A DNA stretch of 64,000 bases from Nitrospinaceae bacterium (GCA_965237905.1 OZ250172.1:128001-192000), one strand, 5' to 3'; shown: positions 1 through 64,000, counted from the first letter of the stretch. The notes: a model not told the origin generated them from the sequence alone. A program made the numbers and translations.

Positions 1-1
1 A

Positions 2-1402
2 TTTCAGTCGAAAATCCGCAAGGAAGAGATCATCACCCAGGAATCGGTGTTCGATCCAACCTTGTCGTTGGAAGGAAATGCGTCGCAAGAAAGAAACCTG
101 GTAGCATCGGCCTTTGCTCAGCCTCCTCTTACAATAACAAATTCTCAAAATCTGGACTTGAGTTTCAATCAGAAACTCAAAACCGGTACTGAATACGAAC
201 TTAAATTCAATAATCAGCGAACTGAGACCAACTCTATATTTGCAGGTTTGAATCCGCAATTCACGACACGGTTCGAACTCAACCTGACACAACCTCTACT
301 TAAAAATTTTGGATTGGATGTTAACAAATCCAGCATCTATATCGCTAAGAACAATCTGGATATTTCAGATTTCGATTTTAAAAATAGGGTCATCGAAGTG
401 ATCGCCAACGCTGAAAACGTTTATTGGGACCTGGTATTCAGCAGGGAGGATTTAAAAGTTCAACAAAAATCTGTGGAACGAGCGCAGGACCTTGAACGCC
501 GGGTCAAGGCACAGGTTGAAGTCGGGACTTTGGCTCCTCTGGAAATTCTCCAAGCTAAATCCGAGGTGGCTTCGCGGGAGGAAGCGGTTATCCAGGCCCG
601 GAAACTGATTCAGGATAATGAGGATAACCTGAAAAATATTCTGAACATTGCTTTCGACACTCCTGACGGAAGGAAAGAAATTCAACCTCTCGATTCCCCA
701 AAGTTTCTCGTAGAGGCCCCGGTCTCCCTGAAAGAATCCATCTTATCGGCTTTGAAGAAGAGGCCCGACTATTTGACGAAAAAGAAAGACTTGGACAATA
801 AACATATTCAGGTCAAATTCAATGAGAATCAATTGTATCCCACCCTGGATCTGGTCGCGAGTTTCGGTTTGAACGGGATCAGCGGCGATGCCCAAACAGT
901 CCCAACTACTTCTAGCGTCAATCCCTTTGGAGGCAATTTTGGAAGAAGTCAGGAACGCACCTATTCCGGTGATTTTTCCACCTGGGAAGGCGGATTCCTT
1001 TTCAAATATCCTCTCGGCAATCGTGAGGCCAAAAGCCGCCTTGCTGTCTCACGACTGGAAGCCGCCCAGCTTTTAATGGATATCAAAGACCTTGAGAAAA
1101 CAATCGTGGTAGAGGTCCGGGAAGCCGCACGGCTGATCAATACAAACAAAAAACGTGTGCAGGCGGCCCGCGTTGCACGCAAACTGGCGGAAGAAAAGCT
1201 GAGTGCGGAAGAGAAAAAATTCGAAGTCGGCCTGTCCACCAGTTTTAATGTTCTCGAGTTTCAAACCGATCTGGCAACGGAACAAAGCAAAGAACTGCAA
1301 GCCATTGTCGATTTCAACAAAGCCAAGATCAAGCTCCGAAAAGTGAAGGCAACCACCTTGGAAGAATACAATATTCGAATGGCATCTGATTCCGGCCCAT
1401 GA
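2..1402 (+). CDS. TolC-family outer membrane efflux protein (5' end truncated by the window)
   Basis: Frame is open from base 2. OEP motifs LTQPLL, YPTLDL and EEKKFEVGLST. Its stop overlaps the start of the downstream MFP gene (ATGA). Confidence 0.9.
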   Translation, partial: FQSKIRKEEIITQESVFDPTLSLEGNASQERNLVASAFAQPPLTITNSQNLDLSFNQKLKTGTEYELKFNNQRTETNSIFAGLNPQFTTRFELNLTQPLLKNFGLDVNKSSIYIAKNNLDISDFDFKNRVIEVIANAENVYWDLVFSREDLKVQQKSVERAQDLERRVKAQVEVGTLAPLEILQAKSEVASREEAVIQARKLIQDNEDNLKNILNIAFDTPDGRKEIQPLDSPKFLVEAPVSLKESILSALKKRPDYLTKKKDLDNKHIQVKFNENQLYPTLDLVASFGLNGISGDAQTVPTTSSVNPFGGNFGRSQERTYSGDFSTWEGGFLFKYPLGNREAKSRLAVSRLEAAQLLMDIKDLEKTIVVEVREAARLINTNKKRVQAARVARKLAEEKLSAEEKKFEVGLSTSFNVLEFQTDLATEQSKELQAIVDFNKAKIKLRKVKATTLEEYNIRMASDSGP

Positions 1403-2733
1403 TGAAAAAAATCCTGATCTATTTACTGCTAGGCCTTTTGGGGGCGGGGGTCTTGTGGGCGTTTGCCGGGAAGGAAACACCGATAACCCCCGAACAAATT
1501 CCCTTTAAAACCGCGCAGGTCATTCAGGGCGATCTGCTGGTGAAAATTTCCGCCACCGGTGTGGTCGAGCCTAATTTTCAGGTTGAAGTAAAATCCAAGG
1601 CCAGCGGTGAAGTGCTGAAATTCAAGTACGAAGAAGGCGACCGGATCAAAAAGGGCCAGCTTCTTCTGAAACTGGATAAATCCGATGAGATCCGAAGCGT
1701 TGCCCGCTCCAAAGCCGACCGGGCCAGCGCAATCGCAAAACTCAACAAAGCCAAAACCGCTCTCCTTTCCCAGGAAACTAAATATCAGACCAATCTAAAA
1801 TCCGCTCAATCCCAGGTTCAGGAAGCCGAGGCCAATCTCAAAGAATCCGAGGACAGGCTAAAGCGCCAGGAAGATTTATTTCAGAAAAAATTTGCTTCCC
1901 AGGAAACTTTACAGGAAGCGCAAACCGCTTTTAAGGTAAACCAGGAGAACCTGATCCAGGCTCAGTCGAATTTGCAGGCCGCAAAGGATACGGTTCACGA
2001 TATTCAAGTCAAAAAGCACGAGATTGATTTAGCCCGAGCTGAGGTCCAACGGGCAAAAATCGTGTTGGCCGAAGCCAGGGAGCGACTGGATGAAACGGAA
2101 ATTTTTGCCCCGATCTCAGGAGTGTTGATAGAGAAATTCGTCGAACAGGGACAGATCATTTCTTCCGGCATTTCCAATGTCTCCGGTGGAACCACCCTCG
2201 CTAATCTGGCCGACCTGTCCCGCCTGTTCATCATAGCCGATATCGACGAAACAGATATCGGTTCGGTTCAAGTCGGTCAGCAGGTAAAAATCACCGCAGA
2301 CGCTTATCCGGAAAAAACATTCACTGGTAAGGTAGAACGGATTGCACCCAGAGGACAGGTGGAAGACAGCATCACCATTTTCAAGGTCAAGATCGAAATC
2401 CAGGGCAAAGGCAAGGGCATCTTAAAACCAATGATGACCGCCAACGTTGATATAATAAGCAGAGAGTTAAAAAATGTTTTGTATCTGCCGAGAGAAGCGC
2501 TCAGGGTGGGAAAAAACAAAAAATATGTAGCGATTCTCGTCAACAACGAGCCCAAGGAAGTTCCTGTAACCACTGGGGTGAGAAATCCAATCTACATCCA
2601 GATTCTATCCGGTCTGGAAGTAGATCAAAAAGTCCTGATCGGTGATTGGCAAGCTTTATGGGAAGAGCATCAAAAAGGTGACGATAATATGTCCACCATC
2701 CGTAAAATGTTATTCATTCTTCGTTCAAAGTGA
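1399..2733 (+). CDS. Efflux membrane fusion protein (MacA/HlyD-like periplasmic adaptor)
   Basis: N-terminal TM segment, lipoyl half-motifs (VKSKASGEV, IFAPISGV), long coiled coil, IDETDIG beta-barrel motif. Confidence 0.9.
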   Translation: MMKKILIYLLLGLLGAGVLWAFAGKETPITPEQIPFKTAQVIQGDLLVKISATGVVEPNFQVEVKSKASGEVLKFKYEEGDRIKKGQLLLKLDKSDEIRSVARSKADRASAIAKLNKAKTALLSQETKYQTNLKSAQSQVQEAEANLKESEDRLKRQEDLFQKKFASQETLQEAQTAFKVNQENLIQAQSNLQAAKDTVHDIQVKKHEIDLARAEVQRAKIVLAEARERLDETEIFAPISGVLIEKFVEQGQIISSGISNVSGGTTLANLADLSRLFIIADIDETDIGSVQVGQQVKITADAYPEKTFTGKVERIAPRGQVEDSITIFKVKIEIQGKGKGILKPMMTANVDIISRELKNVLYLPREALRVGKNKKYVAILVNNEPKEVPVTTGVRNPIYIQILSGLEVDQKVLIGDWQALWEEHQKGDDNMSTIRKMLFILRSK

Positions 2734-2740
2734 TAAAACC

Positions 2741-3421
2741 TTGATTCAAGTTGAAAACCTCAGCAAAACGTACGAATTGGGCGGTCAGAAAGTTTCGGCC
2801 CTGAATGGGGTCAGCTTCCGGATCGAAAGGGGAGAGTTTGTCGCCATCATGGGGCAATCAGGAAGTGGCAAGTCCACCTTGATGAACCTGCTGGGATGTC
2901 TGGACCTTCCCTCTTCCGGCACCTACCGTCTGGGCAAAATTGATGTACGCACTCTGAGTTCCGATCAACTGGCCGAAGTCCGCAACCGCCGCATCGGATT
3001 CGTCTTTCAAAGTTTCAATCTTCTGCCTCGTTCTTCGGCACTTGAAAATATCGAACTGCCCTTGCTCTATGGCGGAACCTCCGATCCTCAGTCGAAAGCC
3101 CGGGAAGCCCTGGCCAAAGTGGGGCTTGATGCCCGCGCCCATCACAAACCTAATGAACTTTCCGGGGGCGAGCGTCAGCGGGTCGCCATCGCCCGTGCCA
3201 TCGTCAACAACCCCGCCATCATTCTGGCGGACGAGCCGACCGGCAACCTGGACTCGAAAACGGGAGAGGAAATCATGGGCATTTTTTCCCGGCTCAACCG
3301 GGAAGGAACCACTCTGATTCTGGTTACCCACGAACGACATGTGGCGCAATACGCCCGCCGGGTTATCCAGATGCGGGACGGCCTGATCGTCAGAGATTTT
3401 ATCAAGGAGAAGGTATGTTGA
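2741..3421 (+). CDS. ABC transporter ATP-binding protein (MacB/LolD-type)
   Basis: Walker A GQSGSGKS, signature LSGGERQR, Walker B ILADEPTGNLD. Start placed at TTG 2741, just after the upstream stop (uncertain). Confidence 0.92.
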   Translation: MIQVENLSKTYELGGQKVSALNGVSFRIERGEFVAIMGQSGSGKSTLMNLLGCLDLPSSGTYRLGKIDVRTLSSDQLAEVRNRRIGFVFQSFNLLPRSSALENIELPLLYGGTSDPQSKAREALAKVGLDARAHHKPNELSGGERQRVAIARAIVNNPAIILADEPTGNLDSKTGEEIMGIFSRLNREGTTLILVTHERHVAQYARRVIQMRDGLIVRDFIKEKVC

Positions 3422-4623
3422 TCTGGGGTTTGTTTAAAATCGCACTGCGCAGTCTGCGAGCCAACATGCTCAGGACATTTCTCACGATGCTGGGAATCAT
3501 GATCGGAGTGGCGTCGGTCATCTCCATGATTTCCCTGGGCGAAGGGGCGCGACTGCAAACCCTCAGCACCATCGCTAAATTTGGAACCAATATCATTACC
3601 GTCAAACCCGGCGAGAAAAAGAACCGTCACGTCCGCACCGGCAAAGTTGAGACATTGATGTTGAAAGATGCTTACGCGATTCGGGACTATATCCGCAACA
3701 TCAACGGAGTGGCGGCACAGGTCTATCAAAGCGGCCAGCTGAAACACGGCAACAAGAACAGCAACAGCACAGTCCGCGGTACGAGCGCAGATTATGTATG
3801 GATCGGCAATTTTCAAATGGATGAAGGGCGATTTTTTACCCCGGAAGAAGTTCGTTCTGCCCGAAAAATCTGCGTCTTGGGCGCGACAGTCGTAAAAAAT
3901 ATTTTTGACGGTGATAATCCGGTCGGCAAAACCCTTAAAGTGGATGGAGATAATTATCTTGTGATCGGCACCACCGTTGCCAAAGGTGCATTGACTTGGT
4001 ACGATCCGGACGACCAGATTTTCATACCCGTCACCACTGCTCAAAAGCGTTTGTTCGGATTGAAATATGTGCAGTCGATCGACATTCAGGTCAAAAACAT
4101 GGATGACATCGAAACGATCAAACAGGATATTGAAACGCTGTTACGCAACCGACACAACCTTCGGCAAAGCGAGAAAAGCGATTTTCACGTTCAGAATTCC
4201 GCCGAGTGGTTGAATAGTTGGGGAAAAGCGGCGGAGACTTTTCAATTCCTACTGGGCGGCATCGCCACGATATCCCTTTTGGTGGGGGGTATCGGCATTA
4301 TGAACATCATGCTGGTTTCGGTGACCGAGCGGACCCGCGAAATCGGTATCCGTATCGCCATCGGCGCCAAGAAGCGGGAGATTCGCAAACAATTTTTGAT
4401 TGAGTCGGTGCTGATCAGTTTTCTGGGCGGGAGTCTCGGAATTGGGCTGGGTATGCTTATCTCCCGTGCGGCATCCCAAATAGGCGACTTGGAAACGGTT
4501 GTTTCTCTACAATCGGTCCTGCTGGCATTCGGGTTTTCCGTGGGAATCGGCATCTTTTTCGGCCTGTATCCCGCGACCAAAGCCGCCAACCTCAATCCTA
4601 TTGACGCCCTGAGATACGAATAA
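3415..4623 (+). CDS. ABC transporter permease (MacB/FtsX family)
   Basis: RTFLTMLGIMIGV, GGIGIMNIMLVSVTERTREIGIR and C-terminal PIDALRYE motifs. Confidence 0.93.
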   Translation: MLIWGLFKIALRSLRANMLRTFLTMLGIMIGVASVISMISLGEGARLQTLSTIAKFGTNIITVKPGEKKNRHVRTGKVETLMLKDAYAIRDYIRNINGVAAQVYQSGQLKHGNKNSNSTVRGTSADYVWIGNFQMDEGRFFTPEEVRSARKICVLGATVVKNIFDGDNPVGKTLKVDGDNYLVIGTTVAKGALTWYDPDDQIFIPVTTAQKRLFGLKYVQSIDIQVKNMDDIETIKQDIETLLRNRHNLRQSEKSDFHVQNSAEWLNSWGKAAETFQFLLGGIATISLLVGGIGIMNIMLVSVTERTREIGIRIAIGAKKREIRKQFLIESVLISFLGGSLGIGLGMLISRAASQIGDLETVVSLQSVLLAFGFSVGIGIFFGLYPATKAANLNPIDALRYE

Positions 4624-4644
4624 ATTCCCCCCTTCCCTTCCAAT

Positions 4645-4653
4645 TGCTATAAT
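4645..4653 (+). promoter_or_regulatory. Putative extended -10 promoter element (TGCTATAAT) for the pabB-like gene
   Basis: TGnTATAAT about 45 nt upstream of ATG 4696. Confidence 0.4.
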
Positions 4654-4695
4654 CCCGGATGATCACTCACCCATCCATGAAATTGTGTTGCGGCA

Positions 4696-6186
4696 ATGAA
4701 TTTACATCCGACCCGAGAAAAATTTATTGACCTGAAGAGGAACTTTGACAGAGTTCCTATTCTTGGCGAAAAAAGTGTTCCGCAATTCAATCCATCACAC
4801 TTTTTCCGTTTTATGGTGGGCAGTGCTCCCAACGCTTTTTTGTTTGAAAGTGGAAAAGGCCCGGAGGCGACAGCTCGTTACACCCTGATGGGCCAGTCGA
4901 ATTCCAAAACCCTCCAGGCGAACCACGATGGGATCATCGTTTCCAATAATGGAACGCGCGAGGCGAAGCAGGGGTCGCCCTTATCAATTCTGGATCATCT
5001 TAATTTCGAATCGCACGGAGCCCCTTTCGATTATGTGCCGCATTTCTGGGGAGGATGGGTGGGCATGATCGGTTATGAAATGGCGCAATGGCTCGATACT
5101 ATTTCTCTTCGATCCAAAGACGATCTGAGTCTCCCTTTGCTTCATTTTTTCCAAGTGGACCAGTTGTGGGTTTACGACCATGTAACTCAAGTTTTAAAGT
5201 TGGTCATCTCAAAAAAATGTTTGGGCGACCCCAAAAAACATTATGGTGAAACTGTTCAGGAAATCGAGCGGTACTGGCAACAGGCCGAATCCATTCTGAA
5301 TACTTCTCCAGAACCTGGCAACCAAACCCCACCAGCTCAATCCAATGGAAATGACTCAGGACTCCATTCCAATATTTCCGAAGCCCAGTACATTGCAATG
5401 GTCGAGCGGGCGAAACACTATATCGAGGAAGGAGATATCTACCAGGCCAATCTGTCCCAACGGTTCGAGACGACGTTTGAAGGCGAGGCTTTTGACCTTT
5501 ATGAAAACCTCAGGCAAATCAACCCCTCTCCTTTTTCCGGATATATGAAACTTGAAGATCTGACTCTGGTCAGTTCATCGCCGGAGCGGTTGGTCAAAAT
5601 CGAAGAGGGAATTTTGGAAACGCGGCCCATCGCCGGCACCCGTCCGCGTGGCCGCAATACTGAGGAAGATAAACATCTGGCAACGGAATTGCTTCTCAAT
5701 GAAAAAGAGCAAGCGGAACACCTGATGCTGGTGGACCTGGAGCGCAACGATTTGGGCCGGATTTGCGAATACGGCAGTGTTCAGGTGACGGAGCAAATGT
5801 TTGTCGAGCAATATTCCCACGTCAGCCATATTGTTTCCAATATCCGGGGAACTCTGAAACCGGGCGTCACCTTCAAGGAAATATTGCAAGCCGTTTTTCC
5901 GGGTGGGACCATCACCGGTTGCCCGAAAATCCGGTGCATGGAAATCATCGATGAACTGGAGCCCGTGGCGCGGGGACCCTATTCCGGAAGTTTCGGTTAC
6001 ATCGGATTTGCCGACATCCTCGACTTCAATATTATCATCCGGACGATATTATTAAAGGATGATAAAGCTTATTTTCATGTGGGTGCAGGCATTGTCGCCG
6101 ATTCCATTCCCGAAAAGGAGTACCAGGAAACTCTCGACAAGGCCGCAGCCATGATTGATGTCCTGACAGGAAAGCAGGATTCCTGA
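4696..6186 (+). CDS. pabB: Chorismate-binding enzyme, anthranilate/aminodeoxychorismate synthase component I (probably ADC synthase)
   Basis: GDIYQANLSQR, SSPERL, EHLMLVDLERNDLGR, FPGGTITGCPK and GAGIVADS motifs. Translationally coupled to a class IV aminotransferase (PabC-like). Confidence 0.75.
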   Translation: MNLHPTREKFIDLKRNFDRVPILGEKSVPQFNPSHFFRFMVGSAPNAFLFESGKGPEATARYTLMGQSNSKTLQANHDGIIVSNNGTREAKQGSPLSILDHLNFESHGAPFDYVPHFWGGWVGMIGYEMAQWLDTISLRSKDDLSLPLLHFFQVDQLWVYDHVTQVLKLVISKKCLGDPKKHYGETVQEIERYWQQAESILNTSPEPGNQTPPAQSNGNDSGLHSNISEAQYIAMVERAKHYIEEGDIYQANLSQRFETTFEGEAFDLYENLRQINPSPFSGYMKLEDLTLVSSSPERLVKIEEGILETRPIAGTRPRGRNTEEDKHLATELLLNEKEQAEHLMLVDLERNDLGRICEYGSVQVTEQMFVEQYSHVSHIVSNIRGTLKPGVTFKEILQAVFPGGTITGCPKIRCMEIIDELEPVARGPYSGSFGYIGFADILDFNIIIRTILLKDDKAYFHVGAGIVADSIPEKEYQETLDKAAAMIDVLTGKQDS

Positions 6187-7055
6187 TGGCGCCCATCGTC
6201 TATTTGAATGGAAAGTTCGTTCCTCTGGCGGATGCCAAGGTCTCCATCCTGGATCGTGGCTTCTGTTACGGCGATGCCCTGTTTGAAACCATGCGGGTTT
6301 ATTCGGGAAAGATATTCCGCCTGGACCTGCATCTCGACCGGTTGGAGCGCGGCGCTGACCGTATTTTTCTAAAGCTTCCCGAATCGCGGGAACGCATCCA
6401 GGAAATTCTTTATGAAACCTTTAACAGGAATCAAGGGGCGGACGCGGTCATTCGCCTGACCCTTACCCGAGGGGAAGGCGTTTTAGGGAAATTGTGGCAG
6501 GCCGACACCTCTCCTACCCTGTCCGTCTATGTGCGACCCTACTGTGGCCCGCCGGACGAGTGGTATCAAAACGGTGTCCCGATTTCGCTTATCCCCAATT
6601 CCGCCGCCAAACTGGGAGGCTTGCAGGAACAGATCAAATCGGCAAACTATTTAAGCCAGATTCTGGCGCGGAAGCAGGCAGAGGATCAAAATTCGGTGGA
6701 TGGGATCATGATCAACGAACAAGGCGAAGTCTGTGACGGCACGATATCCAATATATTCGCGGTGAAGGAAGGCGTATTATCCACTCCAGCGGTTAATGGC
6801 TATGTGCTTGCGGGAGTGACGCGGCAGGTGGTTTTGAAGCTGGCCACCGAAACGGGAACCGTCTGTAGAGAAAGACCCCTGACTGCCGAGGATATCCTGC
6901 AGGGGGACGAGCTATTTCTGACCAATACCGGGTGGGAAATCCTTCCCGTTACCCGCGTCGACGGAAAAACCGTCGGCTCTGGCCAGCCCGGCCCTCTGAC
7001 CCAGGCCCTGAGCCGGGAATTCCGGAAATGCGTTGATGCAGAAATTGGAAAATGA
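6186..7055 (+). CDS. pabC: PLP-dependent class IV aminotransferase, probably 4-amino-4-deoxychorismate lyase
   Basis: DRGFCYGDALFETMR, KSANY (catalytic Lys), LAGVTR. Start overlaps the pabB stop (TGATG). Confidence 0.7.
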   Translation: MAPIVYLNGKFVPLADAKVSILDRGFCYGDALFETMRVYSGKIFRLDLHLDRLERGADRIFLKLPESRERIQEILYETFNRNQGADAVIRLTLTRGEGVLGKLWQADTSPTLSVYVRPYCGPPDEWYQNGVPISLIPNSAAKLGGLQEQIKSANYLSQILARKQAEDQNSVDGIMINEQGEVCDGTISNIFAVKEGVLSTPAVNGYVLAGVTRQVVLKLATETGTVCRERPLTAEDILQGDELFLTNTGWEILPVTRVDGKTVGSGQPGPLTQALSREFRKCVDAEIGK

Positions 7056-7104
7056 TAAGCTTCGCCCTTAACTTTTTAACTCGTTTAGCGGACGGAAAAC
7101 TATA

Positions 7105-7536
7105 ATGGAAGCATCTGATAATTTCGCGGACAATCCGAACGGAGTCATCTCGGACAAGCAGGCCAACCTGGAATGGTTACCCAAGGATTCCTACGGCGAC
7201 CTCGGCCGCTGGCTGAATTTTCAGGAGGCGGTGTCCTACCGCGGTACCATGGTCAGCGTGTATGCTGGCGGGCACAACGACTGGCGTTTGCCGACCCAGG
7301 AAGAGGCGTTGGGTTTATTCAATGAGGACTTGACTCAACTGGACTGGGAAGGGGAAGAAGTCCATATCCATCCCCTCTTTGTCATCAAATGCGGTCGTCA
7401 CATCTGGACCAGCGAGGAAAACGATGAAAACCAGGCGGCGGTCGTCAACCTGCAGGATGGGTCCAACGAGTTTATGGATAAAGAAAGCAGGGACAATTTA
7501 GCGGTACGCCTGGTGCGCACGGTTCCCTCAAAGTAA
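7105..7536 (+). CDS. DUF1566 (Lcl C-terminal-like) domain protein
   Basis: DNxxGVISDxxxxLEW, GGHNDWRLPT..E and C-terminal VRLVR pattern typical of DUF1566. Confidence 0.75.
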   Translation: MEASDNFADNPNGVISDKQANLEWLPKDSYGDLGRWLNFQEAVSYRGTMVSVYAGGHNDWRLPTQEEALGLFNEDLTQLDWEGEEVHIHPLFVIKCGRHIWTSEENDENQAAVVNLQDGSNEFMDKESRDNLAVRLVRTVPSK

Positions 7537-7541
7537 AATCC

Positions 7542-7934
7542 TTAACTGGAAAATCCGGCCCGTTGCCAAAACACGTCGCGGCTCATACTTTGCATATTGC
7601 CTTCAGCATATTCTTCATCCTTGAAGATTTTTTCTGCTACTCCCTCGTCTTCATAAGTTATGACCTTTACATCCGCATGTTTGGTTTTTTTGAAGCCGTT
7701 AAACAAGGATGCGGGATGGGTGGCTTGCAGGTCCAGAGGGAACCGCCGGGCGATTCGAATGTTCTGATCTATTCCGTGTAAATCCACACAAAAAAAATTT
7801 CCCTCCAGCCAGTATTCGATGGATTGCTCTTCTTCCTGGCCCGGAACAAACACCTTTTCATCCACTTTAACCGCAAAAACGGTTCCGGCCTGACCGCGTA
7901 TCCATACTTTTCCAGTATCTTTGATTTCCGGCAT
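7542..7934 (-). CDS. Hypothetical protein
   Basis: 130-aa ATG ORF with an upstream GGTGGA RBS-like motif, filling the intergenic space. No recognisable motif. Confidence 0.7.
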   Translation of the reverse strand: MPEIKDTGKVWIRGQAGTVFAVKVDEKVFVPGQEEEQSIEYWLEGNFFCVDLHGIDQNIRIARRFPLDLQATHPASLFNGFKKTKHADVKVITYEDEGVAEKIFKDEEYAEGNMQSMSRDVFWQRAGFSS

Positions 7935-7966
7935 GATTGAGTTTCCACCTTAATGGCATATGACTT

Positions 7967-7995
7967 TTGACAAGAAAACGCTTTTATACCATAAT
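7967..7995 (+). promoter_or_regulatory. Sigma70-type promoter for the bio operon
   Basis: TTGACA-17 nt-CATAAT upstream of bioF. Confidence 0.55.
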
Positions 7996-8026
7996 TTTTC
8001 AATCATCCATTTAATAGAGCCGACCC

Positions 8027-9169
8027 TTGACCCATCCTCTGGAATCACGACTTCAAAACGAGTTGAATCAAAGACAGGCGACGGGACTTCTCCGGACTCT
8101 GGAAGTTCTGGATGCCTGCACGACCAACCTGATCAGCAACGATTATTTCCAATTGCGTTCGCATCCCGAGGTCATTGAAGGCGCCAAAACCGCACTGGAA
8201 CGCTATGGCGCCAGCAGTAGTGCCTCTCCCCTGCTTTCGGGATTTTTGCCCTGCCATGAACACCTGATCGGGCAACTGAAGTCCTGGAAGCAAAAATCGG
8301 CAGGCCTTCTATTCAACACCGGGTTTATGGCCAATCAAGCCCTGCTGACGCATCTGCCCGGTCCCAGGGATTTGATACTTGCCGACCGCCTGATTCATCA
8401 CTCCATTGCCCAGACCCTTGGGAAAAATGACAACCGCTTCAAACGTTACCATCATCTGGATTTGGATCATCTGGAAGAATTGCTCGATCGGCATAGCAAA
8501 GAATATGAAACGATATTCGTGGTCACCGAAAGTGTATTCAGCATGGATGGAGATTACCCCGACCTCCCGCGACTAGCCGCCCTCAAGCAAAAATATCCCT
8601 TCATTTGGATATTGGATGAAGCTCACGGCACCGGAGTATTTGGCCCGACCGGTGGCGGACTGGCCGAAGAACAAGGCGTGCTCTCGGAGGTCGATATTCT
8701 CGTAGGCACTCTGGGAAAAGCGCTGGCGAGTATGGGAGCCTATGTGTTAACGAATTCAAAAACTATTATCGATTACCTGGTCAACTTTTCCGGAGAGTTG
8801 ATTTACTCCACCTATTTGGGCCCTCCCCAGGTGGGAGCGGCCGAGGCCGCGCTGAAAATCATTCAAAAATCACAGGCCACCGCCCGCAACATCCGTAACA
8901 CAGCTAATCGGTTTAGACAGCAATTGGAGAACCACGGCTGGCAAACACATACCTTTGACTCACAGATCGTTCCGGTGATTTTAGGTAATCCCAACGATGC
9001 GCTTGAATTGCGCAACAAATTACTGGAACATGGCATACTGGCAGGAGCGGTGCGGCCACCTACGGTTCCGCAAAATTCCTCTCGTCTGCGGTTTTCATTT
9101 CACGCGGGAGTGGGAGAGGAGACGGTGGACGAAATTATCACACTATTGAATTCATGGAAACAAAGATGA
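8027..9169 (+). CDS. bioF: 8-amino-7-oxononanoate synthase
   Basis: SNDY, TESVFSMDGD, LDEAHGTG, GTLGKA (PLP Lys), VRPPTVP. Clustered with bioC. Confidence 0.92.
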   Translation: MTHPLESRLQNELNQRQATGLLRTLEVLDACTTNLISNDYFQLRSHPEVIEGAKTALERYGASSSASPLLSGFLPCHEHLIGQLKSWKQKSAGLLFNTGFMANQALLTHLPGPRDLILADRLIHHSIAQTLGKNDNRFKRYHHLDLDHLEELLDRHSKEYETIFVVTESVFSMDGDYPDLPRLAALKQKYPFIWILDEAHGTGVFGPTGGGLAEEQGVLSEVDILVGTLGKALASMGAYVLTNSKTIIDYLVNFSGELIYSTYLGPPQVGAAEAALKIIQKSQATARNIRNTANRFRQQLENHGWQTHTFDSQIVPVILGNPNDALELRNKLLEHGILAGAVRPPTVPQNSSRLRFSFHAGVGEETVDEIITLLNSWKQR

Positions 9170-9876
9170 AGATAACCGCCATCTGTGGCTGGGCACTTCC
9201 CGAAGAGTGGTTCCGCCAGTTGGTGAGCAGTTATTTCCCAGAAGCCGAGGTCCGCGCCTGTTACCCGAAGAATCCTGAAAATAAAAAGGAAGCCATTGAG
9301 GTATTTGATTCCAAACCGGATTGGGTCATCGGCTATTCCCTGGGCAGTCTCTGGCTTCTGGTCCACAAAAATAATATTCCGCCTCAAACAAAGGTCGCTT
9401 TAATGGCTCCCATTCTGGCCTTTCCGGCAGAGAAAAACCTAGGCGGAAAGACACCTTTCGGAAAATTGAAATATCAGAAAAAAATGCTGAGTTCTTCCGA
9501 AGATTATTTAACCTCCCTCAAAGGATTTTTTGATTTGAGCGAAATTCGTCTGCCTGAAAACGATCTCCAACAACCCTACCGCAGGGAGATTTTGATTCGA
9601 GGCCTCGATTTTCTGGAAACCGTCAGCGTTTCTCCTCAAACAGCCAAGGATTGCGTCGCCATTGCGGGATTGCGGGATCCACTGCTTGACGGAAACCAAT
9701 TGAAAGAGCTCATCCCACATTTGACTTTGGTGGAAGAGTGCGGTCACTCTCCGCACAAACTGCTCTCTCATTTGGCACAGCACCACGATGGACCCGGTGA
9801 GCCCTCAGCTCAACCCACTGAACCTGTCGTTCCGCTTACCCCGTTTCCGAAAAGGCGGTCGACAGACCTCGCCTGA
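9166..9876 (+). CDS. Alpha/beta hydrolase, putative pimeloyl-ACP methyl ester esterase (BioH functional equivalent)
   Basis: CGWA oxyanion-loop-like motif, GYSLG nucleophile elbow, RDPLL Asp and GHSP His. Lies between bioF and bioC with an ATGA overlap. Confidence 0.65.
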   Translation: MKITAICGWALPEEWFRQLVSSYFPEAEVRACYPKNPENKKEAIEVFDSKPDWVIGYSLGSLWLLVHKNNIPPQTKVALMAPILAFPAEKNLGGKTPFGKLKYQKKMLSSSEDYLTSLKGFFDLSEIRLPENDLQQPYRREILIRGLDFLETVSVSPQTAKDCVAIAGLRDPLLDGNQLKELIPHLTLVEECGHSPHKLLSHLAQHHDGPGEPSAQPTEPVVPLTPFPKRRSTDLA

Positions 9877-9885
9877 TTTATAACC

Positions 9886-10665
9886 ATGGCCGAAAATTCA
9901 CAGAATCCCTCCGAACCGGAGTTCGAACAGAGAGTCATCGAAAGTTTTTCCAAACACGTCAAAAGCTACGACCGGCACGCACAGCTCCAGCGCTCCATGG
10001 CGGAACGTTTGGCGGCCCTGATTCCAAATCCTTTCCGCCAGAAAATTCTGGAAATCGGATGTGGAACCGGCGTTTTCACCCGGCATCTTCTGGCGCGCTC
10101 TCCTTCTACCCTTATCCTGAATGATATTGCCCCACTCATGATTGAGCATTTAAAAAATCATTTGGAGGTCCCATCCAACTCCAAATTTCTTGTGGGAAAC
10201 GCGGAACGCATTCAGATACCAAAAGTGAAACTCATCGCGGGAAACGCCGTGTTCCAGTGGTTTCAAAATCCCCAAAACACACTACAACGATTTCACTCTT
10301 CCCTCGAAAAGGAAGGATATCTGGCCTTCAGTACTTTTGGGCCTCAAACCCTCGAAGAATTTCGCAGGTCCGCCCAATTTCAGGGACCCACACAGCTTTT
10401 TTCTCAAAAACGATGGAAAACTCTTCTTACCCAGGCAGGATTTGAGTTGCTCACATTTCAAACCGAAACGCGTCAGATATTTTTTCAAAATACCCAGAGC
10501 TTGATTAAAAACCTGCAACAGATTGGAGCCGCCCCATTACGGATTCTAAAGCCTGGAGAATTGAGACAACTGATTCGGGATTACGACAGGGAGCACTCAT
10601 CGCCGCAGGGAGTTTATACGAATTGGGAATTGTTTTACTTTTTTGCACGCAGGGGGACGGGTTAA
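9886..10665 (+). CDS. bioC: Malonyl-ACP O-methyltransferase
   Basis: F..HVKSYDRHAQLQ, LEIGCGTG, FQW and FSTFGPQTLEE motifs typical of BioC. In the bio operon. Confidence 0.88.
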   Translation: MAENSQNPSEPEFEQRVIESFSKHVKSYDRHAQLQRSMAERLAALIPNPFRQKILEIGCGTGVFTRHLLARSPSTLILNDIAPLMIEHLKNHLEVPSNSKFLVGNAERIQIPKVKLIAGNAVFQWFQNPQNTLQRFHSSLEKEGYLAFSTFGPQTLEEFRRSAQFQGPTQLFSQKRWKTLLTQAGFELLTFQTETRQIFFQNTQSLIKNLQQIGAAPLRILKPGELRQLIRDYDREHSSPQGVYTNWELFYFFARRGTG

Positions 10666-10680
10666 ATCTCAGTTGCTCCA

Positions 10681-11661
10681 CTATTTCTTAAACGCCACCA
10701 GCATTCCCGTTCCTTCTCCGAGTGAAATTCTACGGAATTTATGAAACCCGGCCTGACTCAAGAGTTTCTCGGTTTCATCGTAGGAATAGGTTTTCCCCGT
10801 TGCTGTAAATAGGAGCATGGTCACCCCGAATAAAGCGGCTTCATAAGGTTGGGTGGCATCGCGGGTATGAAAAAAATCCACCAGAACCAAACGTCCTCCT
10901 TTGATCAACGCATTTTTCATTTTAAGGAAGAGTTGTTTATTTTCCTCGGGATTATAGATGTGCAGAATATTCGAATAAAAAACCGTGTCGTAGGCGTCGC
11001 CAAAAGGTGTATTGAATAAATCACCGGGCTTTAATTCCATACGGGACCAAAAAGAAGATGTGCCATGCAGTTCCCGAGCCACCTTTAAGGCTGACGAGCG
11101 ATCCAGCAAAGTTGCTTGGGCTTTCTTGTCTTTTCTAAGGACTGCGGCGCTGTAGGTGCCGGGACCGCTCCCCAGGTCCAGAAACCGGCCTGCCGGTTGG
11201 CGCGTGATGATTTCAGCAATCTTGGCGGCAAACGGTCCGCTCCGCTCGTGCATGGCATGGGTAAAGCAATCGCGAAATTCCGGGTCGTCGTCCCCTTCAA
11301 ATTCCGAGAGATCGCGGCCATTGCGGATGGTATCGATCAGGCGCGCCCATTCATCATTCTTCTCCAATTTTAGAAAAGCCGTCCCTTTCAAATAATCGGG
11401 ACTTGAGTCACACAAATATTTATACATGTGCGGGGCACTGGAATACTTTCCCTTGTCGAACCGGAGAGCTTTCATCGCCGCCAGCGCATTGAGTAGAGGC
11501 TCCATACCATCCAATTTCGTTTTGGACTGTTGAACCACCTGAAGGGCCGTCATGCTCTTTTGACGCAAAATAGAAAAAATCTTAAATTCAAGAGCCGCCA
11601 TTAAAATCCGCGCCTCTTCCAGTTGGTCAATGGTTTCCGTGAACTGTTTTAAAGTCAACAT
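10681..11661 (-). CDS. SAM-dependent O-methyltransferase (Methyltransf_2 family with N-terminal dimerisation domain)
   Basis: LDLGSGPG, GDLF, SNILH and GGRLVLVD motifs. Confidence 0.85.
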   Translation of the reverse strand: MLTLKQFTETIDQLEEARILMAALEFKIFSILRQKSMTALQVVQQSKTKLDGMEPLLNALAAMKALRFDKGKYSSAPHMYKYLCDSSPDYLKGTAFLKLEKNDEWARLIDTIRNGRDLSEFEGDDDPEFRDCFTHAMHERSGPFAAKIAEIITRQPAGRFLDLGSGPGTYSAAVLRKDKKAQATLLDRSSALKVARELHGTSSFWSRMELKPGDLFNTPFGDAYDTVFYSNILHIYNPEENKQLFLKMKNALIKGGRLVLVDFFHTRDATQPYEAALFGVTMLLFTATGKTYSYDETEKLLSQAGFHKFRRISLGEGTGMLVAFKK

Positions 11662-11672
11662 GGCAAAGAGAC

Positions 11673-12329
11673 CTATTCGTTGAGGAGGGGTTCTATAAGT
11701 TTTTCCAATTCCAAACCGGAACCGAACAATTTGTGCCGGATAATACCTTTTTTATCGATGATGATTGTGGAAGGCGTGCCCCGCAAACCATATTGATCGA
11801 ATGTCAGCGCATCATATTCTTTTCCCCCCAGATACTCTCGAATCTGCTTTTCAATCTGAGTGCGGTGATGTTCCGGCAAGGTTTCAAAATCAGGAAAATC
11901 CCTCTCGATCCATTGTTGCACTTCAGCCTCCTTCACGCCCTCTTCCCGTTTCACTACCTGGTCCCAGGCAACGGGAAACGGCATGAAATACTGGAGGCGC
12001 CCCATGCTCAACATGTCCCGTTCGGAAAGCATGACCATGGTTTCTCCCACCACCTCACCGGTATCAATCAGCTTTTTTAAATGATCCAGAGTGTTCAGAT
12101 GATAATCTTCAAACGCGGTGGCCAATCCCCACACCGTCAACGGTTTTTCTTTGAACGTCATGTAGGTTTGAATCACTTCCGGCAGGCCGCCGATAAAACA
12201 ACCGGGGCAATTGACCTGGAACACTTCGATCAGAATCACCTTTCCGCGTTGTTGATCGATATTGGAAGGAGTTCCCTGCACCCACTCCGCCACCTGAAGA
12301 TTGGGAGCCGGCTCGTCAACTGCGGGCAT
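11673..12329 (-). CDS. Thioredoxin-fold TlpA/redoxin family protein
   Basis: APNLQVAEW, VFQVNCPGC (CxxC) and GTPSTIIIDKKG. Confidence 0.85.
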   Translation of the reverse strand: MPAVDEPAPNLQVAEWVQGTPSNIDQQRGKVILIEVFQVNCPGCFIGGLPEVIQTYMTFKEKPLTVWGLATAFEDYHLNTLDHLKKLIDTGEVVGETMVMLSERDMLSMGRLQYFMPFPVAWDQVVKREEGVKEAEVQQWIERDFPDFETLPEHHRTQIEKQIREYLGGKEYDALTFDQYGLRGTPSTIIIDKKGIIRHKLFGSGLELEKLIEPLLNE

Positions 12330-13167
12330 CCGCCACCCCTTCCTTCGCCAGTTTCAGCAGGCGATTGATGATTTTAAGAAGCTCCGGATTGGGCCGGTGC
12401 TGGAGCGCCGATTCAAGAATAGGAATCGCTTTACCGGATCGGCCCTGAAGATTATAAATCAACCCAGTCATGGTGTGGGACACCAGCCATTTGTCACCCT
12501 TGGGATGATTCTGAATGATATCGTTCAGATCCACGAGAGCCTGATCGTATTTTTTAAGCTTGTAATAATTGGAAGCCAGGCCGAACAAGATATTGTCTTT
12601 TAATGAGGGAGAGTATTCTTTCTGTAGAATTCTTTTGAAAGCGACGATGCTTCTCAAATACTGACCGTTACGGAACAAGAGAATGGCCAAACGGTAATCA
12701 TCCGGCTGGGCTTTCGGCGGGATCTTATGCGCCTCCCGTTCTTTCCGGATTCCCTTCAACTCGATATCCATTTCTTTGACTGAACCTTCCAGTTCCTGCA
12801 GGGCCTGTATCAATTTTTTGACCCTTTCCTCCTCAGCCTCTTGCTGAGCCAGCCGCGCTTCCAATTGCTGGAGTCCAGGTTCTTTCCCTCTGAGAAGATT
12901 TTCAAGTATAATCTCGTTTCCCAGAATATCGGCGTATCCCATAAACAAACGCTCCATATCGGCCGCGACCACGTCCAGGCGCTTTTGACGCTGACGGCGC
13001 GCCTCCAGCTCTTCTTCACTGGGAGGAAGCCAGATATGCCGCTCCTCCGGATGCATGGATTGAAATTTTTGAGCCTTCGTCTGTTTGGGAGGTTCTTCAG
13101 GCGCGTGGGCACACCCCAGCCCTATCAGCAGAAAAAGAAGCCAAAGTTTTTTAAGAGTTTGGGTCAT
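12316..13167 (-). CDS. Coiled-coil + TPR lipoprotein (CpoB/YbgF-like architecture)
   Basis: Lipobox-like LIGLGC, central coiled coil, three C-terminal TPR-like helical repeats. Start uncertain (13167 or 13200). Confidence 0.65.
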   Translation of the reverse strand: MTQTLKKLWLLFLLIGLGCAHAPEEPPKQTKAQKFQSMHPEERHIWLPPSEEELEARRQRQKRLDVVAADMERLFMGYADILGNEIILENLLRGKEPGLQQLEARLAQQEAEEERVKKLIQALQELEGSVKEMDIELKGIRKEREAHKIPPKAQPDDYRLAILLFRNGQYLRSIVAFKRILQKEYSPSLKDNILFGLASNYYKLKKYDQALVDLNDIIQNHPKGDKWLVSHTMTGLIYNLQGRSGKAIPILESALQHRPNPELLKIINRLLKLAKEGVADARS

Positions 13168-13235
13168 AAAAATAATATAATGAAAAAGTTGTCCTATCAT
13201 AAATTAAAAACTTAAATATTTCAATTGTTTAGACT

Positions 13236-14105
13236 ATGAAAAGCTATTACGACACTCTTGGTATCTCTAAAAATGCCTCGGAAGACGATATCAAGAAAGC
13301 CTTCAAGAAAAAGGCTCTGGAATATCACCCGGACCACAATAAAAACGATCCCAAGGCTGAGGAGAAATTCAAGAAGGTCAGCGAAGCCTATGCAGTGCTG
13401 AAAGATAAGGACAAGCGGAAGCAGTACGACCGGGTTGGGGCCGAAGGATTTAAAAAGCAGTACAGTCAGGAAGATATTTTCAGGGGGTTTGACGTCAACG
13501 AAATATTCAGTAACTTCGGTTTTGGCGGGGGCCGTCCCCCCTCAGGTTTTGAAGAGTTTTTCGGCGGCGGCCGGTCAAGAAGACCCCGCAAAGGCCAGGA
13601 TATGATGAGTGACATCACCGTCACGTTTGAAGAAGCGGCACGCGGAACCGAGAAAAAATTTACCATTGATCGCGGCGGCAGGAATGAAGACACCAACGTC
13701 AAGGTGCCGCCGGGGATCAGTGAAGGCAAAAAACTGCGCCTCGCCGGTAAAGGCTTTCCCGGAGCCCAGGGCGGCCCGCCGGGCAATCTTTATTTCAAGG
13801 TGCATATCCTCCCGCACCCGATCTTTAAACGGGAGGGCAACGACATTGTGGTGGAACACACAGTGAGCCTGACCGACGCCCTGCTCGGCACCACTATCCA
13901 GGTGCCCACTTTGGAGGGAGAAAAACAGGTTAAAGTTCCCGCCGGCACCCAGCCACTCACCAAACTGCGTTTGCGCGGACTGGGAATACATAAACGAGGC
14001 GGAGACCGGGGCGATCAATTTGTTAAAATTGTCGTGAACCTCCCCAAAACCCTGACGCCGGAGCAGAGTCAATTAATCGAATCTCTTAAAGAACAGGGTC
14101 TATAA
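13236..14105 (+). CDS. DnaJ-class co-chaperone without zinc finger (CbpA/DnaJ2-like)
   Basis: J domain with HPD, G/F-rich linker, DnaJ C-terminal domain, no CxxCxGxG repeats. Confidence 0.9.
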   Translation: MKSYYDTLGISKNASEDDIKKAFKKKALEYHPDHNKNDPKAEEKFKKVSEAYAVLKDKDKRKQYDRVGAEGFKKQYSQEDIFRGFDVNEIFSNFGFGGGRPPSGFEEFFGGGRSRRPRKGQDMMSDITVTFEEAARGTEKKFTIDRGGRNEDTNVKVPPGISEGKKLRLAGKGFPGAQGGPPGNLYFKVHILPHPIFKREGNDIVVEHTVSLTDALLGTTIQVPTLEGEKQVKVPAGTQPLTKLRLRGLGIHKRGGDRGDQFVKIVVNLPKTLTPEQSQLIESLKEQGL

Positions 14106-14217
14106 GTTTAATTTTAAATAGAAATTAGATAACTTATCATCCGCGAAATACTTAAATCTTTCACCGGTTCATTCGCATCTATAAATGAGACCTTGGCTTA
14201 ACGCCAATCTATAAATA

Positions 14218-14341
14218 ATCCTCCCCTTGCTGAGGGGAGGATACAGGTGGGGTGGGGTTTTTTCGAGATAATGAAAACCTTAAGATTCAAGGAATGGGGT
14301 ACCACAACCTCCCCTGTATCCCCTCCTTCGTAAGGAGGGGA
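14218..14341. repeat. REP-like doublet: two inverted ~35-bp GC-rich hairpin units
   Basis: 14219-14253 TCCTCCCCTTGCTGAGGGGAGGATACAGGTGGGGT matches the reverse complement of 14307-14341 (TCCCCTCCTTACGAAGGAGGGGATACAGGGGAGGT). Each unit forms a 10-bp stem. Confidence 0.75.
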
Positions 14342-14452
14342 AATAACACCCCATCGTTCAACGGGTCACTTATAAAAGGTTTCCTCGGTAAGGAGAGGAA
14401 TAATTAATTAACAGCGTTATGCAGAGCTCTCTTTCATCTACAGGAAATTCTC

Positions 14453-14749
14453 ATGGCTAAAATCACATTTCAACCCGATCACCTGACCCACGAATGCGAG
14501 GATGGCATGATGTTGATCGATGTCTGCGAGGAAGTGGATACCGCCCTGTCCTTCGGTTGCACCGAGGGCACCTGCGGCGTGTGCGAGTTGACGGTGTTGA
14601 AAGGCCGGGAGAATCTGAATAAATTTACCGAAGAAGAAAAAGAATACCTCTACGAAGAAGACCTCGAAAACGGCATGCGCCTGGGTTGCCAGCTCAAAAT
14701 CAGGAAGAGCGAAGTCACCATCACCTGGAAGGGTAACCGGGCAAAATAG
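14453..14749 (+). CDS. 2Fe-2S ferredoxin
   Basis: CTEGTCGVC ... RLGCQ ligand pattern. AGGA RBS. Confidence 0.92.
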   Translation: MAKITFQPDHLTHECEDGMMLIDVCEEVDTALSFGCTEGTCGVCELTVLKGRENLNKFTEEEKEYLYEEDLENGMRLGCQLKIRKSEVTITWKGNRAK

Positions 14750-14760
14750 CCTGATTTTCC

Positions 14761-14792
14761 TTATGGTGTCAAGGAGAGACTTGACCCCTTTT
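14761..14792 (+). repeat. Left 32-bp palindromic element (inverted copy at 15752-15783)
   Basis: TTATGGTGTCAAG-GAGAGA-CTTGACCCCTTTT, 26/32 identical to the reverse complement of the right copy. Confidence 0.85.
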
Positions 14793-14940
14793 CACTTGCC
14801 CCCCACCTTCATTTTTTGCAGGCCTCCGTCCAGCAGGCGATTACCCGGTTAAGAGCGAAATCGATGGGCTGGCCACGATTCACAGAGCTATGAACACCGT
14901 GCCATTTGGAAGTGTCCCGTGGCAATGCACCTTGACGGTA

Positions 14941-15606
14941 TCAGTGGTCTTTGGACTGGAGTTGTTTGAGTTGTGCAGAAACCGCTAGCAGGCGTTTATC
15001 TCCAGGCCGCAATTTCAAACCTGCTTTCACGTCCAGTAATCCCTTGTCCGGTTGGTTCATTTGTCCATAAGCTATGGCTCGCCAGAAATAACCCTCGGCT
15101 GTGGGGTTAATGTCGATCGAAGCGCTTAATGCGGCCACGGCTTCCTTGCTTTTTCCCAGGCTACCAAGCGCAATCCCCTTGTGGTGCAGGGGGTACCACA
15201 ACCAGACCTTGCCACGCTTGTTGAATTTTATGGCCTTGTCAAAGTTAGCTACGGCCTCCTGCGGCCGGTTGCTGCGGTACAGGGCAATGCCTTTTTTAAC
15301 ATAAGCGGTCTGAGTAGAGGGGTCGAGCTTGAGGGCAGCGTCGAACTCCCGGATAGCCTCATTGTACTTTTGCTGCTTGAGGAATCTTTCACCGGCTTTT
15401 TCATGATGATAGCGCTTATTGCCCTCCATCTTCTTGTTGAACTCGCGGTTACTTCTCTCTATTTCCTCAACGGTAGGCATTTTGAAGCGAATCTGTGAGG
15501 AATTCTTTTCGGAGGCGCACCCTGTCCAAGAGGCCATGATCATGATCAAAACAACGTACATCACTGTCGTATGGCAGAAACGGAATGTTGGAGGCGAACA
15601 TAACAT
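14941..15606 (-). CDS. TPR-repeat protein, probable lipoprotein (cargo gene 1)
   Basis: About four TPR repeats (e.g. AYVKKGIALY, YFWRAIAYGQM) and a lipobox-like WTGC. Start uncertain. Confidence 0.75.
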   Translation of the reverse strand: MLCSPPTFRFCHTTVMYVVLIMIMASWTGCASEKNSSQIRFKMPTVEEIERSNREFNKKMEGNKRYHHEKAGERFLKQQKYNEAIREFDAALKLDPSTQTAYVKKGIALYRSNRPQEAVANFDKAIKFNKRGKVWLWYPLHHKGIALGSLGKSKEAVAALSASIDINPTAEGYFWRAIAYGQMNQPDKGLLDVKAGLKLRPGDKRLLAVSAQLKQLQSKDH

Positions 15607-15751
15607 GGCTTTTCCCCTGAAGTGATAATAGGATCCCAGTCGGAAAATCGATTGGTATCCTACCACAGGAAATTAAGTGGCTACAAGAATGAATATCGCC
15701 AGGATCGTGTGCTTTTGCGCGAACACAACCCCTCCGTAAAGGAAAAGGAAG

Positions 15752-15783
15752 AAAAAAGGTCAAGCCCTTTCTTGACACCATAA
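15752..15783 (-). repeat. Right 32-bp palindromic element (inverted copy of 14761-14792)
   Basis: Reverse complement reads TTATGGTGTCAAG-AAAGGG-CTTGACCTTTTTT. Confidence 0.85.
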
Positions 15784-15796
15784 TTTCCATCCTCTC

Positions 15797-15931
15797 TCAC
15801 TTCCATTTCCAGTCTTTGTTGACTGAGCTGGCGGGGTTCCACAGCACTTCCTCCTCGTCCATGGTGCAACTGACCCAACGGCTGAAAATGAAAAAGCAAT
15901 CGGAGAGCCGGTTGATGAAGGCGATGGCATG
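15797..15931 (-). pseudogene. Duplicated 3' fragment of the PduO adenosyltransferase gene
   Basis: Translates HAIAFINRLSDCFFIFSRWVSCTMDEEEVLWNPASSVNKDWKWK*, compared with ...CTMGEEEVLWDPGSSVNKDWRWKDE* in 16775-17422. No 5' part. Confidence 0.92.
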
Positions 15932-16002
15932 GCCTCGGCTGTCAGCTCAAAATCAGAAAGGGCGAAGTGACGATTGCCTGGAAGGGTAATAGGGCGAAAT
16001 AA
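15926..16002 (+). pseudogene. Duplicated 3' fragment of the ferredoxin gene
   Basis: Translates LGCQLKIRKGEVTIAWKGNRAK*, compared with LGCQLKIRKSEVTITWKGNRAK* in 14453-14749. No 5' part. Confidence 0.92.
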
Positions 16003-16026
16003 ATGGTAAACGGTGATTTTAGTCCA

Positions 16027-16782
16027 TTATTTAGTAGGCTGGTTATTTTTTATTGTTTCCCATGCACTTAATCTTATTTGGGCATACCTTCTTACACCTT
16101 GGCTTTCATCATTATTCTTGGCAATATCCTCCACGACAGGAATTATTGCATCTAGGTATTGCTCTTGATCGGGAGCAACAATTACAAATTCTCTTCTCAC
16201 TGACCCATGGGGATCCTTGCCAAGGGAAATGAAAGCATCCAGCATTTGCTTGATTTCTTCTTTATTCTCAAGGATGATTAAGATTCTCACCAAAGGCTGA
16301 ACACTATACATTCTATCAACATAGGATTCCGAAATGGTCATTTGCAGGACAAACTCTTTACCTAGCGGGTCCCCAAAGAATCCTGCCAAATCTTGAGTAA
16401 TCCCTAATTTAACTGTGTTGCTATTTTCAGATTTAAACAACTCTCTTAAAGCCGAATGACCTGAAGAATCCCCCATCATTTTAAGTGCCACGGCGACTCT
16501 TTGTATTAGTAATGGATCCTCTCCGGAATTTAATAATTTTTTTAAAACCTCTTTACTTTCGGTGGCTTTTCGCACACCAAGAATAGTCACCGCTCTCCAT
16601 CTAACCTCAAGATCATTCGACGATTGAACAATCTCCAGCAAGCTCTCATTATCTGTCTTTAAATCTCTCTTATAGAGATAATCAGCCCAGTAATCGCTTG
16701 GATCATCTCCTGTTTGTGTCCATCCAGAGCAAAAAAATATTAGAACCACAAATACGATTAATTTAATAATTTGATTATTCAT
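16027..16782 (-). CDS. Secreted HEAT-repeat protein (cargo gene 2, AT-rich)
   Basis: ATG 16782 overlaps the pduO stop. Signal peptide MNNQIIKLIVFVVLIFFCSG. HEAT-like repeats (VRWRAVTILG, IQRVAVALKMMG, VRRYAQIRL). Visibly more AT-rich than its neighbours. Confidence 0.75.
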   Translation of the reverse strand: MNNQIIKLIVFVVLIFFCSGWTQTGDDPSDYWADYLYKRDLKTDNESLLEIVQSSNDLEVRWRAVTILGVRKATESKEVLKKLLNSGEDPLLIQRVAVALKMMGDSSGHSALRELFKSENSNTVKLGITQDLAGFFGDPLGKEFVLQMTISESYVDRMYSVQPLVRILIILENKEEIKQMLDAFISLGKDPHGSVRREFVIVAPDQEQYLDAIIPVVEDIAKNNDESQGVRRYAQIRLSAWETIKNNQPTK

Positions 16783-17422
16783 CTTTCCATCTCCAATCTT
16801 TGTTGACTGAGCTTCCGGGGTCCCACAGGACTTCTTCTTCGCCCATGGTGCAACTAACCCAGCGGCTGAAAATGAAAAAGCAATCGGAGAGCCGGTTGAT
16901 GAAGGCGATGGCATGCGCCCCCACTTCATCGTCCCGGTTGAGGCCCACCATGACCCGCTCGGCACGACGGCACACGGTGCGGCATTGATGCAGAAACGCG
17001 TTCACCGGCGTGCCGCCCGGCAGGACGAAGCTGTCCAACGGTTCCAATTCTTCATTCATCGCGTCCATGACTTCTTCCAGCCATTGCAATTTTTCAGCTT
17101 TCATCTCGGCAATCTGACCCTTTTTCGGTGGGTTCTTGGGGTCGCAGGCCAGCTCGTGTCCCAAATCAAACAACCACTGCTGAATGGTCTGCAGAATGCC
17201 GTCCAATTTATCCCGGCGATCCGAAACGGGTTTTTGACTGTTAAAGGTCCGCACCAGCCCGACCAGGGAGTTCAACTCGTCGACCGTCCCGATGGCTTCC
17301 ATGCGGGGATGGTCCTTGGCAATGCGAATGCCCCCCACCAGGCCGGTCTCGCCTTTGTCCCCGGTTTTCGTGTAAACCTTGCCGATTCGCACCACCGGCT
17401 TCTTTTTAATGGGCTTGTCCAT
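16775..17422 (-). CDS. pduO: ATP:cob(I)alamin adenosyltransferase, PduO type
   Basis: KVYTKTGDKGET, GTVDELNS, FVLPGG, RTVCRRAER and NRLSD motifs. Confidence 0.92.
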   Translation of the reverse strand: MDKPIKKKPVVRIGKVYTKTGDKGETGLVGGIRIAKDHPRMEAIGTVDELNSLVGLVRTFNSQKPVSDRRDKLDGILQTIQQWLFDLGHELACDPKNPPKKGQIAEMKAEKLQWLEEVMDAMNEELEPLDSFVLPGGTPVNAFLHQCRTVCRRAERVMVGLNRDDEVGAHAIAFINRLSDCFFIFSRWVSCTMGEEEVLWDPGSSVNKDWRWKDE

Positions 17423-17430
17423 GAATTTCC

Positions 17431-17459
17431 TTGACTTGATCGCTCACAATAATTATATT
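17431..17459 (+). promoter_or_regulatory. Sigma70 promoter of the pyr operon
   Basis: TTGACT-17 nt-TATATT immediately upstream of the PyrR leader. Confidence 0.65.
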
Positions 17460-17474
17460 CAATCTTAACATAGA

Positions 17475-17508
17475 CCTCTTTAAGACAGTCCAGAGAGATT
17501 GTCAAGGG
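17475..17508 (+). promoter_or_regulatory. PyrR-binding RNA loop (pyr attenuator leader)
   Basis: CTTTAA-GAC-AGTCCAGAGAGATT-GTC-AAGG closely fits the PyrR binding motif (CUUUAA...ARUCCnGnGAGGYU...AAGG). Located upstream of pyrR. Confidence 0.85.
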
Positions 17509-17548
17509 ATCACACAATGACCGCTTTTGCTGTATCAAAATGTAGAGC

Positions 17549-17585
17549 TTCCTCCGCAGGATTTTGCCTGAGGGGGATTTTTTTT
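17549..17585 (+). terminator. Attenuator terminator of the pyr leader
   Basis: GC-rich imperfect stem TTCCTCCGCAGG/CCTGAGGGGGA followed by T8, between the PyrR loop and the pyrR start. Confidence 0.75.
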
Positions 17586-17608
17586 GCTCCCAGTTCCCCG
17601 GTGACCGC

Positions 17609-18151
17609 ATGAGCACCCTGCTGATGAACGCCGAGGAAATGAACCGGGCCATCACCCGTATCGCCCACGAAATCCTCGAAAAGAATAAGGGCACCCAGGA
17701 CCTCGCGTTGGTCGGTATCCGCACGCGCGGAGTCTTTCTGGCCACCCGCCTGCGGGACAAAATAAAAGAAATAGAAAAGACTGCGCTCGACATGGGTATT
17801 CTGGACATCACCCTGTACCGGGACGATCTCGCCACCAGTAAGGACAAGCCCATATTGCGGGATACCGATATCCCGTTTGCCATCGACGGCAAAAAAGTGG
17901 TGCTGTGCGACGACGTGTTGTTTACCGGGCGGACCATCCGCGCGGCGATTGATGCGCTGGTCGATTTCGGCCGCCCCGCCCAGGTGCAACTGGCGGTACT
18001 GATCGACCGAGGCCATCGCGAACTGCCCTTCCGGCCCGATTATGTCGGCAAAAATATCCCGACCGCAAAAAGCATGCGGGTCAAAGTTCAAATGACCGAG
18101 GAAGACAAGGAAGACCAAGTGATCGTGATCGATAGCAAAGGTCAAAACTGA
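17609..18151 (+). CDS. pyrR: Bifunctional pyr operon attenuation regulator / uracil phosphoribosyltransferase
   Basis: [30 protein letters not shown] and [17 protein letters not shown] motifs. Confidence 0.97.
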
Positions 18152-19086
18152 TGAATCTGGCATCCAAAGATATATTAGGAACCGAGCCGCTCAGCCGGGA
18201 GGAGATCGAAGGCATCCTCGACACCGCGGTTTCCTTCAAGGAAGTGTCGACCCGCCAAATCAAAAAGGTGCCGACCCTGCGCGGCCGCACCATCATCAAT
18301 CTGTTTTTCGAGGCCAGCACGCGCACCCGCACCTCGTTTGAAATCGCCGGCAAGCGGTTGAGCGCGGACGTCATCAATATCTCCGCCTCCACCAGCTCTA
18401 CGGTCAAAGGCGAAAGCCTGCTCGACACCGCCTACAATCTGGAAGCCATGAATCCCGACCTCCTGATCGTGCGGCATTCGGTATCGGGCGCGCCGCACAT
18501 GATCGCGTCCCACGTCAAATGTCCGGTGATCAACGCCGGTGACGGGGCGCATGAGCATCCGACTCAGGCTTTGCTGGACCTGCTCACCATCCGGGAACAC
18601 ACCAAACAACTGACCGGGTTGAAGGTGGCTATTGTCGGAGACATCGCGCACAGCCGGGTGGCCCGGTCGAATATCCATGCCATGCTCAAATGCGGCATGG
18701 ACGTCACTGTGGTCGGTCCCCCGACCATGATTCCGGTGGGTATGGAATGCCTCGGCGTTAAAGTCCTGCACAATCTCGAAGAGGCGGTTTCGCAGGTCGA
18801 TGTGGTCATGATGCTGAGGATTCAACTGGAGCGGCAGAACGAGGGTTTGTTTCCCAGTTTCCGGGAATACTCCAACCTGTTTTGCCTGACTGCGAATAAA
18901 TTGAAACACAGCCGGAAGGACATCCTGATCATGCACCCGGGTCCGGTCAACCGGGGCATCGAAATCGCGCTGGACGTCATGGAAGGCCCGCATTCGGTCA
19001 TCCTCGACCAGGTCAACAATGGCGTCGCCCTGCGGATGGCGCTCATGTATCTTTTGCTGGGAGGCGGGAGTGAAACTGATCATTAA
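18151..19086 (+). CDS. pyrB: Aspartate carbamoyltransferase catalytic subunit
   Basis: [23 protein letters not shown] and MHPGPVNRG motifs. Confidence 0.97.
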
Positions 19087-20353
19087 AAACGGCCGGGTCA
19101 TCGATCCCGCCAACAACATAGACGACAAATACGATATCGTGATCGATAAGGGTCTCATTCAATCGGTCACGCCTTCAGGTAAAAGCAAGGATGACGGCTC
19201 GGCAAAAATTATCGATGCCAAAGATTGTGTCGTGGCGCCGGGATTTATGGACATGCACGTCCACTTCCGGGAACCGGGTTTCGAGTACAAGGAGACCATC
19301 GAGAGCGGATGCGAATCCGCCGCCGCTGGAGGATTCACCACCGTCGCCATGATGCCCAATACCAACCCGGTCAACGACAACCGTTCGGTCACCGAACTGA
19401 TGATCTCCCGGGCGAATGCGCATGGCAAGGTTCAGGCGCTTGCCATTGGAGCCATCACCAAGGGTCTTAAAGGCGAGACCCTGTCCGACATGGGGGATTT
19501 AAAAGAAGCAGGCGTCATCGCGTTTTCGGATGACGGCCGGCCGGTCATGAACAATCAGGTCATGCGCCGGGCCTTCGAATACAGCCGGATGTTCGACCTG
19601 CCCCTGATCCAACACAGCGAAATCCTGGATCTGACCCACGACGGGTGCATGAATGAAGGCCGGGTGTCCACCGAGCTGGGCTTGAAGGGAATGCCGACCG
19701 AGGCAGAAGACATCATGGTGTACCGGGATATCGCCCTCTTGGAAAAAACCGGCGGCCGCCTGCATGTGGCGCATATCAGCAGTGGCGAATCCGTCGAATT
19801 GGTCCGCCGGGCGAAGGCTAAAGGCCTGCCGGTGACCTGTGAGGTGGCTCCGCATCATTTCATTTTGACCGATGAATCGGTCCGGGGCTACGACACCAAC
19901 ACCAAAATGAGTCCGCCCTTGAGAGCTCAAAGCGATATCGACGCGATTAAAGAGGGGCTCAAGGATGGAACTATTGATATAATCGCCACGGACCACGCGC
20001 CGCACGACTTGGCTGATAAACAGGCGGATTACCATAACGCCTGTTTCGGGATCGTAGGACTGGAAACAGCCCTCCCCCTGAGCCTCCGGCTGGTCGATGA
20101 AAAAATCCTGACGCTTCCGCAATTGGTCGAAAAACTGACCTCGCGTCCGGCGGAAATTTTCAAGCTGGATCAGGGGACGCTGGGCGTGGGCAAGCAGGCG
20201 GATGTGGTGATCTTTGATCCCGGCCAGGAATATAAGGTCGAGGCGAGCCAATTCAAATCAAAGAGCAAAAACTCGCCCTTCGACGGGTGGCCGGTCAAGG
20301 GCCGGGTCCGGCACACCATAGCTAAAGGAAAAGTAATATACTATATTAGTTAA
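19070..20353 (+). CDS. pyrC: Dihydroorotase (multifunctional-complex type)
   Basis: [23 protein letters not shown] and KSKNSPF motifs. GTG start at 19070 after GGAGG. Confidence 0.95.
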
Positions 20354-20397
20354 ACTATATTTATTAAAGTAATACATTAATTATATTATTGGGCGTT

Positions 20398-21525
20398 ATG
20401 GAAGGTATTCTCGCATTAGCGGACGGTAGAACATTCCGGGGAACCCTGTTCGGCGCTACCGGAGAGGCCGAGGGGGAAGTGGTGTTCAACACCAGCATGG
20501 CCGGCTACCAGGAAGTGTTGACCGATCCTTCCTATTGCGGCCAGATGGTGCTGATGACTTATCCGTTGATCGGGAACACCGGCATCAATCCGGAAGATTT
20601 TGAATCCGACCGTCCCCATTTGAGCGCGTTTATCATCAAGGAACTGAGCGGCATTCCCAGCAACTGGAGGTCCAGGGAAACACTGGACGAATTTCTGAAA
20701 AAACACGGCATAGTCGGCCTCCAGGGAATTGATACCCGCGCTCTGACCCGGCATATACGGGACCAGGGGGCCCAGCAGGCAGTCATCTCCCCTGACCTCT
20801 CCAATCCTGACTCCCTCATCCAGAGAGCCAAAAAATCCCCCGGCATGGTGGGCAAGGATCTGGTCCAGGAAGTGACCTGCACGGAACCCTATGGATGGAA
20901 TGAGGGCGATTGGGATCTCCGGCTGGGATACTCCGATCTATCGCACAACGGACATAAGGAAAGTTTTTTTGTGGTAGCCTATGATTTCGGGATCAAGCGC
21001 AATATCCTGCGCTGGCTGACGCAAGTCGGTTGTAAAGTCAAAGTCGTTCCCGCCGCCACCCCGGCTGAAACCGTGTTGGAGATGAAGCCGGATGGAGTGT
21101 TTTTATCCAATGGGCCGGGCGACCCGGCGGCTGTCTCTTATGCCATCCAGAACGTGCGCGATCTGATCGGCAAAGTTCCCATTTTCGGTATTTGCCTGGG
21201 ACACCAGATTCTGAACCTGGCACTGGGTGGCACAACCTATAAGCTTCAGTTCGGCCACCACGGAGGCAACCAACCGGTCATGGACCTGAACAGGCGAAAA
21301 GTGGAAATCACTTCCCAGAATCACGGCTTTGCGGTGGATGATAAAACCGGAAGCGACGACGTGGAGATCACTTGTATCAACCTCAATGACCAGACGGTCG
21401 AGGGCATTCGTCATAAAAAGTATCCTGTTTCGTCTGTTCAATATCATCCGGAAGCCTCTCCGGGTCCTCAGGACTCTTCTTATTTATTCCAGGATTTTGT
21501 CACCCTGATGAAGGAAAATCGATGA
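20398..21525 (+). CDS. carA: Carbamoyl-phosphate synthase small subunit
   Basis: [28 protein letters not shown] and [10 protein letters not shown] motifs. Confidence 0.97.
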
Positions 21526-22391
21526 TTCGCGAAAACATCAACCAACTGCTGGAAGAAATCACCCGGGACCATCCGCAGGATGATATTTTTCAGGCCAAAA
21601 AGGATTTCCAGAAGATTTCAGGAGAAATTTTCGAAGATGATAAATCCTTTGAGTCCCGCATGGGATGTTTTCTTGAATGGTATACCTTCGACAGAATCTG
21701 CCCGGAGTCTACGTCAACCCCTCTTCAACAGTATCTGCGAAGCTCATCCATCACTCCGGAAAGCAGGGAACTGGCGGAAGCGATCTCCAAGGGTATCCAT
21801 GGACTTTTTATCGCGAAAAAAGTCAAGAGTGATTGCGTGATGGTTGTTGATGTTATGGACAACGAAAAATACCAGGTTCTGGAAAATCAGGGATCCATTC
21901 TTTTCAATTCGGACGATCTTTTTGAAGGGCGACTCATTCCCTACAGAGGGCACTATTATTTTACCGAACATTTTTGTTATCACCCGAAACCTACCGTCGG
22001 ATTTATCCTGGCCAAGGTCAAAAAACTGAAAGCCAGTGAAGAAGAGGCGCTGGCAAAAGAGAAGCGTCTCCAAAAAACTATTGCCTCCCCTCAAAAAAGC
22101 CTTAACAAAATTATCGCCAAGCTTGAAAAAGTGAATGGAAAACTTGCCGGCACAACCAAGGAAAAAAAGATCCAGTCGCTCAAAGAGGAAATCGCGAAAC
22201 TGGAAAACGAGAGGCACGAACTGGAATCACAACTCGCAGATATTGAAAATCAATTAACCCAACTGAGAACGGAAACCATCGAAGGCGAACACAAGCAAAA
22301 TCGTTTCAACTTCATCCGCAAACTTTCCTATATGAGCCTGAAGTGGGAGCGGTCCCGCCAAATCGATGTTCGCGACATTTACCAAGACTGA
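21522..22391 (+). CDS. Hypothetical protein with a long coiled coil, between carA and carB
   Basis: 289-aa ORF overlapping the carA stop (ATGA) and the carB start (TGATG). Confidence 0.8.
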
Positions 22392-25300
22392 TGCCTAAAC
22401 GAACCGACATTGAAAAGATATTGATCATCGGCGCCGGCCCGATCATTATCGGCCAAGCCTGCGAATTCGATTATTCAGGAACCCAGGCCTGCAAAGCCCT
22501 GAAGGAAGAGGGATACCAGGTGGTTCTGGTGAACAGTAATCCCGCCACCATTATGACGGATGCAGAGTTCGCACATAGGACCTATGTCGAACCCGTCACT
22601 CCGGAGGTCGTGGCCAAAATCATTGAAAAGGAAAAACCCGATGCCCTGCTCCCGACTATGGGCGGTCAAACCGGTTTGAATACCGCGTTGGCCGTCGCAG
22701 AGATGGGAGTCCTCGCTGAACACAATGTGGAAATGATCGGCGCCGATGTGGACACGATCCACAAGGCGGAGGATCGCCAGCAGTTCAATGAAGCCATGGC
22801 GCGAATCGGTCTGCAAGTGGCCCCCAGCGGTTACGCCGAATCCGTCGAACAAGCCTGGCAGGTCGTCAAGAAAACAAAGTTCCCCGCCATTATCCGGCCG
22901 TCTTTCACTCTGGGCGGCTCCGGCGGCGGCATCGCCTACAGCGAGACGGAGTTTGAAAAGATGGTGAACTGGGCGCTGAGCGCCAGCCCCACGCGCCGGA
23001 TATTGATTGAAAAATCGTTACTGGGATGGAAGGAATACGAACTGGAGGTGATGCGCGACATCAAAGATAACGTGGTCATCGTCTGCTCCATCGAAAACTT
23101 CGACCCCATGGGTATCCACACCGGCGACAGCATCACCGTGGCGCCGGCGCAAACGCTGACCGACAAGGAATATCAGATCATGCGCAACGCGGCGATCGAT
23201 ATCATCCGTGAAATCGGCGTGGAAACGGGGGGCTCCAATATTCAGTTCGCGATCAATCCCGTAAATGGCGAGATGGTGGTGATTGAAATGAATCCCCGGG
23301 TTTCCCGGAGCTCCGCTCTGGCTTCCAAAGCCACGGGCTTCCCCATCGCCAAAATCGCCGCCAAGCTCGCTGTCGGTTACACATTGGATGAAATCCGCAA
23401 CGACATCACCCAAGTCACCCCTGTATCCTTCGAACCGACGCTGGATTACTGCGTGGTGAAAATTCCCCGGTTCACGTTTGAAAAATTTTTCAAGACCCCT
23501 CCCCTGCTGACAACTCAAATGAAATCCGTGGGCGAAGTGATGTCCATTGGCAGAACATTCAAGGAAGCCTTGCAGAAATCGCTTCGGTCACTGGAAATCG
23601 GTATATCCGGATTGGAAGAAAATTTTGAATCGGGCGGGGAGCTTCTTCACGAAAACGAATCGGACTTGAACAGACTCCGGGAAATGCTGGCACTTCCCCA
23701 TTGGGACCGGCTCTGGCACATTGCCGCCGGGTTTCGGCGCGGGCTTTCAGTGGAAGAAATCAATAAGATCACTGCAGTCGATCCCTGGTTTTTATTTAAC
23801 ATAAAAGAAATTGTAGACTTCGAAAGGGAAATCATCCAAATCGGGTCTTTGGATAAATTGTCCGACGGCGACTTGCGTAAAGCCAAACAAATGGGTTACT
23901 CCGACCTGTTTCTCGCCAAGCTCTTAAACTGTAAAGGAACCGAGGTGAACGCCAGAAGGCTATCTGCAAGCATCATTCCTGTGTTCAAGCGGGTGGATAC
24001 CTGCGGAGCGGAATTTGAAGCGCATACTCCTTACCTGTATTCCACTTATGAAGAAGAGTGCGAGGCCAATCCGTCCTACAGGAAAAAAATAATGCTCCTG
24101 GGCGGCGGCCCCAACCGGATCGGCCAGGGAATCGAATTTGATTACTGTTGTGTGCATGCTTCCTTCGCGCTCAGGGAGGAAAATTTTGAAACTATCATGG
24201 TCAACTGCAATCCGGAAACCGTGAGCACGGATTATGATACCTCCGACCGGTTGTATTTTGAGCCGCTCACTTACGAGGACGTACTTCATATTGTTCAGAA
24301 GGAAAAACCGGATGGCGTGATTGTCCAGTTTGGCGGTCAGACGCCGTTACGCTTGGCGATCGCGTTGGAACAGGCGGGTGTTCCCATCATCGGGACCAGC
24401 CCGGATAATATCGACCGGGCGGAAGACCGAAAACGCTTCAAGGGAGTTCTGGAGAAACTCGGTATCCGGCAACCTCAAAACGGTACCGCCACCTCGCTGG
24501 AGGAAGCCCGGACGATTGCCGAGGAAATTGGGTATCCCGTGATGGTGCGACCTTCGTACGTTTTGGGAGGGCGCGCCATGGAAATCGTTTATAACCAGGC
24601 CAGTCTCGACCGTTATATGCGGTTCGCTGTCAAAGCTTCGCCGGAGCATCCGGTTCTGATCGATGACTTTCTGGACAACGCGACCGAACTGGATGTCGAT
24701 GCCATTTCAGATGGACAGCAGGTGGTCATTGGCGGCGTCATGGAGCATATCGAGGAAGCGGGTATCCATTCCGGCGACAGCGCCTGCTCTCTCCCGCCCT
24801 TCACTATTCCTCTGGCTGTAACGGATGAGATCAAACAGCAAACCCGCGAGCTGGCCCGGGAATTGAATGTCATAGGCTTGCTCAATATTCAATTCGCCGT
24901 CAGGGATGGTGAGATATTTGTTCTGGAGGTCAATCCCCGCGCCTCCCGGACGATCCCCTTTGTCAGCAAAGCCATCGGTGTGCCTCTGGCCAAACTGGCC
25001 GCCAAGGTGATGGCGGGCAAAACTCTCAGCGAGTTGGGATTCACCGAGGAAAGAGAAATTTCGCATATTGCCGTCAAGGAATCGGTTTTCCCTTTTATCA
25101 AATTTTCCGATGTCGATATCCTGCTGGGCCCTGAAATGAAATCCACGGGCGAGGTGATGGGTTTGGACACCAGTTTCGGCCGGGCCTTTGCCAAGTCTCA
25201 AATAGCCACTGGAATCAAACTGCCTCCACAAGGAATGGTGTTTATCAGTGTCAAAGAGGGAGATAAATCGGCCGCGGGAAAAATCGGAAAAAGTCTGGCG

Positions 25301-25642
25301 GAACTGGGCTATCAGTTGATGGCAACCCAAGGCACCGGAGATTACCTGAGAGACCTTGGACTGGAAGTCGCTCACATCAACAAGGTCAAGGAGGGCTCGC
25401 CTCATATTGTGGAATCACTCGAAGCCGGTAAAGTGGATTTTATGGTCAACACCACATTCGGTGAGCAGGCGGTGAAGGACTCTTTCTCCATGCGCCGCGC
25501 TTCGCTGACACAAAACCTGCCCTACTGCACCACCATTTCGGGAGCGTTCGCACTGGTAGACGCCTTGCAATCCCTCAAGACTTCCAGCCTGTCCCTTTCT
25601 CCCTTGCAGGAATACTGGAAGAACGAAACACAAACCGCCTAG
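22391..25642 (+). CDS. carB: Carbamoyl-phosphate synthase large subunit
   Basis: MPKRTDI start, [10 protein letters not shown], duplicated ATP-grasp halves, C-terminal MGS domain. Confidence 0.98.
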
Positions 25643-25663
25643 GAAGATTCCAAATTCTATTTT

Positions 25664-26644
25664 TTACTGAGGAGATACTGAAGAGAGTGCAGGCTTCCTG
25701 GCGTTTTTTAGAGTTTTGGGCAGGGGTTTGGACCTTTTGGAGCGAACCAGGTTTCCCTTTACGAAATCCCCTCCAGCCATAATGACAGCTTCGGAAAACC
25801 CTTCCTGAACATTAATGACTCGAACCACACCCAGCTTGGTCAAGCGGTCACCGATATCCTCCTTGTAAAGAGGATCGGGAAAATTCACATCGACACTGTA
25901 CACGACAAACTCATCCCGGATTTCCACTCCGCTTTTTTGGCCGAGATTGATAATCATTTGCTCTTCTTCTTTTTCAATGGCAATCACCTGGCCGTCCAAT
26001 GGAACACGATCCAGGTAATCCACGAGGGTGGGCATTACCCTGTCAGTGATTCGACTCAGCGCCCTTCCCATAAAAGTTTTGCGAAAATCCGGACTTCCAA
26101 GATTTAAAGAGCTTTGCGAATAACCCAGAGGGAACTCGCCATCCTTCGATTTCTCGTTGAGGACAAATCCGGTAACAAAACGTCGGGTTTGCCCCTGAAA
26201 GACTTTAAACTCAATCTGGACTTCCGCCGAACGGGACATCTTTTTTTCGGATTTGGTACTTTCCAAATTGACCGGCAAAGCGGGCCGGTATTTGACAATC
26301 TCTCCAGAAATGATGATTTGGGCCGGGCTACTCTTCCCAGACATACCACCAGAAACCGGACTCTTGCTGTTGACCGCATTCCCTTTTTCATCTTTTATTC
26401 CAGGGGACTCCTGGCCCATGAACCGTACCAGGGTCACATTTTCCTGTTGAACCAATTTTTGCTTGAGCAGGCCCGAAACCAAGGCACCCGGATTATAAGT
26501 TCCCACCCAGCCGGGAGGATTTTGAAACGGTTGGACTTGAACCTTTTTTTTATAAGGGATGGAGGCCGCTGAAACAGTAGAATGATGGGTCACAGTCATT
26601 AATAAAGAAATAACCAGCAGGGATAAATAGATTCTGGGTTTCAT
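25664..26644 (-). CDS. Exported CsgG/FlgT-like protein (TolB-N-like domain + FlgT C-terminal beta-barrel)
   Basis: Signal peptide at MKPRIYLSLL, IISGEIV strand, C-terminal INLGQKSGVEIRDEF..DP..G pattern seen in FlgT_C. Confidence 0.6.
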   Translation of the reverse strand: MKPRIYLSLLVISLLMTVTHHSTVSAASIPYKKKVQVQPFQNPPGWVGTYNPGALVSGLLKQKLVQQENVTLVRFMGQESPGIKDEKGNAVNSKSPVSGGMSGKSSPAQIIISGEIVKYRPALPVNLESTKSEKKMSRSAEVQIEFKVFQGQTRRFVTGFVLNEKSKDGEFPLGYSQSSLNLGSPDFRKTFMGRALSRITDRVMPTLVDYLDRVPLDGQVIAIEKEEEQMIINLGQKSGVEIRDEFVVYSVDVNFPDPLYKEDIGDRLTKLGVVRVINVQEGFSEAVIMAGGDFVKGNLVRSKRSKPLPKTLKNARKPALSSVSPQ

Positions 26645-26773
26645 GATATCCGCATAAGTTAGGTTAGAGGTTGCTTTCCATTTTACGGGAAAAATGCAAT
26701 GAATAAAAGAATTTATCATAGATCTTTGAATCCTTTTCTTGACATTTCCCTCAGTAAAAGTAAAATTTCGCCC

Positions 26774-27526
26774 ATGCAAAAATTTCATGCTATCACTGTC
26801 ATTTTGTTGTGCTTCCTCCTGCTCCCTGCGGTTTCTCAAGCCAAAAAATCGGGCAAGGAAATGGTTAAGATTCCCAAAGGGTGCTTCCAGATGGGAGCTG
26901 CCGAAATCCACAGTTATTTCGATCACGAGCAAAACGACCGGGAGCGCCCGGTCCACAAGGTTTGCCTGGATTCCTTTTATATCGACAAATATGAGGCTTC
27001 CCAAAAGAAATTTAAGAAAATAATGGACAGGAACCCTTCCAAATTGTTCAACGATGATTGGCCGGCCGACCATGTCCGGTTTCAGGATGCGGAGACCTAT
27101 TGTTCCCTGCAGGGAAAACGGCTCCCCACGGAAGCGGAATGGGAATATGCCGCCCGCGCTGGAAGCAAGGCGGAAAATCCTTTTGGAAAAAAGTTCAATG
27201 ACCATGTATGGCATGCCACCAACTCGGTCCGAACCCATCATCCGGTAGGGAGCAAGAAACCCAATACCTGGGGCGCTCACGATATGCTGGGCAGTGTCTG
27301 GGAATGGGTATCGGACTGGTATTCTCCCAGCTATTACCAGAACAGCCCTCAAAAAAATCCCAAAGGTCCCAAAGACCGCCGGAGCCATCATGTGATCCGT
27401 GGCGGTTCCTGGGCGGATGATGGATCCCTCATTCGTGTGAGTAGCCGTCACCCGGGAATGGCCGATGCCACCGAATCGTTCCTGGTCGGCGTGCGTTGCG
27501 CGCGAAGTATAAAAGGCGGAAAATAA
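26774..27526 (+). CDS. Formylglycine-generating enzyme (SUMF1/FGE-sulfatase) family protein, exported
   Basis: FQMG, ERPVHKV, RLPTEAEWEYAARAG, DMLGSVWEW, RGGSW and GVRCA motifs. Signal peptide. Confidence 0.9.
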   Translation: MQKFHAITVILLCFLLLPAVSQAKKSGKEMVKIPKGCFQMGAAEIHSYFDHEQNDRERPVHKVCLDSFYIDKYEASQKKFKKIMDRNPSKLFNDDWPADHVRFQDAETYCSLQGKRLPTEAEWEYAARAGSKAENPFGKKFNDHVWHATNSVRTHHPVGSKKPNTWGAHDMLGSVWEWVSDWYSPSYYQNSPQKNPKGPKDRRSHHVIRGGSWADDGSLIRVSSRHPGMADATESFLVGVRCARSIKGGK

Positions 27527-27561
27527 ATCCCCCTTCCTTTCATCGGCATCTAATAAAGTAG

Positions 27562-28224
27562 TTGCAACGACCCCCTAACCCCAAAACTCAGTTGAATTCT
27601 AAAACCGTCAATACAATTTATGAAAAATTGCATCGGAGTCTTCCCGACGCCCGCTCGGAATTGGTTTATCAAAATCCATTTCAACTGCTTATCGCTGTGA
27701 TTTTAAGCGCACAGGCAACAGATAAATCCGTCAATGCAGTCACTCCCGATTTATTTAAAAATCACCCGACCCCAAAGGCTCTATTGGCACTGGGAGAAAC
27801 CAAACTGAAAAAATCCATTCAAACGATCGGGTTGGCCCCGACCAAAGCGAAAAACATCATCAAAACATGTCAAATACTTCTGGAACAATTTGACGGTCAA
27901 GTTCCCGATAACCGGGAGAATCTTGAAAGCCTTCCCGGGGTCGGCCGCAAAACGGCAAATGTGGTCCTGAACGAGGGTTTCGATCAACCGACCCTCGCCG
28001 TGGACACGCATGTTTTCCGTCTCGCCAACCGAACCGGTCTGGCGCCGGGGAAAAATGTACTGGAGACGGAACTGAAACTTCTGGAAGTGACTCCTAAAAA
28101 ATGGCTGAAGCAGGCCCACCGTTACCTCATTCTTCACGGACGCTATGTTTGCAAAGCTAAAAATTATCTGTGCGCAGACTGTGTCATTAGCCGGGAATGC
28201 GAGTACCCTGATAAAAAGATTTGA
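27562..28224 (+). CDS. nth: Endonuclease III
   Basis: LSAQATDKSVN, HhH LPGVGRKTANVV, AVDTHV and a C-terminal 4-Cys Fe-S motif. Start uncertain. Confidence 0.95.
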   Translation: MQRPPNPKTQLNSKTVNTIYEKLHRSLPDARSELVYQNPFQLLIAVILSAQATDKSVNAVTPDLFKNHPTPKALLALGETKLKKSIQTIGLAPTKAKNIIKTCQILLEQFDGQVPDNRENLESLPGVGRKTANVVLNEGFDQPTLAVDTHVFRLANRTGLAPGKNVLETELKLLEVTPKKWLKQAHRYLILHGRYVCKAKNYLCADCVISRECEYPDKKI

Positions 28225-28248
28225 ATCGAACTTTTTCAACTTTTGCTT

Positions 28249-29013
28249 ATGAGACAATCGCCTATTAGACATTTCGATGATATCGTTGCCCGTCTCAAAG
28301 CCTCTCTGAATCCAGTGGGCGAGTTGACTGAAGTGGATACTCTCCCGGCTGGAAACCGCGATTATCCTTTGATCAAAATCGTTTTGGGGAAGAGGAACCC
28401 CCGACGCGTCCTGATTTCGGGTGGTATCCATGGCGACGAGCCGGCGGGAGTGGAAACCGTTTGCGCTTTTCTGGAAAATAAACTTTACCAAAATTTTTTG
28501 GAGAATTGGGAGTTTACCCTGCTCCCTTGCATCAACCCTTCAGGGTTTGAAGCGGGAACCCGCAATAATCAGGACGACATCGACCTCAATCGAAAGTTCA
28601 AGGAAGACCAAGTACCCCGTGAAGTCGCTTTCGTTAAAAATATTCTGGAACACCCCTATGACCTGGACCTGGAGCTTCACGAAGATGTAGACAGTCCCGG
28701 ATATTATCTTTACCAGAAAGATCAAACGAGCGATCTGTCTTCTCTGGGACGGACTATTCTGGACCGGGTGGAATCGATTCACCCCTTGAACCTGGCAGAG
28801 GAAATTGAGGAGATGCCGGCGGAGCGGGGATTGTTAAGCCGTCTATCCGAACCTGATGAGATGGAGTGGTGGCCGATGGCCCTGTATGCCTACGCACGTG
28901 GTTGTAGGCATGTATTTACGCTGGAAACTTCGCCTGCCTTGCCGATGGATGTTCGTACTAAAGCTCACCTGCAGGCTATTCAGACCGCTTTGGAATACAT
29001 GGAAGGAAAATAG
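28249..29013 (+). CDS. M14-family zinc carboxypeptidase / deacylase
   Basis: GIHGDEPAG, NP.G, DLNR, LHED and TLET motifs. Confidence 0.85.
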   Translation: MRQSPIRHFDDIVARLKASLNPVGELTEVDTLPAGNRDYPLIKIVLGKRNPRRVLISGGIHGDEPAGVETVCAFLENKLYQNFLENWEFTLLPCINPSGFEAGTRNNQDDIDLNRKFKEDQVPREVAFVKNILEHPYDLDLELHEDVDSPGYYLYQKDQTSDLSSLGRTILDRVESIHPLNLAEEIEEMPAERGLLSRLSEPDEMEWWPMALYAYARGCRHVFTLETSPALPMDVRTKAHLQAIQTALEYMEGK

Positions 29014-29023
29014 AGCTTAGAAA

Positions 29024-31447
29024 TCAGGAAGCATTATCGGTGAGAATGGGGATGCTAATCGATTCACCGACCAAAATCTTATTGATATCTTTATCCGGGT
29101 TGTAGTTGCTGAGCAGCCAGAACGGAATGGAATAGACGTCATTGCATATTTCCCACAAGGTCTCACCCTTTTTGAGCTTTCGAGTCACCACTTTCTCCAC
29201 CTGGTAATTCCCAAAAAAATCTTCCTGGATGGCTTTGTGATATTCCTGCCGCTTACGCTCGAATTCTTCGGGAGTGGTCCTTCGGAAAGGAACCTTGATG
29301 GATTGATTGACACGAATTCGGCTGCCTCTTCTTCTCAGATTATTGAGCTGTCGTAATTCTCTTACCGAAAGCCGGGCCCAATCGGCAATATGGCTCAAAG
29401 TCTCGTCGAAATCAATCTTGATCAAGCCCATGCGATAATCTTCCTCGTTATCGGCAATAAATTTTACAGGGCGAAACGCATGACGGTTTTTATTAAGTTG
29501 GAACGCACTGACAATATTCGATAAAGCCTTTCCCACCTCAGAGCTTTTTTCCAAAGGCTCTGTGGTACTGGCCACGATGGTGGCTTCATCCGACTGAACC
29601 CCAGCCATTTGAACTTCCATTTTCGCAGTTTCAGTTTGAACTTCCATTTCTGCAGGTTCAGCTTGAACTTCCACTTCTGCAGTTTCAGTTTGGACTTCCA
29701 CGTCAGCAGTTGCCGCTTGAGCTTCCACTTTCGCAGTTTCAGTTTGGATTTCTACTTTCGTGGTTTCAGCTTGGGATTTCTCCGCCGATGCGGCAGAAGC
29801 CAGTTGCGTTTTAAAATCGGTTCCTGGCTTTGGGACTTTGATGCGTTGGCCAGGCCGGAGGGCATGGGGATTAACCATCTCATTCAGTTTAGCGAGAACG
29901 CTGACATGAACGCCGTGATTCCGTGCTATCCGGGTCAGGGTGTCTCTTCGTCGAACACGGTATTTGACGGTTTCCAAATCGGCTGGAATCACCACCTTCC
30001 CCCAATCCGGCTTGGGATGTTCCACACTGACGACTCGGACCTTTGCACTTTTGTAGGCTTTACCCGGGATCTCCAAAACCTGCCCCTTATAGATCCGGTG
30101 CCCCCTGAGCATATTCATTTCTTTCAATTTCCAGACAGAAGTCCGGTGGCGACGGGCGATGGTGCTTAAGGCATCTCCTCTTCGGACGGTATACCAGCGA
30201 ACACGAACCTGTTTGTTCAATTTTAAATCTTCAGGGATCGAGGCGTATTGCACATTAAGATCCAAATTTCGGTCGGGAGGCGCCTTGAATAAGTAATCTT
30301 TAGGAATTCTTTTTTTGCCGGAAATAACGGGCCGCCGCAAGGAAGGATTGTATTCGGCGATTTCTTTCCGGCTCATCTCAAAATGTTTCACCAACGTAGA
30401 GATATGAACATAATCCTCGATGGGTATCTCAACAAATGTAAAAGGTTCATTCATGACAATCCCCGGAAAATACTGACGGGGATACTTGCTCACTTCAAGA
30501 GCGGCCATGAATTCCGAAAAAAAGTTTTTGGAGGCAAAACCAAACCTTCGACTTCGGTAGTTATCAATAATTTTAACGATGTCATCTCCGTGCCTTCTTT
30601 TGGCCCGTTTCATTCCATTCAGCCCATGATTGTAGGCGGTGATGGCGAGAGGCCAACTCTGCAATTTCTTGTAATTATGTTTCAGAAGTTTAGCGGCGGC
30701 ATAGGCGGCGATAATAGGATCTCTACGTTCGTCCACTTCATAGCCCACCTTCATATAAAGACGACCGGTACTGCGGGTGAATTGCCAGATTCCTGCGGCC
30801 CCTGCGCTAGAATAGGCATGCATTTGGAAAGACGATTCCACATGAGGTAAAACGGCCAATTCTTCCGGCACTCCGACTTCCTTGAAAACCCTTTTGATTT
30901 CTTTCATGAAGAGGCCGGACTTCCTCAAACCCTCTTCAAAGCGATCTCTTTGCCCCAACTGGCTCCGAATATTCCGTGAAGCTTTGATGAAATTCTTTCC
31001 GACCAAATTCAAGATGCGTTCTTCTTCCGGGGTCAGATTGACTCTATTTTTGACTCGAGCGAGCTTGCGTAGAATTTTCTGGAATTTTCTGACGTGGGGC
31101 TTTAATTTGCGGTGACGGGCTCTGGAAGACAGATTCCTGTCGCCCAGGTAAACCACATCGTAAATAATATCGAGATTATCCTCGTCGTGGATGATGGCGT
31201 GCTGGGTCGAATACTGCGTGTAAACTTTTTTCCAAAAATTGACCCGGCTTTCGAGAGCCGTTGGAACAGTAAAATCGAATTCTTCTGTTTCGAATTCACC
31301 GGGAAAGGTAGCGAAGGCGGGAGAAGCACCTACCCAAAATAGCAAAAGAATAGCAACAAGTCTAAGTGAGATAGTTTTAATCAAAACAGAATGCCTTTCA
31401 AAAAATATCGTTTTCCTCGGCCGAAATCTTCGACAGGAAAAACACAA
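29024..31447 (-). CDS. MltD-like lytic transglycosylase with multiple LysM domains
   Basis: VESSF..A.S.AGAAGIWQF and AYNHG (SLT domain). LysM repeats YTVRRGDAL and YRVRRRDTL. Start uncertain. Confidence 0.9.
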   Translation of the reverse strand: MCFSCRRFRPRKTIFFERHSVLIKTISLRLVAILLLFWVGASPAFATFPGEFETEEFDFTVPTALESRVNFWKKVYTQYSTQHAIIHDEDNLDIIYDVVYLGDRNLSSRARHRKLKPHVRKFQKILRKLARVKNRVNLTPEEERILNLVGKNFIKASRNIRSQLGQRDRFEEGLRKSGLFMKEIKRVFKEVGVPEELAVLPHVESSFQMHAYSSAGAAGIWQFTRSTGRLYMKVGYEVDERRDPIIAAYAAAKLLKHNYKKLQSWPLAITAYNHGLNGMKRAKRRHGDDIVKIIDNYRSRRFGFASKNFFSEFMAALEVSKYPRQYFPGIVMNEPFTFVEIPIEDYVHISTLVKHFEMSRKEIAEYNPSLRRPVISGKKRIPKDYLFKAPPDRNLDLNVQYASIPEDLKLNKQVRVRWYTVRRGDALSTIARRHRTSVWKLKEMNMLRGHRIYKGQVLEIPGKAYKSAKVRVVSVEHPKPDWGKVVIPADLETVKYRVRRRDTLTRIARNHGVHVSVLAKLNEMVNPHALRPGQRIKVPKPGTDFKTQLASAASAEKSQAETTKVEIQTETAKVEAQAATADVEVQTETAEVEVQAEPAEMEVQTETAKMEVQMAGVQSDEATIVASTTEPLEKSSEVGKALSNIVSAFQLNKNRHAFRPVKFIADNEEDYRMGLIKIDFDETLSHIADWARLSVRELRQLNNLRRRGSRIRVNQSIKVPFRRTTPEEFERKRQEYHKAIQEDFFGNYQVEKVVTRKLKKGETLWEICNDVYSIPFWLLSNYNPDKDINKILVGESISIPILTDNAS
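29606..29767 (-). repeat. Coding tandem repeat, 6 x 27 nt (9-aa unit) in the linker of the LysM transglycosylase
   Basis: ETTKVEIQT/ETAKVEAQA/ATADVEVQT/ETAEVEVQA/EPAEMEVQT/ETAKMEVQM. Confidence 0.9.
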
Positions 31448-31552
31448 TTTCAGCAGGATAGCCCAATAATTTTTAAAAGGTTTGTCTCACTGTGAACAAA
31501 ACCCTTCAAATTCCAAAAATCGCGAGAAATACTCACAAATCCTTGTTTTTTA

Positions 31553-31581
31553 AGAATAACAAACGCCTCAGAGGGAGTCAA
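31553..31581 (-). promoter_or_regulatory. Putative sigma70 promoter for the LysM transglycosylase
   Basis: Minus strand TTGACT-17 nt-TATTCT. Confidence 0.5.
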
Positions 31582-31651
31582 CCGCTTTAATATTCAACAA
31601 AAAACAGGATAAGAAATGGCAGAAAAAGGACTGAAAAACATTGAAAAATGG

Positions 31652-31951
31652 TTAGGTAGATTTACCGGGGAAACTCTGATATTTGGTATTCAATTTATAG
31701 ACAAACGCCAGAAGTTCGGCCACTACTTTATAAACCGATGGAGGAATTTCCTTGTTGATATCCACCTGGGAAAGAATTTGAACCAGATCCGGGTCCTCTT
31801 TGATGGGTACCTGGTTTTCTTTGGCCAATTCGATGATGCGCTCGGCGACTAACCCCTCACCTTTGGCCGTCACTCTGGGAGCAACGTCTGTCTCCGTATG
31901 ATATTTCAAAGCCACAGCGGATTTCAGTTTTTTGTTTTTTCGCCTGCTCAT
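31652..31951 (-). CDS. FlhB C-terminal-like protein (EscU/YscU/HrcU family, YlqH-like)
   Basis: AVALKY...APRVTAKGEGLVAERII..A and EIPP.VY..VAELLAFVY. Confidence 0.9.
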   Translation of the reverse strand: MSRRKNKKLKSAVALKYHTETDVAPRVTAKGEGLVAERIIELAKENQVPIKEDPDLVQILSQVDINKEIPPSVYKVVAELLAFVYKLNTKYQSFPGKST

Positions 31952-33564
31952 GTTTTAAGGTCCACCATTTGCAGAGGAGTATCGATCAGCAATTGACCCA
32001 GACTGTCGGGGACTTCCATCGAAACTTCGGTTTGGTGCCGACTGGTCACGCTGATGGAAAATCCTTCTTCCTGAAACAAATTCTCCAGTTCTGGCGCATG
32101 CGTCTGAATAAATTGAACGGCATCGGAGTTGGAGCCGGTGATGAGAATCGAAATTTCATCTTTGAATATCTTGGTTTCAATTCGCAGATCTCCCAATGCC
32201 GAAAGATTGAGCAGGAAAACCAAATTAAAAACCCGATTAAGAGAATCGGATCCCTGACCTGCACCCTCTCTTTGATCGGAAAGAATATAAATTCTAAACC
32301 GATCCTCTTCGCCCAGAAGATTTTCCGGAAGTTGCAACAGCAGTGGATGATTTTCCTCTTTGGAAAAATGATGAGTGAGCTGTTGCAATTCTATATTGTT
32401 GACAGCTTGATTCACCTGCACCATCAACTTTCCAATAAATTTATCAGAAGCGGTGTTATCCGTTGCTCCGGTGGGAATCTGCTCCAACTGCCGGGCGAGG
32501 CGCATCAATTGTCCTTTTAAGTCATTCTCTAAAAGAACATTTTTATTGGAGAGACCAGGCTCCGACACAAAGTCTTTTACCTTGGCCTCGTAATGAAACC
32601 CGCTCCGGTCTACAATTTCTTTCAACTGGACTGCGTCGGGTGCTTTGAATTCTCCGGAAACTATCTTTTGAAGATTGACTTGCAGTTGTTTCAATTGTCC
32701 TGGGTCGATATTCAATGTTTTTAATTGAGTCAGCGGACCCTTCAGAAATACGTCTTTGAGGCCTGCAAGCACCTGGATCAGAGGTTGCCGCGCCGGAAGA
32801 TAATTTTTTAAAACAGACGCGTCAAGAGAAGGCCGGGCGGTGGAAGACGGGATGGATATCTGCTCCACTTCCAGCACAAACTTCCCTGAAGCGATGGACT
32901 TGGCATGAATGGTTACAGGCTCGCTGGGCTGTAACTTTTGCGAAGCGGCATGTTTTATGGTCACCGCATTCCCGTTGAAGCGAACCTGAAGGGTTTCCCG
33001 ATCCACCACACGTAGAACCTCCGCTTTTCCTTTTTGTCCCACCTCGATACCCAGGCGTTTTAAATCTGCCTTTGAAAGCGGATCGATCACCTTCGCATTC
33101 AGTGCGGCTTGTTCGGTTTTGACACCCGGCGCTACATCTTTGTCTAGTACCGGTGCTCCCACATGAGAATCAGCCGATCGGTTTTGAAGGAACGTTTTGT
33201 CAAATGCTTGTGTGTTTAAAGGTGGCGGTTCTTTGGCCAGACTGCCCGGAGCAATTTTTTGTGAAGAGGAGAGAGAAGAAAGCTCCGTCAATTTTAATAT
33301 GGGGCTGGGGTGGATCTGCTCAATTTTGATTGCAATATTTTGACCCGGATTGACCGGACGTGGAAACTGCAATAAAAGTTTTTCTCCCTGAAGCTCGACC
33401 ACAGCCTTTTGTTCCGGCAATACCTGAATCACTTTCCCCGGAAGAGTCTGGCCGGTAGAATAACTTCGGATGAACGCATCCAGCTTGATGGTCTCAAGCT
33501 TGAGCGACAGCGCGTTGGAAAAAATCGGGCGAAGGGTATTGGGAGAAAGATTATCGGACAGCAT
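31948..33564 (-). CDS. Flagellar hook-length control FliK-like protein
   Basis: C-terminal LNLSALGDLRI...L...F..EGF FliK-type domain. Directly upstream of the FlhB-like gene, a commonly seen pairing. Confidence 0.6.
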   Translation of the reverse strand: MLSDNLSPNTLRPIFSNALSLKLETIKLDAFIRSYSTGQTLPGKVIQVLPEQKAVVELQGEKLLLQFPRPVNPGQNIAIKIEQIHPSPILKLTELSSLSSSQKIAPGSLAKEPPPLNTQAFDKTFLQNRSADSHVGAPVLDKDVAPGVKTEQAALNAKVIDPLSKADLKRLGIEVGQKGKAEVLRVVDRETLQVRFNGNAVTIKHAASQKLQPSEPVTIHAKSIASGKFVLEVEQISIPSSTARPSLDASVLKNYLPARQPLIQVLAGLKDVFLKGPLTQLKTLNIDPGQLKQLQVNLQKIVSGEFKAPDAVQLKEIVDRSGFHYEAKVKDFVSEPGLSNKNVLLENDLKGQLMRLARQLEQIPTGATDNTASDKFIGKLMVQVNQAVNNIELQQLTHHFSKEENHPLLLQLPENLLGEEDRFRIYILSDQREGAGQGSDSLNRVFNLVFLLNLSALGDLRIETKIFKDEISILITGSNSDAVQFIQTHAPELENLFQEEGFSISVTSRHQTEVSMEVPDSLGQLLIDTPLQMVDLKT

Positions 33565-33584
33565 AAGCCGGGAAAAGTTTTGGG

Positions 33585-33917
33585 TTATACCACAATATCA
33601 AGATTGGACCCCTGGCTTTCGCCCACGGTTCCTCGGGGTGGTAGATTCCCTTTTCCTTCTTTATCGGCATTTTGAGTGGTTTTCTTGAAGCGAAGGCGTC
33701 TCCTGCCGCGGCCACTTTCATCTGGATTGGTCGGCTCTGCTGGATTAGTTCCTTCAGGGTCTTGTAATTCAGTGCGTTTGGCTTCATCCAATAAAACGCG
33801 TTCCTGATTCTGAATCTGATCGGCGGCAAGATGGAGTACCTGCTGGGCCTGCACCTTTTCCACGGCAGAACTCATCTGCAAAACCTGCTGCATATTAGTG
33901 GGTTCAATGACGGGCAT
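33585..33917 (-). CDS. Hypothetical protein (flagellar-locus associated)
   Basis: Gln-rich N-terminus and C-terminal G..LDIVV motif. Co-oriented with the fliK-like gene. Confidence 0.65.
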   Translation of the reverse strand: MPVIEPTNMQQVLQMSSAVEKVQAQQVLHLAADQIQNQERVLLDEAKRTELQDPEGTNPAEPTNPDESGRGRRRLRFKKTTQNADKEGKGNLPPRGTVGESQGSNLDIVV

Positions 33918-34009
33918 GACAATAACCACTTTTTTAATAATGGTTTATATACTCTTAATATACAACCTTGACTAGGGATGTCAAGGCGAGCCCTACTCAC
34001 AAACAAGGC

Positions 34010-34633
34010 TCAGGAGGGGCTGATAATAAACTCGGTAAAAATGATATTGGTAATCGTACCCGTTCCACTCAACAGAAAAGAATTGGAGGCCGTCAGAATT
34101 TCTCTTTTAATCTTTTCTTCAATTTTAACTCCCCCTTTTTCAAAATCTTTAAACTTTTTTCGGCTGATCACGGCGTACACACTCTGACGAATTAAAGGCC
34201 GGGCTTTGTCGATATCTTTGCGGAGTCTGCGATTGCTCAACACGAGATGCGCGGTCACATGAAGGAATTTTCCTGTTTCCTTGTTCTTGCTGAGGATAGG
34301 GACAAAAAATGGTTCGAGGGGATAAATATTGGGTTTTTGAACTTGAATGGTCGAGGGAATCAAATCTCGAACCGGTGTCTGCTCCATCGTAGAAACCTGG
34401 GATACCTCCGAACTGCTTTCCATTAAACTCAATACTCCCCAACCGGCTCCCCAGATCAACAGAATAGCCACCGCCAATCCCAAAAACAGCTTTGGATTGA
34501 GAAATCTCTTTAAAGGATGGGTTTGAAGGATTTTTTCTTCAGCCCTCTCCTCTTCTTCCCTTAACAGGCGCTCGATTTCTTCCGCTTCACGCAAGTCAAG
34601 ATCCGGCACCTGTCCTAATCTTTCCTGAGCCAT
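34010..34633 (-). CDS. fliL: Flagellar basal body-associated FliL family protein
   Basis: Single TM segment, YPLEPFFV, PLIR and C-terminal ITNIIFTEFII. Confidence 0.75.
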   Translation of the reverse strand: MAQERLGQVPDLDLREAEEIERLLREEEERAEEKILQTHPLKRFLNPKLFLGLAVAILLIWGAGWGVLSLMESSSEVSQVSTMEQTPVRDLIPSTIQVQKPNIYPLEPFFVPILSKNKETGKFLHVTAHLVLSNRRLRKDIDKARPLIRQSVYAVISRKKFKDFEKGGVKIEEKIKREILTASNSFLLSGTGTITNIIFTEFIISPS

Positions 34634-34638
34634 AATCG

Positions 34639-35247
34639 TTAAACCGCCAACTGTTTCAATTGATGGAACAATGCCTCTACCTTTTCCTTCAATTCGGATA
34701 ACCCTGAATCATTGTGAAGTACATAATCGGCAAATTTGATTTTCTCTTCAAGAGGCATCTGTTGTTGTAATCGTCTTTGGGCATCTTCCCGTGAAAACGT
34801 ATTTTTGGCCATGATCCTATGAAGCTGGGTTTCCTCATCGCAGGCAATCACAATCACCTTATCTACTTTACGGTAATTTTCCGATTCAATTAACAGGGCC
34901 GCATCAATTATTACCAATGCTCCGGGATCGTCTTTCAGGATATCCTTATAAATAGCCTGTTCTTCCGCCATCACCCGCGGGTGAAGAATGATCTCCAGCG
35001 CCTTTTTTTTCTCCGGATCATTAAAGACGATATCCGCGACTTTTCGGCGATCCAAGGTTTGGTCGTCCTTTAAAATGCCGTTGCCCAATAAATCCACAAT
35101 TTCCCGCCACGCCGGCTTTTCAGGTTCTACCAGGGACCGGCATATCTCATCCGCATCCAGAACGCGGGCACCCAATGCTTTAAATAATTTTGCGACAGTC
35201 GTTTTTCCGGAACCCATGCCGCCGGTCAGACCCGCCAAAAGAGCCAC
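34639..35247 (-). CDS. coaE: Dephospho-CoA kinase
   Basis: GLTGGMGSGKTT, DADEI, LDRRK, ILHPRV and ADYVLHN motifs. Confidence 0.95.
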   Translation of the reverse strand: MALLAGLTGGMGSGKTTVAKLFKALGARVLDADEICRSLVEPEKPAWREIVDLLGNGILKDDQTLDRRKVADIVFNDPEKKKALEIILHPRVMAEEQAIYKDILKDDPGALVIIDAALLIESENYRKVDKVIVIACDEETQLHRIMAKNTFSREDAQRRLQQQMPLEEKIKFADYVLHNDSGLSELKEKVEALFHQLKQLAV

Positions 35248-35279
35248 AATGCCTCCAGAGATTATTTAAGGAAATTCGA

Positions 35280-36134
35280 TTATAAGGATTTCAGGACGTC
35301 CTGATAAAGCCGCATCATCATTTTGGTAATGGGTCCCGGCTTGCCGTTTCCGATGGGTCTACCATCCAACGAGGTAACCGGCATAACCATTTTAACGGTA
35401 CCCGTGATGAAGGCTTCCTCCGCATTTTGGAGAACATCGGGAGGCCACTCCCCTTCTTCCACCAGCACGCCATTTTCACGGGCCAATCGAAGAACCACTT
35501 CCCGTGTGATCCCGGATAGAATACCGCAATCCGACGAAGGGGTCATCAGGCGCTGGTCACGGACAAAAAAGAAGTTGCTGGTGGTGCACTCGGTCAATTG
35601 TCCGGTCGGGTTCAGCATCAACGCGTCCGCCGCACCCGCTTTTCGGGCTTCCACCTTGGCCAGAACGTTATTGAGATAATTTCCGGTTTTGATTCCCGGA
35701 TTGAGCGCTTCCTTGGGATTTCTCTTAACGGAAACCAACGCGACTTTGATCCCATTCATATAATTCTCTTCGGGATATTGCAGGATGGATTTGACAAATA
35801 TCAGGACATTCGGCTCGGTGCAGGTTTCGGGGTCGATATCCATCTCCCCTACCCCACGGGTGACGATAACCCGGATGTAGGATTCCGGGTTCCCCGCCGC
35901 CTCCACCGTTTTATGAATTTCCTGCATCATTTGTTCGTCGGTGAGAGGAATTTCCAAAGAAATTGCGCTGGCGGAACTTCTCAATCGCCGCAAGTGTTCA
36001 TTGACAAAACACAAGTGTCCATGATGCGTACTGATCACTTCATAGACGCTGTCCCCAAACAGAAACCCATGGTCAAAAACCGAGATATGCGCATCCGGGT
36101 GAATTTCACCATTTAAATTAATTCGAGTGGTCAT
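35280..36134 (-). CDS. Class IV aminotransferase (branched-chain/D-amino acid type)
   Basis: DHGFLFGDSVYE, KTGNYL, ECTTSN and LSGITR motifs. Confidence 0.88.
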   Translation of the reverse strand: MTTRINLNGEIHPDAHISVFDHGFLFGDSVYEVISTHHGHLCFVNEHLRRLRSSASAISLEIPLTDEQMMQEIHKTVEAAGNPESYIRVIVTRGVGEMDIDPETCTEPNVLIFVKSILQYPEENYMNGIKVALVSVKRNPKEALNPGIKTGNYLNNVLAKVEARKAGAADALMLNPTGQLTECTTSNFFFVRDQRLMTPSSDCGILSGITREVVLRLARENGVLVEEGEWPPDVLQNAEEAFITGTVKMVMPVTSLDGRPIGNGKPGPITKMMMRLYQDVLKSL

Positions 36135-36203
36135 AGTGGATGTCGTTCAAGGAAGGAAAATTTATCTTGAAAAGATGGGCTTGGAGATTTCTTAAGTTTC
36201 TAA

Positions 36204-36890
36204 TTATTGATTGTCGGCAATTTCGTTAAGGATCTTATCCAGTTTTTCACGATCCTCTTCCGTATAATCATCCTGCGGCGGCGAATCCAAACGGGTCAAA
36301 GCAGACGTTTTCTCCTGCAGTTCTTTCTTCTGTTTGGCCATGTGTTCTGTAATTCCCTCCATATCGGGTATCTGTCGCCGCATCCCCTTTAAAGAACCGG
36401 GCATGCTACGGTTGAATCCGGGCTCCAGCTCGACGCTTTCCCGGATATCGTCGACCCAATCTTCCAGGTAAGGAGCCACCAGGGAATCTTCGGTCCAACG
36501 GGCGTAGGACTCGTCGAACCATTGCAGGGGAAACATGAAGACAATCATCAGAAGGATTCCCTTGGCCATCCCAAAAAAACCGCCCAGGAAACGGTCCCAT
36601 CCCGAAATGGTATGAGTTGAATGCAGGTATTTTTTGACCATGCGCCCCAACAGGGCAACACACAGCAGGCCAACTATAAATAAGATGATAAAACTAAGAA
36701 TATCGGCCAAGGTCTCTTCGGTAATCACTCCGCCAATCACGACGGCCAAATTCGAATACAGATTCAACGCCACCAGATAGGCCACGACCAAAGCCACCAG
36801 GGAAAAGGCTTCCCTCACCATACCCTTCCAAACGGAATAGAGAATGCTTAAACCGATGATGATGAACGCAAAGACATCGAATGAAATCAT
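36204..36890 (-). CDS. cvpA: CvpA family membrane protein
   Basis: KGMVREAFSL and DRFLGGFFGMAKG motifs, four TM segments. Confidence 0.85.
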   Translation of the reverse strand: MISFDVFAFIIIGLSILYSVWKGMVREAFSLVALVVAYLVALNLYSNLAVVIGGVITEETLADILSFIILFIVGLLCVALLGRMVKKYLHSTHTISGWDRFLGGFFGMAKGILLMIVFMFPLQWFDESYARWTEDSLVAPYLEDWVDDIRESVELEPGFNRSMPGSLKGMRRQIPDMEGITEHMAKQKKELQEKTSALTRLDSPPQDDYTEEDREKLDKILNEIADNQ

Positions 36891-36891
36891 T

Positions 36892-39318
36892 TCAATTGTT
36901 CCTGACGGTCAAGATGCTCTGAAAATCATGGATTCCGCCCTCTCCATACAGGGTTTTGTAAATCACATAATTTCTCAGGACTTTTTTAACGTAGTTCCGG
37001 GTTTCCTTGTAAGGGATGCTTTCCATGAATTCCAGTGACTTCAAATGGGAACGGATCTCCATCCACTGTTTGACTTTACTCGGACCGGCATTGTAGGACG
37101 CCAGTGCAAATATAATATTATCCTCAAAGTTGTTCAACAATCCACTCAGATATTTTACACCTAATTGGATATTAACTTCAGGTTTTTTCAGGTCATTTTG
37201 GTCTGGAGGTTCTGCCCCCATGGAACGTGCCACCCGCGTGGCAGTGCTGGGAAGCAATTGCATCAAACCGATGGCGCGGGCGGAGGAAACCACTTTCTTG
37301 TTGAAGGCGCTTTCCTGACGCATCAACGCCAGCATCAAATAGGGGCTCAATTTGTATTGCGAGCTTTCCTGTTTCGCTTTTTCAATATACGGTTTGGGAA
37401 AAAGAATTTCTGCGAGGGACGGCGAAATGGAATCATGGCGATTTTTACTGGAGATTCCCCAGGATAAACTGATGGCCCTTTGATATCCGCCGGCTTTTTT
37501 AAACAATTGCGCCATATAATATAAAAACTCCTGGTTATCTCCCTCCTGGGGGATCACCGAAAGTTCCTTCATACCCATTTCCAGAAATCCTATAGAAATC
37601 AATTTTTCCGCCCGGTTAATCCGCTTTCGATTGATATCTCCCAATCCCCATTTGCGCGGAGAGGATTTCTGGATGGAACGGGGTTCCAGGAAATTCAGAG
37701 GTTGCATGGACATTTCTATTCTTGCGACCATGGCATAAAAATCCATAGGAAATCTTTCCACCAACTGCTTGAGAAATACGACCCTCGATTCATAGTTTTC
37801 TAATTCACGTTCCGTTTCCGCCAGCCAGTATAAGGCCGCAGGACGAAAGTCATCCGGTTCCTGAAAACCATTGCCCAGGTTTCTAAACTTTTCAGGTTTA
37901 GCGTACTTCAATAATTTGTTAAACCCGGCTTTGGCTTCTTCCAACTGCCCTTGTAGCCGATGCAACCAGGGAATTTTAAATTGGGCGGAAGGCGTGAAAT
38001 AACCCCAATTGTATTTGTCCAGGAGCTTTTCGTAATAATCAATGGCCTTCGGGTATCGATGGTTGTCTTCCTCAATCCTTCCCATAAAATATAAAGCTTT
38101 ATGACAGGCCAGGGTTTCGGTGGGATGATTGTCGAGAATCTTTTGATAAACCAACTGGGCGGTATCGGGAAATCCGCTTTCCCATAGACGGCTGGCCAGT
38201 TTGTTCACATAATAAACAGGGTATAGATCCACCAGGCGATCCATTCCATCACTCCATTGCTCCTTCTGAACCTTTTTCAAAATGGCGTGATTGACATGGT
38301 TAAAAATCCCTTTGGTATTGTCATCCCCGGGAAATTCCTTGAGCACTTTCTCGCCATATTCCACAATTTTTGGGGAATCGCCACTACTTAAAGCGTGGTA
38401 CAGGCGGTCGAAGGTCTCATTATTGGTATGAGGCCACTGGGGGATTTTTCGCGCCACGGACTTCTTTCGCGGACCGCCTTCTTTTCTTTTAACTTTTAAT
38501 AGTTTTTTTAATTGCCTGCCACTGCCATTAGCTGCCTCCAAAGCCTTCCGATTATTTTTAAGAAAAGTAATCGCCGCATTTGTGGTTTGGATTGAGGAAA
38601 AATTGTTTAAAAGATAAATATGAGTATCCGCCGCTTCGTTCAGATCGGCTCCAGCCTCATAAGTTCGAGCTAAGGCAGTGTAGATTTTTAAATGGGTTTC
38701 TTTATAATTCGGATATTCACGCGCCAGAGCATTGTTATAACTATTCCAAGCTGCAGGATAATCCGCTTTTTTGAAATAAATATCTCCCAATTGAGTTTCG
38801 ATTTGCGCCAGGATTGGGGGTACATCTTCATGAAAGGGACTTGAAGGAAAGCTTTTGAATAGGATCATTTGATTTTTAATTGCTTCTTTTAAATATTCGA
38901 TCGCCTGATCAAAGTCATCTTCTTGGGCGCTCTCTTCCGCCAAAGCGCGCAACGCAACGGTTAGAAAATAGGTTCTGAAATCCTCTAAAATAAACTCTTC
39001 ATTTACTTCTTCATCTAAAATCTCAAACGCTTTTTTATAATTCTTTTGAAGCAGATGAATATAGGAAATGCCTAAATGAATTAGATTATTTTGGGTTGGA
39101 GATTCCGCCTGGTCGCGGGCATCCATAAATTTCTGCAAAACAAGCTCCCTGTCGTTGGGGCTCAGATTTTTTAAACTGGGAATTTCTTCTTTAAATAAAA
39201 AGTCGGCGGGAAAGGTTTTTCCGGTTCCAAATACATCCAAATGGTCGGCAAGGGCGGGTAAGGGACAAAGCCCCAAAAGCATCAACAGAATGAAAAACGA
39301 TCGTCTAATAATTTTCAT
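36892..39318 (-). CDS. Slt70-like soluble lytic transglycosylase with TPR/helical repeats
   Basis: MRQESAF, GLMQLLP.TA, ASYNAGP and ESIPYKETRNYVKKV motifs. Signal peptide. Confidence 0.9.
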   Translation of the reverse strand: MKIIRRSFFILLMLLGLCPLPALADHLDVFGTGKTFPADFLFKEEIPSLKNLSPNDRELVLQKFMDARDQAESPTQNNLIHLGISYIHLLQKNYKKAFEILDEEVNEEFILEDFRTYFLTVALRALAEESAQEDDFDQAIEYLKEAIKNQMILFKSFPSSPFHEDVPPILAQIETQLGDIYFKKADYPAAWNSYNNALAREYPNYKETHLKIYTALARTYEAGADLNEAADTHIYLLNNFSSIQTTNAAITFLKNNRKALEAANGSGRQLKKLLKVKRKEGGPRKKSVARKIPQWPHTNNETFDRLYHALSSGDSPKIVEYGEKVLKEFPGDDNTKGIFNHVNHAILKKVQKEQWSDGMDRLVDLYPVYYVNKLASRLWESGFPDTAQLVYQKILDNHPTETLACHKALYFMGRIEEDNHRYPKAIDYYEKLLDKYNWGYFTPSAQFKIPWLHRLQGQLEEAKAGFNKLLKYAKPEKFRNLGNGFQEPDDFRPAALYWLAETERELENYESRVVFLKQLVERFPMDFYAMVARIEMSMQPLNFLEPRSIQKSSPRKWGLGDINRKRINRAEKLISIGFLEMGMKELSVIPQEGDNQEFLYYMAQLFKKAGGYQRAISLSWGISSKNRHDSISPSLAEILFPKPYIEKAKQESSQYKLSPYLMLALMRQESAFNKKVVSSARAIGLMQLLPSTATRVARSMGAEPPDQNDLKKPEVNIQLGVKYLSGLLNNFEDNIIFALASYNAGPSKVKQWMEIRSHLKSLEFMESIPYKETRNYVKKVLRNYVIYKTLYGEGGIHDFQSILTVRNN

Positions 39319-39474
39319 TAAGGCGTCTTGTAAAAGGACTATCGGGTGACAACTCCAACCGGCTGTTCTCCGACTTCAGAAAAACTCGACAAAGAATTAC
39401 GAGGGGTTCTGGAAATCATTTCCAGACAACTAGTATCAGGCAATCGGACCTCATTCTCAAGTATTTTAGGATGG

Positions 39475-39981
39475 TTAAGCTTTTGATTTTAAATAGTTAT
39501 CAAAAAACAGATGAAATGTGGAGGTGAATTGGCCGGGATGGTTGTGAATAGACTCTTTTAGTTCAGGTATTAACCAAAACCGGCCTTCACTGATTTCCAG
39601 GAGGTTGATGGTGATTTTCTGATCGGTCGTGCATAGATAGGTTTCGACATGTTCCCAGTATGTTTCCCTGCTGGCAGGAAATTTCATAAAAAACTGCAAT
39701 TCCCCGGAAATTCCCAACTCCTCCATGAGCTCCCTATCGGCGCTCGTCCGGTAGTCCTCTCCTGCATTCACATGCCCCGCCGCCGAAGAATCCCAATAAC
39801 CCGGATTTTCATCCTTGGTCATGGCCCGTTTCTGAAGAAACAACTCTCCCCGGGAATTGAATACTAAAATATGTACGGAACGGTGCAACAGGCCTTTCGC
39901 ATGGACTTCTCCCCGGGCGGCTTGCCCAATGACTCGGTCCTCGGAATCCACCACATCAAATAATTCTGAGGAGTCATCCAT
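39475..39981 (-). CDS. NUDIX hydrolase (Idi-like subfamily)
   Basis: LHRSVHILVFN, LQKRA..K and GHV.AGE....A.REL.EELG motifs. Confidence 0.88.
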   Translation of the reverse strand: MDDSSELFDVVDSEDRVIGQAARGEVHAKGLLHRSVHILVFNSRGELFLQKRAMTKDENPGYWDSSAAGHVNAGEDYRTSADRELMEELGISGELQFFMKFPASRETYWEHVETYLCTTDQKITINLLEISEGRFWLIPELKESIHNHPGQFTSTFHLFFDNYLKSKA

Positions 39982-40030
39982 ACATTAAAGTTCAAAAGAA
40001 AAATTAGTGGCTACTGAGCGGCGGAAACAA

Positions 40031-41353
40031 TCAAGCGGTTTCCCGCATCGATTTCAAATAGCTGAGCTCATTGGGAATGTTTGTATCCTCGCAATAATTG
40101 TGATCGGCCAGGATTTGCAAGTCATCTAAAACGCGCTTGTCGCCTTCGAAGACTACCGTTTGATAACCCTTATCCGCCACCGCCCCGCCTGCCTGAAGCA
40201 GACTCATTACGGAACGGGCATTGAATTTTTCACCATCGACAATGAGAAAAGCGTCGGCGTCATAATTGCGCACGATCAGAGAAATATAGGTCGAAGGGCG
40301 GGCATGAAACCCTAAAGGAGTGGGAATGGATAATTCATATCGAACGGTCTTGACAAAATTTTTCAACAGTTCTTTGCCCAGCAAATCCCCTTCTCGAATA
40401 TAAAAAATACAGTTCTTGAAACAGAAATTCACTATTTGACTCAACAGCTCATCCTTGTTGACCAACGTGGAAATAATGTGTTTGCATTCCCCCTGGCGAA
40501 TTTCATCCTCGTGCCTCTCATAAAAATGGGTCAGCCAAATGGTGACTTCCAGCAAATGAAGCGGCATCGAAATATATCCACGAAAAGTTTTGAGTTCCTC
40601 GTATCTTTTCTGAATATAGGTTCCTTTGATATAGGTATCGAATTCGGATTGTACGCTATGGACCAAACTCATTACCATTCGTGCTTTTTTTTCATCGATG
40701 ATTTCAAGAACGATTCTTTTTAGATTTCCTTTCTTCTGCTGGACCCGTGCATTGATTTCCTCCATCATGCCGGCCACGTTACTCATTTTCTCGAACATAT
40801 CAATGATACGTTCTTCATCTTCCTTGATCTGCTCATCCTCGGCATTTTTGGGAAGCTGTTTGTTCACTTCGACCTCTGAAAACTGGTTTGGATCAACCGA
40901 TTCCTTGGAAAAGTTCAGATAATTTTTTTCGCCGGCGCGAAGGCATTCCTCATACAAGTTGAGAATGGACTGATTTAAAAAATCCGACACCTCCTGGGTT
41001 TCTTTGAAAAAACTTTCTTTTTTCTCCTCGGAATCCCGGAGGTTGTAAAAGGGATAACGGTCCACCAAATGCTTGATGTAAAAACCTGCAATGACCAGGT
41101 TCCGTATCGAAGCCACATACTCGGTAAAAAAGGACCATGTCTTGTTTTGCCGGGCGCCGTGCTCATCCATGAAGCTTTCCAGAAGTTCCGCTTGTTGAAT
41201 CAGATTGGAATAGCACTTACGGTTGGCATCGTGCCTTTTGTTGGGAAGCGATGCAAAGGAATTGAAGGTTTTGAAAAATTGGGCTCCCGCCTCTTCCACC
41301 AAAGGAAGAAATTCTTCTTCGGAAATGATCTGGATGAGCGATTTAGGTTCCAA
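40031..41353 (-). CDS. Large protein with a C-terminal HPr phosphocarrier domain
   Basis: GFHARPS (His15-type) and NARSVMSLL (Ser46-type) near the C-terminus, preceded by about 335 aa of helical unknown domain. Start uncertain. Confidence 0.8.
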   Translation of the reverse strand: MEPKSLIQIISEEEFLPLVEEAGAQFFKTFNSFASLPNKRHDANRKCYSNLIQQAELLESFMDEHGARQNKTWSFFTEYVASIRNLVIAGFYIKHLVDRYPFYNLRDSEEKKESFFKETQEVSDFLNQSILNLYEECLRAGEKNYLNFSKESVDPNQFSEVEVNKQLPKNAEDEQIKEDEERIIDMFEKMSNVAGMMEEINARVQQKKGNLKRIVLEIIDEKKARMVMSLVHSVQSEFDTYIKGTYIQKRYEELKTFRGYISMPLHLLEVTIWLTHFYERHEDEIRQGECKHIISTLVNKDELLSQIVNFCFKNCIFYIREGDLLGKELLKNFVKTVRYELSIPTPLGFHARPSTYISLIVRNYDADAFLIVDGEKFNARSVMSLLQAGGAVADKGYQTVVFEGDKRVLDDLQILADHNYCEDTNIPNELSYLKSMRETA

Positions 41354-41401
41354 GGGTGGATTCCATAATGATCCGGCCGATACCAGCCAACCGGAAGCGG
41401 T

Positions 41402-41944
41402 TCAATTCATCAAATTCCGGGCGACGAATGATTTGGGAAGATATTTCATCCAGCTTTCGACATGCGAGGTCGGACCCACGGGAACCACCAATTGGTGGAA
41501 ATTGAAATTTGGCCGGTCCGGTTTCTTGCCCAGCTTCATGTTGGCCTCCCGAGCCGTCCGGCTCCCCTTTTTCATGTTACAGGGTTTGCAGGCCACCACC
41601 ACATTGGTCCAGATGGTTTTCCCGCCGCGGGATTTCGGAATGACGTGATCCACGGTCAGGGGATATTCCCGGTCCCCGCAATACTGACAGGTAAAATTAT
41701 CTCTTCTCAATATATTTTTTTTGCTGAAGGAAATATTCTTTCGCACTTTGCGCTTGACCAGATTGAGCACACGAATCACCGTAGGCACTTGTAACGACAT
41801 CGAAGGGGATCGAACCACATAACCGTCGCACTCGATTTGCTCGGCGCGGCCGCTCAGTACCATCACAAGACCCCGCTTGGCGCTACAAAACTGCAACGGC
41901 TCGTAGGAATAATTGAGGATCAATATTTTTAAGGAATTCAACAT
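41402..41944 (-). CDS. HNH endonuclease (McrA-like)
   Basis: LILNYSYEPL, RDNFTCQYCG, TVDHVIPKSRGG and NVVVAC..CN.KKG motifs. Confidence 0.92.
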   Translation of the reverse strand: MLNSLKILILNYSYEPLQFCSAKRGLVMVLSGRAEQIECDGYVVRSPSMSLQVPTVIRVLNLVKRKVRKNISFSKKNILRRDNFTCQYCGDREYPLTVDHVIPKSRGGKTIWTNVVVACKPCNMKKGSRTAREANMKLGKKPDRPNFNFHQLVVPVGPTSHVESWMKYLPKSFVARNLMN

Positions 41945-42081
41945 GGTCGTTTAATTCACAAAGAAATTTGCACATCTTCGAAAACATAGAGTAAATCTTG
42001 TTGATTTTACTCTTACTCCCCTTGACCGTCAACATCCTCCGTTTTCCCGAATATCTCCTCGATAAGACGTAAATCGTTATT

Positions 42082-43500
42082 TTAAAAAAGGTTACCCACA
42101 CCCAAACGACCCTGCGGATCCAGCGATTTTTTGATTTTCCGCAATTCTCCAAGCGCCCGATCCCCGATCATTTTATGGTAATACTCCTTTTTCAACTTGC
42201 CGACGCCATGCTCAGCGGAAATGGTCCCCCCCCATTTTAAAACCTGATCCACCAAAATTTCATAAGTCTCCCGCGCCAGAGACATCTGTTTCGCATCCGG
42301 CAATAAATTAATGTGAAGATGATTATCTCCTATGTGACCAAACATAACGAAGTCCAGGCCGCTTCCAGTCAACGCATCCCGGTAAAACTCCATCATCTTC
42401 CGGAAATGCTCATCGTCCACTGCCATATCCGTTCCCATCTTGATTCGCCCCAGACGGGAGTTTTCTTCATTGATCATCAGGGGAATCTCGTGTCGGAAGT
42501 CGTAAAATTTTTCGATGTCCTTTGGCCCCTGTGCAAACCAGGAATCATCTAATAGAACCTTTTCCTGTTCCAAAAACTCATACCAGATTTCAAGACAAAG
42601 GTCATACTCCTCTTGACTGGCAACATCCTGCTCAAAAAATAGAGCGGCCTGGGCTTTCTCTGGTATGTTGCCGAATTTTTGTTTCAGGCGTTGCAAAGAC
42701 CGGCGATCAAAATATTCCAGCGAACACGGTGAAATTTTTGGTGCCTTGGATCCTCTGATTTTTTCCAGTAGCTCCCAACACACTTCCTCTTGTTCCATAA
42801 AAAGAATGCCGCTCAAAAAATCGGCAGGCGCTTTCAAAAGTTTCAGCGTGCATTCGATAAAAACGCACAGGGTTCCATCCGAACCGATAAATATATCCAG
42901 CCAGTCCATCCCTGGCTGAACGAAATAACCCGCCGCATTTTTACACTCTGGACTTTTAAAATTCACTGCAGGAAAGTTGACGGTGGACCCGTCGTCCAGT
43001 TGAAGAGGCCGGTCTATGGTATCCCCCCGGCGAACCGAGGCTGTCCGTCCGTCCGACAAAACAATATCGGCTTCAAGAACGAACTGGCGTGTGGTTCCGT
43101 ACTTGTAACTGCGGGCGCCGGAGGCATTGGTGGCCAGGGTCCCACCGATGGAGGCCAACCATTCGGTCGGATTGGGAGGATAAAACCAGCCGCTGCTTTT
43201 CAAATGGTCTCGCAGGTCTTGCAAAGTAACTGCCGGGCCGACCCGAATGGTGCCATCGATCACCGATTCCATTTTATTGAACCGCTCCAATGAAATCACG
43301 ACGCCACTCAAAGGAATGCGGGACGCCGTGAGTCCCGTACCAGCCCCCGCCAGTGTGACGGGACTTTCATTTTCCTTCAAATAGGCAACCAACTCCTCGC
43401 GGGTTTCGGGAATGATGACCTCGTTGGCCTGCCCTTCGGAAAAGTTGGAGGCGTCCTTGAGATAAGAAGCAATTGTTTCGGGATTGGTTTTTCTAAACAT
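42082..43500 (-). CDS. FAD-linked oxidoreductase (GlcD / D-2-hydroxyacid dehydrogenase family)
   Basis: GAGTGL, SIGGTLATNASG, GSDGTL, GHIGDNHLH and SAEHGVG motifs. Confidence 0.88.
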   Translation of the reverse strand: MFRKTNPETIASYLKDASNFSEGQANEVIIPETREELVAYLKENESPVTLAGAGTGLTASRIPLSGVVISLERFNKMESVIDGTIRVGPAVTLQDLRDHLKSSGWFYPPNPTEWLASIGGTLATNASGARSYKYGTTRQFVLEADIVLSDGRTASVRRGDTIDRPLQLDDGSTVNFPAVNFKSPECKNAAGYFVQPGMDWLDIFIGSDGTLCVFIECTLKLLKAPADFLSGILFMEQEEVCWELLEKIRGSKAPKISPCSLEYFDRRSLQRLKQKFGNIPEKAQAALFFEQDVASQEEYDLCLEIWYEFLEQEKVLLDDSWFAQGPKDIEKFYDFRHEIPLMINEENSRLGRIKMGTDMAVDDEHFRKMMEFYRDALTGSGLDFVMFGHIGDNHLHINLLPDAKQMSLARETYEILVDQVLKWGGTISAEHGVGKLKKEYYHKMIGDRALGELRKIKKSLDPQGRLGVGNLF

Positions 43501-43518
43501 GGGTTCAAAACCGCCTGG

Positions 43519-44124
43519 TCATCGCCGGGTGGATTCCATCAAGCCATCGGCTTGCGGGGGAAGGAAACCTTCGTAACCGTGGTGACGCTCAATCAATTCC
43601 AGTACCGTGTAAACTTGGCCGTTCTTCATCTCCGGCTTGGTAAACACCTGACGCAAATCCGTACCGGGATCACCGACCACTTGGCCCGCCACCTTAAACC
43701 CTCTTTTGCCAATCGCCTCAATGGCGGTATCGATCTCTTCGACGAGGATGGCGATATGGTGGAAACATTGATCCCCATGAGCCTTCACCCATCCGGGAAT
43801 CAGGCTTTTACCGCCCCGCTCGCCCTCATACGCCTGATCAATAAACAAGGCCGGGTATCCGGGTTTTCGGAACACTTTTGCCCACCAGTGATCGAATTCC
43901 AAAACCCCAATCTTTGCGTCGTAATGGAATCCGAGATCGATAAATTGTTTGGCTCGGGCATCGACATCCAAGGTCCGAATGGTGCAATGGTCCACCAGAG
44001 GCATCCACCCCGCGCCACAGCGGGTCAATTGATCCGCAAAATCCGCCGCCGCCCGGTTGCCTGCGAGAAACCGGCCAAGATAATCCTGCATCAACGGATC
44101 CAAGGCATCCATAACCCTACTCAT
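43519..44124 (-). CDS. VOC-superfamily metalloenzyme, DUF1338/HglS-like
   Basis: DHCTIRT, FHHIA and ELIER...EGF....ADGLMEST motifs. AGGA RBS before ATG 44124. Confidence 0.65.
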   Translation of the reverse strand: MSRVMDALDPLMQDYLGRFLAGNRAAADFADQLTRCGAGWMPLVDHCTIRTLDVDARAKQFIDLGFHYDAKIGVLEFDHWWAKVFRKPGYPALFIDQAYEGERGGKSLIPGWVKAHGDQCFHHIAILVEEIDTAIEAIGKRGFKVAGQVVGDPGTDLRQVFTKPEMKNGQVYTVLELIERHHGYEGFLPPQADGLMESTRR

Positions 44125-44281
44125 TGTCCTTATTCGAAGGGTTGTCGGTTTCGTCCTTCTCCCGTTTTTCATCGGGATTACCCGACGACGGACCCTGGTG
44201 AATAAACCCCGCATAGCGGAACATTACAACCACCAGGCTGATTAAAGCACCGATCACCACCACTATAATGATTAAGTCCAT
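44117..44281 (-). CDS. Small single-pass membrane protein (54 aa, below the ORF-track cutoff)
   Basis: Manual translation MDLIIIVVVIGALISLVVVMFRYAGFIHQGPSSGNPDEKREKDETDNPSNKDNE*. Stop overlaps the next start. Confidence 0.65.
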   Translation of the reverse strand: MDLIIIVVVIGALISLVVVMFRYAGFIHQGPSSGNPDEKREKDETDNPSNKDNE

Positions 44282-44395
44282 AAATCCGTCATCCTGATAA
44301 CTTTAAGTACCTATAGTTTACCACCAGCAATGAAAACCACCAAGATTCAGGGACATTATTATTTCCATTCGATCTCCTTTAATCTCTCCTTCGAC

Positions 44396-44424
44396 TTGAC
44401 ACCCTTTTGGGCCTTACGTATGCT
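44396..44424 (+). promoter_or_regulatory. Sigma70 promoter for the AAA ATPase operon
   Basis: TTGACA-17 nt-TATGCT, then an AAGGAG RBS. Confidence 0.6.
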
Positions 44425-44450
44425 GAGTTATAGCAAAGGAGAGTTCATTC

Positions 44451-45422
44451 ATGAAAGACGACGTTAGGGGTAGTGAAATCCATAACCAGAAGGTGACCAT
44501 CAACGGTGTGCAGTTGACGCTCAGCCAAGCGGACACGAGTGAAGTCACCTGGATCGGCCAGAGTGAAATCCTGAAGCAGGTTCTGGCCTGCTGGTTGGTG
44601 GTGGGAGAAAAAGACCTGCCGTTGGCTCCCCGGATTATCGGCATGCCCGGTATCGGCAAAACCACGCTCGCCATGGTCGGAGCGCGAACCCGCAAGCAAC
44701 CGCTGTACATTTTTCAATGCACCGCCGACACCCGGCCGGAGGATTTACTGGTCACCCCCGTGCTTTCCGAAGCGGGGACTATTTCTTACCATGCATCACC
44801 TTTAGTCACTGCCATGATCCAGGGGGGCATCTGCATCCTTGATGAAGGCAACCGAATGAACGAGAAGAGCTGGGCCTCGCTGGCGCCTTTGCTGGATCAT
44901 CGCCGCTATGTCGAATCCATCATTGCCGGCATACAGATTCATGCGCACCGGGAATTTCGCGCCGCCGTCACCATGAACAGCGACGAGTCCACCTTCGAAA
45001 TACCGGATTACATTCTGTCGCGCCTGCAACCCACCCTGCAATTGAAAATGCCTTCTCATCAAGACGAACTCTCCATATTGAAATACCATTTACCCTTCGC
45101 CGAAGAGGACTTGCTGAACATGACGGTCGAGTTCCTGCAACGCGCACATCAACTGGATCTCGATTTTTCACCACGCGACGGTCTTCATATCCTGCAATAC
45201 GCTCTCAAGCGAATGAGTCAGGATAGGGAGCACCCCCTCTCGAAAGACGAGTTCTGGCTGGAAGCGGTGGAAAAAGTACTCGGCGAGGAGGCCTTGAATC
45301 TGGATGAATTGGCCGAAAGGAAAAAGCGGGCGCTGGGTTCTGATAATCTGCCGATGGGTCTGGGTGATTTTTTCTTTGATGAAGACAGCCCTCTGCATCC
45401 GGACTCCGATCCCGACCGTTAA
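44451..45422 (+). CDS. MoxR-like AAA+ ATPase (AAA_5 type)
   Basis: Walker A GMPGIGKT, Walker B ILDEGNR, TMN sensor 1 and SPRD sensor 2. Confidence 0.85.
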
Positions 45423-45444
45423 ACCTCTTCTTCCGGAGTTTTAA

Positions 45445-47271
45445 GTGGCACATATTTTTGAACTCAGCGAAAAAGTTCAATTGCTTCCTGTGATTCACGG
45501 AAGCGGTAACTTCAGCCGTGAAGTCCGACAGAGGATTTTATCCTCAGGGTGTGATTGCCTGGCCGTCTGCCTGCCACCGGAATTTCAAACCACCGTCGAG
45601 CAGGGCCTCCAAAAACTTCCCTATATTTCCGTCAGCGCCCTGGAAGAGTCGGAGGGAACTTTGAGTTACGTTCCCATCGATCCCGTGCAACCCGTCATCA
45701 TGGCGCTTCGCATCGCTCAGCAGGAAGGCATTCCGCGAAAGTTCATCGACCTCAGCGTTCCTCACTATGAAGTGCGCCATATGGACTTCCCCGACTCTTT
45801 TGCTCTACATGGACTCTCTCTGGAAAAATTTGCCGTCGCCCTGTTGCCGTTCATCGAACGTCCACCCGCCAATAGCCAGCACGACCAGCGGTCGCGGTGG
45901 ATGGCGTACCAGTTGCATCAGTTGGAAATGGATTATTCAAAAGTCGTTCTTGTCTGTTCGGTTTTGGACTGGCCGTGGATCAAACAGGCGTACGACGAAC
46001 GTTCCAAGTATCCCAAGCCCGAGCTACCGGACGGACATCCGGCTTTATACGGGTTGGAACCCAATACTCTGTTTTTCGCTTTGAGCGAATTTCCCTATAT
46101 CACCTACCTGTACGAAAAAAACCGGCAGGAGTTGAAATCGGATCGGGGTGTGGCTATCGACGGCGTCAAGGAAATCATGTTGAAGGCACGGGAGAACTTT
46201 CTTGCCAAACATAAAGTTCGTTACCACAATTTGACGTCGCAGACATTTCAGATTTATCTGCAATATGTGCGCAACCTCACGCTCATGGAGCGTCGTCTGA
46301 CGCCTGATCTGTATACCCTGGTGGTTTCCGCGAAGCAGGTCGGAGGGGATGCATATGCTATTGCCTTGATGGAGGCCGCCCGCGATTATCCGTTTCAGAA
46401 AGAAGAGGCCGGAATGGACACGCTGGCAATGGGCATCGACCAGGCGGCACTGGATGACGATCAGGTCATCAACATGAGGAACCGGCTTAACGAAACTCAA
46501 TTCGAATGGCGGACTCTGGATCTGAAGCCCAATCCCGAACAGTTCAAACAGGAACAGTGGAAATACACCTGGAATCCGTATGGACAATGTTCCTGGCCGC
46601 CGGAAGATGAAAAGATCGAGAGCCTGAATACCCATGTCCGCGAGCAAACCAAACTTTTGCTGTCCAACGATTTGGCGCGCACCGAAAAATTCACCTCGTC
46701 GGTCAAAGACGGGATCGACATCCGGGACACGCTTCGCAACTGGCACACGGGCGATATCTACGTCAAAGAGATCCCTCCCTCGCGAGGCACCATCGAAGTG
46801 GTGGTCATGCTGTTTGAAATGGAACCCCAGCCGGATCGATACGTCTGGCGGCAAACCTGGTTCGCCGAGCATAAGGAAGAATCCACACTATGCTTTTTCG
46901 CCACGAACTATATGGATAACATGATCGGCCCGGGTATCGGCCAGGCCACCTATGGCGGTTGCATGATGATTTTCCCACCACGCCCGATACTCAACATCTG
47001 GGAGGACCCTCGCCTGCGCATGGGTCAAACACTGGAGGAAAAACTTCTGGAGGCGGCGTTTTTTCATTCCAAAGAGCGGCATATCACCGTCGTCTCTCCC
47101 GGACCGCCCAAAGCCGGCTGGCGGCGCATGGCGCGTCAGTACAAAAAGCGGATCATTCATATTCCACTCAAACGGTTTTCCGCTCAGACCATCGAAAAAG
47201 TCCGCCAGTTCCACGTGCTGAACGGCAAACACATCCGCTCCTTCGCCACCCGCTTCATTCAGGACATTTAA
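45445..47271 (+). CDS. Conserved hypothetical protein, partner of the MoxR ATPase
   Basis: 608-aa ORF starting 22 nt downstream of the ATPase, same strand. Confidence 0.8.
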   Translation: MAHIFELSEKVQLLPVIHGSGNFSREVRQRILSSGCDCLAVCLPPEFQTTVEQGLQKLPYISVSALEESEGTLSYVPIDPVQPVIMALRIAQQEGIPRKFIDLSVPHYEVRHMDFPDSFALHGLSLEKFAVALLPFIERPPANSQHDQRSRWMAYQLHQLEMDYSKVVLVCSVLDWPWIKQAYDERSKYPKPELPDGHPALYGLEPNTLFFALSEFPYITYLYEKNRQELKSDRGVAIDGVKEIMLKARENFLAKHKVRYHNLTSQTFQIYLQYVRNLTLMERRLTPDLYTLVVSAKQVGGDAYAIALMEAARDYPFQKEEAGMDTLAMGIDQAALDDDQVINMRNRLNETQFEWRTLDLKPNPEQFKQEQWKYTWNPYGQCSWPPEDEKIESLNTHVREQTKLLLSNDLARTEKFTSSVKDGIDIRDTLRNWHTGDIYVKEIPPSRGTIEVVVMLFEMEPQPDRYVWRQTWFAEHKEESTLCFFATNYMDNMIGPGIGQATYGGCMMIFPPRPILNIWEDPRLRMGQTLEEKLLEAAFFHSKERHITVVSPGPPKAGWRRMARQYKKRIIHIPLKRFSAQTIEKVRQFHVLNGKHIRSFATRFIQDI

Positions 47272-47419
47272 GCTTGAGGTGGGACTCCCTCTTTTAATTT
47301 GTTATACTTTTCAAGCAGTCTTGAGTCCTTGAAAATCCTTTCGCAGGCTTGCGTAATCTATTTCCTAACCGGCACTGATTTCTTACCCAACACCAATTCT
47401 GGATTCTCTTCCTTCACAC

Positions 47420-48991
47420 ATGGAAAACAATAAAAAGGTAAGCAGAGCGGCGGGGGCTGTGGGTTCGATGACGATGATCTCCCGGCTGTTTGGTTTCGTC
47501 CGCGATTTGGTGCTGGCGATGACCTTTGGAGCTTCTGCCTCGGCGGATGCTTTTTTCGTCGCGTTTCGTATTCCCAACATCCAGCGACGCATTCTCGGCG
47601 AGGGCGCGGTCAGCGCCGCCATGATCCCGGTGTATGGCGAATACCTGAATACCCAAAGCGAAGAAGAAACCCAAAACTTCGCTTCCAACCTGTTCAATAT
47701 CCAATTTACGGTTCTGGTCATAACTTCATTCGCGATTGTCACCTTCGCGCCTTTCCTGATCATGGCGTTTGCGCCGGGGTTTATGGATGAGCCCGACAAG
47801 TTTGAACTGACGGTAACTTTAACGCGGTGGATGGGGCCTTATCTGATTCTGGTGGGAATGAGCGCGTTCTGTATGGGTATTCTAAATACCCATGGTATTT
47901 TTAAACCCTCCGCCGCGGCGCCTATTCTGGTCAACATCTGCATGATCTTGGGCGCTCTGATTCTGTCTCCCTATCTGGAGCAACCAATCATGGGGCTGGC
48001 CATTGGTGTTCTTGTGGGAGGACTTTTACAATTTCTGGTGCAATTCCCGATCACCCTGCGCAACGGCTTGAAACTTTCGTCTCACTTCAATTGGAAACAT
48101 GCCGGCATCATCAAAGTCGGAAAGCTGTTGGGCCCGGCCATCCTGGGCTTCGGTGTTTATGAAATCAACCTGCTGGTCGACACGCTGTTGGCGTCCCTGC
48201 TAGCCGGCGGGTCCGTTTCCTATTTGTATTACGCTAACCGGATGGTGCAGTTGCCTCTTGGCGTTTTCGGCGTGGCGTTGGGGATAGCGATCCTGCCGAT
48301 GCTGACCGGGCAGGCGGCCCGGCAGGAAATTGAGGAGTTTCGCGACACCCTGGCGTTCGGTATCCGGTTGATCCTGTTTATTACCGTACCCGCTACGGTG
48401 GGGTTGATCCTTTTAAGTTTTCCGATCATCAATACCTTGTGGGAACGTGGCGAATTTTTACGGACCACCACCGAGGGCACCAGTCTGGCTTTGATTTATT
48501 ATTCGGTCGGGTTATGCGCATTTGCCGGAACTAAGGTGCTGGTTTCGGCCTTCTACTCGTTTCAGGACACCAAAACCCCGATGAAAATCGGAATCTATTC
48601 CATGTTACTTAATGTGACTCTCGCTATTATTTTGATGGGACCGCTCAAACACGGGGGCATCGCGCTGGCCACTTCCCTTTCCTCCATCTTCAACGCGGCG
48701 GCGCTAGTGTTTCTCATGAAGAAGAAATTGGGGCGCATGGGGGGACGCAGCATTGTGGGCTCCATGGTTCAATTGACGATCGCTGTCACCCTTATGGGAT
48801 TGGGCGTTTATTTTGCCAACGCATGGTGGTTCGACCCGCAGGCACCCCTGATCCAACGTATAGGAATTCTATTTGGAGAAATAACGCTGGGCGTGATTAT
48901 TTATATCTGCGCTTCCTGGCTGATGAAAAACGAGGAATTGAAATTTATCCACCAGCTGATCCGCGAAAAAAGAGGCCCCCGCCCCGCCTGA
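47420..48991 (+). CDS. murJ: Lipid II flippase
   Basis: SRLFGFVRD, DAFFVAFRIPN, EGA, YYANRMVQLPLG and DTKTP motifs. Confidence 0.95.
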   Translation: MENNKKVSRAAGAVGSMTMISRLFGFVRDLVLAMTFGASASADAFFVAFRIPNIQRRILGEGAVSAAMIPVYGEYLNTQSEEETQNFASNLFNIQFTVLVITSFAIVTFAPFLIMAFAPGFMDEPDKFELTVTLTRWMGPYLILVGMSAFCMGILNTHGIFKPSAAAPILVNICMILGALILSPYLEQPIMGLAIGVLVGGLLQFLVQFPITLRNGLKLSSHFNWKHAGIIKVGKLLGPAILGFGVYEINLLVDTLLASLLAGGSVSYLYYANRMVQLPLGVFGVALGIAILPMLTGQAARQEIEEFRDTLAFGIRLILFITVPATVGLILLSFPIINTLWERGEFLRTTTEGTSLALIYYSVGLCAFAGTKVLVSAFYSFQDTKTPMKIGIYSMLLNVTLAIILMGPLKHGGIALATSLSSIFNAAALVFLMKKKLGRMGGRSIVGSMVQLTIAVTLMGLGVYFANAWWFDPQAPLIQRIGILFGEITLGVIIYICASWLMKNEELKFIHQLIREKRGPRPA

Positions 48992-49078
48992 TTTTTTTAA
49001 CGAAACACCCTTGTGTTCTCTTCCCTGTTCCCTATAATGGGCCTCCCGAAAACAATAACCTGAACCAAGGAATAAAAA

Positions 49079-49690
49079 ATGCTGGCCTGTTTAGATTTGG
49101 AGGGAGTGCTGATTCCTGAAATCTGGATCGCATTTGCAGAGAAAATCGGAATTGAAAAACTTCGCCTGACCACACGCGACATCCCGGATTATGACGAACT
49201 GATGTGCGGCCGGCTCAAGATACTGGACGAAAACAGTTTGAGGTTAGCGGATATTCAGAAGGTCATCCGCGAAATCAAACCGCTGGAGGGAGCCTGTGAT
49301 TTTCTCGGCTGGCTGAAATCGGAATTCCAGGTTATCATTCTCTCCGATACCTTTTACCAGTTTGCCGGCCCGCTGATGGCCCAATTGGATTACCCCGCCC
49401 TTTTCTGTAATGAATTGAAAGTTGCAGAGAACGGCCGAATCACCGGCTACCAGCTGAGACAGGCCGACGGTAAAACCAAAGCTGTAGAGGCGTTACAAGG
49501 TCTGAATTTCAAGGTGGTGGCGGTGGGAGATTCCTATAACGATACCGGAATGTTATTGAAAGCGGATGTGGGAATATTTTTCCGGCCACCGGAGAGTATC
49601 CTGAAGGAATTTGCCCAGTTTCCCGTGACTCATCGATATGATGAATTGAAACAGGAATTTCGGAAAGCAATGGTAATGCTGACTCAATAA
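49079..49690 (+). CDS. thrH: Phosphoserine phosphatase / homoserine phosphotransferase
   Basis: CLDLEGVLIPEIW, TTRDIPDYDELM, ILSDTF and GDSYNDTGML motifs. Confidence 0.93.
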   Translation: MLACLDLEGVLIPEIWIAFAEKIGIEKLRLTTRDIPDYDELMCGRLKILDENSLRLADIQKVIREIKPLEGACDFLGWLKSEFQVIILSDTFYQFAGPLMAQLDYPALFCNELKVAENGRITGYQLRQADGKTKAVEALQGLNFKVVAVGDSYNDTGMLLKADVGIFFRPPESILKEFAQFPVTHRYDELKQEFRKAMVMLTQ

Positions 49691-49710
49691 AGATGGATTC
49701 GCCCGACGGA

Positions 49711-50211
49711 TCATTCAATGGATGAGGAGAGCAGGCGGGTGGCGACCCAACCCTTTTTGCCGCCCAAATCAACCTGAGTCCAGTCTTCCCCTTGCTCAAG
49801 AATGACCAGGCGTTCCCCCTTGCCGGCACCACCGATAACTTTCGATTCTTTGCTGGGTTGTTCCCGGATATTGGCAAACGATACATTAACATAATGAAAT
49901 ACTTGGTAGTCCTCATCCTTCGGGATATCCTGCGTGTCCTCCTCCACGGGTGTCTCCACAATATCTACGAAAAAAGCCTGATAGTCCCAGTCCACTTTGT
50001 AGGCCACAAGCACCGCAAACACCAGGGTAAGCAGAGAGACTTTCGTCATCGCCTGCCAGAAAGTCATTCCCGATTCCGGAGTATCCCCTGGCAGGACCGG
50101 CGGACCGCAATGCTCGCAAAAGGCGGCACCCCGCGGTAACGGTTTGTTGCAGGAAATGCAATACTCTTTGATTAACGCATTTTGTCTTTTGGTAATCTCA
50201 TCTAAATCCAT
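49711..50211 (-). CDS. Zinc-ribbon + TM + bacterial SH3 domain protein
   Basis: CxxC...FCxxCG, one TM segment, ANIREQPS...W..V....GWV. Confidence 0.85.
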   Translation of the reverse strand: MDLDEITKRQNALIKEYCISCNKPLPRGAAFCEHCGPPVLPGDTPESGMTFWQAMTKVSLLTLVFAVLVAYKVDWDYQAFFVDIVETPVEEDTQDIPKDEDYQVFHYVNVSFANIREQPSKESKVIGGAGKGERLVILEQGEDWTQVDLGGKKGWVATRLLSSSIE

Positions 50212-50218
50212 GATCCAC

Positions 50219-51733
50219 TCATGCGGTAGAACTTAACCGGTAAATTTCATGATATTTATTTTTCAAATAGGTGATGAAATGCGTGGGATTCAAGGCTTCC
50301 CCCGTCACCTCTTGCAATAAAGCCTCGGTCGACAACAATTTTCCTTTAACGTGAATTTTCTGACTCAACCATTGCTTGATGGACTGAAACTTGCCTTCAC
50401 GAATCCAGTTTTCCAGATCGGGAGTCTCCTGTCTCATGGCGTTATAAAACTGACAGGCGTACATGGCTCCAAACGTGTAGGACGGGAAATATCCGAAAGC
50501 GCCGCCACTCCAATGAACGTCCTGCAAAATGCCTTCGACATCCGTCGCGGGACGGATTCCCAAGTACTCCTGCATTTTATTATTCCACACCTCAGGCAAA
50601 TCCGAAACCGTATAGGTGCCGTCGAAAATCCCTTTTTCAATCTCGTAGCGCAGGATAATATGCATGGGATACGTCACCTCATCCGATTCCACGCGAATGA
50701 ATGAAGGCCGGCAGATATTGATGGCTTCATAGAAGGCCTGCGAATCCACTCCCTTTAGATTATCAGGAAAAGTCCCGGTGAACAATTCCATATAATGCTC
50801 ACAAAACGCTTTCTGTTTACTGATCATGCGCTCCCAGAACAGGGATTGGGATTCATGAATCCCGGTGGTCAACGCTTCGGAAACCGGCAGGGCGCGGTCG
50901 CGTTCCATGCGGCCCTGTTCGTACAGACCATGGCCGGTTTCATGGATGACGGCAAACAGCGATTCCATAAAGTTGGCGGACCCGTAGCGGGTGGTAATCC
51001 TCACATCGGTGGGATCCGCTCCGCCGCAGAAAGGATGGACGGAAACATCCATTCGGCCTTTGTCGAAATCAAAACCCAGGGCTTCACTGATGGTGCGTCC
51101 CAAGGTCTCCTGTTTGGCCACTGAGAATTCGCCCTGCAGAAAGGAGGTATCCGGTTGATAGTCGCTCTCCTGAATCCCACGAATCAAAGGGACCAGTTCC
51201 ACCTTGAGACGTTCGAAGATAGGATCGACCCGCTCCATTGTTAAGCCGCGCTCATAAATATCCATGAGGACATCGTAAGGCAGCTTGTTCGGCTCGATAT
51301 AATGAGCCCACTGCTTTTGGAGTTCAATCAACCGCTCCAACACCGGGGCGAAGTCAGAGTATTTATTTTCCTCACGGGCCTTGGCCCAGATGTGGTGGCC
51401 CTTGGATCCCAGCTCCGCCATCTCCTGCACCAATTCCATGGGGACTTTGGTTTCCCGGTCATACACCCGGCGGGTTTCCCGGATATTGCACAGCTCGTAG
51501 GGATCTAAAGCCTTCGAAGAGCCGGATTCCAATTGATCCAGTAATTCTCCAATTTGAGGATCGGTCAGCTTTTCGTGAGCCACCCCGGCTAAAGAAGCGA
51601 TCTGTCCGGCCCGCGCCTGAGTGGCGCCACGGGGCATGATCACTTCCTGATCCCAGTGCAATATGCCCATGATCTGCTCCAGCTGGCCCAACTCTTCCAA
51701 CTTTTTTGCTAGCTTCTGATAGGTTTGTTGCAT
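50219..51733 (-). CDS. Carboxypeptidase, M32 family
   Basis: HPF, DVRITTRY, HETGH, HESQS, IRVESDE and QDVHW motifs. Confidence 0.95.
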   Translation of the reverse strand: MQQTYQKLAKKLEELGQLEQIMGILHWDQEVIMPRGATQARAGQIASLAGVAHEKLTDPQIGELLDQLESGSSKALDPYELCNIRETRRVYDRETKVPMELVQEMAELGSKGHHIWAKAREENKYSDFAPVLERLIELQKQWAHYIEPNKLPYDVLMDIYERGLTMERVDPIFERLKVELVPLIRGIQESDYQPDTSFLQGEFSVAKQETLGRTISEALGFDFDKGRMDVSVHPFCGGADPTDVRITTRYGSANFMESLFAVIHETGHGLYEQGRMERDRALPVSEALTTGIHESQSLFWERMISKQKAFCEHYMELFTGTFPDNLKGVDSQAFYEAINICRPSFIRVESDEVTYPMHIILRYEIEKGIFDGTYTVSDLPEVWNNKMQEYLGIRPATDVEGILQDVHWSGGAFGYFPSYTFGAMYACQFYNAMRQETPDLENWIREGKFQSIKQWLSQKIHVKGKLLSTEALLQEVTGEALNPTHFITYLKNKYHEIYRLSSTA

Positions 51734-51865
51734 TATGAAGTTAGAACCTCCTATAAACCAAAATGATGGATTTCGACAAAGGAAACCCATTTAAAGAGTT
51801 TTATTATATAATTCAAAAAATCTGAATGTCTTTCATTATATTGAAACCTTGATAAGGAAAACGAA

Positions 51866-52111
51866 ATGGATAAGGGGAAAGAAAACAAGATCACCATACA
51901 GGCCCGGCTCAAGGTATTGAACAAATCTCTCGTGAGCGAGGAAAATTCATTTCAATACTATCAAACCCTCTTGGAAAATACCGCTCCGGATTCGGATGAA
52001 AAAATCGGGGAACGGCGGATGTATGAAGACCTCCAGGCGGAGGAAAAAAAGCACGTGCAGGTCCTCCGGGATATGATCCAGCTTTGGGAGAATAAGCTTA
52101 AGGATTTTTAA
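51866..52111 (+). CDS. Small two-helix ferritin/rubrerythrin-like protein
   Basis: SEENSFQYY and AEEKKHV (E..Y / EExxH) represent one half of a di-iron four-helix bundle. AAGGA RBS. Confidence 0.7.
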   Translation: MDKGKENKITIQARLKVLNKSLVSEENSFQYYQTLLENTAPDSDEKIGERRMYEDLQAEEKKHVQVLRDMIQLWENKLKDF

Positions 52112-52237
52112 TATATTATACTTTTTTATTCAATAAGTTATAAGTTATTAGCTTATCTTAAACATTAGGTAATTCTCTTCAGTCTTATCCTACCTATTCT
52201 TACTCCGCACACTCTTTTCCTCTTTAAAACTAAATAT

Positions 52238-52266
52238 TTGACAACATATCTCCGTTAACATATATT
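52238..52266 (+). promoter_or_regulatory. Sigma70 promoter of the iron-uptake operon
   Basis: TTGACA-17 nt-TATATT. Confidence 0.7.
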
Positions 52267-52280
52267 GATAATCATTCTCA
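52266..52280. promoter_or_regulatory. Fur box
   Basis: TGATAATCATTCTCA is a 7-1-7 Fur consensus (TGATAATnATTATCA) with one mismatch. It abuts the -10 element upstream of an iron permease. Confidence 0.8.
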
Positions 52281-52328
52281 TTATTAAAATAGATGGAATA
52301 AGTTCCATCCTGAGAAGTCTATTAACGT

Positions 52329-54500
52329 ATGGTCAAAAGGCCCAAAGGTAAAATGCTCGCCAAAAACAAACCAATGAGAACAACAAGTGTCCTCGCCGCC
52401 CTATTAGGATTCCTTTTAATAGCTCTGCATTTTCCAACCCAGGCTGAGTCTCAGCCTGGAAAACTGGAATCCCAAGTCAAAAAAATCGTGATGATGATGA
52501 ACATCGTCAACAAGGAATACCACGAGGGAATTGCAGAGGGAAAGGTCATCAACGCCGCGGAGTATGAGGAGAGCCAGGTATTTCTGGAGCAGGCGTTTGG
52601 CCGTTACCAGACTCTGACCGAGGGTGCGACACCGCAAGGGAAACAGGACAAGCTGGCCAACCGGTTTTCATCGCTGATTCAAAAGATAAAAAGCAAAGCA
52701 GACCCCGGCGTGATCCAATCAGAGGTCAACGCCATCAATTCCGGAATCCTCAAAAAGTTCAATATCAAGCTCAGCGAAACGCCTTCCGAGCCGGTGTCTC
52801 TCGAAAATGGTCGTACTCTTTACATGAATAATTGCAAGGTATGTCATGGAATTGAAGGCAAAGGAGACGGGCCCATAGCGCCGCAACTGAATCCCAAACC
52901 CGCGGTGTTGGCCAATCCCCAATTCACCGGTGACGAATTTTCCAAACCCTACGACAACTTCCAGATCATCAACGTGGGCATTGCCAATACGGCGATGGTG
53001 GGCTGGGCCGATCAGTTTTCCGAGAAGGAGCTTTGGGATGTCACTTATTTCATCCGGACGTTTTCCAACGAGAATGTGAAGCTTCCGCTGCTGGTTTCCC
53101 AGACCTCATCCCAGGGCATCGAGAAAAGTCGGGAAAGTGCGACCAAAAAAATCTTCAGCGAAGTATTTTTGTTACTGGATCAAAGTCTGGATGCCTACCG
53201 GGAAGGCCGCAACCGGGAGGCTTCGGAGTCCGCTTTCGACGCCTATCTGACCTATGAAAAATTAGAGTCGCCCTTAATCACCAAGCGTAAGGAACTGGGC
53301 CTCAAGCTGGAATCCTCTTTTGGGAGACTGCAGGCGGAAATCAAGCGGAACGCATCCATCGATCTGGTAGAAAAAGTTGCGCAGGGAATTACCGGCGACT
53401 TGAAAGAGGCGCAACAAGTTCTGACTCAAGAGATCGGGTTTACCGGTTTGTTCATCCAATCCTTCTCGATCATCGTGCGCGAGGGATTTGAAGCCATTTT
53501 GATCATCGCGGCGTTGATCACCTTCCTCATCAAATCCCGCAACCAGGACAAACTGAAGGCCATTTATATGGGCGTGCTGATCGGGGTCATCGGTAGTTTT
53601 ATCACCGCGTATATCCTTCAGGAACTTCTGGATATCAGCATGGCCAGCCAGGAAATGATGGAAGGAATCATCATGTTGGTAGCGGTCGTGGTTCTATTTT
53701 ATGTCAGCTACTGGTTGGTTTCTAAAATCGAAGCGACCAAATGGCAAAGTTATATCACCGGTAAAATGCAGAAAGCGGTCACCACCGGCAGTGCCTTTAC
53801 CCTGAGCATGGTTGCCTTTCTGTCGGTTTATCGGGAAGGGTTTGAGACCGTTCTGTTTTACAAAGCCCTGTATCTTTATGCCGGAGACACTACCGCTGGG
53901 ATCATTCCGGGATTTATCGCCGGAAGTGTTGTTTTGGCTGTGGTTTATTTTCTGATCAATCAATTGGGAATGCGTATCCCGGTAAAATGGTTTTTCGTAA
54001 TCACCAGTGTTTTTCTTTATTACATGGCATTCATGTTCATGGGCAAAGGGCTCCACGAATTACAAATGGGAGCAGCCTTGAGCATGACCGGCGCCGACTT
54101 TGCTCCCGAAATTCCCTGGCTGGGCATGTACCCGACCTGGGAAACCTTCATCGGCCAGATGATTCTCGTGGTGGCCTACGCCGGGGCCTTGGTTTATACC
54201 TTCGGCATCAAACAGGAACGCGCGGCCCATGAATTAAAATCGGAGGCGACCCAGATCCAGCAGAATATTACCGTGGTCCACGATCTGGTCGAGCACATTT
54301 CGCACCACGCCAAGCGGTGCGAAATTTTCCTCAAGGATACCCGTGACCAGGACCTTAAGGAATTATCCGCACATTTGAAGGAAATCGACTCCAAAGTCCA
54401 TGAGTTGTTCGATCAGGTGATCTATTTTGAAAACCGCCTGACGGATGAGTACGATCGCTTGTCGCAACCCATCGGCGCCAAGGAAAAGGATTTGCATTGA
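52329..54500 (+). CDS. Cytochrome c-fused FTR1-family iron permease (PbrT/EfeU-like) with an extra C-terminal His-rich tail
   Basis: Signal peptide, CKVCH heme motif, two REGFE motifs, multiple TM segments, GMYPTWE. Start could be 52329, 52353 or 52374. Confidence 0.9.
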   Translation: MVKRPKGKMLAKNKPMRTTSVLAALLGFLLIALHFPTQAESQPGKLESQVKKIVMMMNIVNKEYHEGIAEGKVINAAEYEESQVFLEQAFGRYQTLTEGATPQGKQDKLANRFSSLIQKIKSKADPGVIQSEVNAINSGILKKFNIKLSETPSEPVSLENGRTLYMNNCKVCHGIEGKGDGPIAPQLNPKPAVLANPQFTGDEFSKPYDNFQIINVGIANTAMVGWADQFSEKELWDVTYFIRTFSNENVKLPLLVSQTSSQGIEKSRESATKKIFSEVFLLLDQSLDAYREGRNREASESAFDAYLTYEKLESPLITKRKELGLKLESSFGRLQAEIKRNASIDLVEKVAQGITGDLKEAQQVLTQEIGFTGLFIQSFSIIVREGFEAILIIAALITFLIKSRNQDKLKAIYMGVLIGVIGSFITAYILQELLDISMASQEMMEGIIMLVAVVVLFYVSYWLVSKIEATKWQSYITGKMQKAVTTGSAFTLSMVAFLSVYREGFETVLFYKALYLYAGDTTAGIIPGFIAGSVVLAVVYFLINQLGMRIPVKWFFVITSVFLYYMAFMFMGKGLHELQMGAALSMTGADFAPEIPWLGMYPTWETFIGQMILVVAYAGALVYTFGIKQERAAHELKSEATQIQQNITVVHDLVEHISHHAKRCEIFLKDTRDQDLKELSAHLKEIDSKVHELFDQVIYFENRLTDEYDRLSQPIGAKEKDLH

Positions 54501-56056
54501 GATTCCGGGTTTTTAAAACCTCTCGTGATTTTCACAAATGGACCGGATTTGTCTGCGCAATCTTCATCTTGATACTTTCCATCAGCGGCATTCTGCTCAT
54601 GCACCGGGACTCCCTGGACCTGGACCAAATAGAAATTTCCGCCCAATACCTGCCGGATAAATACTTCCATCTGGTCAAAGACAAACTAAAAATTCAAACT
54701 GTCGCTGTAAATCCCCAAAACGGGAAAATCATTTTCGTGGGCACCGGCAACGGATTGTTCCGCTCCAAAGATGGCGGGGAAACCTGGCAGTCTCTGCACG
54801 ATGGACTGCGTGACGAAAATATCCGTGCGCTGGCTTTACACCCTTCCGCACCCAACATGATCTATGCCGGCACCGCCAAGGGTATTTTCTTATCCGAGGA
54901 TGGCGGGGACCATTGGACCGACTGGTTCGAGGAATCTTCAGGCTTGTCGAACATGGATATCCAAGATTTAGTCATTCATCCTGAAAAACCGGGACTCCTT
55001 TTCGCCGCCACACCCGGCGGTTTGTTTGTTTCCCGGGATGAAGGCGACACTTGGGAACTCACCTTCGAAGGAAATCTGTCCAAGGGAAGTCGGGATGTGC
55101 GTTTTGTCCGCTTCTCCTCCAAGGCCCGCTCCTTGTATATCGGAACGGCCAGTGGAATTTTCAAAAGCGCCGACGGCGGCAAGCACTGGGACAAGAAATG
55201 GGAAGGTGCCCTGCCCTCGCCTCTGTCACTGGTCTCTCTGGACACTGATCCTGAATTTATTTATGCCGGAACCCCGGATGGGCTTTACAAATCTTACAAC
55301 AGGGGAATCACCTGGGTTCATGATACGACACTGGACGAAGCGGTACGCCAATTGGCGGTGGACCCCGGAAATACCACCCATGTTTACATGGGAACGGCCC
55401 GTCATGTTTTCGTTTCCCCCGATGGCGGAGATACCTGGAATCCTTTGGGTTTTGAGGAAGACGATGGAACCACTCTGGATAGTTTGACTCTGGTTCGTTC
55501 TGCCGGGCAATCCTCCCCTACCCTGATCGCCGGCACTTCAAGCGGTCTTTTTATTTCCAAGACTGGAGGACGCGCCTGGAAGGAAACCTCGCTTGCGGAA
55601 ACCATCCAACAAAAATCCGGCGGCCATCTCAAAATGGATCTCGTCAAGTTGATGACGGAAATTCATACCGGACGCTTTTTCGGTGATTACGTTTATCTAC
55701 TGGTGGACATTGCCACCGTTGGACTGTTGGTGTTGGTGTTTTCCGGATTTGGTCTGGCCTTTTACCGGAAGCGAATCGCTAAGTCCAAAGAGGTCAAGAA
55801 GCAAATTACGGAGGAAGAGGCGGTCAACAACTTTCTCAATATTCAGGAGACCGCGGACGGGTTATCGCAGGAGAGTGTGGAAATCCATGACATGATCGAG
55901 CATATCAACTCCCACCTGGCCAAGTGCCGATCGGTCTACATTTCAAAAGAAAAGAAGGAAATCGATAAAATAGGACGGCACATTACAGATTTAGACAAGA
56001 AAATGCATCATCTGATGGAAAAAATCGAGGAGTTCAATAAACTTTCCCAGAACTAG
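54497..56056 (+). CDS. PepSY-associated TM protein with a periplasmic Asp-box beta-propeller and a C-terminal His-rich tail
   Basis: FHKWTG and EIHTGRFFG TM-flanking His motifs, seven SxDxGxxW-like Asp-box repeats. TTG start overlaps the upstream stop. Confidence 0.82.
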   Translation: MRFRVFKTSRDFHKWTGFVCAIFILILSISGILLMHRDSLDLDQIEISAQYLPDKYFHLVKDKLKIQTVAVNPQNGKIIFVGTGNGLFRSKDGGETWQSLHDGLRDENIRALALHPSAPNMIYAGTAKGIFLSEDGGDHWTDWFEESSGLSNMDIQDLVIHPEKPGLLFAATPGGLFVSRDEGDTWELTFEGNLSKGSRDVRFVRFSSKARSLYIGTASGIFKSADGGKHWDKKWEGALPSPLSLVSLDTDPEFIYAGTPDGLYKSYNRGITWVHDTTLDEAVRQLAVDPGNTTHVYMGTARHVFVSPDGGDTWNPLGFEEDDGTTLDSLTLVRSAGQSSPTLIAGTSSGLFISKTGGRAWKETSLAETIQQKSGGHLKMDLVKLMTEIHTGRFFGDYVYLLVDIATVGLLVLVFSGFGLAFYRKRIAKSKEVKKQITEEEAVNNFLNIQETADGLSQESVEIHDMIEHINSHLAKCRSVYISKEKKEIDKIGRHITDLDKKMHHLMEKIEEFNKLSQN

Positions 56057-56092
56057 GAAACAAGAGGACCGGACCCTAAAAACGATAGGGGA

Positions 56093-56362
56093 TTAATGCA
56101 GAAAGTTCTTTTCTTTTGAGTTGGAGCTGCTTGACGGACCCAAATCGCGGTTGAAATCCATTTTCTTGAATTCTTCCCACGAATCACGGCAAAGATTGAA
56201 ACCTACAAAATCGATGGCCTGCATCAGCTCCAGATCGGATATTTTATTGTCTCCCGCTTCGGCGCGTGCTTCCTGAATGACGTCTTCAAGGTTTTCGCAG
56301 AGCCGGGCAAAGCGTTCTTCATCTTCCCAATGCAGGACATTTTTCATAAAATCGAAACTCAT
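56093..56362 (-). CDS. Hypothetical protein
   Basis: 89-aa ATG ORF with a GGGGGAG RBS. Confidence 0.7.
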   Translation of the reverse strand: MSFDFMKNVLHWEDEERFARLCENLEDVIQEARAEAGDNKISDLELMQAIDFVGFNLCRDSWEEFKKMDFNRDLGPSSSSNSKEKNFLH

Positions 56363-56404
56363 GTGGCTCCCCCCTTTGCAGGACTTAAAAAATTAAAACC
56401 AACT

Positions 56405-57052
56405 CTACTCCATTGTATTCAAAAAATTTCTCACTGCAAATAAAATTTCCTTCAGATGGTCGCATATCTTTGAATATTCCCCGTTTACCATTCGCGACTG
56501 TGAAAACACCGACCCCCCCACTGCCACCGCGGATGCGCCGGACGAAAAATAGGCAGGAATATTTTCGGTGGTAACCCCACCGACAGCCATCAACGGGATA
56601 TCCTCAAACGGTCCTTTAATCTCGCGGAAATACTGCGGTCCCCATTGGGAAGCGGGAAATACTTTGACCATGGTAGCCCCAGCCTGCCATGCCCTCTCAA
56701 TCTCGCTGGGGGTCAAAGCACCGGGAAAATAAGGTAACGCCTGATTCCGGCAATAGGACGCCACATCTTCATTCAACGCCGGGCTGACCAGAAACCGGGC
56801 ACCGGAAGCAACGGCCTGCTTGGCCTGTTCCCGGGTGCGCACGGTACCGGCTCCAATGCACAGGGACCCTCCATACTGTTTGACGGCTGATTCGATCAAC
56901 CCGAACGCATGGTCTGTATTCAGCGTGATTTCAAGAAATTTAAGGCCGGCGTCCCGCGCGGAGTTGAAAACTCCTTCGAGACTGTTTTTCGGAACGCCAC
57001 GCACAATGCCCAGTACGGGTTCACGTTTGAAGAGTTCGGAATCAAATTTCAA
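56405..57052 (-). CDS. eda: KDPG/KHG aldolase
   Basis: EITL, IGAGTV, FLVSP, PGALTPSEI, VKVFPA and AVGGV motifs. Confidence 0.9.
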   Translation of the reverse strand: MKFDSELFKREPVLGIVRGVPKNSLEGVFNSARDAGLKFLEITLNTDHAFGLIESAVKQYGGSLCIGAGTVRTREQAKQAVASGARFLVSPALNEDVASYCRNQALPYFPGALTPSEIERAWQAGATMVKVFPASQWGPQYFREIKGPFEDIPLMAVGGVTTENIPAYFSSGASAVAVGGSVFSQSRMVNGEYSKICDHLKEILFAVRNFLNTME

Positions 57053-57068
57053 GCTTTTGTTTCCCGGA

Positions 57069-58019
57069 TCAAACGTTGGTTTCGCTGATGATTTTTTCGT
57101 AGAACTTCAAGAATCCGTTCTTATTTTCCGTTTTCATTAACGCCATACCTGCTCGCGGATGCACATCCAATGATCCTGTAATCATATAGGGAATGATGTA
57201 ACCCCACTCGATTTCCTCCCGGATTTTAAGAAAATCAGTGCCGATGATTTTGATGATCGGGCGAATATCGTATTTGGGGTTTTTAAGAAAACCCAGGAGC
57301 AGTTCCAAAGGACAGTTGCCGGCGGCGCGGCCGATCCCGTAGATGGTTCCATCCAGATAGTTGATGTTGTTGATGATGGATTCAATGGTATTGGCGAAGG
57401 CCAATTGCTGATTGTTGTGGGCATGAATTCCGAGCTCCTTACTGGGCATCAGCGATTTGTACTTTTTGGCCAGGTAGGCAATCTGCTCGGAATAAAGCGC
57501 GCCGAAACTATCCACCAGATAAATCACATCCGCGGCGCTTTCTTTTTCGACCTGCTCCAGCGCTTCGTCCAACTCCCGCTCACGCGCGTGGGATACAGCC
57601 ATGATATTGATGGTGGTTTCGTATCCCTTGCCATTCAATTTATTCACCAGATCGATGGCTTTATCGATGTCCTTAACGTAGGAAGCCACCCGGAACATAT
57701 CGACATGACTTTCCCCACTGGGAATGACGCTATCCGGGTCGAATCGTCCAATATCCGCCATAACGGAAATTTTTACTTTCTTTTCAATTCCGTTGACCAC
57801 TTTTTCAATATCTTTCTCACTACAAAACTTCATGGGTCCGAATTCCGACCGGGCGAACTGGGATTCATCCGCTTTATAACCCAACTCAATATAATCAATA
57901 CCCGCGTCATTGGCAGACTGATATACTTTACGCACCAATTCATCCGAGAATTGATGATTATTCATCAATCCTCCGTCGCGAATGGTACAATCCAAAACTT
58001 TAATTTCCGGGCGATACAT
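57069..58019 (-). CDS. DRE-TIM (HMGL-like) aldolase, 4-hydroxy-2-oxovalerate aldolase-like
   Basis: LDCTIRDGG, VDSFG, GIHAHNNQQLAFAN and GIGRAAGNCPLE motifs. Confidence 0.8.
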   Translation of the reverse strand: MYRPEIKVLDCTIRDGGLMNNHQFSDELVRKVYQSANDAGIDYIELGYKADESQFARSEFGPMKFCSEKDIEKVVNGIEKKVKISVMADIGRFDPDSVIPSGESHVDMFRVASYVKDIDKAIDLVNKLNGKGYETTINIMAVSHARERELDEALEQVEKESAADVIYLVDSFGALYSEQIAYLAKKYKSLMPSKELGIHAHNNQQLAFANTIESIINNINYLDGTIYGIGRAAGNCPLELLLGFLKNPKYDIRPIIKIIGTDFLKIREEIEWGYIIPYMITGSLDVHPRAGMALMKTENKNGFLKFYEKIISETNV

Positions 58020-58261
58020 ACGTCTCAAGCTCCAAAGGCAAATCTACCGCAATTCAGGTAGAGATCATAAAAACTAATTAAACTGATTGAATTTGCTGAT
58101 TATATTTAGGTCGGGCGTTTCAGTCAATTAGATAATCCCAAATTCTGATTTTATTTAAATTTTATGGTAAATTTCAAAGCTTTGTATTATAAAGAGTTGT
58201 TTAAATTTCTTGAATATTCATATCAAGAATAGTGCTTTACTTGTTGGAAAGGAAACAAAAT

Positions 58262-58675
58262 ATGCAGTTCTGGCTGATTAAACAGGAGCCTTCCAAATAC
58301 AGCTGGGAAGAATTTTTGAAAGATAAGACGACCTATTGGGACGGGGTCCGCAATTATCAGGCGCGGAATAATCTGCAGGCGATGAAAAAGGGCGATCAGG
58401 TTTTCTTCTATCACAGTGTGGTGGGAAAACAAATTATGGGCATCGCCAAAGTGACCCGCGAATCCTATCCCGATCCCACCACCGACGATCCGGCCTGGGT
58501 GGTGGTCGATTTAAAACCAGTCAAATCGTTGAAAGTTCCGGTCACCTTGGAGCAGATCAAATCCCATCCAAAATTAAAAGAGATCCCGCTGGTCAAACAG
58601 TCCCGTCTATCGGTCATACCTTTGACTCAATCAGAATATAAAATTATTTTGGAATTGGGAAAAACCAAAGTCTGA
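58262..58675 (+). CDS. EVE domain protein
   Basis: WLIKQEP, WDGVRNYQARN, FFYHS and SRLSV motifs. Confidence 0.93.
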   Translation: MQFWLIKQEPSKYSWEEFLKDKTTYWDGVRNYQARNNLQAMKKGDQVFFYHSVVGKQIMGIAKVTRESYPDPTTDDPAWVVVDLKPVKSLKVPVTLEQIKSHPKLKEIPLVKQSRLSVIPLTQSEYKIILELGKTKV

Positions 58676-58822
58676 TCAAGCTACCCTGTTTTTGCACAGG
58701 CAAAAAGGACATTGACTTAAAACCGAATGGAGTTTAAATTGGCAGAAAATGGGGTTGTTCATTCCATTTACCCAGTCGTTAAGATATCTGATCGCCTTTC
58801 CTCTTCAGAATAAAAACCACCC

Positions 58823-59494
58823 ATGCGAATCAAGTCAGTTCCATTTTTTTTGTTGTGTGTTTGCCTCCATACCACTTTTGCCGGAACCGCGTGGAGCCAG
58901 ACACAAATCCAAACGTGCCATAGCGAATTGTCTCCTCTGAAAAAAACCAAGAACGCGATTATTGAAGAGGGTGGCATGTGGGGACTTTTTGAACGCTATA
59001 AGGAACTCCGTGAGGAATCCAGCAAAGCCATACAGTTGGATTCCAAAATTCAACAATTGGTTTGGCTGTTGAATTATCTATGCGAAACCGTTGAAGGGGT
59101 CCCTTTGAATGACTTGGCGGTCTACCTGACTGAAAACCTGAAAGAAAAAAGCAAGCCGCAGTTCAAGAAGGAACTTATCATCTTGGGGAAATCGGAAGCT
59201 GAAATTGATATCTGGTTCACTTTTTCGGATATATCCCTTAAGAACCAGATCAGAAAATTAAACGTGGAGACCCTTTACAATTCCATTCAAAAAGCGCTTC
59301 CGTTGATGCGCCAATACAAACGGTTGGCTGAAGAGATTGAGCAATCCCCAAATACAAAACAAGTTGAACGTGTGGGTACCCTCTATCGGGAAATTGAGCA
59401 ACTGGAGTCTTCAGATTCCTATTTAGTGCAGGCCTTGCTGGAAACATCCCAGGTACCGCATTGGGATATCGACGAAAGTACCGGCGGCTCCTGA
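58823..59494 (+). CDS. Exported hypothetical protein
   Basis: Signal peptide followed by a helical domain with two Cys. No known motif. Confidence 0.7.
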   Translation: MRIKSVPFFLLCVCLHTTFAGTAWSQTQIQTCHSELSPLKKTKNAIIEEGGMWGLFERYKELREESSKAIQLDSKIQQLVWLLNYLCETVEGVPLNDLAVYLTENLKEKSKPQFKKELIILGKSEAEIDIWFTFSDISLKNQIRKLNVETLYNSIQKALPLMRQYKRLAEEIEQSPNTKQVERVGTLYREIEQLESSDSYLVQALLETSQVPHWDIDESTGGS

Positions 59495-59544
59495 CTTTAA
59501 ACAAACCGACTTGTAACACTACAAATCCAAACAGGGAGAAGGAC

Positions 59545-60345
59545 ATGGGAAATTTTCTAGTGATCGGCGGATCCGGGGTTATGGGCACTGCCGCGATACA
59601 GGCTGTACGGGAAGTCTTTGGCAAAGAAGCCAACATCGTTGCCAATTGGTATGGCAAGGAGGACACAGGCCTGAAAATAGAGAATGCCGACCACACCCTG
59701 TTCGGTGATGTGAGCGACCCTAAATGCCTGGAAGACATCAAGTCCAAGGCTATTGCTTACGATTATATATTTTACGCCACAGCCCTGGGGGATGTCGGTA
59801 TCCCCATTAAAAGTGCAACTCAGGAACAAATTGACCGCTCCAACCGGCTTTCCTTTGATCCTATTCCGATGCTGGAAGAGGCCCTGAATATTGGAGTGAT
59901 TGTTGCCTATTCGACGTTTTACGTGACACGCCACCAATTGGGAAGTTATGGAGCCATGGGTTATTCCAAAGAAGCGATTGAGAAATGGACTCTGGAAAGT
60001 GGAAAGTCCGGGCACGCCTGTATTCGGGCCGGTTTGTTTGAATCGCAATCTTCCCGTGGCATCAAACTTCTTTTGAGGAAAAATGCCAAGCACCTCGAAA
60101 CGATTGAAGATCCTCTGATTCGATCCTACTTTGAAAATGTAAGCACCAAGGAGGGTATCGACCGGTATCTTGAAGGCATCATCAATGAAGAAAAGGAACT
60201 GTTTGGAGACAGCCCCACTACGGCAAAAGACCTCTATAAAGCCCACTTAGAGTTGTTCAAGACGGATGATCCGAAATTCGTCAATGTCTGTGGGAAGAAA
60301 ATCTGGTTGACGGAGGACCCGCAGTTGATCAAGGATCATATTTAA
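59545..60345 (+). CDS. Divergent SDR oxidoreductase with FabI-like catalytic motifs
   Basis: GGSGVMG Rossmann motif, YGAMGYSK (YxxMxxxK) and IRAGLFESQSSRGI. AGGA RBS before ATG 59545. Confidence 0.65.
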   Translation: MGNFLVIGGSGVMGTAAIQAVREVFGKEANIVANWYGKEDTGLKIENADHTLFGDVSDPKCLEDIKSKAIAYDYIFYATALGDVGIPIKSATQEQIDRSNRLSFDPIPMLEEALNIGVIVAYSTFYVTRHQLGSYGAMGYSKEAIEKWTLESGKSGHACIRAGLFESQSSRGIKLLLRKNAKHLETIEDPLIRSYFENVSTKEGIDRYLEGIINEEKELFGDSPTTAKDLYKAHLELFKTDDPKFVNVCGKKIWLTEDPQLIKDHI

Positions 60346-60494
60346 GGCATACCGATCCAAAAAAACCGCTTTATCCGTTTGAAAGGATTGGCGCTAAGTG
60401 ATTAGAGCTATTGCTTTTATCAGGTGTTTGAAAGATAATACAATAAATCATTTGTTCTATTCTCATCAATTTTGGGTCAACCGTTTATATCCTC

Positions 60495-62189
60495 ATGGCA
60501 CAGCCGCAATCAGGAAAAACCACACCGGCCAAAACAGAAAAGGATTCCGTTTATACTTTTCTGACTTCTTCTAAAAACGCAGACAATCCTTATGTTGAAC
60601 ATCTGATTCAACAGATCAACCGACTGGCGGAAATCGGTCGGGCCCTTTCCGGGGAGTACGACCTCAATACCCTCTTGGAAAAAATTTGTGACGAAGTTCG
60701 CAAGTTCACCTATGCGGACGCCTGCACCCTTTATATCGCCAAAGAAAACCAGCTTCATATTACAATTTTCCAGAACCATACCATGCAAATTCGAATGGGA
60801 GGTAAGACCGGGGAGGAAATCAACATGCCGCCGGTCGATCTGGTCGAATCCAATGTATCCGCTTATGTCGCCCTTAAAGGAGTTTCGGTCAACATACCGG
60901 ATGTTTATGATACCGATTTGTTCGACTTCACAGGCCCCAAGGAATTCGACCAGGAAACCGGATACCATTCCACCTCCATGGTGGTCTGCCCGATGCGCAA
61001 CCATGAGAACGACATAATTGGAGTTCTGCAATTGGTCAACGCGCTTAATCCGGACACCGGTGAAGTCATTCCTTTTTCACCCGACTACGTCAGCCTAACC
61101 GAATCCCTGGCGTCCCAGGCCGCCGTATCCATCACCAATGCCCACCTGATCAACGATATGGAACACCTCTTTGAGTCTTTCGTAGAGGTCATGGCTACCG
61201 CCATCGATGAAAAATCCCCGATTACCGGAGGGCACATCCGCAGGGTGGCCAACTTGACGATGATCATGGCCGAAGAACTGCACAAAAATGACAAGCCTCC
61301 TTTCCAAAATATTCATTACACTCCGGAAAAATTTCATGAACTGCGGGTCGCCTCTTGGATGCACGATATCGGCAAAGTCACGACTCCGGTAGAAATCATA
61401 GAGAAAAGTAAAAAACTGGAAACCATCTTTGATCGGATTCAGTTTGTAGATCTGAGAATGCAATTCATCATGCAGAGTATCCAGTTGGAAGCGGCCCAGG
61501 CTCAATTAAAATTGATGCGTGACGGGAAACCCTCTGAAAAGATAAAAAAACTGGAAGAGAGCACGGCAAAAACTATCCAAGAGCTAAAAGAAATCCGGGA
61601 ATTTGTCATAAAATGCAACGAACCTTCCGAATTTTTGGAAGATGAATATATCGAACGCCTGCAAAAAATTGCCAAGAAAACTTACAAAGACGAACAGGGC
61701 AATGAGCAGCCCTTCCTAACTCCCGATGAACTCAAGAACCTGTCAATCCGCAAAGGAAGTATTAACGAGCAAGAGCGCCAAATAATGAAAAACCACGCTC
61801 AGATTACCTTGGACATGCTCGCTAAAATTCCTTTTACCAGGAAGCTTAAAAATATTCCCAACTTTGCCGGGGCGCACCACGAACACATTAATGGGTTGGG
61901 TTACCCTCTGGGACTTAAGGGTGAGGAAATTCCCTTTGAAGGGAAATTGATGGCGGTCACCGATATTGCAGAGGCTTTAACTGCCAAGGACCGGCCGTAT
62001 AAAAAAGCGATGCCCCTGGAACAAGTCTACAAAATTTTAAGAACGATGGTGGATAGAAATGAGCTAGACCGTGATCTGGTTGAGTTTTTTATCAACGAAA
62101 AAATATATGAACTGTATCAGGCAATACATGAAGCGCCCGACTCCGCCCAGCCTTCAAAAGCATCCCCCAAAAACAAAAAAGACCCCTAA
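60495..62189 (+). CDS. GAF + HD-GYP cyclic-dinucleotide phosphodiesterase
   Basis: GAF domain, MHDIGK, HHEHINGLGYP and EALTAKDRPYKK motifs. Confidence 0.92.
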   Translation: MAQPQSGKTTPAKTEKDSVYTFLTSSKNADNPYVEHLIQQINRLAEIGRALSGEYDLNTLLEKICDEVRKFTYADACTLYIAKENQLHITIFQNHTMQIRMGGKTGEEINMPPVDLVESNVSAYVALKGVSVNIPDVYDTDLFDFTGPKEFDQETGYHSTSMVVCPMRNHENDIIGVLQLVNALNPDTGEVIPFSPDYVSLTESLASQAAVSITNAHLINDMEHLFESFVEVMATAIDEKSPITGGHIRRVANLTMIMAEELHKNDKPPFQNIHYTPEKFHELRVASWMHDIGKVTTPVEIIEKSKKLETIFDRIQFVDLRMQFIMQSIQLEAAQAQLKLMRDGKPSEKIKKLEESTAKTIQELKEIREFVIKCNEPSEFLEDEYIERLQKIAKKTYKDEQGNEQPFLTPDELKNLSIRKGSINEQERQIMKNHAQITLDMLAKIPFTRKLKNIPNFAGAHHEHINGLGYPLGLKGEEIPFEGKLMAVTDIAEALTAKDRPYKKAMPLEQVYKILRTMVDRNELDRDLVEFFINEKIYELYQAIHEAPDSAQPSKASPKNKKDP

Positions 62190-62196
62190 GGGTCTT
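62179..62196. terminator. Possible bidirectional terminator hairpin
   Basis: AAGACCC-CTAA-GGGTCTT between convergent genes, with an A-run on the left side. Confidence 0.35.
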
Positions 62197-62242
62197 CTCT
62201 GCCTCTTCCGCAATATATTTTAACCGGCAAAAATTTAAATAA

Positions 62243-62494
62243 TTATTTTTTCTTGGGAACGTACCATCCAGTGCGCATATAAGAGTCATTCATTTTGACA
62301 TGCTCATCAATGCTGACGTTATCATTAGTGATTTTGGTGTCGGGTTCGTGATCGTCGTCGAATTTCTTTAATACTTTTTTAGTGGTTTTGTCGGACATCA
62401 TGACAGACCGCTTTTTGCGGGTACGGGTCGGCCTCCGGGATTGCTTTTCACGGAGTTCTTTAATTTCTCTACTGGACAACCCATCGATAACCAT
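62243..62494 (-). CDS. Small basic hypothetical protein
   Basis: 83-aa ATG ORF with a GAGG RBS, Lys/Arg-rich. Confidence 0.6.
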   Translation of the reverse strand: MVIDGLSSREIKELREKQSRRPTRTRKKRSVMMSDKTTKKVLKKFDDDHEPDTKITNDNVSIDEHVKMNDSYMRTGWYVPKKK

Positions 62495-62581
62495 AAAAGC
62501 CTCAATTTTTTCTTACTTTTTGCTTTATAATCCCAAAATGAAGTTACCGCTTTCATTTGATGAACTTATAATACCAAAACC

Positions 62582-63934
62582 ATGCCCATCAACCAATTAA
62601 AATCCCTATTTTCGGAGTCCGGCGTTCCGGAAAATCAGGCGCGGGAAGTGATCAATTCCATGGATCATTTCGATCTCGCCCGTCTCCTTCATCAACTCAC
62701 AATAGCTCAGAAAGTCCTTATTTTTCAATATCTTGACGATGATGTGGAACGGCAGGAACTACTCTATGAAACGGATCAGGAAAGCCGCAAGGAAATCAGT
62801 GATGCCCTGGGCCTGGATTTTATGGCGCCTTTTCTGGAAGGCATGCCTAAGGATGAAGCGGCGGATATTCTTCAGGAACAAGAACCCGAGGTCCAGGAAA
62901 AAATCCTGGGGCAAATGGTCCCTGATGAAGCCCAGACTCTCAAAAGCTTGATCCGGTATGAGGAACAAACGGCCGGAGGGATGATGACCCCGCATTATTA
63001 CCGGGTTGATCCGGATGAAATTGCGAGCGAAATTCTAACCAAAATGATTCGAAACCCGTCTAAAGATTCTGTGACCGATTTTTTCGTGGTGGGAACGGAT
63101 AATAAACTGGTAGGTTTTTTTACCTTGCGGGATTTACTGAATGTCCTGCCCAACGCCAAAGCCATCCAAATCATCCGGGAAGAAACACACAAAGTCCTGC
63201 TTGATGAGTCTTGTGAAAAAATCGCAAATCTGATGGACCACGAACATCTCAGTACCGTGCCCGTGGTTGACGAACAAAATACCATTCACGGAATCGTCAC
63301 ATTTGACGACGTCATTAGAGGACTCAAGCAAACGACCGATGATGAAATTTATACGATGGTGGGCGCCACGGAAACCGATTCCTTTGCCAAAAAAACCTCA
63401 AGCAAAATAGCCGCTCGTGCACCGTGGATCTTCACCACTTTCATCGGCGGAATGATCAGTGCTTTCATTTTAAAATCATTTGAAATTACCATAAGCGAGT
63501 TTACGGCCGTTATTTTCTTTATTCCATTTGTGCTTGGCCTCGCGGGAAATGTCGGAATTCAAGGGGCTACTGTCATCGTACGGGGACTGGCCACGGGGGA
63601 CATCCAAAGCGATAACCTGACTAGAGTTCTCAAAAGTGAAATTAAAGTAGGACTCTCCAACGGTATGATTTTTGGAACCATTTGCGGAGCGAGCATCGTA
63701 TTTTTCGCAGAGACCCTGTTAAACACCTCTCCGGCCCTGGGAATCACAGTCGGGTTGGGGATCATTTTGGCAGTGGCTACGGCGACCCTGATCGGTTCCT
63801 TCACTCCATTACTTTTCCTGAAATTGAAAATAGATCCGGCCATCAGTACGGGACCCATGGTTACGGTGATTAATGACATCATTGGATTGGCAATTTATCT
63901 GTTTACTGCAACTACGGTTTTTTCAATATTATAG
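62582..63934 (+). CDS. mgtE: Magnesium transporter MgtE
   Basis: MgtE N domain, CBS pair (TAGGMM), R.PW, GNVGIQ, DPA..TGP.VT..ND motifs. Confidence 0.93.
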   Translation: MPINQLKSLFSESGVPENQAREVINSMDHFDLARLLHQLTIAQKVLIFQYLDDDVERQELLYETDQESRKEISDALGLDFMAPFLEGMPKDEAADILQEQEPEVQEKILGQMVPDEAQTLKSLIRYEEQTAGGMMTPHYYRVDPDEIASEILTKMIRNPSKDSVTDFFVVGTDNKLVGFFTLRDLLNVLPNAKAIQIIREETHKVLLDESCEKIANLMDHEHLSTVPVVDEQNTIHGIVTFDDVIRGLKQTTDDEIYTMVGATETDSFAKKTSSKIAARAPWIFTTFIGGMISAFILKSFEITISEFTAVIFFIPFVLGLAGNVGIQGATVIVRGLATGDIQSDNLTRVLKSEIKVGLSNGMIFGTICGASIVFFAETLLNTSPALGITVGLGIILAVATATLIGSFTPLLFLKLKIDPAISTGPMVTVINDIIGLAIYLFTATTVFSIL

Positions 63935-64000
63935 GAATAGTCCTGTCTCGCTATTTGCACTAGGCCCAAAAACATTCTTGCAACCAGTAAAAAAACTTTA

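Follow-up and report, generated by a model that had tools for sequence, protein, structure and literature searches.

Results

Organisation of the locus

The window analysed here (the whole stretch of DNA, 64,000 nucleotides long) contains two overlapping genes, A and B, whose products both end in a predicted His-rich helical hairpin, together with a Fur-box-like repeat and a small open reading frame (ORF) upstream. The features considered below are the following:

51866..52111, + strand: half-ferritin-like ORF, 81 aa, upstream of the Fur box
52266..52280, + strand: Fur-box-like 7-1-7 inverted repeat, 5' of the operon, one mismatch to TGATAATnATTATCA
52329..54500, + strand: gene A, cytochrome c/FTR1-family iron permease, 723 aa (from Pfam, helices and charges)
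52803..53060, + strand: cytochrome c domain of A, residues 159-244 (Pfam Cytochrom_C, 4e-11)
53457..54203, + strand: FTR1 membrane domain of A, residues 377-625 (Pfam and helix/charge analysis)
54225..54443, + strand: His-hairpin copy A, residues 633-705 (core 54279-54407)
54497..54500, + strand: TTGA overlap between the stop of gene A and the TTG start of gene B
54497..56056, + strand: gene B, PepSY-TM protein with a periplasmic BNR/Vps10-type beta-propeller, 519 aa (from Pfam)
55832..56050, + strand: His-hairpin copy B, residues 446-518 (core 55886-56014)

The overlap of stop and start probably couples the translation of A and B, whose close homologues carry the source names Nitrospinaceae and Nitrospina. 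The window was scanned for the Fur-box pattern TGATAATnATTATCA with at most two mismatches (<=2), which returned 52266..52280 as the sole match; a window match of this kind is by itself not significant, as 23 of 100 shuffles also yield one. Genome-wide, the same pattern with at most one mismatch (<=1) gives two matches, of which this is one. Additionally, a match lies at or just 5' of the start of the orthologous FTR1 gene in loci L041-L046, L050, L079, L081-L084, L086, L087 and L089, and none was found 5' of that gene in L048, L049, L080, L085 and L088. The 81-aa ORF, which recurs in five of the orthologous loci fetched, resembles Rubrerythrin (E 6e-4) and EncB-like proteins (E 3e-4), both below cut-off.

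The permease and its putative reductase partner

Protein A consists of a hydrophobic N-terminal signal, a periplasmic cytochrome c with a CxxCH motif, seven membrane helices and a predicted cytoplasmic tail. Its match to Pfam FTR1 (PF03239) reaches E 2.8e-30 (106 bits against a gathering score of 25.3), with two REGFE motifs (RExxE, in helices 1 and 4, the latter helix being located through its motif and not by hydropathy), and it scores below the EfeU equivalog cut-offs (NF041756, 107 vs 255 bits; TIGR00145, 132 vs 304 bits). By its Pfam match, motifs, helix number and N-terminal cytochrome c, A is thus a member of the FTR1/EfeU/PbrT (OFeT) permeases, but it differs from the other FTR1 proteins examined, which continue for no more than about 15 residues after the last helix, in having an extra tail of 99 residues. 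Fungal Ftr1 carries a regulatory cytoplasmic tail. Lysine and arginine number 4, 4, 2 and 3 after helices 1, 3, 5 and 7, and 0, 1 and 0 after helices 2, 4 and 6, which predicts an N-out, C-in orientation. Family membership and the Fur box together point to A as a putative iron importer.

Protein B matches Pfam PepSY_TM (PF03929) with E 3e-9 (37.6 bits against a gathering score of 28.8), and its two membrane helices flank a BNR propeller (Pfam Sortilin-Vps10, 1e-20, plus BNR). With five lysines and arginines before helix 1 and seven after helix 2, both termini are predicted to be inside. Three histidines are conserved in all rows that have a residue at the position (His13 in 58/58, His36 in 118/118 and His390 in 121/121, among the best 120 of 147 matches), and are likely haem ligands, at both membrane faces. 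In FoxB, the solved PepSY_TM reductase, two haems are held by histidines in four helices, according to the accessible parts of the reports (10.1101/2021.01.28.428567; PMC13038864). B shares with the FoxB-type di-haem reductases the PepSY_TM match and the conserved histidines at both faces; in FoxB, however, a single chain contains four helices as well as PepSY domains, whereas B has two helices, a beta-propeller instead of the PepSY domains and an added cytoplasmic hairpin. By this analogy B would be one half of a FoxB-like reductase and, because it has only two helices against the four-helix di-haem core of FoxB, it probably must dimerise. Its function may be that of a haem reductase freeing Fe(II) in the periplasm; PepSY-like genes are tied to iron reduction and to Fur in the accessible text of PMC8238504.

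A shared hairpin at both C-termini

The initial annotation of this DNA had proposed that the two proteins carry the same unassigned His/Cys-rich domain of 43 residues. The peptides on which it was based are exact in coordinates and translation (A residues 651-693, B residues 464-506), and we recover their 12 identities over 43 ungapped columns (H1, D2, E5, H6, I7, H10, C14, H32, D37, K39, H41 and L43, where position 1 is H651 in A and H464 in B). The view that these identities are mostly potential metal ligands holds in that nine of the 12 are H, D, E or C, but D2 is probably not a ligand, because it falls on the outer helix face (heptad f). The domain itself is indeed shared and His-rich, but the unit extends to about 70 residues and its single Cys is not family-wide.

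The two tails align locally with a score of 110. Shuffled controls average 33 and peak at 79 (5000 shuffles), or peak at 74 when the heptads are preserved (5000 shuffles), with 0/5000 reaching 110 in either control. The alignment is also the top local match between the whole proteins A and B. A tblastn search of the genome with either tail recovers the other (E 2e-8), with no further match below E 0.2. Among the 22454 ORFs of the genome, a profile of each tail retrieves the other (E 1.8e-6 and 2.9e-8), and these profiles find no third copy. In each helix of the unit, hydrophobic residues recur with a helical periodicity of about 3.45 residues per turn, so that the helical hairpin suggested earlier is borne out as a prediction. 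Its proposed location on the cytoplasmic side agrees with the helix count and the positive-inside rule, since A is predicted C-in and both ends of B inside.

As to its name, the tail remained unassigned in the Pfam, NCBIfam, PDB and Atlas searches, where all matches were to generic coiled coils, and the accessible parts of the literature searched yielded no description of it. We conclude, from sequence, that the hairpin is probably an unnamed protein family of about 70 residues, member of no family compared.

Predicted ligand sites and bundle geometry

Conservation was measured on row sets of 121 each for A and B, drawn in order of tail score (best 120 of 219 and best 120 of 147 matches, respectively). 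In the A set, at least 97% conservation is found in 36/44 columns of the tail core, 127/249 of the membrane domain and 74/321 of the periplasmic part, and in the B set in 19/44 columns of the tail core vs 40/306 of the propeller, a contrast that is inflated because the rows were ranked on tail score. H651, E655, H656, H660, C664, H682, D687 and H691 are invariant in 121/121 A rows (best 120 of 219), and the ligand positions of B are kept in 119-121 of its 121 rows (best 120 of 147 by tail score).

Positions a and d of the heptads are hydrophobic, with ligand-type residues beside them at b, c, e and g. Three candidate sites can be delineated: site I (H1, E5, D37 and H41, on the e/b face), site II (H6, H10, E28 and H32, on the g/c face, with C14 and E25 nearby) and site III (H-8, D-4, E42 and H46, also g/c). 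The predicted sites of the two copies are:

Copy A: site I, H651 E655 D687 H691; site II, H656 H660 E678 H682, with C664 near; site III, partly kept
Copy B: site I, H464 E468 D500 H504; site II, H469 H473 H495 with C477 and E488 (K491 replacing the fourth ligand); site III, absent

Across 65 diverse copies of the family, His is found at H1, H10 and H32 in 97-98% and a ligand at the D37 position in 100%; site I is complete in 56/65 copies and the three site II histidines are present in 63/65, while site III is kept in 18/26 FTR1, 9/11 tandem and 1/25 PepSY copies. The conservation of the His/Cys positions in orthologues, expected from the earlier reading, is therefore found for the histidines and, within the A and B sets of this order, for C14, but the Cys is dispensable in many members.

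The geometry of these tetrads, which were picked beforehand, was examined on ideal coiled coils with C-alpha atoms only. In a lone two-helix hairpin all of the tetrads stay open (radius 7.4-8.1 A), whereas a four-helix bundle draws them together, to about 5 A at standard phase and 4.0-7.1 when phase and register are varied. Of 224 non-core tetrads, convergence is seen in only 6; three of them are sites I-III (lowest ligand share 0.92, 0.70 and 0.58) and the other three score at most 0.08. Of the two helix-1/helix-2 interfaces, one is where site I closes and the other where sites II and III do. Because the convergent tetrads are divided between different helix interfaces, one site would be formed across chains. 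A ring of three or more hairpins may be an alternative arrangement. In natural tandem copies of the hairpin, one AlphaFold model is a four-helix bundle (pLDDT only about 60 there), alongside which an Atlas model aligns over residues 1-157; in a second AlphaFold model (pLDDT 82, pTM 0.37) the bundle is absent, replaced by one hairpin and one long helix. The idea of a paired, metal-binding bundle is thereby upheld in so far as the four-helix arrangement brings the conserved ligands together; the pairs may be of A with B or of each tail with itself. We regard metal binding by the hairpin as very probable, and its assembly in a bundle of two or more hairpins as likely.

The generic coiled coils that make up all database matches are what a metal-free coil would give, its histidines forming a hydrogen-bond or pH-sensitive network; ligand-type residues are kept in exactly the convergent tetrads, in distant lineages and in iron loci, and we consider this explanation extremely improbable. 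A metal could also act in a purely structural way, as a permanent Zn(II) that staples the hairpins and so assembles the membrane complex, with no sensing. Three histidines with Cys/Glu near the turn (H6, H10 and H32, with C14 and E25) would suit Zn, and C14 is invariant in the A and B sets of this order (best 120 of 219, best 120 of 147). Nevertheless, a clasp would not need the two to three sites that each hairpin is predicted to have, most of them 2-His-2-carboxylate and at the surface of the bundle, the Cys is present in 10/10 propeller-type and 18/26 FTR1 copies but in only 1/15 minimal PepSY copies, and 17 genomes keep the permease without any tail, which leaves such a clasp improbable.

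Distribution of the hairpin family

A profile of 30 rows gave 57 matches among 1.84 billion representatives. The 41 of these 57 that were examined (33 of them with Pfam) comprise 13 FTR1 ends, 16 PepSY-TM ends, eight tandem-repeat proteins or fragments, three small stand-alone proteins and one unrelated coiled coil. The source names of family members include Thermodesulfobacteriota, Nitrospirae and Spirochaetes. In the full-length tandem proteins, whose contigs look archaeal, two hairpins are followed by a transglutaminase-like domain, and there is no membrane helix. In a quick tree of 65 copies, the PepSY tails (25) stand apart from the FTR1, tandem and stand-alone ones (40) with SH-aLRT 93; the tails of A and B are therefore old paralogues.

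The membrane-bound copies whose neighbourhoods were examined sit in iron-uptake loci (with P19, porins, Fur, FeoB and Bfd/Bfr). Those of FTR1 type are found in the arrangements LbtU porin-P19-FTR1-Fur and FTR1-4Fe4S protein-P19-porin, and those of PepSY type in Bfd-Bfr-PepSY-porin-FMN-binding protein and FeoB-DtxR-like-PepSY-porin. The hairpin is thus attached to three unrelated outputs (permease, reductase and transglutaminase-like), in a manner that resembles sensor modules. A relay has also to be considered, in which the bundle would catch Fe(II) leaving the permease for storage or assembly proteins, or pass electrons to the cytoplasmic haem of B: the tail begins directly after the last helix, ferritin-like neighbours exist, and 1077 PepSY-like genes with an NAD-binding domain, a likely electron input, are reported in the accessible text of PMC8238504. 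An electron role leaves the FTR1-only and the soluble transglutaminase-like copies unexplained, as an acceptor role does the PepSY-TM-only ones, and we give the relay little probability.

Co-occurrence of the permease tail and gene B

The hairpin domain is carried by 81 of 120 genomes of the phylum (Nitrospinota). In the order to which the window belongs, the permease was found in 92 genomes and gene B in 58, and the co-occurrence of tail A with gene B was counted by hand from the search tables. Every one of the 58 genomes with gene B also has tail A. The remaining 34 permease genomes have no B match; eight are undecidable, and the other 26 have a contiguous locus from which B is cleanly absent. 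Within these 26, tail A was lost in 17 and kept in nine. The tail-less permeases end 9-16 residues past the last helix, partial A tails were not seen among the permeases of the order, and a quick tree of the permeases puts the losses at five separate points, one of the genomes concerned belonging to the same genus as the window. Of the nine orphan tails, five carry no more than one change and two have Ser in place of C14; on average the orphans show 2.3 differences vs 0.9 in the others, an excess without statistical significance (p 0.09). The co-occurrence in homologous operons is therefore complete in one direction (58/58) but not in the other (9/26), and the joint loss of tail A and gene B is only suggestive, because kin are non-independent and, the tail adjoining B, one deletion could remove both.

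Other lineages have other combinations. In the class of genome G122, 21 of 96 genomes match, with one match each; 18 regions from this class hold, among the matches listed, 14 FTR1 tails, two PepSY tails, one false match and one region without match, and one locus has, two genes away from an FTR1 tail, a PepSY protein whose own tail is degenerate. In three Nitrospirota genomes the PepSY protein is tailed and the FTR1 tail-less, five deep Nitrospinota genomes (78-89% complete) have a PepSY tail with no FTR1 found, and genome G002 has the FTR1 tail only. A-B pairing is therefore not general and self-pairing must be possible; it is likely to be ancestral.

An alternative is that the hairpins are self-pairing metal sensors only, A with A and B with B, as an old shared domain giving parallel tuning and no direct A-B link. 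The single copy per genome in other lineages, the nine B-less genomes that retain tail A and the two old clades of A-type and B-type tails (40 rows with the A type, 25 PepSY; SH-aLRT 93) are all in line with it, and B, with its two helices and three conserved histidines, would need two copies for a FoxB-like di-haem core, a dimerisation that would bring two B tails together and therefore favour B-B pairing. On the other hand, the losses of tail A in five lineages are all in B-less genomes, none of the 58 B-bearing genomes having lost it, and the stop/start overlap suggests a joint A/B complex. We hold self-pairing as the whole explanation to be unlikely, and consider the chances of A-B pairing in this order to be evenly balanced.

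Discussion

A regulatory role of the hairpin seems to us reasonably probable. The mechanism that we prefer, and advance only tentatively, is a metal-switched pairing module, in which pairing of the permease tail with the reductase tail would subject uptake to feedback from the internal iron level. Judging from the known families, Fur would repress the operon. Paired in the cytoplasm, the hairpins would build a four-helix bundle, and Fe(II) or a comparable divalent metal would occupy its His/Asp/Glu sites, each hairpin having one or more sites between its own helices and one site completed only by the second hairpin (H1/E5 with D37/H41, or the opposite set), so that metal loading and pairing would be linked. 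The ancestral role would be self-pairing on one protein, and in this order, where both genes are tailed, the tail of A would have come to serve mainly as a link to B. The loaded state would damp uptake; this last step is a guess by analogy with the sensing domains of CDF, MgtE and CorA, and both the metal identity and the direction of regulation are guesses.

The CDF, MgtE and CorA transporters have cytoplasmic metal-sensing domains, in which, as in the mechanism proposed for the hairpin, metal bridging of cytoplasmic domains tunes transport; the hairpin differs from them in having no sequence match to these domains, and in being an all-helical unit of 70 residues found on two unrelated proteins. 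Likewise, SmbP, CZB, CsoR/RcnR and Csp are helical metal binders with His/Cys ligands, and the likeness to the hairpin lies in such ligands on helical bundles; SmbP, CZB, CsoR/RcnR and Csp are absent from the Pfam/PDB matches listed (25 of 61 in one weak-family list). The hemerythrin-like RIC proteins (YtfE, ScdA) differ from the hairpin: they have 8-10% identity to the tails, with scores in the generic range, and no hemerythrin/RIC match emerged for either tail, whether at E 0.1 or in profile searches of the PDB. Furthermore, the iron of YtfE and ScdA sits in the bundle core, whereas the hairpin has a hydrophobic core, with its ligands at e/b and g/c.

The control of bacterial FTR1-type uptake is known at the transcription level, and the Nitrospinota, which possess iron-rich enzymes, are major nitrite oxidisers of the sea. 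If true, a metal-gated cytoplasmic tail would add a fast control layer and a physical link from periplasmic reduction to import. In a bolder version, which we consider doubtful, the hairpin would be a portable iron gauge fitted to permeases, to reductases and to a soluble enzyme fold. Its inter-chain site would assemble only when cytoplasmic Fe(II) is high, and among marine nitrite oxidisers the hairpin would clamp reductase to permease and act as the first post-translational off-switch of FTR1-type uptake. Since the hairpin comprises 70 soluble residues with defined ligand sets, its pairing, metal choice and gating are cheap to probe, and the naturally tail-less permeases are ready controls. 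The hairpin would also be a simple natural scaffold with multiple metal sites.

Neighborhood of the operon and variation of gene B

Two small genes flank the operon formed by gene A (the cytochrome c/FTR1 permease) and gene B (the two-helix PepSY-TM/BNR protein):

51866-52111, + strand: half-ferritin/EncB-like ORF, 81 aa, upstream of the Fur box
56093-56362, - strand: conserved gene of 89 aa with no Pfam family, convergent with the operon

The half-ferritin/EncB-like ORF, which has a single copy in the genome, is present in five of the fetched loci, and the convergent orientation of the 89-aa gene is kept in nearly all syntenic loci read. A second near-perfect Fur-type box of the genome is located at C1:597735.

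Gene B appears altered or is missing in some relatives. In G020 (L080:5924-12193), the permease is split over two adjacent genes (an N-terminal cytochrome part and a tail-less FTR1) and the place of gene B is taken by a 1153-aa protein that resembles a nitrite oxidoreductase alpha subunit. Genome G023 (L083:4812-6382) has an apparent frameshift in gene B, within the hairpin. The remnant of the tail end of gene B that is all that follows gene A in G103 (L109:7-84) suggests an internal deletion of gene B.

The His hairpin and the two-helix PepSY-TM protein in other contexts

The hairpin also ends very large FTR1 proteins (P0271, 1246 aa, whose extracellular portion includes fused P19-like domains, and P0273, 919 aa), and in P0266, P0290 and P0326 (71-87 aa) it constitutes the whole stand-alone protein. 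Other arrangements, the first of the hairpin and the second of the PepSY-TM protein, are:

L055:666-1829, L057:487-1650, P0256 and P0260: two His hairpins preceding a transglutaminase-like domain in a soluble protein
L031-L036, L038, L051, L052, L140 and L144: cluster of porin, FMN-binding protein and two-helix PepSY-TM protein

The double-hairpin proteins, found on archaeal-looking contigs, are possibly metal-regulated enzymes; in P0256 the usual catalytic Cys appears to be absent. The porin cluster, which recurs in several phyla with Fur-like boxes, is apparently an undescribed minimal set for reductive iron uptake.
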